Assembly: GCF_963921235.1 (NCBI RefSeq)
Contig: NC_086097.1
Coordinates: forward strand, 116,996,001 to 117,060,000
DNA: 64,000 nucleotides
Direction of reading: 5' to 3'
Source of the DNA: Mobula hypostoma
Taxonomy: Eukaryota
This document shows positions 1 to 64,000 of the stretch, one piece after another. The stretch's first letter is position 1. Each line of letters begins with the position of its first letter. Below the pieces are notes generated by a model. It did no database searches. It was not told the DNA's origin and worked only from the letters and a program-made list of their open reading frames with translations. The translations under genes were made by a program, and so were the position numbers.

Positions 1-195
1 TCAGAAGTTCAAGAAATTGATGTTCATGTCATCAGGTTGGAGGCTACCCAGATGGCATATAAGGTGTTGCTCCTCCAATCATCGCGACAGTAGAGGAGGC
101 CATGGATTGACATGTCGGAATGGGAATAGGAAGTGGAATTATCACCCGAAACATCAGCTGTTTACTCAGTTCCTGGCCTGCTGAGTTCCACCAGG
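1..195 (-). mobile_element. Penelope-like element fragment (GIY-YIG C-terminus) joined to a piece of its terminal repeat
   Basis: Minus strand reads SHSDMSIHGLLYC...LEEQHLICHLGSLQPDDMNINF, the C-terminal motif of Penelope-like ORFs. The same motif recurs at 5826-5870 and 16820-16950. Positions 146-195 carry CCGAAACATCAGCTGTTT...CCTGCTGAGTTCCACCAG from the terminal repeat in the opposite orientation. Confidence 0.7.
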
Positions 196-639
196 TGAGG
201 AGAAAGGTAGGTGGGTGGGGAGAAGTGAGATTTTACTCTGGGCCTACTTTGTTAACTGAATTTTAATTGCTCATCCTGCACATTGGGATTCAAATTCAAA
301 ATACAATAGAGGCCTGTTTCTGTTCCTCTATCTGTATTAATGGCACAGCAACTAAAGCACAATATCAACACAGCCTTATCAATCGGCAGCTGACCAGCCA
401 CAGACACTAAGAACGATGTCAAAAAGCTGGTTTTAAAGGAGGAGACAGAAATGTAAGCCTCTTCCCGAGGAGGAGGAGCGGATGATTCAGCTCCTCAACA
501 CTATTCAATACGGTTAGGGCTGATCAGACTGCACTCTCACCTACCCACAGTAACTTTCACCCCGGATTTACCTGCTACCTTAACAATATCCAACCGAGTA
601 ACAGAGTAAATAAGCAACTTGTTGGAGGAATTCCACTCC

Positions 640-1205
640 ATCCTGCAGGTCATTAATATAAATAGTACATAACTGAGGGACAAGAACTCAGCCTTTGGGC
701 TCTCCACTAGTTAAATACTTCCAGCCTGAAAGAGATCTGCCTATACTGGCTGACTGCTTTCCATGCCATACCTAATCGTCAATCTGTTGCAACACACTTC
801 TCCTAACTCTTACTTTGTGGACCAGCCTTTTATGTGGCACCTTATCAAACGTTTTCTGGAAATCCAAATACACTGCATCTACAGACTGTGCTCTATCAGA
901 CTGCTTGCTACATCCCCAAGAACTCCTGCAGGTTCATCCAGCAAGGTTAACAGTTAATAAAATCACGTTGTCGAAGATTCTCCAAATGGTTCACTGCTTC
1001 TTCCTTGATTATTGCTGCCAGCACCTTACCAACAGCAGATTTTAAGCTAGCCGTTTTTTGTCTTTCTCCCTTCTTGAAAATGAAGTCAGATTTGCAGATT
1101 GCCAATTCATTGGCACCTTCTATGACCTCAGGTAATTTTGAAGACTCTCAGCCAATAACACCATGATCACTGCACCTGCTTCCTTTAAAACTCTTGGTGC
1201 ATTCT
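640..1205 (-). mobile_element. Highly degenerate CR1 LINE RT fragment
   Basis: Resembles the reverse complement of CR1 RT segments elsewhere in the window (ATGTGGCACCTTATCAAACGTTTTCTGGAAATCCAAATACAC corresponds to VYLDFQKxFDKVPH). Many stops and indels. Confidence 0.6.
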
Positions 1206-2370
1206 TCAAGGTTCAAAGTAAATTTATTCTCAAAGTACATACTGTATAGGTCAACATATACTACCCTGAGATTCAATTTCTTGCAGGTGTTCATAGTAGA
1301 AGGTAGATTTACAGCAGAATTAATGAGAAACTATACAAAGACTGACAAACAATTGATGTGCAAAGGAAGACAAATTGTACAAACACAAGCAATAAATAAA
1401 TAATCAAACAAATCTGACAACAGGAGTGGTCGAGTCCCTGAAAGTGAGCCATGGGTTGTGCAATCAGTTTATGGATGAGGTGAGTGAAGTTATTCAGGAT
1501 GATTTAGGAGTCTGGTGGTTGAAAAGTAATAAGTGTTCCTGAACCTGGTGATGGGAGGGAGGAGGGGGCCTAAGGTCCCTGTGCTTCCTTCTTGATGGAA
1601 GCAGTGAGAAGACAGCATGGCCTGGATGGTGGGGTCCTTGTAGATGGATGCTGCTTTCTTGTGGCAGTGCTCCTTGTAGATGTGCTCAATGGTGGGGATT
1701 TTGTCTGCAAGGGATTGGGCTGTATCCCATCCCTTTTTATCAGCTTTTCTATTCTTGGGCGTTGGTGTTCCCATACAAGCTTTGATGCAACCAGTCCAGA
1801 TACTCTCCACTGCGCATCTATTAGATTATGAGAACACTCAGTCCGCTTTTATTGTCATTTAGAAATGCATACATGCATTAAGAAATGATACAATGTTCCT
1901 CCAGAGTGATATCACAGAAAATAGGACAAACCAAAGACTAACGCAGACAAGACCACATAATTATAACATATAGTTACAGCAGTGCAAAGCAATATCATAA
2001 TTTGATGAAGAACAGACCATGGGCACAGTAAAAAAAAAGTCTCGAAGTCCCTGAGTCGATCGACTCCCAAATCCCCGATAGTGGCAGCAAAAGGGAGAAA
2101 CTCCTTGTCATAAACCTCCAGGCACCGTCAACTTGCCGATGCCTTGGAAGCAGCCGACCACAGCCAACACTGAGTCCGTCTGTCCGAAAACTTCGAGCCT
2201 TCGACCAGCCCCTCCAATACAGCCTCCGGAGCGCCATCCTCTGCCGAGCGCCTTCGACCTATCATCGGCCACCGAAACAAGCAAAGCCGAGGATTCGAGG
2301 CCTTCTGCTATAGAAGTTTGTCAAAGTTTTAGGTGATATGCTGAATCTGTGCTAACTTCTAAAAGCAGAA
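1205..2370 (-). mobile_element. Rex1/Babar LINE 3' fragment, interrupted by an insertion at 1822-2307
   Basis: ORF 1490-1810(-) ESIWTGCIKA...IEHIYKEHCHKKAASIYKDP...TRFRNTYY matches the Rex1 C-terminus. The Rex1 sequence resumes at 2308 (CTATAGAAGTTTGTCAAAG). Confidence 0.7.
1822..2307 (-). mobile_element. Unclassified non-LTR 3' fragment inserted into Rex1
   Basis: Flanked by CTAT (1818-1821 and 2308-2311). Left end TAGATTATGAG looks like a short-repeat tail; no recognisable coding domain. Confidence 0.45.
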
Positions 2371-2589
2371 GAGCACCATTGATCTTTCTTTGTTCTGTTT
2401 GAATTTCTAAAACTTCTTAAATTTCTGCACTCCTTGCTGTGAAGGAACTCCCACTGCACTATCGGGAAGGATGTTTCTGAATTCAGATCCAGTGACAATG
2501 AAGTAGTGGTGATGAGATTCTAACTCCGGGTGGTAAGGGGCACCTTCTGATGGTGAGGTTCCCATGCACCGCCTCTCTTGTCCTTCCAC

Positions 2590-2875
2590 TTCCAGGATAA
2601 AGGGCTGGTCATGGAAAACGGAGGCGTGTGGACATCTTTTTTCAGAGGATGATGAATCTTTGGAATTCTGTATAGAGAGTTGAAGAAGGTGGAGCATTCA
2701 TGGCATTGAATGTGGAGGCAGTTAAATTTTTTGAAAGAACAGTCACCTGAGGACTATAGAAAAATAACTACACAACAGAAATTGAGGCCAGTATTGTCAT
2801 CAGTCATAATCTTATTGCATGGCACGGTAGGGTAGAGGTGGCAGGTGATCTATTCCTTTTCGATTGTCCTGTGTT
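2590..2875 (+). mobile_element. Old CR1 3' end fragment
   Basis: Degenerate match to the CR1 C-terminus (...FFQRMMNLWNS) and 3' UTR seen in younger copies at 31420-31720. Confidence 0.5.
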
Positions 2876-3240
2876 GATAGAAGTCACAGTTTTAGGAGAT
2901 ACTGTCAGAGTACCCTGGACGACTAAGAGTTGATTTTGACAATGGGAAAATGCTGTAAACACAATAGTTTAGGCAGATACTGGAAATCCAGAGCAACACA
3001 CTCAAAAGTCTGGAGAAACTCAGCACATCAGGCCAAATCCATAGGAAGAAATAAACAGTCCGAGTCCATTCATCAGGACTGGAAAGGAAGGGGGAAGAAT
3101 CCAGAATAAGAAGGTGCGGGGTAGGGGAAAGAATAAGTTGGCAGGTGATAGGTGAAACCAGGTGAGGAGGAAGGTGGATGGGTGGGAGAGGGGACAAAGG
3201 AAGAAGTTGGGAGGTGATAGGTGGAAGAGGTAAAGGGCTG

Positions 3241-5672
3241 TGTCATGGTCCGGTCTATAAAGTCTGCATTCCGGTTCACGGTCTGGTCCATTGACCCTTG
3301 CTCCAGGTTTTCCTGTCTACCCTGTTTCTGTTCTTTTTGTGCACTAATTGAGGCAGCTGATGCTTGTTGGGGCTGGCTGCATGAATACCTTCAGAGACCA
3401 GGGCGTGGCTGCTGGATTGTTCTTGTCTGTACTCCTTGTATCCCTTCCTCTGCCTTCTGTTTCCTCGCCTGAAGCCCTGCCTTGTCTTGTCGGTAATTCT
3501 CATCTCGCCTAAAGTTCTTGTCTCGCCTTGCATTGCCTGAAGTCTTGCCTTGTCTTGCTAGTAACTCTCGCCTCACCTGAAGTTCTTGTCTTGCCTTGCA
3601 TTGCCTGAAGCCTTGCCTTGTCTTGCTGGTAACTTTCGCCTCGTCTCGCATGAAGCCTTGTCTTGGAGCTACCCTGTACCTAGCTCCCTTCCTGTCCCTT
3701 GCCTCCGCCGGGTAAGTCAGGCCGTCTTGCCATTACCCTGCGGTTGGTTCTGTCCCTTCCTGCCTCTTGCCTCCGTCAGGTAAGCCAGGCTGTATTGCCG
3801 TTACCCTGTGGATCGTTCTGTCCCTTCCTGTCTCTTGCCTCTGTCGGGTAAGCCAGGCCGTCTCACCGTTACCTGTGGTTGGTTCTGTCCCTTTCTGTCC
3901 CTTGCCTCTGTCGGGTGGAGTACCGCGCCCTGCCCAGGTGATCTGCACCCTGCCCAGGAGTACCGCGCCCTGCCTAGGAGGAGCTTCTAACCCCAAGCCT
4001 CGAACCTCGCCCCAAGCCAAGCTTCCAGACCCCAAGCCTCAAGCTCTAGTCTCAAGCCTCGCCTCAAGTCTCTAGTCTCAAGCCTCGCCTCAAGTCTCTA
4101 GTCTCAAGCCTCTGGTCCCAAGCCTCGCCTCAAGTCTCTGGTCCCCAGCCTCGCCTCAAGTCTGTAGAATCCAGCCTCGTCCTACCTGCCAGCCAAGTCA
4201 TGTCCTTGCCTAGTTCTGGGGTCCGAGCCAGAGGCAAGACCTAGTTTCTGGGTCCTTGTCCAGTCTCTGGCTCGGAGTCCAAGCCCGGGCTCCTAACTCT
4301 CTTTTCCAGTCCTTTTCTGGGTTCCCGGTTTTCGTGTCCATGTCCTTGCCCTCACTCTGTATTCTAGTCCTGTCCCTAGTACTTCAGTGTCCGTGTCTTG
4401 CACTTGGGTCCATTATGACAGAACAAGACGAGGCGAAAGTTACCAGCCGCCCCCTTATGACAGAACAATCCAGCCAACCATGGACCCAGCGACACAGACA
4501 CTTTTGTTTTCCTCTTGCCACCCGGGGGTCCCTTCTGTTAAATACCCTTCCACCCACCCGGGTCGTCCATAGTCTGGATAGCCTGTTTGGTTGCCAGGAT
4601 ACTCCCATAGGGGGGAGGTACTGTCATGGTCTGGTTCGTGAAGTCGGCATTCTGGTTCACGGTCCGGTCCATCGACCCTTGCTCCAGGTTTTCCTGTCTA
4701 CCCTGTTTCTGTTCCTGTTAAGCACTAATTGAGACAGCTGATTCTTGTTGGGGCTGGCTGCATAAATACCTCCAGAGACCAGGGCACGGTTGCGGTACTT
4801 TTCTTGTCCTCACTCCTTGTATCCCTTTCCCTGTCTTCTGTTTCCTCACCTGAAGCCTTGCTTTGTCTTGCCGGAAACTCTCGCCTCACCTGAAGTTCTT
4901 GTCTCGCCTTGCATTGCCTGAAGCCTTGCCTTTTCTTGCTGGTAACTCTCGCCTCATCTCACCTGAAGTCTTGCCTTGGAGCCACCCTGTACCTAGCTCC
5001 CTTCCTGTCCCTTGCCTCCGCCGGATAAGTCAGGCCATCTTGCCATTACCCTATGATTGGTTCCATCCCTTCCTGTCCCTTGCCTCTGTCGGGTAAGCCA
5101 GGCTGCATTGCCGTTACCCTGCGGTTGCTTCTGTCCCTTCCTGTCCCTTGCCTCCGCGGGTAAGCCAGGCCATCTTGCCGTTACCCTGCGGTTGGTTCTG
5201 TCCCTTCCTGTCCCTTGCCTCGGTCGGGTGGAGTACCGCACCCTGCCCAGGTGATCCGTACCCTGCCGAGGAGTACTGCGCACTGCCCAGAAGGAGCTTC
5301 AAGACCTCAAGCCAAGCTTCCAGATCTCAAGCCTCAAGCCTCGCCTCAAGTGTCTAGTCTCAAGCCTCTGGTCCCCAGCCTCACCTCAAGTCTCTGGTCC
5401 CCAGCCTCACCTCAAGTCTGCAGACTCCAGCCTCATCCTGCTTGCCAGCCAAGTCACGTCCTTGCCTAGTTCTGGGGTCCAAGCCAGAGGGAAGACCCAG
5501 GTTCTGGGTCCTTGTCCAAGCCCGGGCTCCTAGCTCTCTTGTCCTGTCCTGTTCCGGGTTCCCGGTTTTTGTGTCCATGTCCTAGTCCTCACCCTGTATC
5601 CTAGTCCTGTCCCTAGTACTTCGGTGTCTGTGTCTTGCACTTGGGTCCGTTCTCAGCCACCCCCTAATGACA
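3241..5672 (+). mobile_element. Non-autonomous Sushi/Tf1-type (chromovirus) Gypsy LTR retrotransposon: two long LTRs and a 159-bp internal region
   Basis: LTR1 3241-4462 and LTR2 4622-5672, both TGTCAT...ATGACA. 5-bp TSD GGCTG at 3236-3240 and 5673-5677. Internal region starts GAACAATCCAGCCAACC ATG GAC CCA GCG (MDPA, a Sushi-type gag start) and ends with PPT GGGGGAGGTAC. Confidence 0.85.
3468..4165 (+). repeat. Tandem repeat arrays inside LTR1 (shorter equivalents in LTR2 at about 4850-5420)
   Basis: Three blocks: CCTGAAG...CTTG units; roughly 58-bp GGTAAGCCAGGCCGTCTTGCCGTTACCCTGCGGTTGGTTCTGTCCCTTCCTGTCCCTTGCC units; CTCAAGCCTCGCCTCAAGTCTCTAGT units. Confidence 0.9.
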
Positions 5673-5889
5673 GGCTGGGAAAGAAGGGGATCTGTTAAGA
5701 TAGGATAGTGAACAATAGGAGAAAGGGAAGAAGGAGGTGCAGGTGAGGATAAAAGAAAAGAGTAAGAGGGGAGCCAGAATAGGGAATGGAAAAAGACAGA
5801 AGGAAGGGGGAAGAAATTACTGCTCGTGTCATCAGGTTGGAGACCACCCAGACAGAATATGAGCTGTTGCGTCACTGTGCTCTAGAGTT

Positions 5890-6340
5890 AGAAGAAATTA
5901 ACACTTAGAACAGTGTATAAGAGCTTATCATTGAACACCCTAACAAACTTCTCCAGATATGCTGTTGAAATTATCCTGACTAATTGCATCATGGTCTCGT
6001 ATTGCAATACAAATGCACAGGAGTGCAGGAAGTTGAGGAGTTTAGTGGACCCAGCCCAATCAGGACCATATATCACCACGTGGACCAGGCCATCATTGTG
6101 CAGAAGCCATTGGGCAGGAAGTACAGAAACCTGGAGACCAGGTTCCCTTCCCTTTTGAACCAACCAGCACAACCCTAATCACTATCCTTTAGATCACTTT
6201 GATCACTTTGCATTAAAATGGACTGCTTTTTGTTCTAATTTTACTCGTTCTTGTAAAAAAATGTGTATAACTTATGTTTGATTTATGTTTTTCTTGTGAA
6301 TCTTCTTGTGGTGCTGCGGTAAGTCATTTTTTCATTATGT
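5890..6340 (+). mobile_element. Rex1/Babar 3' fragment
   Basis: ORF 5913-6158 TLTNFSRYAVEIILTNCIMVSYCNTNAQECRKL, followed by the 3' UTR. Confidence 0.65.
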
Positions 6341-6354
6341 TCTAGCTAGCTGAA

Positions 6355-6720
6355 TCACCGTCTGGTATGGGGATGGGGGTTTTTGGAGAGGTGGGGGCTA
6401 CTGCACAGGATCAAAGTAAGCTGCAGAGGCTTGTAAACTTCATTAGCTCCATCATGGGCACGAGCCTCCACAGCATCCAGGACGTCTTCAAGGAGCAGTG
6501 CCTCATAAAGGTGGTGTCCATCATTAAGGACCCCCATCACCTTGATCATGCCTTGTTCTCATTGCTGTCATCGGGTAGGAGGTACAGAAGCCTGAAGACG
6601 CAAACTCAATGATTCAGGAACAGCTTCTTCCCCTCCACCATCCAATTTCTGAATGGACATTGAACCCATGAACACTATCTCACTACTTCTTTTATTTTTC
6701 TATTTTTGCACGACTTACTT
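6355..6720 (+). mobile_element. Rex1/Babar 3' fragment
   Basis: ORF 6367-6612 AQDQSKLQRLVN...IIKDPHHLDHALFSLLSSGRRYRSLKT. Confidence 0.8.
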
Positions 6721-6865
6721 TCATTGTACTTCACCTACTTGTGCGGGTCAATAAATTCGACTTTGAGTTTAACTGGCGGATTACTTTGTGGTGGATGGTG
6801 CTCTGCATCTTTACAGTTGTTAAGATCTTGTCGGTGGCAGGAGGGCTGTAGAGCATCAAGAGTTA

Positions 6866-7644
6866 GGCTACGTCCACACTAGACCGGATAATTTTGAAAA
6901 TGCCGGTTTTGCATAAAAACGATAGGCATCCACACCAGGTGTTTTCGAAAATACCTCTGTCCACATTAAAGCGGGTATTTGGGCGAATCTCCTCTTACTG
7001 GGCATGCGCAGGACACATCTACAGAAAACAAGCCAAGAGGAAACAGTATACTTGGTGTGCGTATGTCCAGTTACAGACTAGAAAAACTTAAAAGGAAATT
7101 GCCAAACGGTGGACAGTTGTTGGCTCTCGCACTGGAGGACTTAAAACTAAAAAAACAAATACTGGAGCGTATGGAGGCAACAGACAGGGAGGTCACGGAC
7201 AGTATGACCCGGCTGACGACGAACATTGAAAAACTGACTAACTCTGTTGCAGAGGGATTTGCAATGATGAGGAATATGATGGCTCCCCCCACCGTACTTT
7301 TCACCGCCCCAGTACCAGCCTCACAGCCACTACAATAGCTACACAGACCCCCGGGTGGCCCCACCAACGTCTTCCCCACTTCCACAGAGGGGTCACCCTG
7401 GAAACATTTCCTGCAGCCATAGTCTCTCCACCGATGAAAGGGACGACAGGTTTTTTAAAACCTCTGGTTACCCCGTACACACTGCAACGCCTAACCGGCG
7501 TTTTCAGATTTAAACACTCTGGAGAGTGTTTTAGAAAAGCTCTGTTTTCGGGGGAGGAAAATGCCGTTTCAGTGTGGACGGAGGGTCAAAACGAAGAGAA
7601 AAAGCTTCGGTTACGGATTTATCCCGTCTAGTGTGGACGTAGTC
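6866..7644 (+). mobile_element. Non-autonomous PIF/Harbinger DNA transposon with a remnant of the accessory (Myb/SANT-type) ORF
   Basis: TIRs GGCTACGTCCACACTAGAC and GTCTAGTGTGGACGTAGTC (18/19 match). 3-bp TTA TSD at 6863-6865 and 7645-7647. Internal coiled-coil ORF ...EKLKRKLP...LTNSVAEGFAMMRNMM resembles the C-terminus of fish Harbinger accessory proteins (recognised from memory). Confidence 0.8.
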
Positions 7645-7923
7645 TTAGATTGCTTATTTCAGGACACAGTCTTTGAGCAGCTAATGTAGCAATAATACCC
7701 AGCTTGCAGTTCCAATTAAGTTTTTGATCAGTGGTGGCCCACCTAGAAGCCTAGGTGTCGATCAAGGCTTTCTCTACACAGACAGGGACTGCTTCATTTG
7801 TAAGAAATTGCAAATATACCTCATGAACCTGGTTAACTGGTACATTAGAAACGTGAAGTCGGAAGAAAGCAACCGTATTTACTGAGCCAATTCAGGATCA
7901 AATGTAAAATGTTAGACTGCTGA

Positions 7924-7936
7924 TGCCATCTAGTGG
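7924..7936 (-). promoter_or_regulatory. Candidate CTCF core motif
   Basis: Minus strand CCACTAGATGGCA fits the CTCF core consensus CCACYAGRKGGCR and lies in a non-repetitive island. Motif match only. Confidence 0.35.
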
Positions 7937-7999
7937 TTTGTGTTAAAATTACAGAGTGAGTTGAACGTGGCAAATTTATTTATTTTAAAGCTGTTTATA

Positions 8000-8180
8000 T
8001 AGATAGCTTTATTTGTCAAGCATCCATTGAAACATCAAAACAAACAGTGCAGTGCGTCAACAGGCAACCCAGTCTGAGGGTATGCTGGGGGCAGCCCGCA
8101 AGCTTGCCCACAATGTTCTCACTCTAACCCCGACATCTTTACATGTCTGGAGGAAACCTATGTGGTCACAGGGAGAACTT
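8000..8180 (-). mobile_element. Degenerate V-SINE-related fragment
   Basis: GGAGGAAACCTATGTGGTCACAGGGAGAAC is the reverse complement of the central domain of the SINE at 35705. Similar composite at 63620-63920. Confidence 0.45.
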
Positions 8181-8563
8181 ATGAGTCAGAGAGTGATAGA
8201 TCCACTTAATGAGATTTTCCTGTGTATTTCTTATTCCCCGGGAAGATCCTCTGATCAAGTTGTTCACATTTCACTGTAAAACCGAGGATCATATCTGTGG
8301 TAAACCAGATATATATATGTTGTAACTGGGTTACCTGTCTGGACATGCCTGGACACGCCCCTCTGCTGACTGCTCCTGTGGCTCCTCCCACAGACCCCTG
8401 AATAAAGATGATTGTGTCACTGCTCCTCCCTCGGTCCAGGGCAGACGTGGAGCATGGACGTTGGTCCATTTACTGTTAATAAAAGCCTTTCACTATTTAC
8501 TCTACTTTCAGTCTTTTGGAGTAATTGATAGTGCATCAATTTTATTAACAGTAATTTTAAAGC

Positions 8564-9520
8564 ATGGAACATGTCCTGAGACTCAACAAGCTAGACCTCG
8601 ACCCACAAACACTTGAAGCCGGAAACGCTTTCAAACTCTGACTGGCCTGCTTCGAATCATACCGAGAGGAGATTGAAGTGACCGAGCCCACCGCGAAGCG
8701 CAGAGTTCTCCTCTCCAGGGTCAGTCCACAGGTCTACTCAATGATTAGAGACCAGCCGAGCTACAACGGTGTGATGAGCAACCTCAAAAGACAATACCTG
8801 CGGCTGGTAAACACCGTCTATGTGCGACATAGCTTAGCGACGCAGCAGCAGCGGCCCGGAGAGTTGAGCGCTGAGTTCGTCTGGGCCCTACAGACACTCG
8901 TGCGGGCCTGCAATTGCGGGGGGCTGACGGCCGAAGAGCATGTGGAGCTCCTAGTAAGAGACGCCTTCGTCACGGGGACCAGGTCAGTGTATGTGTGCCA
9001 GCGGCTGCTGGAACACGCCGATCCTACCTTACGTTCGACGATTGAGCTGGCCGACACGCTGGAGGCTGCTCTGCACAACTCTGACGCTCGCCCAGCACGT
9101 AATCTCCCAGCAGCCTTGTGGACGTCACAGACCCCACAACCCGCCAGCGAATCAACCACGGCTGCTGCCAGTCGCGAGTCCGCGAAGTGCTACTTCTGCG
9201 GACTCAAGAAGTACCCCCGGAAACGCTGCCTGGCCGAGAAGCTACCTGCTCCATCTGCGGAAAGAAGGGCTACTTCGCCAAGGCCTGTAAGTCCAAACCG
9301 CGAGCGGGATCCAGCAGCGCTGCGTGCGAGGCATGAGGGTCGCCATCTTAGCCGTCGCCATCTTGGCTGTCGCCATATTGCCTGCACGCCACCACCATGT
9401 GCAAGACATGGGGGTGGCCATCTTGGTTGGTGCCACCTCGCACCGCCTACGATCCACGGGTGCTCTCAAGGCAGCCCACTACGCCGGACCAAGACGGCGA
9501 CTCAACTCTGGCCTCCGTGA
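8564..9520 (+). pseudogene. gag: Gypsy gag (disrupted)
   Basis: ATG at 8564 is in frame with ORF 8678-9520, with an in-frame TGA at about 8639. Knuckles CYFCGLKKYPRKRC and, after a frameshift, CSICGKKGYFAKAC. Confidence 0.8.
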
Positions 9521-9558
9521 CCCTCGACTAAAGTGCTCGCCACCAGCTCGCAAGGACA

Positions 9559-12170
9559 ATGATGGACATCTTGGTGGAGGGGCGCAGGACAGGCTGCCTG
9601 TTTGATGCAGGCAGCATGGAGAGTTTTATCCACCCAGACACGGTGCAGCTTTGTGGACTCGCGATACGGCCGGTAAGTCAGTGGGTCGCCACGGCTTCCG
9701 GGTCGCATACAACAGACATCCAGGGGGGTTGTGTAGCGATGCAAGTGGTGCAGGGCACAGAATATTGAGACTTTACGTTACTGGTCATGCCTCAACTGTG
9801 TGCCCATGTGCTATTGGGGCTCGACTTCCAGAGCCACCTGAAAAGCGTGACAATGGAGTATGATGGGCCCCTCCCACCAGTCACTGTTAGAAATCCCCAG
9901 TTTTGTAGGAATACGTCACATACCCAGCTACTGACCACGCCCATATACCGATCTGCACATCCCGCCCAACATCATGCCAACTGCCACACTACAGACACCA
10001 CTTGCGGCCTCTCCACCCTCAGGATCCCTCCCCCACCGCTGTTTGCCAACCTGATCCCCGACTGTAAACCTGTGGCAACTAAGAGCAGGAGGTACAGCGC
10101 GGGGAACAGAGCTTTCATTAAGTCAGAGGTGCAGGGGTCCTCAGGGAAGGGATCATTGAAGCAAGCACAAGTCCTTGGAGGGCGCAGGTGGTCGTTGTTC
10201 GGAACGGGGAGAAGAATAGGATGGTCATGGACTATAGCCAGGCTATCAATAGGTTCACGCAGCTCAACACGTACCCTCTACCCCGCATCGCGGATATGTT
10301 CAATCAGATAGCACAGTACAAGGTGTACTCGACCATAGACCTAAAATCCGCTTACCATCAACTCCCCATCTGCTGGGAGGACCGCCCTTACACTGCCTTC
10401 AAGGCGGACGGCAGGCTTTATCACTTCCTGCGCATCCTCTTCGGTGTCACGAATGGTGTATCTGTCTTCCAGAGGGCAATGGACCGGATGGTGGACCAGT
10501 GCCAACTGAAGGCCATGTTCCCATATCTGGATAACATCACCATCTGCGGTCATGTCTGGCAGGATCACAACAACGATCTCCAAAAATTTTTCCAAGCGGC
10601 CAAAGCTTTTAATCTCACCTATAACAAGGACAAGTGTGTGTTCGGGCCCACCCGACTTGCTATCCTTGGGTGTGTCCTTAAGAACGGAGTCATTGGCCCT
10701 GACCCCAACCGTATGCGCCCCTTGTTGGAACTCCCACTTCCCAACACCGTCCGAGCACTCAAAAGGTGCCTGGGCTTCTTTTCATATTACGCCCCATGGG
10801 TCTCTAACTACGCATACAAGGCCCGCCCCCTGGTCAAGTCCACCACATTCCCCCTCTCAGCCGAGGCCCACACAGCCTTCAGCTGCATTAAAGGGGACAT
10901 TGCCAAAGCAGCAATGATTGCGATGGACGAGGCCATTCCCTTCCAAGTAGAGAGTGACGCCTCCGACTTTGCGCTGGCTGCTACCCTCAACCAGGCGGGA
11001 GAACGGTGGCGTTCTTCTCCCGTACCCTTCAAGGCCCTGAAATTCGGCACTCTGCGGTAGAGAAAGAGGCCCAGGCCATAGTGGAAGCTATCAGGCACTG
11101 GAGGCACTATCTTGCCGGCAAAAGGTTCACCCTGCTGACTGACCAGCGCTCAGTCGCATTCATGTTTAATAACCAACAGCGGGGCAAAATCAAAAATGAT
11201 AAAATTCTGAGGTGGAGAATCGAACTCTCCACCTACAACTATGACAGCATGTACAGGCCTGGGAAGCTCAATGAGCCCTCCGATGCCCTATACCGGGGAA
11301 CGTGCACCAGTGCGCAGATCAACCGGATATACGCCCTACATGTAGATCTTTGCCACCCGGGAGTCACCCGGCTTTTCCACTTTGTGAAAGCCCGGAACCT
11401 GCCTTACTCCCTTGAGGAGATCAGGACAATGACCAGGGACTGTCAAGTCTGCGCAGAGTGCAAACTGTACTTCTACCGACCCGAAAAGGCACCACTCATC
11501 AAGGCCACCCGCCTCTGTGAGCGACTGAGTGTCAACTTTAAGGGCCCCGTTCCCTCCACCGACTGCAATGTGTACTTTCTTAACGTTATCGACGAGTACT
11601 CGCTGTTCCCCTTCGCAATCCCCTGCCCCGATACCACTACCACGTCAGTTATAAAAGCCCTGCGCAAGCTCTTCACTCTGTTCGGATACCCATGCTATAT
11701 CCACAGTGACAGAGGGTCCTCGTTTATGAGTGATGAGCTGTGCCAATATCTACTGGCTAGGGGGATTGCAACTAGTAGGACCATGAGCTATAATCCCCGG
11801 GGGAATGGACAGGTGGAGAAGGAGAATGCCACGGTGTGGAAAGTCACAGTCTTAGCCCTCAGGTCAAAGGGACTGCCGGTCTCCCGCTGGCAGGAGGTCC
11901 TTCCCGAGGCACTCCACTCCATCCGCTCCCTGTTATGCACGTCCACCAATGCCACCCCTCATGAGCGGCTCTTTTCTTTTCCCTGAAAATCGACCACTGG
12001 AACCACCCTACCAACTTGGCTGACGTCCCCGGGGCCAGTGCTGCTCCGGAAACATGCGAGGAGCAATAAATACTCCCCGATGGTCTAGAGGGTTCAACTA
12101 CTTCATGCGAACCCCCAGTATGCCTGCATGGTTATATCTGATGGGCGGGAGGTCACGGCCTCCATCTGTG
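9559..12170 (+). pseudogene. pol: Gypsy pol (PR, RT, RNase H, integrase) with stops and frameshifts
   Basis: Protease CLFDAGS; RT IDLKSAYHQLPI...YLDN; RNase H ESDASDFA...VEKEAQAIV; integrase HVDLCHPG...CQVCAEC, IHSDRGSSF, GNGQVEK. Confidence 0.9.
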
Positions 12171-12765
12171 ACCTGGCGCCCGCAGGAGCACTGGGCCCCT
12201 ACCCTGAACACTCCATGGTGACTATTAACCCTGTTCCACCAATATATATACCCACGAGACACCGCGCACTCCAAGCCCTACACAGACACCACACGACACT
12301 CCCATACCGGGCGCGACGCACACACACGAGGGATTACTGACGCCTAACGTGCTGGCACCTCAAGTCAGGCCGGAGCCAACACAACCACCGTCGCCGATGC
12401 AATCACCACCGGTGCTGCATAGATCACAGCGACGGACTCGACCGCCTGATAGACTTAACCTGTAAATATACTTGTAAATATTGTCAGTCACTTCACCCCG
12501 TGGGACTCTTCTTAAAAAGGAGGGGTGAATGTGGTAAACCATATACATATGATTACCTGTCTGGACATGCCTGGACATGCCCCTCTGCTGACTGCTCCTG
12601 TGGCTCCTCCCACAGACCCCTGAATAAAGATGATTGTGTCACTGCTCCTCCCTCAGTCCAGGACAGACACAGCATGGACGAGGACCCATTTTACTGTTAA
12701 TAAAAGCCTTTCAGTACTTACTGTACTTCCAGTCTTTTGGAGTAATTGATAGTGCATCAATATCA

Positions 12766-13351
12766 CAGACATCCCACACTGCAAAAACTCATTTCAGGGA
12801 GGTAGCACCCCCACCCCCTGCAACCCCATATCTTGGTCGACCTTCAAGGGTGTATGTAATACTTTGTTTAGTGATTTTGTCTCATCTGTAAGCCAAGTTG
12901 GGACTATGCAGAAAGCGTGACATTAAAATATGTACAATATTATATTATCATGTTTATTCTATTACAACTTTAAGCAAGTCTACAGGGAGTTTGGCCTCAT
13001 CATGTAGGACATCAATAGCGTAGCTCCTTAGCAGCTAGCCAGCTAGTTTAAATAACGTTAGCTACGTTAATGAATGATTGACACCTATTAATCTCACCAT
13101 GGGCAATAGAAAAGTTACTATTGCAAACAGTGCAGCGAGCAACACTGTCATTATTTTTGAGGTCAACTGTAAAGCCCGCCCACAGAGAAAACTGATAGGT
13201 CTATTTAGCACGAAGAGAGACCAATCAGGATGCTCCCTCTCCCTCTCAAGAAAATCGATTTGCAGGATATTGTATATAATGTCTGGGCATCAGGGAGCTG
13301 CTATCAATATGCGGGAGACTCCCGCAGCTTCCGGGAGAGGTGGGATGTCTG
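12766..13351 (+). mobile_element. MITE with 12-bp TIR CAGACATCCCAC and 6-bp TSD (copy 1)
   Basis: Perfect TIR CAGACATCCCAC...GTGGGATGTCTG. Flanks are ATATCA at 12760-12765 and 13352-13357. Confidence 0.8.
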
Positions 13352-13689
13352 ATATCAACACGATAGTTTGGTGAGTTGTAATTTCTTTAGGCCAGGAATA
13401 ACATAAGGAAGTGTTTAAATTCTCTCTACTTTTTAATTTTTAAGTGCATCTCCATTAGTAGGTTAGTAGACTCAACCCAGTCACCACTGGTATCGAGGAC
13501 AGGGTGGGGTACTGCACATGATCGAAGAAAGCTGTGGTTATTGCTAGTAATGGTAATGACTGAATTGGTGCAATTGTTGGTTCAATCATTGCTGCTGCTT
13601 GCTCCGTTCCCATGAAAACCTTTGATGGCTTTGAGTCCTTTCGCTCTTCTAACCTACAGTACAACTCATAAAAGTGTAAATCAGTATAC

Positions 13690-13855
13690 AGAAGGTGAAT
13701 CTGTGGAATGCATTGCCACAGGCAACTGAGGAAGCCAAGTGATTGGGTATATTTAAAGCTGAGGTTGACAAGTTAGGGTCATCATGCATGATGGAATGGT
13801 GGAGCAGATTCGATGGGCTGAATGGCCTATTTCTGCTCCTACGTTTTATAGTCTA
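13690..13855 (+). mobile_element. CR1 3' end fragment
   Basis: GTGAATCTGTGGAAT...GATGGGCTGAATGGCCTATTTCTGCTCC is the CR1 terminal sequence. Confidence 0.7.
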
Positions 13856-14745
13856 AGAACATTCCTTCTTGAGTAATTGAAATATTCTTCAAGCAGAATG
13901 GATAAAGCAGTGTTTTGGATATTTAATATACAGGCATTGTGATCCTGGGAGCTGGAGGGGAAATATTAATAAGGGATGTCTTAAAAACATCAAATCAGAG
14001 AGATGTATGAATGCCTGTTGTCTTATGCACAACCTTTCTTGTAAATATCTGATGTATTTACTGAATAAGAGACCAAGCTTTCTCCACTCATCTTTTGATT
14101 CAAAGCGAAACACGATGATGGATGGGTTATATTTGAAAGGTCTAACCACTGGCTGTGGGCATTGATGTTATTTTAAACATGAGAAATTCTGCCGATGCTG
14201 GACATCCAAAGCAACAAACTGTAACATTAATGCAAATGCAGTGACCTGACTGGTTGGTCAGGTGTGGAAATTCAAACACCATCCCCAGGAATATATCACA
14301 GGATCTCCCACCACAAGTCACCCCCCACCCCTTTATTATTCTATAACATAGGGAGATACAAATGCACTGGCTCCTGATTAGTCACTGGGTATTTCAAAAA
14401 AACAAAAAAAGGAAAAGCTACTAAGATTGCTCCCCAACTGCTTATATCCTTCTGAAATTTGGGCACTCTTACCCAGAATAAAGTTGCCAAATTGCTACGC
14501 CACCAACTCAAACTTTATATGGCCAGTGTATTATCCCTAAAACCAACTGCAGGGGAAACAAGTTACAGACCAAAAATACAAGAAACAAAACCTAGATTTG
14601 TACTCCTCTTCTTTAAAAACTTGGCATGGAACTGCAAAACTTAAAACAGTTAATTCCCATGGAGAAAAGACACGTAACGGAAAAAAAAAGAGAATGAATA
14701 GAAAAAGAAAGGAACAAGAAAAGAAAAAGACGCTTATCAGAGAAC

Positions 14746-15017
14746 AAAAACATAGAAACATAGAAGATAGTTGCAGGAGTAGGCCATTCGGCCCTTCGAG
14801 CCTGCACCGCCATTCAGTATGATCATGGCTGATCATCCAACTCATAACCCTGTACCAGCCTTCCCTCCATACCCCCTGATCCCTTTAGCCTCAAGGGCCA
14901 TATCTAACTCCCTCTCCCTTTAGCCACAAGGGCCATATCTAACTCCCTCTCCCTTTAGCCACAAGGGCCATATCTAACTCCCTCCCTTTAGCCACAAGGG
15001 TCATATCTAACTTCCTC
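14746..15017 (-). mobile_element. 5'-truncated young CR1 tail with a tandemly repeated 5' end
   Basis: AAACATAGAAACATAG tail and CR1 3' UTR. Four copies of CCCTTTAGCCACAAGGGCCATATCTAACTCCCT(CT) start at 14881, 14916, 14951 and 14984. Confidence 0.85.
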
Positions 15018-15731
15018 ACGGGAGTTAGGGAGAAAGAAAGGAAAACAAACAACTGGGTGGGGCCCAACAAATTACAGTCTCTTAAAGTCTACCACCCCCA
15101 ACCCTGCCCCCCCCCCACACACACACAGACTGATATGTGTGGTCATACCTCACATGCTTCTCCACATTCAAATCAGTCTTAGTATTTACAGGAGAGAGAC
15201 GCAGGTCTAACGGCCCTCTCCCTAGCTAGGAGGTTGATGTATGAAGGCACTAACACGCCCCCCCCTCCCCCACCCCACTGAAGATCAGCCACAGGCCTTT
15301 GTACTGCCTCCAGTGTGGGATATAGGGAACCCTGAATGGAACACAAGGAGTTCAGCACAGGACAAAAGGAGCCCTAATCCGGAGAGGGCTTGAAGAATGA
15401 CCACTCCCCATTAACAGCCTCCTTTTCTCACTTCCCCTGACAGTACTTCCAGTGCATTGTATGGGGGGGGGGGAACCCCCATTTACCTTCTCCTCTGGGA
15501 CCCCATCCTTGACCTACACCAAAAAGATTTCCTTATGGGACATGTGGGAACTCCCACTTCCCGTCTGCTTGTCCAACTTCCGTACTTAGCTACGCGCACC
15601 CTCTTCGAAATACTCCAAACCTTGTAGTAACTTCATCACTGTGCTTACAGGGCCACCAACAGCTGGTACTATTAAAGACAGAGCTATTCCTTTTAAATGT
15701 GAAGCCATTCTATAACCGCATGTCCTATCAT

Positions 15732-16262
15732 CAGACATCCCACCTCCCCTGGAAGTTCCGGGAGTCTCCAGTATATTAATAGTGGCTCCCTGATGCCTGC
15801 AAATTATATACAATATCCCGGAAATCAATTTTTTAAGAGCGAGTGAGCGAGAGAGCACAAGAGAGAGAAAGAGAGCAAGAGAGAGCGTGAGAGAGAGAGA
15901 GCGTGCACTATGACAGAGTGTTCCAAAAAATGAAAATATAAAATGTACGTCACCGCAGACTACCTTAAAGTGTAGCCCTGCCTAATAGGAGTCAAAAATA
16001 ATGACAGTGTTGTTCACTGCACTGTTTGCAACAGTGACTTTTCTATTGCCCATGGTGGGTTAAGACTGTAAAAGACACGTTGAGGTGAGTTTAACAGGTG
16101 TCATTTGTTCATTAGCACAGCAAACATTATTTAAACTAGCTGGCTAGCTGCTCAGGAACTACTTTATTGCAGACATTCCACCTCTCCTGGAAGTTCCGGG
16201 AGTCTCCCACAAATTGATGGTGCTACCTCCCCGAAACAAGTTTTTGCAGGGTGGGATGTCTG
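15732..16262 (-). mobile_element. MITE with 12-bp TIR CAGACATCCCAC and 6-bp TSD (copy 2, inverted)
   Basis: Same TIR as copy 1. Flanks are TATCAT at 15726-15731 and 16263-16268. Body is reverse-complementary to parts of copy 1, with a (GA)n tract at 15836-15905. Confidence 0.8.
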
Positions 16263-17137
16263 TATCATGCCAGGTCATCTTCTGTCGGGTTATCACTATC
16301 ACTGGGTAATTCTGTAACGAAACCCCACTGGCGAAGACTTTCGTGCCTCCCTCTGTTGTGCTCCATTCCGCTTGGGGTTTTTAATTCCATTCAAAGAGTG
16401 AAGGGTACTTGAATCGAATCCCGGGATCCCATAGTGATGTATAATCCTCAGAGGAAACACCAGCATCCTCAGGGCATTATTGATCTCGTGTTGGGACAAC
16501 AGGCACCCATCTCTCTGTCAGATAGGCTCACTCTGGTACCCTGTCATCACATATCCTCAATAACCAGACACTCACAAAGCTTCTGTCTGTACCTTTCCCT
16601 TAAATTTGCTAATTCCCTCGTGGAGAACTCCCGAATTGTGTTGACTTGAAGGAGCCCATTGTACCATCTCCCAAGTGTTCCTGATCCTCCTCAAGGTGGG
16701 GCCTTGCGGGAGGAAGAAGCCAGCAGGTCAAGCAGGATCAAGGAAATTAATAAACAGTCAAAGTTTGGGGTTGAAACCATTCCTCAGGACTGGGGGGAGA
16801 ATTTTTTTTACCAGAAGGAGAAATCGATATTCATGCCGTCAGATTTGAGGCTACCCAGACGGAATATAAGGTGTCACTCCCCCACCCCGAGAGTGGCCTC
16901 ACTGTGGCACAAGAGGAGGATGTCGGAATGGGGCAAGGAATCGGAATTAAGATGCTTGGTCACAGGGAAGCTCCGCTTTTGTCGGAGAGCATTTTTACAA
17001 CAGACAGGAAGAGAAGAGGTATAATCAAGGTAACTGTGGGAATCAAAAAAGATGCCAATCAACAGTTTGTCTCCAGAGATGGAGACAGCAAGATTGGGAA
17101 AGGGGAGGGAGGTATCAAATTGACCAAGTGAATTCAA

Positions 17138-17643
17138 CCCTTACATACTGATCATATTTTATACTTCCACAGTATGGCCCGGGTCAATTTTGACCTGGCC
17201 CAAGAATCCCCTCATAACAAGTGTCTATACCAAAGTTTAAACCGCAGATCTATTTAGAATGTATCAATAGCCCATTTGACATTAATAAATGGGTGATTAA
17301 TCCTTAATTAATGTTTCAGAGATCCAAAATCCATTTCAATAGATACGGGTCAAATTACACCCAGGACAGCCTCAATGTGCATTAATCCTTAATTAATGTT
17401 TCAGAGATCTAAAATCCATTTCAATAGATACAGGTCAAATTTGACCCGGAACAGCCTCAATGTACAAAAATTTGTGATACCTGTACAAAAGTATAAAATT
17501 TTAAAATATTTTCATTTTTACGCATTTTAGGTCACTTTAAGAAAAGTATTCAAATCTCTGCTAAAAAAACATGGCATTTAGGGTGTTTTTACTGCTGTCA
17601 AATGTCAAAATGGGTGAAATTTGACCCAAACAGTATGTAAAGG
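17138..17643. mobile_element. piggyBac-like MITE inserted in the Penelope-like element
   Basis: TIRs CCCTTACATACTG and CAGTATGTAAAGG (12/13). Flanks TCAA (17134-17137) and TTAA (17644-17647). Subterminal GGGTCAAATTTGACCC-like palindromes; internal ~85-bp direct duplication (17296-17378 and 17381-17463). Confidence 0.75.
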
Positions 17644-18699
17644 TTAAGGGCAGGGTGGAGGTTCAGGCAAAATTGATGAAATTGACGAGCTCAGCAAGGG
17701 TGCATGGAGCAGTGGCAAAGTAATCATCAGTGTAGCAGAGGAGGAGTTGGGGATCATTACTGGAGAAGGCTTGGAACGGGCTATTCCACATAGGCAAAGA
17801 AAAGGCAGCATAGTTGGGGCTCATGCGAGTGCCCATGGAAACCCATGGCTACCCCTCAAGTCCGGAGAAAGTGGGAGAAGCTGCAGGAAAAATTGTTGAG
17901 GATAAAGGACCAATTCAGCCAGACGGAGGAAGGGAAACGGTTTGTTCTTTTATTGAGGAAGAAGTGGAGAGCTTTAAGGCCTTCTCGATGGGGGATAGAA
18001 GTGTATATGGACTGGTCACCCATGGTGAAAATGAGGCAGTCAAGGTGAGGGAATTGAAAGCTAGTGAGGAGATCCAGAGCATGAGAAGTGTCGCAGATTT
18101 AGGTGGAAAGGAACAGATCAAGGGGGATAGAATGGAGTCGAGGTATGAGGACACAGATTCAGTGGGGCAGGAGCAGGCCAAGACGATGTTGTCTTTCTTT
18201 CTGTTGTTGGTGGTCTGCCAGCTCTGCACAGCCTGCTAGTTAACAAAACTAGCCCCACATTTGAATAGCCACATACTTTATCCAAGAGCAGGATATAGTG
18301 ACCACTGTCATCACCTAAAACTTTCATGTGTTATTTAAAGCCAGAACCAGGTAATTACACAGGAGGTGTAGGGTACTTGGGAGCTTGTGCACATGTGCTA
18401 AAATAGTTATGGTACTGCTCCCCATTAAGATTTGCTGGTGTGGCCCTGTAAACTTGATGGAGCACTTGGGAAGAATGACTAATTCCTGTACCAAGGTCAA
18501 TGAGCTGAGGTGCTGCTGGGGAGGGTGGTACCTGGGACATCATTAAATTATGGCTGCAAGCCTCCATCTTGGATATTAAAATTTTCATGAAATGATAAAG
18601 GTAACTTTGAAACAGGATCTCCATATTATTAAACCGTGGTTAGATGCGGCCAAGACACAGGGCATTGGCACCAGCAAAGGCATTATTTGACCAGAGACT

Positions 18700-19200
18700 G
18701 AAGTCACATGAGTTCCACTGTGGAGGACATTGATGAGAACTTTGACAAGAATCGGGATTGAGCGGCTTACCATATGAAGAGCATTTGATGGCTCAGGGCC
18801 TGTATTCACTAGAATTCAGAAGAATGAGAGGTGACCTAATTGAAACCTGTTAAATGGTGAAAGGTCTTGATAGAGTGGATGCTTCCCATGATGGGAGACT
18901 CTAACACCAGACGTTACAGCCTCTGAATAGAGGGTGTCCTTTTAGAATGGAGATAAGGAGGAATTTCATAAGCCAGAGAGAGGTGAATCTGTGGAATTTG
19001 TTGCCATGGCAGTCGTGGAGGCCAAGCCTTTATGTATATTTAAGGCAGGGATTGATTGGTTGTTGATTGGTTGGGACATGAAGGGATACAGGGAGAAGGC
19101 AGGAGATTGGGGCTGAGAGGAAAAATGGATCAGCCATGATGAAGTGGTGGAACAGAATCAATGGGCCAAATGGTCCTAACTCTTACAGTGTTATGGTCTT
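18700..19200 (+). mobile_element. CR1 3' fragment
   Basis: Degenerate GLYSLEFRRMRGDLIET...VNLWNLLP region and 3' UTR. Confidence 0.8.
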
Positions 19201-20069
19201 AAGAAGTTTTCAGATGAAGACTGCTAGGCATGGACATTGTGACATCTGCCTGAGACAGCTAAGTATAAGGAGTTTAACCCTAAGCAAAGCCTGGAGTCTA
19301 TTCATAGCACTGTGGAAGTAGCAGCCAGCTACTAATCTAACCATGGAGTGGAATCTAATGACTGAACTTTACTCTCCATCACTGCACAGGCAGAGGCCAA
19401 CCAAGATGCGTGTCCTGAAGTGAAGGAACTGCATCAGCATGCTTTGTATTGAGGGGTCTGTTATGGTTTTGTTAAGTGTGGATCTCACAGTGTGAGTGAC
19501 AAACCACCGAGAACCAGCATTATGTCTCCAGTTTAGGAACGTTCATGAAATGAAGCCCAGCGTGCAGATATGAATTGAATGAATGCCTTCTGCTTCCAGC
19601 TGACATATGACCAAGATTTTCAATGCTCTGTCAAGGGTACCTTGGTGAATTTGTCAGAACTTTCGGAAGTGGCCCATGTGCGGACAGAGAGAGAGAGAGA
19701 GACTGAGGAGTGTGGACAGTTCACTGACTTTAATTAGAACTGTTGCAGAATTTAAAGGAAAAGGGAAACAATAAACACTGGGTCCACAGATTTGCTAACT
19801 AAAGCTCTCAACCTGAAAGTTAAATGCCAATGCTGTGGCTGAAAGCAATACCAAAATACTAAATGAAAAACGGCTGCGTCAGACAAAGCAATAGTCCTCT
19901 TTCCTGGACAAGGACGAGGGTAAGCAGGGTGCATAAACACAGGCTGTGCTTTTGGTCAAGTCTTGACAAAACTACAACAAAAGAAGGGAGTTAAATGCCT
20001 CCATAAGGACAGATTCTCTGTACTGTTAGCTGCTGAGACAATGGTTCTCTATAGCAGTATGTTTGGATC

Positions 20070-22655
20070 ATAATTAGTGATAACGGGACGTATTGAATTG
20101 GGATAGATGTTATTCTTTTTGTTTGTGTGAAAGCTGTTAGTTTGTGCGGGCTTTGCCAGAAGGTGTGAAGAGGATGAAGAGAGAAGACATGGCTTGAGGA
20201 GACGGTTGCCCGACCCGCTGGGCCTGGGCTCGGGGCTGGAGCCCAGGGGTCGACGACGAGCGAAGGACGATCAGCAGAAGGAAATTCGTGAGCTCCAACG
20301 TTGCACACTGGACATGTTGATGAGATTAATGGCGCCTTTTATTTGTTTCCCTTTTCTTTTGTTTCTCTACTAACCCCACACTTAAATATAAAATCTTAAT
20401 CGTTTAACCACACTTTGTGGACTGAATGTTATTTTGGGGTACTGGTGTTACACAGGGGACACAACATGCAGCATCCACCCAAACAAGAGTGCTAAAATGT
20501 GGTCAGGGAGGGGAAGCCAGTAGATGCAACGAGTCTTACATTGTCGGGGCCATTGTCCGGGATGTGGATTTTTGTAGGGTGCTGTGTGATTGCCCTGTTT
20601 AAATCAGTGCTCCTGTGTCTCTGTGAGATTGCTACTAGTAATGTGTGTCTCTGTGGGATTGCCGTTAGTAATGTGTACCTCTGTGGGATTGCCGTTAGTA
20701 ATGGATTGAGTGGGGTGGATATTCGTACCTTGGATGAATTGTTAATTCAATTTTTGAGTGTGGTTAAAGCTGATCGAGAAGTTGAAACTGTAGCACGAAA
20801 GTCTGATAAAATGGCGGGCTCAGACCTTGCTTCAGCGCGGGCTAGTGCTGATGTCACAGAGGTGGGATTGCCAATGTCTGTTGGTGCCCTGGGGGAGGTG
20901 GGTCCATGGGCTGTCCATACGGTCAGCAGCGAGGGAGAAGAGTGGTTGGAATGTTACCGCTATGGCCGGTCGTTGGAATAACGTCCACCCCTAAAGGGGT
21001 GGAGGCGTGGGTGGAGCGGACATCTCAGTTGTTGGATGAGTGGCAGAGCTCAGTTGAGGGAGAGTGACAGGGATTGTTTGGAAGATTGGATAGGTGGGCT
21101 GTTGATCCTGTCAGAACTGTCAGGTTCAATTACCCTGTAGTGACAGCTACCAATTATCTGAAAGTGGAGGAAAGTGCATTTGATTCGACTGGAAGTAAAA
21201 TGCAGCACCTGGGGAGCTTTCCATACCTGTGTCAGGAGATTGGGGATAAGCCTTCAGTGTATCTTCTCTGGCTAGGGGGGCAGCTAAATTGCTTGCAGTG
21301 CCAGAGGGATCACTTAAGGGGATCAGCCCCTTCCTCAGTTTTTCAGCTGATCAGAGAGGTGTCGGGAAACTTAGTGGAGGCCCAGTGGAAAATGGCTTGG
21401 GGTCTCTGGGGGAACATGTTCCCAGCAATGTACCAAGGAACTTCCGAAAGGAAAAGACCCTATTCCTGAAGGCTTAGAGGGACCACACCCCCGTGTGTTG
21501 TTACGGATAGATGGAAGCTATGCCATCCTCGACACTGGGGCGTAGGTAAAGTTGCTGCACAGTTCGTTTTGCAACCCGTATTTGAAGCATTTACTCTCGA
21601 CACCATTCAGGGCGCTGGAAATTCGGAGTATCAGTGCTAGGGATAATTCAGAAGATGATTATGGGTCAGCGAAACTGGAGTTCTCGGAGGCCAAGGTGGG
21701 GTGTCTGAGGTTTGTGAATCGTTAGTGCTGATGTGTCTGGACATCATCAGGAGGCGGGTGAGAACTGTTCAGGGGCTTTGCATGTGCACCCAGTGTTTCG
21801 AGCTGCTTGTGAGGATGTGTGTAGCAGCATTGGGCCGGTACCGAATTTAAATGAGAGCCAATGGTGGTATGGCCTGGGGGAAGTAACTGAGGGTGAGACC
21901 CTCTTAGTGGATGCTCCGACATACCACATGGGGGGGGAGGGTTGTTGACCGCTGAAGACACCTCGGTGAGAGAGAGGTCGCAGCGACTGGCCCCTGTAGC
22001 CGTGGAAGACGTAGGCGGTGTGTGTGTGGATTATAGGACTCTGAACAGGCGCTCTGTCATTGACCAGAATACGGCCCTGAGGGCAGAAGACGCAATGGTC
22101 TGTCTGAATGGTGCGACGTGATTTAATGTGCTGGATCTGAGGAGTGAATGTTGCCAGATCCCGATGAGTGAGGCCGACAAGGAGAAGATGGCTGTTATAG
22201 GTTCCCTAGGATTCTTTCGATCCGAAAAGATGCCACAGGGCATATCCGGAAACCCTGCAACCTTCCCGTGGGGCACGAGGAAGACCATGGGGGATGTGGG
22301 GGTGTTTGGAGTTTTGGCGTATGTGGATGATTGCCTAGGGTTTCGATTCGCCTTGGAAGACTATGATGTGAGGCGAGTGCCGGAGCCTGGGACAACCATT
22401 AAAGAATTGGAGTTCACGCTCGGCGAAGTGGAGACGGGGAAATGGAATTCCGAACCAAAATTGTGGTCATTTACTGATGAATTAATCCAGAGAGACAGAA
22501 CGATGACCAACCTTCGAAAGGATCAGCAGAAACTCAAGAAATGGATCCAGAACAGATTGGAAGAAGCTGGTGGTGTAATTGCGTCCCAGATGGAGATGGA
22601 CATGAATCATGGGTCAGAACTGCTGAGACTGGTGCGAGAGTTGGAGGAGTCAGAG
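20070..22655 (+). mobile_element. Highly degenerate Gypsy remnant with PNMA-like gag and RT fragment
   Basis: RT remnant [10 protein letters not shown]...[22 protein letters not shown]...[12 protein letters not shown]...LAYVDD at 22020-22335. PNMA-type gag remnant [13 protein letters not shown]...ESAFDST...[11 protein letters not shown] at 21005-21300. Ends are not resolved. Confidence 0.6.
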
Positions 22656-22660
22656 AAGAA

Positions 22661-23624
22661 ACATAGAAACATAGAAAATAGGTGCAGAAGTAGGCCATTT
22701 GGCCCTTCGAGCCTGCACCGCCATTCATTACGATCATGGCTGATCATCCAACTCAGATCCCTATACCTGCCTTCCCTCCATAGCCCTTGATACCTTTAGC
22801 CACAAGGGCCTTATCTAACTCCCTCTTAAATATAGCCAATGAACTGGCCTCAGCAGTTTCCCGTGGCAGAGAATTCCACAGATTCACCACTCTCTGTGTG
22901 AAGAAGTTTTCCCTCATCTCAGTCCTAAAAGGCTTCCCCTTTATCCTCAAACTGTGACCCCTCGTTCTGGACTTCCCCAACATCGGGAACAATCTTCCTG
23001 CATCTAGCCTGTCCAATCCCTTTAGAATTTTATACGTTTCAATCAGATCCCCCCTCAATCTTCTAAATTCCAGCGAGTATAAGCCTAGTCGATCCAATCT
23101 TTCTTCATATGAAAGTCCTGCCATCCCAGGAATCAATCTGGTGAACCTTCTTTATACCCCCTCTATGGCAAGAATGTCTTTCCTCAGATTAGGGGACCAA
23201 AACTGCACACAATACTCAAGGTGTGGTCTCACTAAGGACTTGTACAACTGCAGTAGTACCTCCCTGCTCCTGTACTCGAATCCTCTCGCTATAAATGCCA
23301 GCATACCATTCGCCTTTTTCACCGCCTATTGTACCTGCATGCCCACTTTCAATGACTGGTGTACAATGACACCCAGGTCTCGTTGCACCTCCCCTTTTTT
23401 CTAATCGGCCACCATTCAGATAATAATCTGTTTTCCTGTTCTTGCCACCAAAGTGGATAATCTCACATTTATCCACATTAAGTTGCATCTGCCATGACTT
23501 TGCTCACTCACCTAACCTATCCAAGTCACCCTGCATCCTCTTAGCATCCTCCTCACAGCTAACACTGCCGCCCAGCTTCATGTCATCCGCAAACTTGGAG
23601 ATGCTGCATTTAATTCCCTCATCT
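22661..23624 (-). mobile_element. 5'-truncated young CR1 LINE
   Basis: (AAACATAG)n tail. ORFs 22753-23136 and 23216-23488 give MQLNVDKCE...GLYSLEFRRLRGDLIETYK. Possible TSD AAGAA at 22656-22660 and 23625-23629. Confidence 0.9.
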
Positions 23625-24299
23625 AAGAACAACACAGATTACAAAAATAAAAGAACACACCAAGCAACAGTGCAACAACAGCGAAACAAGCCCCATTCCT
23701 CCCTCCCAACCCCCACCTACCCATGCACAAACACAGTCCTTTAACCCCAAAGCACATCATCTTCATTGGCCTCCAGCAGACTTGTGGACTTATAAACAAA
23801 TGGGTCCAAGCTTCCCCAGTGGCCAGGCTTAGGCCATTGGACCTTGACTATTGAACTTCTGATAGTTCTCTGGGCTTCGATCCAGACCTATACATGATTA
23901 TTATTGCTTTATTTGATAAATTATGCCCCTCCATTGATGCTGCCTGACTTGATGAGCCTCTCCAGCATTTTGTGTATGTTGATACTCTGGTAGTCTGCAA
24001 TATTGCATCAAGATGAGCATTGTTTTGCCAGGAGATCAGTTCAAGGCAGTTTGAGCAAGAGCAGCACACCATTGACAGCCTACTATTGACAGAACTATGA
24101 AGGACAGAGAGCCAGCCAGCAGAAAGGAGGAGTGCAAGAGCATCACTAGCAATACGCAAAAGGCATCAATGAATTGGGAAGCCATTGGAGTCATGGGTAC
24201 AGAAAACACATCCTTCAATCCAGCATGACTGAGTTAACTAACTCAGCTATCCATTTGCCTGCATTTGGCCCTGTCACTCTGAGTCATTCATATCCATGT

Positions 24300-24880
24300 A
24301 TGCTCGGTGGCCACTGTGTCAGATATCTCCTCTACCTAATGATGTGGTCTCTGATTGTATGCCCACGGTCCTCTGCTGCTGAAGCCCACTCACTTCAAGG
24401 TTCGATGTGTTGTGTGTTTGGAGATACTTTTCTGGACGTTGCTGTTGTGATGAGTGTTTATTTAATTTTCGGTCATCTTCTGCCTTCTGTTTCGTTCACC
24501 TTCTTGTCAGTTTGAGCCATTATGGCCATTGTCCTCTGACCTCTCTCATTAACGAGGTGTTTGCTCCGACACGATTGCCACTCACTGAATGTATTTTTTC
24601 ACCATTCTCTGTAAACTCAAGAGACTGGTGTTCATGAAAAATCCTTGGGGATCAGCAGTTTCTGTGATACTCAAACTACCTCGTGTAGCACGAACAATCA
24701 TTCCATGATCAAAGTCACTTTGATCTTCCCCTTCTGATGTTTGGTCTGACCAGCCACTGAACCACTTGACCATGTCTGCGTGCTCTTATGCATTGAGTTG
24801 CTGCCGTATGATTGGCTGATTAGATATTTGCTTTAAGCAGTAGGTAGAGAGGTGTATCTGATAAAGTGGCCACTGACTGT
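24300..24880 (-). mobile_element. Non-autonomous Tc1/mariner element
   Basis: Ends resemble CACTCAGTGGCCACTTTA in inverted orientation. Transposase N-terminal remnant SDFDHGMIVRATRGSLSITETAD. Same family as 56114-61836. Confidence 0.7.
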
Positions 24881-26022
24881 ACCTGTCCAAACATCTTTTA
24901 AATATCCTAACTGTATCTACCCCGACCAGTTCCTCTAACTGCTTGATCCGGTTACGTAACCGGCAACAATGAATAACAATTGAGTCAGGTTATATAAAAA
25001 CAACCAAACATTTATTAAACACAGATAAACACTAAAACACAAACCAAAACCTTAACTGGAAGTTAACCGCTATGCGGCCGTTCAACAAACTGTCGCTCGG
25101 TACTGGTTCTTAAAGCGATAAATGCGAAAACAGTTCTTAAAGCGATAAAGTCAGATGCAGTTCTTAAAATGGTAAATGCAAATGTCCACTGGATTTATAC
25201 ATTCAATTGGGAGAGACTTCTCTGGAGAAGGATTTCTTCCTAGACGCGACTTTCCTGTTGGTTCTGTCCAAAGGATTCATGATGAACGAAATAAATGGCT
25301 TAAAACAACTGACCTTAATTTCTAGAGCAAATCCTGCATGAACTACCTTGCTCTTTCAGCAGGAGTTATCTTCGATGCAGGTCGCTACTTCTTCAATGAA
25401 GACTCAATAAGGCCGATCCTTTGTTAAACTGCCGAACATTCTTAACTTCTCTTAATCCTTCATATCCTGTACTTCGATAAAGTCTTCACTCTCCAATACC
25501 ACAGAAGAAAGATACACTAACAAACCTGGCAGTGATTGTCAAACTGCTGGCTCAGACTTCGGTATCTTACATGAGAACATAAAACTCTGTTTAAAATCAA
25601 AACAGCGTCATACTGCAAATACGCAGCGGAGCGGAGTATCTCATTGACGTTCTAACTGGAAAACTAAAAAACTAAACTGCGTCACCTAAGACCTTCCCTT
25701 TTATACCCGTGGTGAACATGTCATCATGTGAGCTCACATTGGTGGGAAAATTACATCAGGTGACCTCGAAAAGACCATTACATTATTCTCACAAGAAAGT
25801 CACAAGATCTCCTTGAGGTATGTAACACCTTCCTCCAAAAAAAATTTTGGTCTCAAGGAACAAAATTTTAACAATTAACAATTTATACAAAAAAATACAA
25901 AGGTATAAAATTTACAACTTACACAATATATACAGTCTTATCTTTCAGCACTTTACAAACTAATACAGTAGGAGTGTTACATATGTTAAAATACCACGCC
26001 ATAAAAAATTTTCATTGTACAT

Positions 26023-29000
26023 TTAGCATCTAGATAGACAATCAGCGATCACATTATCTTTACCCTTAATATGAGTGATCAAAATATTATACTCCTGTAA
26101 CATTAAACTCCAATTTAATAATCTTCTATTTATGTTTTTCATCTTACTCAAAAACACTAATGGATTATGATTGGTATAAACTGTGAGTGGCTTATGTGTA
26201 GTACTAACATACACTTCAAAATGTTGTAAAGCCAAATCAAGAGATACTAATTCCTTTTCTATTGTTGAATAATTTCTTTAATGGGCATTAAACTTCTGAG
26301 AAAAATAAGCTACTGGATGATAAACTTCATCACCACCATCTCTTTGAAGTAACACTCCTCCTGCAGCTTCATCACTAGCATCTACAGCTAACGAAAATGG
26401 TTTTTCAAAGTCAGGAGATTTAAGTACAGGTTGACTACATATTGTAGTTTTCAATTTATCAAATGCCTCCTGACAAGACTCTGTCCAAACAAACTTTTCA
26501 TTTTTCTTCAAGAGATTAGTTAATGGAAGAGCAATGTTCACAAAATCCTTACAAAATTTTCTATAATATCCTACCAAACCCAAGAATCTTCTCAGAGTTT
26601 TTCTACCAGTTGCAGTAGGCACTTCTAAAATTGCCTGAACTTTTGCCTGAACGGTTGCTAATTTTCCCTGACCCACAACATAACCAAGGTAAGTCACTGT
26701 GGCATGGCCAAATTCACTTTTAGCTAAGTTAATAGTTAAGTTAGCTTTTGAAAATCTCTCAAATAGTTTCTCCACCGCAGTAATATGTGCTTCCACGTAT
26801 TATTTCCTGTAACAAAATCATCAATATAGGCATTTGTATCTTTTAATCCCTGAATCACACTATTAATCACCCTCTGAAAAGTACCTGGTGCATTCTTCAT
26901 CCCAAAGGGAAGAACATTATATTCATACAACCCAGATGGGGTTACAAATGCAGGTATCTCTCTACCTCTATCCATGAATGGAACACACCAATAACCTTTT
27001 AACAAATCAATTTTTGTAAGGAATTTGGCTTGCCCAGCTTTATCCATACAATCATCTACCCTAGGGATTGGATATGCATCAATTTTTGTCACAGCATTCA
27101 CCTTCCTGTAAAACAGCTCACCAAATACTGGAATTGGTTGCAGTGGGGCTACTGGAGTAACTTGATTAGGTTTACCCACAATTTGATACTTATGACATGT
27201 TCTACAAATTGTCGCCACATCTTTTCTTAAACTAGGCCAATAAAAATGTTTTGAAACCTTGTTCATAGTTTTCTTCACACCTAAATGACCACCCAAAGGA
27301 ATACTATGAACCATAGTTAAAATCTCATTTCGATAAATTTTAGGAACTACTACCTGATGATTATCTTCCCATTCCTCACTAGCAGGAATCGTAGGTGATC
27401 TCCACTTTCTCATTAATACTCCCTTTTCAAAATAATATCCTACTGGCACTTTTTCAATTTCACTATCTGGAAGAGCTTGCTCCTTTAATTTAACTATCTC
27501 AGTATCTCTACCCTGCTCTGCTGTCATCTCCTTCCAAGATAGAGACAAATCTTCCTGGTCAGTCTTACTACCAAAATCCTGACCAAATAATGTAGGTAAG
27601 AAAGTTTCTGATACATCCTCAAAATTCGAATCTTGAGTTGAACAATCATAGGTAACAAACTCATCCTTTACATCAGTCTTTTTAGACATAGCTCTTGTTA
27701 CAACACAGGAAGAATCTGTGTTAGAATCCCTCTGTGGTTCCTCAGAATTAGGATTTATTGTTAAATGCACTTCAGGAAAAACTTGTCCACCTGCTAAGTC
27801 ATTCCCTAACAAAAGAGAAACATCATTCACAGGTAAACTGGATTGTAGTCCTACTTTAACAACCCCTGTAACTAATCCTGACCTTAAATTTACTCTATGT
27901 AAATATACTGGCATAAAGGCACTCCCAACTCCTCTTATATAATTTACCTCATCACTAAACTTTAGTACATTGTCTAATATTAGTGATTGAGAAGCTCCAG
28001 TATCTCTAAGTATTTTTATTGGTACTGAATTGGACCCTTCTTTCAAGGATGCAAATGGTTCTGTTATAGAAGTTTCACATCCCTTCTTAACTTGGTCAGA
28101 CTCTGACACATCTTCATTCGTATTTATCAAACTCTGTGAACTTACAGGTTTTTCAATATGCGGCACACAAGCATCTGGGACGGCTTCTTTCTCTTTCTTT
28201 TTCAATTGAATGCAGTTAGCCACTACATGTCCAGGTTTCTTACAATAATTACAAATAATACCAAAATGTCTTTCCTTCACATGTCTCCCTTCATCCTTAC
28301 CTTTCTCACTAACTTCAAATTTAATTTTTGGTTTACCTTGACTCTCTGTGCTATTTTTCCTTTTAAAAGTTCTACCTGGAGAAAATTTATTCTTATGATT
28401 TAGAGCATACTCATCAGCTAATTTAGCAGTCTCCTGCAATGTAACAGTGTCCCTTTCATTTAAGTATGTTCTCACTTCAACAAGAATGCTTCTTTTAAAT
28501 TCCTCCAGTAAAATCAACTCTTTTAATTTATTATACTCCCTATTCACATTTTTAGAGGAAACCCATCTCTCAAAACACACAGATTACATATAGGCAAATT
28601 CTACGTAAGTTTTTTCCACTGATTTCTTCAAATTTCTGGATCTTTCTCTACACACTTCCGGAACCACTTATACGCCTTTAATATATGCTGTTTAACAATA
28701 TCATAATCCAGTGCTTGCTCAGCATTTAAAGCTGTATAAACTTGTTGTGCCTTGCCTTTAATGACACTTTGTAACATCACTGGCCATTGCTCTTTAGGCC
28801 ACCGTAAACTCAGAGCAACAGTCGAAATGCTGGAAATATTTGTCCACTTCAGCTTCATTAAATGGAGGAGCCAAAATAACCTCACAGCTAGCAATAAACT
28901 GTTTCTTAGAACCTGAAGACTGATTTCCCATCCTTAATTTCTCCATTTTTAACTCAAATTTCCTCTGGCTTTCAGATTCTCTTTCTTCAAATTCCCTTAA

Positions 29001-29286
29001 TTTGTTAGCCTCTCTTTCGTCCATTTCTGCTTTAAATCTTTCAAACTTTATCTGTTCAAGATTTAACTGCATTTCCAGATTACTAATTGGAAACCTATCC
29101 AGCACCTCATCATCAAACATTTTCAAACTGATATAATACTTAGCGATTTTTCTTTGAATTAAAGCCTTTGTGGTATTCTTCATAATTCCCTTAATATCCA
29201 ACTTCCTAGCAATCTCCAATACAACAGGTTTTCTCCATTCTCTAAAAACACCGGGTCAGGCGTGTCCATAAAGTCGTCAACATTCA
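26023..29286 (-). pseudogene. Gmr1-like gag-pol polyprotein (frameshifted; integrase core deleted)
   Basis: SCAN-like CFERWV...LKELILLEEFK...AKLADEY; knuckle CNYCKKPGHVVANC; protease ILRDTGASQS; integrase HHCC HSIPLGGHLG...CRTC; RT IDLLKGYW...YIDD; RNase H AVDASD...NVIADCLSR. Confidence 0.9.
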
Positions 29287-29512
29287 TTGCTGCCGAATAT
29301 CACTCACACACCAATCAAACTAAAAAAAAAAAGGGTATTTCCCTTTTCCACATCAGAGTGGCAATTACCAGCACTTAAACTCAAAAATTTTTGGAACAGA
29401 ATCTGGTCGAGCTCCCACAAATTATGTTACGTAACCGGAAACAATGAATATCAATCGAGTCAGGTTATATAAAAACAGCCAAACATTTATTAAACACGGA
29501 CAAACACTAAAA

Positions 29513-32323
29513 AGGTTCTGAACTTAAAGAAGGGTAACTTTGAAGGTATGAGACGTGAATTAGCTAAGATAGACTGGCAAATGACACTTAAAGGGTTGAC
29601 AGTGGATATGCAAAGGCAAGCATTTAAAGATCGCATGGATGAACTACAACAATTGTTCATCCCAGTTTGGCAAATTAGCCAGAAAAAGTGGTTCACTTGA
29701 GGACTGGGAGAAATTCAGAGTTCAGCAGAGGAGGACAAAGGGCTTAATTAGGAAGGGGAAAAAAGATTATGAGAGAAAACTGGCAGGGAACATAAAAACT
29801 GACCGTAAAAGCTTTTATAGATATGTGAAAAGAAAAAGATTGGTTAAGACAAATGTAGGTCCCCTACAGACAGAAATAGGTGAATTGATTATGGGGAGCA
29901 AGGACATGGCAGACCAATTGAATAATTACTTTGGTTCTGTCTTCATTAAGGAGGACATAAATAATCTTCCGGAAATAGTAGGGGATAGAGGGTCCAGTGA
30001 GATGGAGGAACTGAGGGAAATACATGTTAGTAGGGAAGTGGTGTTAGGTAAATTGAAGGGATTAAAGGCGGATAAATCCCCAGGGCCAGATGGTCTGCAT
30101 CCCAGAGTGCTTAAGGAAGTAGCCCAAGAAATAGTGGATGCATTAGTGATAATTTTTCAAAACTCTTTAGATTCTGGACTAGTTCCTGAGGATTGAAGGG
30201 TGGCTAATGTAACCCCACTTTTTAAAAAAGGAGGGAGAGAGAAACCGGGGAATTATAGACTGGATAGCCTGACATCAGTGGTGGGGAAACTGCTAGAGTC
30301 AGTTATCAAAGATGTGATAACAGCACATTTGGAAAGCGGTGAAATCATCGGACAAAATCAGCATGGATTTGGGAAAGGAAAATCATGTCTGACGAATCTC
30401 ATAGAATTTTTTGAGGTTGCAACTAGTAGGGTGGATAGGGGAGAACCAGTGGATGTGGTATATTTGGATTTTCAAAAGGCTTTTGACAAGGTCCCACACA
30501 GGAGATTAGTGTGCAAACTTAAAGCACACGGTATTGGGGGTAAGGTATTGATGTGGATAGAGAATTAGTTGGCAGACAGGAACAAAGAGTAGGAATAAAC
30601 GGGACCTTTTCAGAATGGCGGGCAGTGACTAGTGGGGTACCGCAAGGCTCAGTGCTGGGACCCCAGTTGTTTACAATATATATTAATGACTTGGATGAGG
30701 GAATTAAACATAGAAACATAGAATCATAGAAAATAGGTGCAGGAGTAGGCCATTCGGCCCTAAATGCAGCATCTCCAAGTTTGCCGATGACACGAAGCTG
30801 GGCGGCAGTCTTAGCTGTGAGGAGGATGTTAAGAGGATGCAGGGTGACTTGGATAGGTTAGGTGAGTGGGCAAATTCATGAGAGATGCAATTTAATGTGG
30901 ATAAATGTGAAGTTATCCACCTTGGTGGCAAGAACAGGAAAACAGATTATTATCTGAATGGTGGCCGATTAGGAAAAGGGGAGGTGCAACGAGACCTGGG
31001 TGTCATTATACACCAGTCATTGAAAGTGGGCATGCAGGTACAGCAGGCGGTGAAAAAGGCGAATGGTATGCTGACATTTATAGCAAGAGGATTCGAGTAC
31101 AGGAGCAGGGAGGTACTACTGCAGTTGTACAAGGCCTTGGTGAGACCACACCTGGAGTATTGTGTGCAGTTTTGGTCCCCTAATCTGAGGAAAGACATCC
31201 TTGCCATAGAGGGAGTACAAAGAAGGTTCACCAGATTGATTTCTGGGATGGCAAGACTTTCATATGATGAAAGACTGGATGAACTAGGCTTATACTCGTT
31301 GGAATTTAGAAGATTGAGGGGGGATCTGATTGAAACGTATAAAATCCTAAAGGGATTGGACAGGCTAGATGCAGGAAGATTGTTCCTGATGTTGGGGAAG
31401 TCCAGAACGAGGGGTCACAGTTTGAGGATAAAAGGGAAGCCTTTTAGGATTGAGATTAGGAAAAACTTCTTCACACAGAGAGTGGTGAATCTGTGGAATT
31501 CTCTGCCACAGGAAACAGTTGAGGCAAGTTCATTGGTTATATTTAAGAGGGAGTTAGATATGGCCCTTGTGGCTAAAGGGATCAGGGGGTATGGAGGGAA
31601 GGCTGGTGCAGGGTTCTGAGTTGGATGATCAGCCATGATCATACTAAATGGCGGTGCAGGCTCGAAGGGCCGAATGGCCTATTCCTGCACCTATTTTCCA
31701 TGTTTTCTGTGTTTCTATTACTAGTCAGTGAAAATGTCAAAGCAGTACTCAGTCAGGACAGACTGGAGAACTTGACTAGTGAGGCACAATGGGTGGATTT
31801 GAGAAATAAGAAATGTATGACCACGTTAATAGGGCTATATTACACATCACCCAACAGTCCTAAGGATCTAGATAAACAAATTTATAGAGAGAATGCAGAC
31901 CGTTGCAAGAAACATAAGGTTGTTATTGTAATTGATTTTAACTTTCCACATATTGATTGGGAATCTTATTCTGTAAAAGGACTAGATAGGATAGAGTTTG
32001 TCAAATGTGGGCAGGAAAATTCCCTTCATCAGTATGTGGAAGTCCCAGTGAGAAAACATGTGATACTGGATCTGCTATTAGGGAATGAGACAGGGCAGGT
32101 GACAGAAATTTGTGTAAAGGTACACTTTGCATCCAGTGTCCACCATGCCGTTAGTTTCAAATTAAATACACAAAGTGATAGGTCTGATCTGTGGGTTGAG
32201 ATTCTAAATTGGAGAAAGGCCGATTTTGATGGTATCAGAAATTATCTGTCAAGTATGGATTGGGAGAGGCTGTTTTCTGGCAAAGGTGCTGCACGTGCAC
32301 CTATTTTCTATGTTTCTATGTTT
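29513..32323 (+). mobile_element. Composite CR1 insertion in the Gmr1 5' LTR
   Basis: TSD CTAAAA at 29507-29512 and 32324-32329. CR1 ORF2 (KSPGPDGLHPRVLKE, NQHGF, YLDFQKAFDKVPH, FADD) to a first tail at about 31717, then about 570 bp of CR1 endonuclease sequence, then a second tail. Confidence 0.9.
30709..30760 (-). mobile_element. 52-bp CR1 tail-only insertion, antisense inside the CR1 RT
   Basis: CATAGAAACATAGAATCATAGAAAATAGGTGCAGGAGTAGGCCATTCGGCCC flanked by TSD TAAA (30705-30708 and 30761-30764). Confidence 0.85.
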
Positions 32324-32729
32324 CTAAAACACAAATGAAAACCTTAACCGGAAGTTAACTGCTATGCGGCCATTAAACAAACTGTCACTCGGTACAGGTT
32401 CTTAAAGCGATAAATGCGAAAACAGTTCTTAAAGCGGTAAAGTCAAATGCAGTTCTTAAAATCGTAAATTCGAAAGTCCACCAGATTTATACATTCAATT
32501 GGGAGAGACTTCTCTGGAGAAGGATTTCTCCATAGACGCGACTTTCCTGTTGGTTCTGTCCAAAGGATTCACGATGAAGGAAATAAATGGCTTAAAACAA
32601 CTGACCTTAATTTCTAGAGCAAATTGGTGGGAAAATTACATCAGGTGATCTCCAAAAGACCATTACATCATTCTCACAATAAAGTCACAAGATCTCCTTG
32701 AGGTATGCAACAATCTATTTGCCACCACA

Positions 32730-33790
32730 CCCTGGTATGGAAACACCAGTGCCCAGGAGCGAAAAAGTCTACAGACAGTTGTGGATACAGCCCAGTCTTT
32801 CACAGACAAAGCTTTCCACAATACTTACAAGGAGTGCAACCATAAGAAAGAAGTGCCCCCACCCCCTCTCATTTCCTTGGCTGCATAAGCCTCGGGAACA
32901 CACACTCTGGTCCCTTGAGATTGAGACGGCTCTCCCACCCCAAACCCCGGTTCGAGTGGATGCTGTGTAATTTGCTCCCCTGTTACAACTCAGTGCCAAG
33001 AAACAACAGGTAGCTCACTGCATACAATTAAAGGAATTATGTTTATGAATCTTAACTAATGGGTCAGCAAAGAAAAGAAAACGAAAAGGGTTCATTGTAA
33101 TTAAACAGTCAAATGTGCACAAGTTGGAGCTCACTTCTTCCAAAATTCATATTCATAGATCCTTAGTCAACTGTGGCACCTTGCTGCCTCGAATTCCGGT
33201 CCCCCACCGGGTGGAATCCTATGACCAGTTCTCTCCAGCATCTTCTCTCTTCGTCTCCCACTGAACAAAAGGACCCCAGCTCACCTTCCAAAGCATTCAT
33301 TATCTCTAACCATAACCCAAACACAGTTTGTACAGAAAGACCATTACGTTAGCAGTGAAACCTTTCCAAGGGTGTTACAGCAGCATCATTCATCAAGGCC
33401 ATGCTCTCTTCTTGCTACAACACCATCATAAAGGAAGTGCAGGATCCTTAGGTCCCACAGCACCAACTTCGGGAGCAGTTCTTACCCTGCATCCATCAGA
33501 CTCCTGATTCAGTGTGGATAACTTCAAGTCTGAACTGATTCCATAACCTATAGACTTAATTTCAAGGATTCTACAACCCACATTTTCAGCATTATTTATT
33601 TACATTGTTTAAATTATTATGTCCTCTTTTGCACAATGGCTATTTGTGAGTCTGTTTTATATATATATATAGCTTTTTTTGAATATAAATTCAATTTATT
33701 TTCCTCTAAATCGCTTCAAAAAATAACCTCTAGTTAGCACATGGTGGTATATATGAACTTTGATAATACATTTACTTTGTACTTGAAACC
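32730..33790 (+). mobile_element. Rex1/Babar 3' fragment split by a solo LTR
   Basis: WYGNTSAQERKSLQTVVDTAQS before 32853; GCAGCATCATTCATCAAGG... and 3' UTR after 33380. Confidence 0.65.
32854..33379 (-). mobile_element. Solo LTR
   Basis: TG...TTACA termini, imperfect 4-bp TSD GAAG/GCAG. Shares GTGGATGCTGTG with the solo LTR at 53816. Orientation is inferred. Confidence 0.55.
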
Positions 33791-34075
33791 ATCTTGTGAA
33801 AAGTTGCCTCTTAGGTCCCTCATTAACCTTCTGCAGAGTATTCTGCGCCCTCTTGAGTGATTCAGATAGACAAGTTCCACTGCCTACCTCCTCATTTCTA
33901 TCTTCTCTAGAAGTGTCAGCCGCATGGCTCCTCTTGCTAGTGCCCTCTCTGTTGGCCCTCTGCCTTTGATAGCTCGGTCATTGGTTGGCTGTGGATGCTG
34001 TTGTGATACTGCTGCTGGACGTCTTTGCCTTGACCCTGACTCTGGTCAAAGCAGGACTCGTCCTGATAGTATCTA

Positions 34076-34240
34076 AACAGGCAAAATACTGGGGGAATTC
34101 AGCATCTATGGAGGGGAATAAACAGTCGATTATTCCCCAACACCCTTCATCAGGACCTGATCCTGGTCAGGGTCCATCAGGTTGATGGTGAGTCTCAGCT
34201 TGAAACATCAACCGCTTGAAACCCCTCCATAAATGCTGTG
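34076..34240. mobile_element. Two Penelope terminal-repeat fragments in inverted arrangement
   Basis: 34076-34157 (GCATCTATGGAGGGGAATAAACAGTCGA...CTTCATCAGGAC) faces 34181-34238 (GAAACATCAACCG...CCCCTCCATAAATGCTG). Confidence 0.5.
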
Positions 34241-34631
34241 AAGCCAACTGTCAAGCAAAATACTTTGAGTTGATCTTGGGCATTGAAATATGTTTATTAT
34301 GTAGCCTCCTTGTAATTGAAAAGAAACCAAAGATTAACAAAAGTTTAGGTTAAGAGGGCACAGTTTTGACAGAAATATAAGTTAAGCTGGATATGCAGGC
34401 AAAGGAGCAAATGGGTTCCAGTGATTAGGAAAATTACATGCCACTAGATAAAAAAGGCAAATATTTAATTAAGTGTTTATAATTTTAACAAGATTATATA
34501 TTCTATTTAGAGATAAAACCTCCATGTGAATGGGGATCCAAGCATGGTTCCTTTGAGGTTAGATATTAGATGTTTGCTTTCACCTAGAGCAGTGGACCTG
34601 TGAATTATGTTTTAAGAATAATTTGGAGCCT

Positions 34632-35217
34632 TAAGGTCGTCATACCTATGGGTGGTAATGGGGACTAAATGCTCCCAATGGTGTGCATTTCAAATAGCCT
34701 CTGACACCCAAGTCCAGCTCCTGACCTTCACATGTGGCTTAGATATTAAGCCCAGAAGAACCATTTCCACTAACAGGAGAAGGGGCAAAGGTAGATTACT
34801 GGCCCCTTAAAACCGGTGGCTTCTGGCAGTTGGGGCTCGTCAGCCATGGTTGGCGACTCATCTAGGAGAAGGAAAACTCTGATCTCAAACCTCTGCTGCT
34901 TTGCAGTGAGCTATACCCACTCATGGGGAGTAAACCCTGAGGAAAAATCCAGAGCTGGAGTCCCTAAGGCAGTCCTACAATGAGTTCAATGCAGACTGGC
35001 AACTCCTGCAATGCTATTGGTGCCAAATTGTATTGGTCTCTGCTGTTCCTTTGGATTCATCAGCTGCGTGGAGAGGGGGAGCCTGCTATATATGGGCAAC
35101 AGTTTGCTCTCCATATCGTACTTCCCTGGCTTGCATACTAGCCTGTGTATCATGTAGACAGCTGGGTCTCAACTGCCATGGTCGACCCAGACCAATGAAG
35201 GGCCAAGAAAAAAGAAA
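34632..35217 (+). mobile_element. Probable RTE-derived non-autonomous retroposon
   Basis: Contains GGGGCTCGTCAGCCATGGTTGG...TCTAGGAGAAGGAAAACTCTG, which resembles RTE 5' regions (from memory), and ends in a GAA/A-rich tail. Confidence 0.45.
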
Positions 35218-35704
35218 CCATTTAGAGTACTTGGGTTAATTAGCATAAAATACAGAAAATATTGAAATAAATCTGTGCAGTTGTATAAAACAGAAGAGAA
35301 TAATAGAGAGATATCTGTGTTCCTTGAAAGCAAAGCCAATAGAAGTTATAATAGGCCAATAAAGAACTAGCTGAGGCATAAAACAAATGTCTTGTATCTG
35401 TCTTCATTGCAGAAGATTCAATAAATATAGCATAGGTAATTCAGAACAAAGAGCGATGAACACACCAGAAAACTTAAAAGAATTAAATGCTAAAATATAT
35501 GATTAAACCAGACAGTGATTTCAATAACCTGTATTTCTCTGTATGTCGTGGCACCTCTCTGTTAGTGAATTACTATTGTAGTGGACTGCAATTCATACAA
35601 TTGACTGATTTCTGTCCTTATCTAAATTCCATTTTGCATAAAAGCTGATGGTAGCTTTTATGACTCGATTACCTTGGCAACAAGCAAGTGAAGACAAATA
35701 GAAA

Positions 35705-35930
35705 GGGGTGCCATGGTAGCATAGCGGTTAGCACAATGCTATTACAGCTCGGGGCGTTCCAGAGTTCAGAGTTCAATTCTCGCATTGCCTGTAAAGAGTT
35801 TGTACATTCTCTCTGTGACCACGTGGGTTTCCTCCGCGGGATTCGGTTTCCTCCCACAGCCCAAAGACGTACCGGTTAGTACTTTAATTGGTCATTGTAA
35901 ATTGTCCTGCGATTAGGCTGGTGTTAAATC
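35705..35930 (+). mobile_element. tRNA-derived V-SINE (HE1-like)
   Basis: A-box-like TAGCATAGCGG, B-box-like GTTCAATTC, and V-domain GAGTTTGTACATTCTC...GTGGGTTTCCTCC...GGTTTCCTCCCACAGCCCAAAGAC. Confidence 0.75.
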
Positions 35931-36369
35931 CATATCTGTTCCGTACTTTACCTCCAAATAAAATCAAGCGGATTCTGTTACCAGATTACACCTGGCAATG
36001 GCAAGACAAAAATATAGCTCATTGCGCTTTGTAACAGTGACAAAAACATAGCAGAAAAGGAGTTCCATGTGATTCAAGTGATATTAAGCAAAATATTAAA
36101 TGAACTGCACCCATCCGGTGTCCTGTTCAAGAACATACTCCATTCATTAATATTGCAAATGAACTTCATATGAATTTGGAAAAATTCAGCTATTGCAATA
36201 CCTGTAGCACTTTGAGTACATGATCCTGAATTTTTAGTGATGTTGTTTGTCAGTCAGCATGTCTGAAATCAGTACAATATTATTATTATACATGTAATAC
36301 AAAATCTTGAATGTTTCCCTTGTAATTGCAAGACCCCATGGGACATTGGTAACATAGAATATTGCAAGC

Positions 36370-36882
36370 CCAGTTCATTGGCTGACTGATGGTGGGGAAG
36401 CTGCGTGGTCTTGGTTGTTGCATGGACCGAGCCTTTACGCCGCGGGCTGCCTGCTGCAGCCACCCAAGGGAGGAGACACCCGAGGCAGTGTGGTGCAGTG
36501 AGCGTCTGGTGCAGGGTTGGGAACTGGCCCCCCCTCACTCAGTGCTGCCCTCCAGTGTTCGCTTGGTGGAAGACAAGCTGGATTGCATTTGTCTGTGGCT
36601 GCACTAGTGTGCAATGAGGAACTGCTGTGTGCTAGTTCTTGCAGAAACATGGCTCCAGGGCAACATCCATGCAATAAAAATCTGCAGGCCATGACACTCA
36701 GGGACTTAAGTGTTTTATTTTGTATACCTGTATGTTTTACTGCTATTGTGATTAAATGTACCTTGTGCTGTGTGCGACTGTTGGTAATGCGTCTTGTGTC
36801 TTGGCACCGGAGGAATGTTGTTTCATTTGGCTGTATTTATGTGTATTGTTGTATAATAATTAAACTTCAACTTAAACTTGAT
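36370..36882 (+). mobile_element. Rex1-related non-autonomous element
   Basis: GC-rich 5' part resembling a Rex1 N-terminus, joined to a 3' UTR ending in (AACTTG)-like repeats. Confidence 0.45.
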
Positions 36883-37252
36883 TCTAACAGCAATGTCTTT
36901 TTTTCAGGTTTAATATCATTGACATATATCATGAAATTTGTTGTTTTGCAGCAACCATACATTGCAATATATAAACAATCATAAATTGCAATAGGAAATA
37001 AAATTAAATTTAATTGTTTTTATGTATTTCCTATTGCAATTTATGATTGTTTATATATTGCAATGTATGGTTGCTGCAAAACAACAAATTTCATGATATA
37101 TGTCAATGATATTAAACCTGAAAAAAAGACATTGCTGTTAGAATCAAGTTTAAGTTGAAGTTTAATTATTATGCAACAATACACATAAATACAGCCAAAT
37201 GAAACAACATTCCTCCAGTGCCAAGACACAAAACGCATTACCAACAGTTGCA
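36773..37252. repeat. Long inverted repeat: 228-bp arms, 24-bp spacer
   Basis: 36773-37000 is the reverse complement of 37025-37252, with 4 mismatches by manual comparison. Confidence 0.95.
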
Positions 37253-37560
37253 GAAGGGAAGAAGCTGTTTCTAAAATGTTGAGTTTGTGGCTTCAGGCTA
37301 ACTTTCTCTCTAACGATAGTAATGAGAAGAGAGCATGTCCCAGATGGTGAGGGTCCTCAATAAAAATAGTGCTGCCTTTTTGAGGCATCGTCCTTTGAAG
37401 ATGTTCTCAATATTGGAGAGGCTAGTATCCCTAATGGAGCTGGATGAGTTTGTAACCCTCAGCTGCTTTTTTTCAAACCCTCTGCCATGGCCCCTCCATA
37501 CCAGATGGAGTTTCAACCAGTTAGACTGTATCTTCAGAAAATACCTGCAGGGGATACAAC
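37253..37560 (-). mobile_element. Rex1/Babar 3' fragment
   Basis: Minus ORF ...KKQLRVTNSSSSIRDTSLSNIENIFKGRCLKKAA. Confidence 0.65.
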
Positions 37561-39039
37561 AAACTCCACAATAAGAGGCATTTTTCACATTGTATACATT
37601 CTGTATACAGTTCTGTTTTGATCATTCAGATTCTGAAAAATTTACTCATTTTTTACAGATTTCTTTCCGTGAGTCATAGAATCTGAGAATCTTGAAATGC
37701 AGAAATAGTTTACCAGATTATCTGTTCTGAATAGAAACAACTGAGAAGAGTGAAGGTTGTCAAATGAAATAAAGACAGAAAATGCAGGAATTTTACAAGC
37801 AAAATTCATTTTCATAAAAATGTGCATGCTCTCAGAACATGCATTTATTCCCATTCAATCATTTTTAAAATACAATTAATGCAGTAATATAGAAAAATGG
37901 CAGCACATTTATACACGTGACAAATGAAATGTGAAAGAAAATTGAATTTAAAAATTGGGATTTAGAAAAGAAAGTTCAATAATCTGAGGGAAAGGCAGGT
38001 AAATGGAGCTAACTGAATGACTCTTCAAAGTGATGTCGCCAGCCTATGGGTCAATTGTCTTTACTGGAATCTATCACTGACAGAAATCACTTCAGTTGGT
38101 GTTTGATGAACCCAGTTAACCCAGTTAATAGCTGGTGGGGGGGGACACAAAATGCAGGTATTTATAGAATGGCAGAGTGAGTTCAGTATAAATGTGTGGA
38201 TGATATGTCATTGATCCAAAATCCATTTTAACTGAACATAATTAATGTTGTGAATTATGATACAAGTAACCAATAAAAACAGATGGCAAACATAATGATT
38301 TGCAATAGTATAAGGGTATTTATCTCATTAACTGGTCTGCATTGTGGCAAGGTACTCCCGTTCTGTTGATTTAACATCGATTATTCCAATGAGTTCAATT
38401 CTGTTTCTGAAGACCTGGATGATATGTATATTTTTTGTGGGCATCTGGGAGAATCATTGCAGTAGAGGTGAATGGTTTCCAGCATCACTCCTGACAAGGC
38501 AGATCGGGAGACTGCTGAATAAACTCATATTACTGAGCATACCGTGCTACACAAAAGGCCACTCAAGGAATAAAAAACAAGAAACCTACGTGTGGAGAAG
38601 TTCAGCTTCTCAGCAGAATGGAGATAAAGTTTGCAGAATAAAGTCTAAAATCTCCCATATGCCCTGCAACAAAGCGACAATCACAGTATGATATAATGTT
38701 TAATTGGCATATCCAGAATATTTGCAACATTTCCACTGTTACAGATGGATAGAGTGCATCGCTGAAAGTGTATTTTTCTTTCTCCTGTGATGTGTCTTTT
38801 ACTTTATTGGAATAAATTGGATTCATTCCAATTTATATATATCAGCTTTCCAAAGTGGGCCTTTGCTCAGGGGAGTGTGGAATTGAGATGTTACACACTT
38901 CATATTTCACCGAATCTTATGTGATGAAAGTTCAAGTTTAAAATTCAAGTTTATTTCTCAAGTTTACATTGAAACACAGTGAAAAGCATTGTTTCAATAA
39001 CAACCAACTATTCTTCTAGCTACCTTTTAAACTGGTTTT

Positions 39040-39335
39040 GATTTCATTTAAGGATACAGTGTGGACCAGGCCTTTCCAGACCATGAGCCATGCAGCCCAG
39101 CAGCCCTCCTATTTATCACTAGCCTAATCACAGGACAATTTACAATTTACCATTAAGCTACTAACCGTTACGTTTGTGGACAGTGGGAGGAAACTGGAAC
39201 ACCCAAAGGAAACCCATGCAGTCACTGAGGAAACACATCAACTTCTCACAGACAGTCCTGGAACTCAACTCCAAACTCCAGTGCCCCGAGCTCTAACAGC
39301 ATCACGCTAACCGCCACGTTGTCGTGGCACCCCTA
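39040..39335 (-). mobile_element. V-SINE (HE1-like) with CR1-type tail
   Basis: Reverse-complement similarity to the SINE at 35705 (GTGGCACCCC end; GTGGGAGGAAACTGGAACACCC). Confidence 0.7.
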
Positions 39336-40914
39336 GTTGTGACTCGATCGATAAGAATGCTCAGAAACAGAAGCCCCAGAATGATATTGCAGTATTCAGA
39401 TTTACGATTGTGCTCTCTTAGTTGGAATCATTCCATGAGACTTTTACTGAAGTGGTCACAATCAGAGTGCAGGTTTCAGATGGTAGATGGGTGACCATCA
39501 GGAGAAGTGAGGGTTTCCCTGCATCCATTCCTCTTAGCAGCAAGTATACTCTTTTAGGTTCTGCTGGGGGGTGGAGGGGATGTCCTATCAGGGCACAGCA
39601 GCAGTGCGGAAGGCAAGAGCGATAGTGATAGAAGACTCAATAGTCAGGGGGAAGGACAGGAGATTCTATGGCTCTGAAAAAGACACCAGGATAGTGTGTT
39701 GTCTCTCAGGTGCCAGGGCAGGGGTTTTAAACATTTTTTTGCAGTGGACCCCTTTGGCATTCTGGTGAAGCCGATGGACTACTTTCTCAGAATAATGTGT
39801 TTCAATATATAAAATAAAATACACAGAATTACAAAAGAAACCAATTCTATTGAAATACAGTTATCAAGATATTTTTTAAAAACACATTTGTGATATACTA
39901 TTACATGTGTTTCTTTATTAATGCATTACATAACAAGACAATACATTTAAAATATAACAGCAAGTAGCAAGTTAAGATTAATTTTTAATCTTTAATGACA
40001 TATCAGTGTGAAGCTGTTGTTGCTCAGCTTGATATAGAACATTAAACTGTGGGGTGGTCTTTGACAAAGCAACATGCATGTTATTTTGGACATCCAAACG
40101 ACTTTGATCTTTTGTTTTAATGGATGCAAGTGCTGAAAATCCTGATTCGCAACGATATGTTGTTGCAAATGGAATTAAACCTTCCTTAGCTCACTTTAAA
40201 AAGGGATAGGTTTCTCTCCCGGAGCACCAGAATTCCCCAAAGGTTTTTGTGTTAAACTCCAATTGTAGTAAGTTTTGTGCTAAGATCAACTCATCTTTGG
40301 CTAAATCAACATCTTCGATACAGTTTATATCAGAAAGAAAAGGATAGCGAATCCCATGGTTCAACTTCGATATCATCAAGACGGAAATAGCGTTTGAAAG
40401 CATTCTGAAGTGTTTCCAGGTGTTTACAGCTGTTCCTCTTCGAAGGGGTTGACAGAGAATTTTGTACCACAACTCCATCTTGATAAAGCACTTCCTCTCG
40501 TATTTGAAGATTTGCAAACATGTCCCCTTCGCCTCTCTTCTTCCATATTGGCAGCTTGGCCAAGAAAGCTGGTAATTTTTCAGTAGCATCCATAATAGTG
40601 ACCTGCTTCTAATAAAGATGATGTAGTGGTGTGCTACACACAGCGCTAAAATAACCACACGTAGTCGGTGAGTTAGAGTTGCGATGAAAAGAGATTTATT
40701 CAAACTTTGCAGCCTGCTTTAAAGCCTTCCCGTTCCCGCCCTCCCTGGAGCGGGACTGCTGTGGGGAATGCATATTCCCAGACCCTTTCTGCACGCGAGA
40801 TTTTCCCCCTGCTGGTGAAGATGGCCTGGCGCCCTTTTTGGGGCCGGCCCTCTGCCTGCGCGTGCTGTTGTGAGCCGGTTCGTGTGTGCCAGAAAGTGGG
40901 TCGCCACATAATCC

Positions 40915-43900
40915 CTCCCCAGAACCGAAGATACCTCCCCCAATGTCCACAGTCTGGATCGGCCTCTGTTTGGGCAGTCTGCCCCTGCGCCGCGGTGCCT
41001 GAGCCTGGACCGGCTGTGCCAAGTCCACATGGGCCGGTTTGAGTCTGTCCACCGTGAAAACCTCCTCTCTCCCCCCAATGTCCAGCACGAACGTGGACCC
41101 GTTGTTCCTGATCACCTTAAACAGCCCCTTGTAGGGCCGCTGTAACGGTGCCCGGTGTCCGCCCCGTCCGTGCTGTGAAGTGGCGATGGGGGCCAGGTTA
41201 CCGAGCCTCTCCCGTAGTCTGTCCAGGATTGCTGTGGGTTCTTCCTCTTGCCCCCTTGGGGCTGGTATGAACTCTCCTGGGACGTCCAGGCGTGCGCCGT
41301 ACACCAACTCGGCTGACGAGGTGTGCAGATCCTCTTTGGGCGCCGTGCGGAATCCGAGCAGGACCCAAGGAAGCTCGTCCACCCAGTTAGGCCCCTCCAG
41401 GCGGGCCATGAGAGCCAATTTCAGGTGACGGTGGAAACGCTCCTCTAGTCCGTTCGACTGTGGGTGGTCGGCAGTTGTGTGGTGTAGCTGAGATCCTAAA
41501 AGGTTGGCCATAGCCGACCACAGGCTGGAGGTGAACTGGGCGTCCCTGTCGGAGGTAATGTGGGCCGGTACCCCAAAGCGGGCTACCCAGGTTGCGATCA
41601 GTGCTCGGGCGCAGGATTCGGAGGTGGTGTCGGTGAGCGGGACTGCCTCTGGCCATCTGGTGAACCGGTCTATCATAGTTAGGAGGTACCGCACTCCTTG
41701 TGACACTGGCAGGGGCCCCACGATATCCACATGGATGTGGTTGAACCTCCGGCGGGTGGGTTCGAACCGCTGCGGTGGAGCCTTGGTGTGCCGCTGCACC
41801 TTGGCCGTTTGGCAATGCATGCACATTTTGGCCCATTCACTGACCTGTTTACGCAGTCCATGCCACACGAACCTGTTGGAGACCAGCCGGACGGTTGTCC
41901 TGATGGAGGGGTGTGCTAAGTTGTGAATGGACTCGAAAACCCGCCGGCACCAGGCTGCTGGGACGACGGGGCGGGGTTGGCCGGTAGCTACGTCACACAG
42001 TAGGGTCCTCTCACCTGGGCTTACGGGGAGGTCTTGGAGCTGCAAACCGGAGACTGCAGTCCTGTAACTGGGGATCTCAGTGTCTGCCTGCTGTGCCTCT
42101 GCCAGCGCTGCATAGTCCACCCCCTGGGACAGGGCCTGTATGGTGGGTCTGGATAATGCGTCCGCCACGACGTTGTCCTTTCCAGAGAGATGCCGGATGT
42201 CCGTCGTGTACTCGGAGATGTAGGACAGATGTCGCTGCTGGCGGGACGACTAGGGGTCGGACACCTTCATGAACGCAAAGGTAAGCGGTTTGTGGTCTGT
42301 GAACACGGTGAAGGGCCTACCTTCTAAGAAGTACCTGAAATGCCGGATTGCCAGGTATAGTGCCAATAGCTCCCGGTCGAAAGCACTGTATTTGAGTTTG
42401 GGTGGTCGTAGGTGTTTGCTGAAGAACGCCAGGGGTTGCCAGCGACCCTCGATGAGTTGTTCCAGCACTCCACCACCGCTGTGTTGGATGCCTCCACCGT
42501 GAGGGCAGTAGGAACATCCGTTCTGGAGTGCACTAGCATCGCGGCGTTTGCCAAGGCTTCTTTGGTTTTAACGAAAGCGGTTACGGCCTTTTCGTCCCAG
42601 GTAATGTTCTTGCCCTTACCCAACATTAGAGTGAATAGGGGTCGCATGGTTCGGGCTGCTGAGGGGAGGAAACGGTGGTAGAAATTCACCATACCCAAGA
42701 ACCCACGAATTCCTGCAAGCCTTTGAATCTGTTGGGTCGGGGGAAGTTGCAGACCGCGTCTACCTTGGCGGGCAGCGGGGTTGCCCCGTCTTTAGTAATC
42801 CTGTGGCCCAGGAAGTCGATGGTCCGAACTGGCATTTGGCTGGGTTGATGGTACGGCCGAATTCACTCAGGCGGGAGTAGAGCTGGTGGAGGTGGGACAG
42901 ACGCTCCTGCCGACTACTGCTGGCTATGAGGATGTCGTCCAAATAGATGAATGCAAAGTCCAGGTCGCGTCCCACCGCGTCCATTAGCCCCTGGAAAGTC
43001 TGTGCGGCATTCTTTAGACCAAATGGCATTCGGAGGAATTCGAGAAGTCCGAACGGGGTGATAAGTGCTGTTTTGGGGATGTCGTCCGGATGTACAGGGA
43101 TTTGATGGTATCCCCGGACGAGGTCTACCTTGGAAAAGATCCTTGCGCCGTGTAGGTTTGCTGCGAAGTCTTGAATGTGCGGCACAGGGTAGCGGTCTGG
43201 CGTTGTAGCCTCGTTCAGTCTGCGGTAGTCACCGCATGGTCTCCAGCCCCCCGTTGCCTTGGCTACCATGTGAAGGGGGGAGGCCCATGGGCTGTCGGAC
43301 CATCGTATGATCCCCAATTCCTCCATCTTTTTGAACTCCTTCTTCGCCAGTTGGAGCTTGTCCGGGGGAAGCCTTCAAGCACGGGCGTGGAGGGGTGGTC
43401 CCTGGGTCGGGATGTGGTGCTGTACTCCGTGTCTGGGCATGGCTGCCGTGAACTGCGGTGTCAGCACCGATGGGAAATCCGCCAGGACCCTGGTGAATTC
43501 ATCGTGGGACAGCGTGATGGAGTCCAGGTGTGCGGCTGGCAACTGTGCTTCACCCAGGGAGAACGTTTGAAAAGTCTTGGCGTGGACTAATCGCTTCCCT
43601 TGCAGGTCGACCAGCAGGCTGTGGGCTCGTAGAAAATCCGCCCCCAGGAGTGGTTGGGCCGCGGTGGCCAGTGTGAAGTCCCACGTGAACTGGCTGGAGC
43701 TGAACTGTAGCCGTACCGTGCGGGTGCCGTAGGTTCGTATTGTGCTGCCATTAGCGGCCCTCAGGGTGGGTCCCGGTTCTCTGTTGCAGGTATCATAACT
43801 CGTTGGAGGTAAGACGCTGATCTCCGCTCCGGTGTCGACCAAAAAGCGGCGTCCCGACTGCTTGTCACAGACGTACAGGAGGCTGTCCTGATGGCCGGCC

Positions 43901-43940
43901 GCCGTAGCCATCAGTGACGGCTGGCCCTGGCGTTTCCCGG
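40915..43940 (-). pseudogene. pol: CsRn1-type pol (PR-RT-RH-IN) with frameshifts and stops
   Basis: [58 protein letters not shown]...CMHCQ, HVDIVGP, ITSDRD, SNGLEERFH. Confidence 0.9.
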
Positions 43941-44614
43941 GAATTTGCAGGGTGGTCTGCAGCGGCGGGCCTCTGTGCCCCACCGCTGGTGGTAGAAACA
44001 CTATTGTTCGTTGGGCTCCTCACTCCCATCACCGGGTTTTGTAGGCTCTGCTGCCGGGCCTGGTCTGGTCTGTTGTTGGGCACGCGGCTTGGTGATCTGT
44101 GCGACGGGCGCCTCTCTCTCTTTCCTGGCAATCCACAGCACATCTGCTCGGGCTGCCACCTCCCGGGGGTTGCTGAAATCTGCGTCGGACAGCAGCAGGC
44201 ATATGTCCTCGGGCAGTTGCTCTAGGAACGCCTGCTCAAACATGAGGCAGGGTTTGTGTCCTTCAGCCAGGGCCAGCATCTCGTTCATTAATGCTGACGG
44301 CGGCCTATCTCCCAAACCATCCAGGTGCATTAAGCGGTGTTCTCGTTCACGCCGTGGGAGTCCGAAAGTCCTTATGAACAGGGCTTTGAATACTGTGTAT
44401 TTGCCGTCCTCCGGGGGCGATTGTATAAACTCCTCAACTTGTGCAGCTGTCTCCTTGTCGAGTGAGCTCAGCACGTAGTAGTAGCGAGTGGACTCCGAGG
44501 TTATCTGCCGAATGTGGAATTGAGCTTCTGCTTGTTCGAACCATAAATGGGGTCGCAGCGTCCAGAAGCTTGGCAGTTTTAATGAAACTGCGTGAACAGA
44601 TGCAGTGTCGGTCA
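43912..44614 (-). pseudogene. gag: CsRn1-type gag (premature TAG at 44001-44003)
   Basis: MTDTASVHAVSLKLPSFW...LWFEQAEAQF...LGDRPPSALMNEM...FLEQLP, followed by the CHCC knuckle. Confidence 0.85.
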
Positions 44615-47600
44615 TCTCTGGTCCAAATATCGTTTGGGCCGTTGGGGTCACCAATTGTAGCGGTGTGCTACACACAGCGCTAAAATAACCACTCGTAGTC
44701 GGTGAGTTAGAGTTGTGATGAAAAGAGATTTATTCAAACTTCGCGGCCTGCTTTAAAGCCTTCCTGTTCCTGCCCTCCCTGGGGTGGGACTGCTGTGGGG
44801 AATGCATATTCCCAGACCCTTTCTGCGCGCGGGACTGTTCCCCTGCTGCTGAAGATGGCCTGGTGCCCTTTTTGGGGCCAGCCCTCTGCCTGCGCGCGCT
44901 GTTGTGAGCTGATTCGTGTGTGCCAGAAAGTGGGTCGCCATAATGATGACTTTTATGGCTGTTGACAAAGCTACCTTCAGGGTTGTTGGAAGAGCCTTTG
45001 TTGCCAGTGCACGTCTGTATAAAAAACAATGAGTGACTATGACATGAGAAGTTTCCTTTTTCACTGAAGTAGCAAAACCAGATGTATTACCAAGCATTGC
45101 AGGAGCTCCACCTGTGCAAAGATATGATGATTTTCTTTCCAATCAAAGTTTTGTTTGGCAAGAAAACTTTTTACCATTTCCTAAGCATCGACAGCCTTTG
45201 TAATTTCCAAAAGGGACTGACAAAATAAGAATTCTTCTTTGATGGTGTCAGTATGTGCATAACAATCAAAAACAAGGATCTGACTACACTGAGAGATATC
45301 TGTAGTTTCATCCAGTTGCAGACTGAAATGGGAATTTCGAGGCTGTCAATTCCTCGATGGCCTTCTTCAAAATGTTAAATGAAATACCAGCTATTCTAGA
45401 AGGTATCACATTATTTGTTTCCAGTTTTTTTTCTCTGTTCCAGTCCACAAGCCAGCTCGATCATTTCCAGTGTACATGGATTTACTAAAGCCTCTCCAAT
45501 AGTGTGGGGATTCTCTTGTTTGACAATCCAGTATATGTCTTTATAGGATGCTTCAAGAAAAGGGTTTTGTGAAATGGCAAATCCAAGTGTTGGAGGTGTC
45601 CCAGCTTTTTCAAATTGTATTTCCTTCGCAAAGAAAACTGCATATTTAGATGCATTTTCAGGATAGACAGATGTGAAGTTCTCTTTCAATTTTGCTGGCT
45701 TTATAATTCTGTTCTTAAGAGTTCTTCCATCCGCAATATCCTGAAATGGGAGGGTGAGCAGTGAGAGATCGTGGTACATATTGGTATCAATGACATAGGT
45801 AGAAAAAGGTTGAGGTCCTGAAAGCAGGATATGGAGAATTAGGATGGAATCTGAGAAACAGGACCTCAAGGGTAGTAATCTCAGGATTGCTGCCTGTGTC
45901 ACGTGACAGTGAGTGTAGGAATAGAATAGAATATCAATGCATGGCTGAAGGATTGGAGCAGGGGCCAGGGATTCATGTTTCTGGATCATTGGGACCATTT
46001 CTCGGGCAGGTGTGATCTTTACGAAAAGGACGAGTTACATTTGAATTCAAGGGGGACCAACATCTTGGCGGGGAGGCTTGCTAATGCTATTGGAAGGTTT
46101 AAACTAGATTTGCAGGGGGTTGGGAACCGAAGTGAAGAGGCAGAGGATGGGGAGGTTGGAGCACAAGTAGAGACAGCTTGTAGGGAGTTTGTGAGGAAAA
46201 TAGGCAGATGACAGAGCAAAGATGCACTCAGCCTGATGGTGAGATGTATCTATTTTAATGCAAGGAGTATCATAAACAAGGCTGATGAACTTAGAGCGTG
46301 GATCAATATGTGGAACTATGTCGCTGTGGCCACTACAGAGACTTGGATGACTCAGGGACAGGAATGGCTGCTGAGTGTGCCAGGCATTAGATGTTTCAAA
46401 AAAGACAGGGAGGGAGCCAAAAGATGTGGAGACATGATATTGCTAATCAGGGATAGTGTCACAGCTGCAGAAAAGTCATGGAGGGTTTGTCTACTGAGTC
46501 AGTGTGGGTGGAAGTCAGAAACAGGAAGGGGACAATAACTCTAATGGGTGTTTTTTATAGGGGCATCGAGAAGCAGATTATGGAATGGTGTAATAATGAT
46601 AGGGTTGTTGTGATGGGTGATTTTAACTTTGCTAATATTGATCGGCATCTCCTTTGGGCAAGGGGTTTAGATGGGGTGGAGTTTGTTAGGTATGTTCAGG
46701 AAGGTTTCTTGATGCAATATGTAGACAAGCCAACTAGAGGAGAGGTACTTGATCTGGTACTGGGAAATGAACCTGGTCAGGTGTCAGACCTCTCAGTGGA
46801 AGAGCATTTTGGAGGTCGTGACCACAACTATATCTCCTTCACCATAGTGCTGGAGAGGGTTAGGAGCAGACAATTTGGGAAAACATTTAATTGGGGTAGG
46901 GGGAAATATGGTGCTATTAGGCAGGAACTTGGGAACATACATTGGGAGCAGATGTTCTCAGGGAAATGCACAGCAGAAATATGGCAAATGTTCAGGGAAA
47001 ATTTGCATGATGTTCTGCAGAGGTATGTTCCAATGAGGCAGGGAAAGGATGGTAGAGTAAAAGAACTATGGTGTACAAAGGATGTGGAAAATCTAATTAA
47101 GAAGAAAAGAAAAGCTTATAAAAGGTTCAAGAAACTAGATACTGATCGAGTTCTAGAAAATTACAAGATTGCCAGGAAGGAGCTGAAGAATGAAATTAGG
47201 AGAGCTAGAAGGGGCAATGAGAAGGCCTTGGTGAGTAGTATTAAGGAAAACCCCAAGGCATTCCACAAGTATGTGAAGAGCAAGAGGATGAGCCGTATGA
47301 GAATAGGACCCATCAGGAGTGAGAGTAGAAAAGCATTAAATTAAATAAGTCACCAGGACCCGATGAGCTATACCCCAGGCTACTGTGGGAAGCAAGGAAG
47401 GAGATTGCTGAACCTCTGGCGATTATCTTTGCATCATCAATAGGGATGGGAGAAGTACCAGAGCATTGGAAGGTTGTAAATATTGTTCCTTTGTTCAAGA
47501 AAGGGAGTAGAGATAGCACAGGAAATTATAGACCAGTGAGTCTGACTTCAGTGGTGGGCAAATTGTTTGAGAAGATTCCGAGAGGCAGAATTTATAAGCA

Positions 47601-49465
47601 TTTGGTGAGACATAATCCGATTAAGAATAGTCAGCATGGCTTTGTCAAGGGCAGGTCGTGCCTTACGAGTCTGATTGAATTATTTGAGGATGTAACAAAA
47701 CACATTGATGAAGATAAAGCAGTGGATGTAGTGCATATGGATTTTGGTAAGGCATTTGATAAGGTTTCCCATGCAAGGCTCATTCAGAAAGTAAAGATGC
47801 ATGGGATCCAAAGGGACCTTGCTTTGTGGATCCAGAATTTATTTTCCTACAGAAGGTAAAGGGTGGTTGTAGATGGTTCGTATTCTGCATGGAGGACGGT
47901 GACCAGTGGTGTTCAGCAGGGATCTATTCTGGGACCCCTCCTCTTTGTGAATTTTATAAATGACCTGGATGAAGAAGTAGAAGGGTAGGTTAATAAGTTT
48001 TCTGATGACACAACGGTTGAGGAGGTTGTGGACAGTCTGGAGGGTTGTCAAAGGTTACAGCGGGACATTGATAGGATGCAGAACTGGGCTGAGAAGTGGC
48101 AGATGGAGTTCAAACCAGATAAGTGTGAGGTGGTTAATTTTGGTAGGTCAAATTTGAAGACAGAATAGAATATTAATGGTAAGACTCTGGCAGTGTGGAG
48201 GATCAGAGAGATCTTGGGGTCTGAGTCCATAGGACACTCAAAGCTGCTGCGCAGGCTGACAATTCTGTTAAGAAGGCATATGGTGTGTTGGCATTCGTCA
48301 ACCATGGGATTGAGTCCAAGAGCCGTGAGGTAATGTTACAGCTATATAAGACCTTGGTCGGACCCCACTTGGAGTACTGTGTTCATTTCTGTTTACCTCA
48401 CCACAAGAAGGATGTGGGAACTATAGAAAGGGTGCAGAGAAGATTTACAAGGATGTTGTCCGGATTGGAGAGCATGCCTTATGAAAATAGGTTGAGTGAA
48501 CTCGGCCTTTTCTCCTTGGAGTGACGGAGGATGGGAAGTGACCTTGCAGAGATGATGAGAGGCATTGATCGTGTGGATAGTCAGAGGCTTTTTCCCAGGG
48601 CTGAAATGGCCAACATGAGGGGGTACCGTTTTAAGGTGCTTTGAAGTAGGTATAGAGGGGATGTCAGGGGTAAGTTTTTTGCACAGAGAGTGGTGGGTGC
48701 GTGGAATGGGCTGCCAGCAGCAGTAGTGGAAGTGGATACAATAGGGTATTTTAAGAAATTTAATAGGTACATGGAACTTAGAAAAATAGAGGGCTATGCG
48801 TTAGGGTAATTCTAGGCAGTTTCTAGAAGAGGTTACATTGTCGGCAAAACGTTGTGGGTTGCAGGTCCAGCAATGTGCTGTAAGTTTCTATGTTCTATGT
48901 TCTTTGTACACAAAACACTGAGGCTTTTATGTCTCATCACTTCCATTTATGCAAGCAAAATCATATACATAGGTTTCATCATACTTCATTTTCTTCAACA
49001 TTTCAACGTGAATTGAGTCTGCAAAAATATAAAATACATAAAGATAAAATGAAGTACTGATTCAACTGACGTATTTTGAAACTCAATATTTTTGCATATT
49101 TTTAAGTAATTTGTTTGATTAAACTGCAAAGAATTAAGTAATCTGTATGTTAATTAAGTGAAGTGTACCATATTCAAGAAAGAAGTCTGCCATATAAGTA
49201 AAATGAGGCAGGTTTTACAAAATTTATTCAAAGTTTTAACACTTCTGACAGCTTTTGGATATCTGGATGGACACAAGGATTATAACAGTAGCTCAGGCGT
49301 TGTGTTCTTTCTGAAATTCTGCTATTGTGGCACATGGAATTGCATGGGATTATAAAAGGCCGCGTGGCTTCATGGAGAGTTAAGAATTATCAGTTGAATT
49401 GTACTGTTTCTGCAAAACCGTAACAAACAATAAAAACAACTCATCTCCTTCTATTTGTTGATCAG

Positions 49466-49633
49466 CGAGCAATTGTAGACAGGGAATAATGGAGAACAAC
49501 ATCGATGTCTGGATCACAGATGTGAGAACACGTGACTTCACAGACTACTGGGTGCAGGGCTGCCCGATAGTTGGCCAGCTACGTCGCATGAGCATCTGCA
49601 GACAGGAAGTCTGCGATCACGTTCGATCTACTG
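49466..49633 (+). other. Candidate host exon (168 nt, open in a phase 1-1 frame)
   Basis: Acceptor CTCCTTCTATTTGTTGATCAG and donor CTG|GTGAGT. Open frame SNCRQGIMENNIDVWITDVRTRDFTDYWVQGCPIVGQLRRMSICRQEVCDHVRST. Product not recognised. Confidence 0.3.
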
Positions 49634-51080
49634 GTGAGTCTAATAACCATTGTAACTTTGAAGTAGAGATGGACAATATTTTGAGATATTTATAACAATC
49701 AATGTGATACGAAAATATTTGAAATCTGTATTGGTGACAAAGTCACAGGTACTACTCATACTACTGTGGATTGTTGCTGACATCTTGTGAGATCCTGCAC
49801 AGTGAGTATAGGGAGTTGGGAAAGTGACTGAAGAGCAAGACCTCCAAAATAGTAATCTCTGGATTACTCCCAGTACCATGTCCTAGTTAGGGCAGGAATA
49901 GGATGATACTACAGATGAATAAGTGGGTGAGGGTTTGGTGCAGGGGGTAAGATTTCTGATTTCTGGATCACTAGGATCTCTCTTGGGGAAGGTATGACCT
50001 GTATAAAAAGAACGAATACCATGTGAATCCAAGGAGGGGCAATAGCCTTACATGTAGGTTTGCCAGAGCTGTTGGGAGGGTTCAAACTTATTTGGCAGGG
50101 AGATAGCAACCAGAGTGATAGGGCTGAGGAAAGAGCAGCTGGTATACAGTGCGCAGAGATACTGTGAGGAAGTACAGGTAGATGATAGGGAAAAATTGCG
50201 AAGGGTGATGAATACAGGACTGATGGTATTATATTTGAATCCACATGATATACAGAATACAGTAGATGATCTTGCAGCGCAGTTAGAGATTGGCAGGTAT
50301 GACGATGTGGGCATCATAGTTGAAAGAAGATCATATTTGTGAACTTAATATCCAACGATACACTGTGCATCAAATGGAGAGGCAGGTAGGCAGAGAGGAT
50401 GGGGAGACTCTGCTGGTAAAAAATGAAATCAAATCCTTAGAAAGAGGTGACATGGGAGCCCAAGATGTGGAATCCCTGTGGGTAGAGGAAAGAAACTGCA
50501 AAGATAAAAAGACACTAATAGGAGATTGAAAAGGCATGTAATAAGGGCAATGTTACGATAGTCATGGTGAATTTCAATATGCAGGAAGATTGGGAAAATC
50601 AGGTTGATACTGATTTTGGATCCCAAGAGAAGGAATTTGTAGAATGCCTATGAGATGGCTTTTTAGAGTAGCTTGTAATTGAGCCCACTAGGGGAAAGGC
50701 AATTCTGGATTAGGTGTTGTGTAATAAACCAAATTTGATTAGGGAGCTTAAGGTAAAGGATCCTTTAAGAGACAGTGATCATGATATGATAGAATTCACC
50801 CAGCAATTTGAGAAGCAGAAGCTAAAATTGGATGTATCAGTATTACAGTGGAGTAAGGGGAATTACAGAAGCAAGAGAGAGGAGTTGACCAAAGTTGATT
50901 GCAAAGGGACACAAGCAGGGATGATAGCAGAACAGCAATGGCTGGAGATTTTGGGGGCAATTTGGAAGGTGAAAGGTAGATATATCTCAAAGATGAAGAT
51001 GCATTCTAAAGGGAGAATGACACAACCATGACAGACAAGGGAAGTCAATATTAGCATAAAAGTAAAATTCAGGACATATA

Positions 51081-52668
51081 CAGCGTCTTGTGCAGGTATT
51101 CAGCCCTCAACTCTGTGTTCACATAAATAAGCATTATAAAGAGAGAACGATTAAGTTAACTGAGAATTTTTATTTATGAATCCTGTACAACATATTTTTC
51201 CACAGTGCAACCCAAACAAACAGGGAAAATCATAAAGCATGGAAAACTAAAAATTCACGAACTGAAATGTCAACTGTTCAAATTATTCACCTCGCTTTGC
51301 TCAGTACTTTGATGAACACCTCTCATGGTTATTACAACCAGTATTCTTTTTGGATAAGTCTCTATGAGCTTTGCACAATATGGTGGAGCAAAATTTGGCC
51401 ATACCTCCTTGCAGAATTGCTGAAGCTATGGCAGGTTCGATGGGGAACAGCAGTGAACAGAAGTCTTGAGGTCTTGCAGAGATGTTCAGTTGGGTTAAGG
51501 ACAGGTCTCTGACTGGCCCACACAAGGACATCAATTTTCTTTATTTGAAGCCACACCATGGTTGCTCTGGCAGTGTTCTTTGGGTCATTGTCCTGGTGAA
51601 AGATGAACTCCCTCCCCAGTTAAAACTTTCTGGCAGAGGCTGGTAGGTTTTTAACCGGGATCTCTCTGTAATTAGTAGCATTCATCTTCCCATCAGTCTT
51701 GACCAGATTTCCTGTCCCTGCTGCTGAAAAGCATCCCCAACGCATGATACTACCTCCTCCATCCTTTACAATGGGATGGTGCTACCAGGCTAATGCACAG
51801 TATTAGATTTACTCCACATGTGCTGCCCAATGTTGCAGCCAAAAAGTTCTGCTTTACTCTCATCCGACCACAAGATCTTCTTCCACATCTCTAAAGTATC
51901 TTCTAAGTGACACTTTACAAAGTCTTTATGGGCAAAGATATGTTTATTTTTTAGCCAGGTCTTCTTCCTTGTCACTCATCTATAAATACCGTTTTTGTGC
52001 AAGGCCTTAGAGATTGTGAAGCCATGAACTTCATCTCCAGTTACAGCTGCTGACTTCTGTAGTTCACTTAGAGTGACTCTTTGCGTTACAGTAACCTCTC
52101 TTACATGTGCAGTGACTAAGTCTATAGGGATGGCCTGACCTGGGCAACATGGCTGTGGTTTCATAATTTTTCCACTCTTTCACGATGGGCTGCACAGAGG
52201 TCCTAAATATGTTCAGTGCCTTTGAGATGGTCTTGTACCCTTCCTAAATTTGTGCTTCTCTATTATCATTTCTCTGACATGTTTAGTACCTTTATTTTAT
52301 CGTCAGTTTGGTTTGGTCCATTGAAAATTTTCCACACTGTAGGATCTAACAGAGAGGAGGTATTTATTTAGGTGATCCTCCAATTTTCCACACCATCAGG
52401 TTGGGTGAATTGGTAAAGTAATATAGAGTACTGCAGCGGAGGAAAGTTGATGCTGTAATTACAAGGGGATGAATACTTCCTCACAATTTTGGTTTCTAAT
52501 TTTTAGTAAATTATTCACAGGTTTTGGAATTTCTCTTTGACTTGACATGTTGCAGAATAATTTGTAGATTAGCTCAAAGATGCCTATTTCAATATATTTT
52601 CAATTTAGAAAATGTGATGGTAAAAAGTGAAAATAATTGTGGGGGCTGAATACTTTTTCAAGGCACAG
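51081..52668 (-). mobile_element. Tc1 transposon (about 1.6 kb) with degenerate transposase
   Basis: Ends CAGCGTCTTGTGCAGGTATTCAGCCC and GGGCTGAATACTTTTTCAAGGCACAG; flanks TA and CA. Transposase motifs VTLSELQ...TISKALH, RKKTWL, KILWSDESK, LNPTEHL. Confidence 0.85.
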
Positions 52669-52730
52669 CAATGTAGGAAAAATTAGTGGGAAGTTAGGAA
52701 ACTTTTAAGAAGCAACAGAACGCAACTAAA

Positions 52731-53412
52731 TGTAGCCCCCTGGTAAGCCTCAGGCTCGCTCAGCTAGCTTTCATCTAGGGGGAGCAGCCTTCAGCCCCGC
52801 CAAACTGGGTAATCAAGTTTGAGTGATGTACCACACCCTGCCAAATAACAGACAATACACTATATGGGATTAAATGATTACTCTTTATAGATCTCACTGG
52901 AACTATGTAATTAATAGAGATAAAATATAAAAGGAAAGTAAAAGGTGCCAAACTTTTCAAAGTCAACCACTTCGTGCACAACAATTAGAGCTCTATTAAC
53001 AGAATATTCTTTCCACCATTCGATCCCTTCTGACCTCCTCGACCCGCCGCCTGGGCCCAACCACAGTGGTCTACCAGTTGCTCCACATGAGACTGTCTTC
53101 GTCTCCTCTCCTCGTCGAAGACCCTGGGCCTTGGACTCCCACTTGGAGTCCGACCCACCACCCAGCTTACAGCATTGCGTCTCCTCTCTCTGTTCCCAAC
53201 GTTGTTTGCCCCAAAGCCCGCAAAACAATAGCTTACAGACACACAAGAAAGAATAACATCTATCCCAATTGGTTAGCAAATGAATACAATCCTCATTATC
53301 AGTAATATAACCCAAACAAGCTGCTAGAGAGACAACTTTCTCAGCAGTTAACATAACAAAGAAGCCATTTTATTCTATCATAGCAGTAACATAAAAGAAG
53401 AAACCCCTTACA
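52731..53412 (-). mobile_element. Solo LTR (682 bp)
   Basis: TGTAG...TTACA termini with 4-bp TSD TAAA (52727-52730 and 53413-53416). Orientation is inferred. Confidence 0.8.
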
Positions 53413-53815
53413 TAAAAAAACCTTAAGGAAAGAAAAGGTGAACAAAGAAGGTAAGCTAGTCAGCAAAATAAAAGATGATACCAAAAGTTTTTTCAGATAT
53501 ATAAAGAGTAAAAGAGAGACAAGAGCAGATATTACACCACTGGAGAATGATGCTGGAGAGGTAGTAATGGGGGACTAGGATGGACTGAATAAGTATTTGC
53601 ATCAGTCTTCAATGTGGAAGACACTAGCAGTATGGTAGAAGTTCAACAGTGTCAGCGGGTAGAAGTGAATGCTGTTGCTATTACTAAGGAGAAGGTGCTT
53701 GGGAAGCTGAAAAGTCTAAAGGTAGATAAGTCACCTAGAATAGATTAACTAGACCCCAGGGTTTTGAAAAAGGTGGCTTAAGAGACTGCGGAAGTATTAG
53801 CAATAATCTTCCAAG

Positions 53816-54023
53816 TGTAGCCCCCCCGGCCACCCTCAGGGTCACTCGGCTCGCTGTCGTCTAGGGAGACAGCCTCGGCCCTGCCAAACTGGGTAATTAG
53901 TTTGTGTGGATGCTGTGTGATGTACCCCATGCTGCCCAAATAACAGACAATACACCAGATACAATTAAATACGCCATTTTAATTAGCCTCCGCATGTAAC
54001 ATAAAAGTCGAAACCCCCTTACA
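53816..54023 (-). mobile_element. Internally deleted solo LTR (208 bp) related to 52731-53412
   Basis: TGTAGCCCC...AAACCCCCTTACA with 4-bp TSD CAAG (53812-53815 and 54024-54027). Shares GCCAAACTGGGTAAT and CCAAATAACAGACAATACAC with the 682-bp LTR. Confidence 0.8.
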
Positions 54024-56814
54024 CAAGAATCACAAGATTCTGGACTGGTTCCAGAGGTCCGAACAATTAGAAATGTCACTCCACTCTTTAAGAAGAGAGG
54101 GAGAAGTCAGGAGAAAGGAAATTATAGGCCAGTTAGTCTGGCTTCAGTGGTTGGGAAGATGTTGGAGTCCATTTTTAAGAACAAAGATTCCGGGCCACTT
54201 GGAGACTCATGATTAAATAGGTCAAAGTCAGTATAGTTTCTTTAAGGGGAAATCTTGCCTGACAATCTGACGGAATTATTAGAGGAAATCACAGGTAAGA
54301 TAGACAAAAGAGAGTCAGTGGATGTTTTTACTTGTATTTTCAGAAGGCCTTTGACAATGTGCCACACATGAGGCTGCCAAATAAAATAAGAGCCCATGGT
54401 ATTACAGGAGAGATACTAGCATGGATAGAAGATTGGCTGACTGGCAGGAAGCAAAGAGTGGGAATGAAGGGAACCTTTTCTGGTTGGCTGTCATTGAATG
54501 GTGGTGCTTTGCAGTATTTAGTATTGGGACCACTTCTCTCCCTGTTACATGCCAATGATTTGGACGTTGGAATTGATAAGCTCTATAGTCAAGTTTGCAC
54601 ACAATATGAAGATAGGAGGGGGGCACTAATTTTGAGGAAGCAGGGAGATTGGGAGAATGGACAGATGGAATATAGTGTAGGGAAGTATATGGTTATGCAC
54701 ATTGGAAAAAAGAATTAAGCCATAGACTATTTTCTAAAAGGGGAGAAAATACAAAAATCAGAGGTGCAAGGGGACTTGGGATTCCTTGTGTAGGATTTCC
54801 TAAAAGTTAACCTGCAGGTTGATTTGGTAGTAATGAAGGCAAATGTAATGTTAGTATTTACTTCCAGAGGATTAAACTACAAGAGCAAGGAAGCAATGCT
54901 GAGGCTTTATAAGGCATTGGTTAGACCACAATTGGAATACTGTGAATAGTTTGGGGCTCCATATCTAAGAAAAGATGTGCTGGCATTGGAGAGGGTCCAA
55001 AGGAGGTTGATGAGAACGATTCCAGGAATGAAAGGGTTAATGTATGAGAAGCCTTTGAGGGCTCTGGGCCTGTACTCATTGAAGTTTAGAAGACTGAGGG
55101 GGAATCTCATTGAAAACTATCAACTGCTGAAAGGCATACATAGAATGGATGTGGAGAGGATATATCTTATACTGGCTGAGTCTAGGACCAGAGGGCACAG
55201 TCTCAGAAGAGAGAGGCGTCCATTTAGAACAGAGATGAGAAGGAATTTCTGTAGCCAGAAGGTAGTGAATCTGTTGAATTCATTGTCATGGACAGCTGAG
55301 GAAGCCAAGTCATTGTGTGTATTTAAAGCAGGGGCTGATAGGTTGTTGATTACTCAAGACCTCAAACGTTATGGGGAGAAGGCAGGAGAGTGGGGCTGAG
55401 AGAGAAAGGGGTTAGCCATGATGAGACTGTGGAGCAAACTCAATGTGCTGAAAGGCCTAATTCTACTCCTATCTCTTATAGGCTTATGGTCTTATGATGG
55501 TCCTTAGAACTGTATGTTATGAGGAATAAAATTAATTTAAGAGGTTCCACATGAATGAGAATAATGATGATCCTGAAGTTCTGCAATTGCAGAACTGGGT
55601 TCTCATTCTGTTTTGCCCTACTGCCTGTAAAATTATGGAATCACACAGAGTATTACAGGGCTATCTTGCCAATGGTGCCCAAACCAGCTGATTGTGAGAT
55701 ACACTGCATATCTGAGTAATTTTGCAAACTCTCCCCTACACTGAGCACAGTGTAATCAGTACTAACTTGGAAAAATCAGATGCACATTGGTAGTTGTTTT
55801 GCATTCGACCTCCTTGGAGTTCCAGTTGTCTGTCTGTTTAATTTTCCCTCCCTCGCTGTGATTTGTCAGCATTTGGACTCCTAAACTATTCCAATGATAC
55901 CTAATGTAAGCTTGAGGGATCACACCGTATCTTCCATCGAGGCGATCTGCAGCACACGGGAATCAATACTGAATTCAACAATTTTAGGTAACCAGTTTCC
56001 TTCTTCTCTCAGAGATACTGCCAGTTACTTCAGTTCCATAGATCTTTCATTTCCTTTCTCTCCTGTTACCAGCATCCTGAATTTCATCATTGAAACTTCT
56101 CATTGTTGTTCTACACTCAGTGGCCACTTTCTTAGGGTCACCTGTACACCTGCTCATTAACACAAATCTCTAAACAGCCAACCATATAACAACAACTCAA
56201 TGCACAAAAGCATGCAGGCATGCTCAAGTGGCTTAGTTGTTCAGACCAAACAACAGAATGGGCAAGAAATCTAAGTGATTTTGACCATGGAATGATTGTT
56301 GGTGCCAGACAAGGTGGTTTGAGTATCTCAGAAGTTGCTGATATTCTGGGAGTTTTACGCAAATCATTCTCTAGGATTTACAGAAAATGTTGCGAGAAAC
56401 AAAAAATACTTTCAGTGAGTGGCAGGTGTGTGGGCGATAACACCTCGTTGATGAGTGAGGTCCGAAGAGAATGGCGAGACTGGTTCAAGCTGACAGGAAG
56501 ATAACAGCAACTCACAGGGATGATGGCAGAGCAGCAATGGCTGGAATTTCTGGAAGCAATTTGGAAGGCACAGGATATATACATTGAAAGAAAAAGAGTA
56601 TTCTAAAGTAAAGATGACACAACTGTAGCTAATAACAGAAGTCAAAGCCAAAGAGAGAGCACATAATAGAGCAAATATTAGTGGGAAGTTAGAGGATGGG
56701 AAGTTTTCAAATACCAACAGAAGACAACTACAAAGTCATTAAGAAGGCAAAACTGACTACAAAAGCAAAACTAGCCAATAATATGGAAGAGGATATCAAA
56801 AGATTCTTCAGATC

Positions 56815-58352
56815 TTGTCTGTCTGTCTAGGTACCATTTCCGATGCGGACTTTGGTGAACATGGTTTTCCATATAGATCTATCCTTTGTTTTTGGGATGA
56901 CTTCTATTTCCTCGATGTGTAGCCACCTGGCTATGCTTTTGATGTACGTAAGCTGAGGTCTTCCTCTAGGTTTACTCCCCTCAATCTTTCCAGAGAGTAT
57001 GAGTTTTTCTAGTTTATCTTTCCACATGATGTGTCCTAGGAATCTGAGTTGTCTTTCTCTTATTATTGGTATGAGCGATTGAACTGCTTGGGCTCTTCTG
57101 GGAACTTCTTCATTTGATGTGTGCGTGGTCCATGATATTTTTAACATTCTCCTGTAGAACCATAATTCAGCTGCTTCTAGTCTCTTTTCCATTGCTGGAG
57201 AAATGGTCCAGCATTCACTTCCATAAGTCAGGATAGAATAAATGTAGCACTGCAGTATTCTGTTTTTAGCGTGCATGCTCATCTTTCTGTCTGTTAATAT
57301 GGTCTTCATTTTTTGGAAAGCTTCTTTCGCCATTGCTATTCTGTATTTGATATCCGTGTCGCACCTGCCATTACTTGTTATTAGGCTGCCAAGATATTTG
57401 AATTTGTTGACTTGTTTGATGTTTGTATTTCCGATCTTGATCAGACATTGTGGGATGTTTGTCTTTCTGAAGATGACCATGCTTTCTGTCTTCTTGGTGT
57501 TGATTGAGAGGCCTCTGTGATTACTTTCTGCTGCCACTATAGTGAGTAGTTCTTGAAGTTTTGTTTCTGAGTCAGCTGCTAGTACGATGTCATCAGCATA
57601 TCTGATGTTATTTTTATTATGGGCTCCAATTGTGAATCCTTTGATGTCTTTGATACTTCTGAAGATATTTTCACTACACAGGTTGAATAAGTTTGTCGAA
57701 AAGACACATCCTTGCCTGGATCCTCTCATGATATTCACATACTCACTCACTTCTCCTTCTATTCTGATGGATGCTGTCTGGTCCCAGTGTAATTTTCTTA
57801 AGAAATGTATATCTTTCCCATCTATGTCAAGATCTTGAAGCATTTCCAGAAGATCTTGCTGTCTGACAGTATCAAAAGCTTTCGTATAGTCAATGAAACA
57901 TAGGTAGATGTCTTTTGGTACCTGGATGGCTCGTTCACAGATCATCCGTAGCATGAAAATTGCATTTCTGGTTCCAGTGTTTTCCACAAAGCTGTACTGT
58001 TCTTTACTGATTTCTGGTTTTATACAGCATCTTGCTCTCATCATGATTACTCTGAGAATAACTTTTGCCACGTGGCTCATCAGGCTTATTGTACGATGTA
58101 ACTCACATTCTGTTGCTCCCTCTTTCTTTGGAAGTGTGATGAACACTGATTTACTTAAATCATCAGGTATCTCCCCATGATCATAGATTTCATTTGCTAT
58201 TTCTGTTATTTTCTTTAGTCCAAAATCTTCTAAGGTCAGTATCATTTCAACAGCAATGTTGTCTGGACCAGTTGCTCTGTTATGTTTAGTTTTATTTACG
58301 GCTGCTGTAATTTCTGATCCATAAAGACCTTCAGATAAAGATCCATAATGGA
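56815..58352 (-). mobile_element. 5'-truncated RTE-clade LINE
   Basis: (AGAC)n tail directly after the stop codon. 9-bp TSD CTTCAGATC at 56806-56814 and 58353-58361. Confidence 0.9.
56827..58317 (-). CDS. RTE reverse transcriptase, uninterrupted frame of about 495 codons, N-terminally truncated
   Basis: ATGPDNI, HRTISLMSH, FIDYTKAFD, RQGCVFS, IRYADD, FKYLGS, LTYGSECW, GKIEGSKPRGRP. No stops to the C-terminus. Confidence 0.8.
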   Translation of the reverse strand, partial: SEITAAVNKTKHNRATGPDNIAVEMILTLEDFGLKKITEIANEIYDHGEIPDDLSKSVFITLPKKEGATECELHRTISLMSHVAKVILRVIMMRARCCIKPEISKEQYSFVENTGTRNAIFMLRMICERAIQVPKDIYLCFIDYTKAFDTVRQQDLLEMLQDLDIDGKDIHFLRKLHWDQTASIRIEGEVSEYVNIMRGSRQGCVFSTNLFNLCSENIFRSIKDIKGFTIGAHNKNNIRYADDIVLAADSETKLQELLTIVAAESNHRGLSINTKKTESMVIFRKTNIPQCLIKIGNTNIKQVNKFKYLGSLITSNGRCDTDIKYRIAMAKEAFQKMKTILTDRKMSMHAKNRILQCYIYSILTYGSECWTISPAMEKRLEAAELWFYRRMLKISWTTHTSNEEVPRRAQAVQSLIPIIRERQLRFLGHIMWKDKLEKLILSGKIEGSKPRGRPQLTYIKSIARWLHIEEIEVIPKTKDRSIWKTMFTKVRIGNGT

Positions 58353-58928
58353 CTTCAGATCCATAAAGTGTAAAAGAGAGGTGAGAGTAGATATCAGACT
58401 GCTGGAAAACGATGCTGGAGAAATAGTAATGGGGGACATGCAAGTAGTGGATAAACTGAATATATTTTGCATCAGTCTTCACTGTGGAAGACACTAACAG
58501 TATGGTGGAAGTTTCAGGTGTCATGGGGTGTGAAGTGTGTGTGAAGTTATCATAACTAGAGAGAAGGTTCTTGAGAAACTAAAAGGTCTGAAGGTAGATA
58601 TGTCACCTGGACCAGATGGTGAACACTCCAGAGTTCTGAAAGAGGTAGCTGAAGAGATTGTGGAGGCATTAGTAATGATCTTTCAAGAATCACTAGATTT
58701 TGGAATGGTTCCAGAAAATTGGAAAATTGCAAATGTCACTCCACACTTCAAGAAGGGAGAGAGGCAGAAGAAAAGAAACTATAGACCAGTTAGTCTGACC
58801 TCTGTGATTGGGAAGATGTTGGAGTTGATTGTTAGAGATGAGGTCTCAGGGTACTTGGAGGCATATGATAAAATAGGCTATAGTCAGCACGGTTTCCTTA
58901 AGGGAAAATCTTGCCTGATTGATCTAAA

Positions 58929-59030
58929 TCATAGAAACATAGAAAACTTACAGCACAATACAGGCCCTTCGGCCCACAAAGCTGTGTCAAACATGTCCTT
59001 ACCTTAGAAATTACCTAGGGCTAGCCATAG
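58929..59030 (-). mobile_element. Short antisense CR1 tail at a deletion in the host CR1
   Basis: CATAGAAACATAGAAAACTTACAGCAC... is related to the 3' UTR at 48790-48900. No TSD; host sequence between GKSCL and the DKGE motif is missing. Confidence 0.7.
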
Positions 59031-59427
59031 ACAAAGGAGAATCGGTTCATGTTGTCTGCTTGGATTTTCAGAAGGCTTTTGACAAGATACACACGTGAGG
59101 CTGCTTAACATGCTGTGAGCCCAACGGTATTACAGGAAAGGTTCTAGCATGGATAAATAGTGGCTGATTGACAGGAGACAAAGAGTGGAAATAAATGAAG
59201 CCATTTCTAGTTGACTGCCGATCACTAGTGGTGTTCCACAGGGGTTTATGTTGGGACCGATTCTTTTTACGTTATATGTCAATGATTTGGATAATGGAAT
59301 TGATTGCTTTGTTGAAAATTTGCAGATTGTAGGAAGATAGGTGAAAGGGCAGGTACATTTGATGAAGTAGAGAAGCTACAGAAAGACATAGATTTGAAGA
59401 ATGGGCTAAGAATTGGCATATGGAATA

Positions 59428-60853
59428 CAGGTTCCTCTGCCCGCGCCCCGCCCCCCCCCCATCCGAAGGTACAGCGTTCCTATGAAATGGTTCGTAAGCC
59501 AGAATGTCATAAAGTGAAGAAGCAATTACCATTTATTTATATGGGAAAAATTTTTGAGCGTTCCCAGACCCAAAAAATAACCTACAAAATCATGCCAAAT
59601 AACACATAAAACTTAAAATAACAGTAACATTTAGTAAAAGCAGGAATGATATGATAAATACACAGCCTATATAAAATAGAAATACTTTTCTGCAATCATT
59701 ACTGCACTGTCTAGCACAGCGAAAATCTCACACAAGCGCTCATGGCAGCACTCTCAGCAGAAACACACGGCGCAAGCACTCTCAGCAAGAACACTCTCTC
59801 CAGTAACCTTTAAGCTATGAAGCTGCCAAATCATACCAAATAACGCCTAAAAATACACAGCCTATATAAAGTAGAAATAATGTATGTACAGTGTAGTATC
59901 ACTTACCGGAATCGGGAAGACTGCGGGCACACTGATGATGGTGTGTTAGGCTGAGTCATCAGAGGTTGGTGTGGTGGGAAACTGGGGTGTCATCTCATCG
60001 TAGTCTGTTTCCATCAGAGCAGGCAGGTCATCTTCTTCTATGCTTGCCTCGATGTCGAAGGTCGAGGTTCATCGTCTGCTGTGGCTGATGTGGAAGGCTT
60101 GAAAAATGACAGTATGCTTGACTGCTTAGCCTTGCGCATTTTTCTATCATACAGTTCTTTGTAAGCACTCAAACCATCCTGCAAATATGCCCTAAACCTA
60201 CATACCCTTTCAAAATTAAAGTCATACTTTTCTGCAATCATTGCAGTGTTGTCAATTGCAGCAAAAATCTCACGCAGTAACTTCATGTTCACATCCTGGA
60301 AGACTTCACTTTCCGTCCATTCGCTACTGCATTCGGTTTTGATTGTTATCCTTTCCTCTTCCAATTGCTTCAGCTCTTCATCTATCAGTTCTTGGTCATG
60401 GGATGCCAAAACCTCTTCAACATCATCTTCGTCAACTTCCACGAGCCAAACTCACTTTGTCCTTACTTCATTCACCATGATCGAAATGCTTAATTATGTC
60501 TATTTTTAGGCTAAGTGTAACACCCTTACGAGCTCTTTTAGGCTTTTCCGATACCTTAGAACTCATCTTGCTAATAGAGGCTCAAAATAAATCAACATAA
60601 AGCACAGATGTCCACAGGCATGTGTTTAAGCAATGCCGGCTAGAATGCAGTTCCGGAGGAGGAGCTTGGCTGCTCAGGGCGCGAGCTGACTTATTTTGCG
60701 CACTGCCTTTTATCACGTTCTGCCTTTTTTCGCGCGCTACCTTTTTTCGTAACAGTGAAAACACCTTCTGTTAGCGAAAACAGGTAACTAATGTAGGTCT
60801 TTTGTAACAGCCAGGTGTCATAAAGCGAACATTCGAAGAGCTGGGGCCACCTG
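59428..60853 (-). mobile_element. Tigger/pogo non-autonomous element with transposase C-terminal remnant
   Basis: CAGGT...ACCTG termini with TA TSD (59426-59427 and 60854-60855). ORF 60038-60442(-) EVDEDDVEEVLASHDQEL...YKELYDRK...QSSILSFFKP is typical of Tigger transposase tails. Confidence 0.85.
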
Positions 60854-62469
60854 TACAGTGTAGGGAAGTGTACGATCATGCACTTTGGTAGAAGAAATGA
60901 AAATGTTGACTACTTTCTAAATGTAGAGAAAATACAAAAAAACTGAGCTGCAAATGGACATGGGAGTTCTTGTGCAGGACACCCTTAAAGTTAATTTGCA
61001 GATTGTGTCTGTGGTCGGGAAGGCAAATGCAACGTTAGCATTCATTTCAAGAGGACTAGAATATAAAAGCAAGGGTGAAATGTTGAAACTTTATAGAACA
61101 CTGGTGAGGCCTCAATTGGAGTATTGTGAACAGGTTTTGGCCCCTTATCTTCAAAAGGATGTGCTGAAACTGGAGAGGGTTCAAAGGAGATAATAAAAAT
61201 TATTTCAGAATTGAATGGCTTGTCAAATGAAGAGCATTTGATGGCTCTGGGACTGTATTCAGTAGAATTCAGAAGAATGAGGGGTGACCTCATTGAAACC
61301 TATCAAATGGTAAAAGGCCTTGATGGAGTTAATGTGGAGGGGATGTTTCCCATGGTGGGAGAGTCTAAGACCAGAGGGTGTAGCCTCAGAATAGAGGGGC
61401 GTCCTTTTAGAATGGAGATGAGGAAGAATTTCTTTAGCCTGAGAGTGGCATATCAGTGGAATTCTTTGCCATGGGCTGCTGTGGAGGCCAAGTCTTTATG
61501 TATGTTTAAGGTAGAGGTAGATAGATACGTGATTGGTCAGGGCATGAATGGATACGGGGAGAAGGCAGGAGATTGGGGCTGAGAGGAAAATTAAATCAGC
61601 CATGATGAAATGGCAGAGCAGACTGAATGGGCCAAATGGCCTAATCCTGCTCCTATATCTTGTGGTCTCGTATAACCACCTATTACAACAACGGTGTGCA
61701 GAAGAGCATCTCTCGATGCTCAACATGTTGAACCTTGAAGTAGATGGGCTACAGCAGCAGAAGACCATGAACATACAGTACACTGAGATGCCATTTTACT
61801 AGGTACAGGAGGCACGTAATAAAGTGGCACTAAGTGTACGTGCCCCCTTGTCCCCTTCTCCCTCCTTCAAGATAAAAGACACTTTTCTTCAAATGACAGT
61901 TGACTGATGTGCAATACCTACTCAGTCTTGTCTTCAAGTACACTGCCGGGAATACTGAGTGCTTCCAGCATTTGGGGTTCAATTCCACATCTCTGCAGCC
62001 TTTAAATGATGTCTAATATATATTAAAAATTATTGTTCATCTTTGCTATTTTCTTTAAGGCAATGCATTCTAAATCGTTATAGCACACTTTGTAATAAAA
62101 ATAAAACCATCTGTAATCCCTCTGGTGCTTCTCCCTTGCTGGCCTGCTAAGTTTATCCTTATTTACTGTATTAAAACATTGTATGGCTCTGAACAACTTG
62201 ATTACATCATCCATTAATATTCCCTTCTCCATGGAGAAGACTCCCAGCTTTTCTCGCTGATATTTATACAGTGATAGCCTGGAGAAATTTACTGTTTCTT
62301 AATGCAAAGGTGTTGACTTATAAAGATACTAATTCACAGGGCTTCCAGTTTTCTCTTGGAGCTGAGCAACCCACACACATGATGACCTAATCAACAGCAG
62401 TGATCTCACTTCTGAAGATATCCTTGTGCGAATTCCTTGCAAAGTTCTTCTCCAATCGTCAGTGGTAAG

Positions 62470-62639
62470 TTTGTGTTGGACTAGAGATTTCTGTATCTCA
62501 GACTTTGTGTTAGAGTGGAGATCTCCGCATCGCAGACTTTCTGTTGGGGTGGCGGTCTCTGCATCTCAGACTTTGTGTTGGACTAGAGATCTCTGCATCT
62601 CAGATTTTGCGTTGGACTGGAGGTCTCTGCATCTCAGAT
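62470..62639. repeat. 34-bp minisatellite, 5 diverged copies
   Basis: Unit TTTGTGTTGGACTAGAGATCTCTGCATCTCAGAC starting at 62470, 62504, 62538, 62572 and 62606. Confidence 0.9.
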
Positions 62640-63619
62640 ATCCAGATGGATACACAAATCAATGAAACAACATTTTAAAACATTAGAAGTCTGAGAAAAG
62701 CAAAAGCTTAAAAACAATTATAAAACCAAACTATTGAAGGATTAAATGCAATTAATTCAAAAGCTGGAAATATCCTGTTCTTTCGCAAGTTTAATGAAGA
62801 GTGAATCTACTTCTTCAACAGCTCTGATCTGGTTCAAATATTTCAGCTAGGTTCACTACCTTAATGTCTGTTGCAAGCTTCACTCAGATAAATACAGGCA
62901 AAGAGCATTCAGGAAGTACAAGCCTGCCCTTTTGTGTGCAATGTGCAAAAATTTCAGATATATACAACATTGGAATAATTCTACATCCATTCATTCAATC
63001 ATTTAAATTACATCAAGTTTAAAGAAAAAAAAATTGCCGTTGTATGATTTCACTTATAGCCTGGAAGGCAGCCATGAACTGCAAATCCATGTCTCCACTG
63101 ACATGCAAATATCAAAGATTGCTGATATTAACAGATCGAATGGTATGACATTGACAAAAACATTAACTTTCCATGGACACTGTCTAACCTCCTGAGTATT
63201 TTCAGCAACTTATGTGTTTATTTTAATATTAATAATTCTTGTTTCTTGGATATTCTATAAATAAGATGATCACATTATCATCCAATATGAACATCTGGTC
63301 GAACACAGTTCTAATAAGCAAGTATCAGCTGTGAATTCTGTATGTAAACCAGGACATTTTGAGTTTCTAGTGCTGGATGCAGAATTTCCAAGCCTATACA
63401 TGTTTCTATGGTTACAGGTAGAACATCTACAGTTCAGTAAATGAGTGATGAAGGATTGAATCTACAAGGACTTAATGCTTTATTTCTAGTCTGTGTTAGA
63501 ATTAGGTAATCTCAGTGGGGAGAGACAGAACTGAAATTTTACTCAGTCACCTTTAGAAAGCATTAGCTAAAGTTCCAGTACTTGGGTGTTTGATCACTTA
63601 AAAGAGTTTGAAAAGAGAT

Positions 63620-63920
63620 AGATTTTCTTTGTCACATGTACATCAAAACTTCGGAACATCACTGAAACGCATCATTCGTGCCAATGATCAACATAGTCCG
63701 AGGACTGTGCTTGGCAGCTCGCAAATGTTGCCAAGCTGCTGGTGCCAACATAGCATGCCCACAGTTCACTAACCTAACTTTAACTGTATATCTTTGGAAT
63801 GTGGGAGGAAACTGGAGCATCTGAGGAAAGTTAAACAAACTCAGGGAGAGTGTACAAACTTCTTACAGGCAGTGGTGGGAATCGGACTCTCACAGATGAT
63901 CATTGGCACTGTAAAGCACT
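63620..63920 (-). mobile_element. Degenerate V-SINE-related element
   Basis: CTTTGGAATGTGGGAGGAAACTGGAGCA...GGGAGAGTGTACAAACT is the reverse complement of the V-domain. Confidence 0.6.
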
Positions 63921-64000
63921 TGAAGGATGAATCCAAGTCTTCTCGTTAGACTAGACGACAGCTATTAGACAGCTAGTGTTGGCCTGCTGCCTATGTTCAT

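Follow-up and report, generated by a model that had tools for sequence, protein, structure and literature searches.

A clade of animal Gypsy retrotransposons outside the chromoviruses carries a self-priming signature in which the LTR is complementary to the primer-binding site

The window analysed here is a stretch of 64,000 nucleotides from Mobula hypostoma (NC_086097.1), and all positions refer to it unless a locus is named. A Ty3/Gypsy element lies at 8296-12759, flanked at both ends by ATATC, a 5-bp target duplication, and shows the traits of that group: TG..CA LTRs, target duplication, polypurine tract and the order gag-PR-RT-RH-IN. The copy is old and broken, with 15 mismatches in 229 aligned LTR columns, plus indels, and with stops and frameshifts in the gag, protease, RT/RNase H and integrase regions; the acidic residues of RNase H are visible in its frames. 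The gag region gave look-alikes of Retrotrans_gag and zf-CCHC at 0.91-0.92, which we treat as a lead only, and the closest named proteins to the element are from rays and sharks (71-86%). The features are:

8291-8295, no strand: left target-site duplication (5 bp), identical letters at 12760-12764
8296-8538, + strand: 5' LTR, 243 nt, TG..CA
8401-8407, + strand: TATA-like box, where alignment of the sister subfamily shows a canonical TATA; function predicted
8430-8436, + strand: initiator-like site, with predicted transcription start at 8433
8454-8469, + strand: 6-bp hairpin immediately 5' of the arm in the window subfamily; predicted fold
8470-8484, + strand: arm, the likely self-primer end, which pairs with the PBS; AATAAA at 8478-8483
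8485-8488, + strand: post-arm letters, with predicted cut at 8484/8485; start of the second helix in relatives
8491-8533, + strand: inner R/U5 stem-loop; predicted fold
8539, + strand: one-letter spacer (A) between LTR end and PBS
8540-8554, + strand: PBS, complementary to the arm, without TGG
8564-9300, + strand: gag, broken by an early stop and a frameshift in the first zinc knuckle; two CCHC knuckles
10122-11060, + strand: reverse transcriptase frame (YLDN motif) and RNase H start; Pfam RVT_1, 5e-22
10958-11986, + strand: RNase H and integrase core frame without chromodomain; Pfam RT_RNaseH, rve
12514-12525, + strand: polypurine tract, four letters 5' of the 3' LTR
12530-12759, + strand: 3' LTR, 230 nt; arm copy at 12691-12705, AATAAA at 12699-12704
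12760-12764, no strand: right target-site duplication

The two LTRs of the window copy differ in a cluster of letters that separates subfamilies (8446-8466 versus 12668-12690), and the target duplication is intact; template switching or gene conversion is the likely origin of this mixture. LTRs of two types are also found in L119, L262 and L265.

A sequence-only reading of the window had proposed that no TGG follows the 5' LTR and that the PBS position is instead a 15-nt complement of the element's own LTR, including AATAAA and unchanged in the 3' LTR. Both statements were borne out on comparing the letters, in that the LTR is followed by a single A (8539) and then by the PBS at 8540-8554, which is the exact reverse complement of 8470-8484, and the arm recurs unchanged at 12691-12705. 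The chance of an exact 15-nt match within a 243-nt LTR is about 2e-6, given the base composition and allowing six start offsets. The segment 8425-8580 has a predicted fold with z = -4.9, equalled by none of 200 shuffles, and the 5' arm, 55 nt from the PBS, is predicted to form an in-cis hairpin of -27 kcal/mol. Beside this duplex a second helix, present in sister copies, amounts to just 2 bp in the window copy by strict count.

Thirty copies from the same genome that were picked by their junction, with a query that is biased, all lacked TGG. A fairer sample was obtained from 20 copies picked by Pol protein, one of which had no 5' end; among the 19 scorable copies at least 13 of the 15 pairs were present in 18, all 15 were present in 11, and TGG was present in none, just as it was absent from all 32 curated junctions. 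The arm and PBS of the sister subfamily differ from those of the window at several places yet pair over 16 nt, and single copies too carry two-sided changes affecting both arm and PBS. The family therefore has no normal TGG site, and the complementarity, rather than being private to one copy, is family-wide and accompanied by compensatory changes, two points that the sequence-only reading had left to be settled. Mismatches between arm and PBS in single copies had been considered as a test of templating and were dropped, being due in part to chimeric LTRs. In tRNA-type Gypsy controls collected with an integrase profile (20 loci), TGG was found at all 15 clear LTR ends, and self-complementarity did not exceed 8 nt in any of the 15. 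The inverted repeat of L052, which has no LTR pair, was discarded, and at L080:2789-7203 two elements of the clade appear to be nested or adjacent in opposite orientation.

To follow the pairing outside the genome, a 48-protein alignment was used to gather 87 loci from metagenome and genome contigs. No gag start was present in 31 of these and 9 lay at a contig edge; 47 were scored, 8 of them proved to be false gag hits, and 39 remained. A duplex of at least 10 bp in the same register was found in 36 of the 39, a count in which many loci are copies of the same families; the other three were decayed. Among the 36, the duplex beat the best of 20 shuffles in 31, was perfect without exceeding the shuffles in two, and was found separately in three. 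Duplex length is 15-16 bp in the Mobula family and 11-20 bp in the relatives.

Twenty-five family representatives were then compared, and given that these were chosen after the pairing had been seen, their 'own' scores are conditional, the 36 of 39 being the unconditioned count. Watson-Crick pairs occupy positions 1-12 in 24-25 of the 25 families and positions 13, 14, 15, 16 and 17 in 23, 20, 17, 12 and 7, respectively. On average the PBS makes 12.8 of 13 pairs with its own LTR arm and 7.6 of 13 with the arms of other families, and at pairs 7-13, outside the A-rich end, the own score is 169 of 175 versus 48% across families. There are at least 24 different 13-nt PBS sequences among the 25 families, each fitting its own LTR, and just 4 of 600 cross-family combinations reach 12 of 13, even if some columns of the PBS show a bias toward one letter when families are compared (at pairs 7-11, for instance, it is found in 15-19 of 25).

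The geometry around the duplex is equally constrained. The spacer between the LTR CA and the PBS is one letter (A in 21 families, T in 4), and the 3' end of the arm always lies opposite the first PBS letter, which is the register required of a primer. The last three letters of the arm are A in 23-24 of 25 families; next comes G in 15 or A in 6, and then C, C in 21. A canonical poly(A) hexamer (AATAAA or ATTAAA) stands at the arm end in 15 families, and the gag start falls 14-44 nt past the PBS start in most of the 25. A second helix of at least 4 bp, beginning at the first post-arm letter, is present in 19 of 25 families, against a shuffled mean of 5.5 and with 0 of 1000 shuffles as high; its fourth pair is T-A in 16 and A-T in 3, a two-sided change. 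A search of 8200-8700 against Rfam gave no family at E up to 1. At the level of protein, not of the junction, relatives occur in rays, sharks, corals, a damselfly, a spider, a copepod and Trichinella, and none was found among the viral contigs searched. The loci L111-L117 are clade elements within contigs assigned to bacterial genome bins, into which animal DNA has most likely been carried over. Taken over these families, the self-priming signature is real and clade-wide.

Where the transcript begins determines how much of it would precede the arm. In the sister subfamily a canonical TATA (25 of 25 parsed loci, of 30) stands at the place of the window's TATA-like box, with an initiator-like site 31 nt downstream, and on this basis transcription is predicted to start at about 8433, which would put the arm about 37 nt inside the transcript. 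The window subfamily has a TATA variant starting with A in 16 of 16 parsed loci (of 30), with A at the start position in 14; the letter at 8433 itself is G in the 5' LTR and A in the 3' LTR and most copies. The TATA-like box that the sequence-only reading had noted upstream of the complement thus has a canonical counterpart at the 8401 position of the sister subfamily. The accompanying suggestion that the arm lies well past the TATA agrees with the predicted TATA and initiator in the Mobula family and does not extend to the 25 relatives from outside the genome, in which no TATA at a fixed distance was seen.

A Tf1-like start at 8468 was our first idea, and an initiator-like run does occur there in the window subfamily; moreover, pairing ends at 15-17 nt in most families, as expected of a short primer. 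It was downgraded after the comparison with the sister-subfamily TATA and initiator. A step in depth at 8470, considered as a start signal, was explained by U3 differences between subfamilies. Presumed-RNA contigs from six runs cover the element, with no poly(A) tail among their listed loose ends, and two pattern searches for poly(A)-tailed retrocopies returned none. One locus, L200:2742-6784, has the shape of an RNA copy, beginning at the equivalent of 8467, three letters 5' of the arm, and ending 15 nt before the LTR end; it has neither tail nor duplication, and no other start of this kind occurs among 90 junction loci, a number that includes duplicates.

An independent record of the pairing is provided by insertions in which the LTR end runs directly into the complement of the arm and U3. 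Such fold-back junctions, in which the sequence after the LTR end is complementary to the arm, were found at 34 and 6 loci with two patterns, and at none with control patterns read backwards. All 40 were mapped, and exact 5-bp duplications flank 23. LTR-only palindromes of about 405 bp, consisting of a full LTR, the spacer and then inverted arm and U3 to the LTR start, account for 21 of the 40 (14 with exact 5-bp duplications, three with one mismatch, four with none readable). Another three consist of a solo LTR that makes a 29-nt excursion into inverted U5, and the duplications of all three are exact. Rearranged proviruses number eight (duplications exact in six, with one mismatch in two), and the ends of eight more could not be resolved. 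These products were likely inserted by integrase. Judged by eye, the U3 subtype is common to both halves in 25 of 26 readable loci, with at least five subtypes represented; therefore, the fold-backs arose several times.

Given that the fold-back insertions are joined at the arm and PBS, the pairing likely acts during reverse transcription, with RT likely switching template there, and the insertions can be regarded as natural records of reverse-transcription intermediates. They need only the complementarity of arm and PBS, and are no proof of an RNA self-primer or of its length. In most, the inverted copy reaches the LTR start, as would fit a plus-strand DNA template. L304 alone ends at the predicted transcription start, and does so at a microhomology; an apparent stop at that position in L302 is actually a later repeat insertion. 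Four loci (L300, L301, L314 and L320) continue through the polypurine tract into the 3' internal region. Among loci L274-L325 there are perfect 175-bp inverted repeats around a 56-nt loop, and inverted repeats of the fold-back kind could be sources of double-stranded RNA or fragile sites. No description of palindromic by-products of this kind was found in the titles and abstract starts of the literature searched.

From these observations we infer a transcription start, a cut, a primer and strand transfers that together would amount to Tf1-like self-priming, and we consider this account probable. The 5' end of the RNA would fold back, with arm 8470-8484 pairing to the PBS at 8540-8554, and a primer end would then be freed, likely through cleavage by the element's RNase H just 3' of the final A of the arm (8484). 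With a start near 8433 and a single cut, the primer would be about 52 nt, its last 15 nt paired. Extension by RT would next cover the spacer and 54 nt of U5/R; the 15-25 nt that remain from the cut up to the poly(A) site would serve for the transfer to the 3' R, and the 3' copy would be the template from which arm and U3 are restored. When the primer is in turn copied into plus strand, the PBS would be rewritten with the arm as its source, and the two would be kept in step; such rewriting, if real, may not extend to pair 16, where a T-G wobble is retained in 8 of the 19 Pol-picked copies. Given a primer that is the element's own RNA, copying could attach the complement of the arm and of upstream sequence to the LTR end. 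Formation of the arm/PBS duplex is predicted to conceal the 5' AAUAAA and to leave the 3' copy partly open, the hexamer having a predicted unpaired probability of 0.00-0.01 at the 5' end and 0.35-0.58 at the 3' end, and masking of the poly(A) signal is likely a side role. The earlier suggestion that the element may prime from its own RNA is thus supported by a family-wide, covarying pairing, priming itself being deduced from sequence. Against this account, a 52-nt primer would produce plus strands reaching 37 nt past the PBS and so hinder the second strand transfer, a problem that would be avoided if RT stops or if a second cut trims the primer.

Other readings of the same duplex have to be set beside this one. 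The sequence-only reading had named both a cleaved 5' hairpin and the 3' R end acting in trans as possible primers. In the latter case the arm copy of the 3' R, whether on the same RNA molecule or on another one packaged with it, would be cut after the arm and prime at the PBS, so that the 5' R is copied whole; the arm is indeed identical in both LTRs, a full R would be left for the first strand transfer, and L300, L301, L314 and L320 show that a plus-sense 3' end can engage at the arm. Against it, the 5' arm is only 55 nt away and has its predicted cis hairpin, the strand that completes the second helix is located close to the LTR end in the Mobula family, likely past the poly(A) site, so that no such helix would form on the 3' end, and most fold-backs stop at the LTR start, as the 21 LTR-only palindromes illustrate. 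We regard the 3' primer as unlikely, and of the two options the cleaved 5' hairpin is favoured. A different suggestion limits the duplex to masking of the 5' poly(A) signal, or to control of gag translation, and makes a host RNA of another kind the primer. Full pairing of the hexamer in the 5' fold and partial opening in the 3' fold would suit this idea, as would the canonical hexamer at the arm end in 15 families and the closeness of the gag start to the PBS in most. The 10 families of 25 that have no canonical hexamer nevertheless keep the duplex and its fixed register to the LTR end, the facing of the arm end and the first PBS letter is unnecessary for masking, and a host primer would need to change with every family. 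We therefore give little credence to masking as the sole function, and of the earlier proposal that the hairpin masks the 5' signal what stands is a plausible second role.

If self-priming is accepted, the cut could still be due to a host nuclease, or to self-cleavage of the RNA, in place of the element's RNase H. Host 3'-processing factors bind at the poly(A) hexamer, with which the arm terminates, and the junction letters are conserved, with A at the last three positions and C, C beyond in most families. Cleavage at poly(A) sites, however, falls 10-30 nt downstream of the hexamer, not directly after it, and the Rfam search of 8200-8700 gave no match. In Tf1 the cut is made by RT (PMC5341516), and we hold another cutter to be very unlikely. 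The least credible reading, to which we assign almost no weight, is that a tRNA end or tRNA half primes and that the LTR match is an old accident. The biased PBS columns could be cited in its favour, and the host tRNA comparison spanned nine tRNA-Lys variants, a tRNA locus search having returned 30 loci, all Lys(TTT); within that set the best PBS match is 5 nt, which answers in part the earlier call for a comparison with host tRNAs. TGG is missing, however; the 25 families have at least 24 PBS sequences, every one of which fits its own LTR, and 12 of 13 pairs are reached in only 4 of 600 cross pairs. A match to a host tRNA fragment seems very unlikely, because the PBS changes between families in step with the LTR.

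While Tf1-like self-priming is the reading we prefer, the element does not belong with the chromoviruses. Among 240 relatives the RT motif reads YLDN in 159 and YLDD in 35; no paper combining YLDN with gypsy and retrotransposon was found in the literature searched, and text searches of supplements were also negative. Trees were built from 74 rows (a quick tree, with two short rows dropped) and from 24 rows (a careful tree), with all outgroups taken from the Mobula genome. Both trees place the self-arm rows in a single group with full support, separate from the chromoviruses; in the 24-row tree the support is 100/99 for 13 self-arm rows and 100/100 for five chromovirus rows. A position of the self-arm clade as sister of the chromoviruses was not rejected by the AU test (p = 0.098). 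Pfam detected no Chromo domain in the five window frames or in four long relatives, with a match at 6e-11 in the control L182, in keeping with the sequence-only reading, which had seen no chromodomain; the two CCHC knuckles it had described are present in 94 of 103 long relatives, the first being split by a frameshift in the window copy. GP[YF] was absent from the last 220 aa of all 103 long relatives.

On its markers the self-arm group may be a Cigr-1-like clade, a name that we offer as a lead only; the LTRs of Cigr-1 measure 245 bp and its single ORF has about 1210 codons, which resembles the relatives studied here. The markers shared with the clade of Ciona intestinalis Cigr-1 are two CCHC knuckles, loss of GPY/F and the absence of a chromodomain and of env (PMC2774666), and a marker row in the supplement of that paper adds an integrase after RNase H. 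The same source lists this set likewise for part of the Osvaldo clade, so that it is not unique, and the protease flap, mostly MATS-like here, is TANG in its Cigr-1 row. In the Saci2/lennie clade the target duplication is 4 bp, versus 5 bp here, and PBS and LTR both vary between Saci2 families, which are assigned different tRNAs (PMC12471100). More generally, tRNA-primed Gypsy clades have a PBS starting with TGG 0-5 nt past the LTR, of which the self-arm family has none (0 of 32 junctions, 0 of 19 copies).

The literature ties self-priming to Tf1/sushi, plant Tcn1 and TAR elements (PMC6317226, PMC4600332, PMC5341516, PMC10085805, PMC11042837, PMC5006619, PMC5445492, PMC4558846, PMC3670739, PMC6238403, PMC8556966, PMC2774666, PMC3601003, PMC12471100, as far as the portions available to us go). 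As in Tf1, Tf2 (Schizosaccharomyces pombe), Tj1 and other fission-yeast elements, the PBS here complements the element's own LTR and has no TGG (PMC4600332). Tf1 priming requires a multi-duplex structure and a cut by Tf1 RT, and the extra helix beside the primer duplex and the RT-made cut that we propose are further likenesses to that group (PMC10085805, PMC5341516). Elements of the Tf1 group, however, use the extreme 5' end of their RNA as self-primer and possess a chromodomain, whereas here the arm is predicted to lie about 37 nt inside the transcript and there is no chromodomain; also unlike the Tf1 group, the duplex ends in a poly(A) hexamer, 55 nt before the PBS.

Sushi-type chromoviruses of the same genome offer a direct comparison: of 13 chromodomain loci, 10 have an LTR pair, and a self-arm is recognisable in 4 of these 10. 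Their arm lies 109-292 nt before the LTR end and far from AATAAA (in L199 about 27 nt past a TATA-like run), and their RT is just 26-30% identical to that of the self-arm family, from which they are separated as a clade with full support. For plant Tcn1 chromoviruses and TAR copia elements, self-priming has been predicted from an LTR complement of the PBS of at least 10 nt (PMC6317226), and on these predictions self-priming is therefore not confined to Tf1/sushi; they concern other hosts and lineages, and the accessible part of that paper mentions no link to a poly(A) hexamer. The Conserved Hairpin Site of fungal GalEa (PMC5445492) and the polypyrimidine site of Dictyostelium Skipper (PMC5006619) are likewise tRNA-less primer sites, of unexplained mechanism, and both papers report no LTR complement of the site; here the complement lies in the LTR.

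It is thus likely that this element and about two dozen related families, outside the Tf1 group, start copying with a piece of their own RNA. A broader proposal, which we offer tentatively and would not rely upon, is that a widespread animal Gypsy clade evolved self-priming apart from the chromoviruses with the poly(A) signal inside R as the primer end. A single RNA switch would then serve to silence the 5' poly(A) signal, to mark the cut and to provide a long primer with a cap, at the price of 405-bp palindromes inserted by integrase. Self-priming has so far been treated as a mark of Tf1/sushi chromoviruses, plus the predicted Tcn1 and TAR cases. A second large self-priming group, if true, would make tRNA-free priming common among animal retrotransposons, and a primer inside R, if true, would be a new joint solution to priming and to suppression of the 5' poly(A) signal. 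Titles and abstract starts in the openly accessible literature searched contained no report of self-priming in a non-chromoviral animal Gypsy clade, and a prior mention elsewhere is possible. The clade would be overlooked or wrongly labelled by annotation tools for which a tRNA site is obligatory.

The window also holds other elements. At 26736-28583 on the minus strand a 615-aa frame has a weak SCAN match and then an integrase zinc finger before RT, a Gmr1-like domain order. Another LTR-type element, with a DUF7041 gag-like frame and an integrase frame, lies at 40696-44729, also on the minus strand, and LINE-type endonuclease and RT frames occur at 31577-32338, 46457-47344 and 56827-58578.
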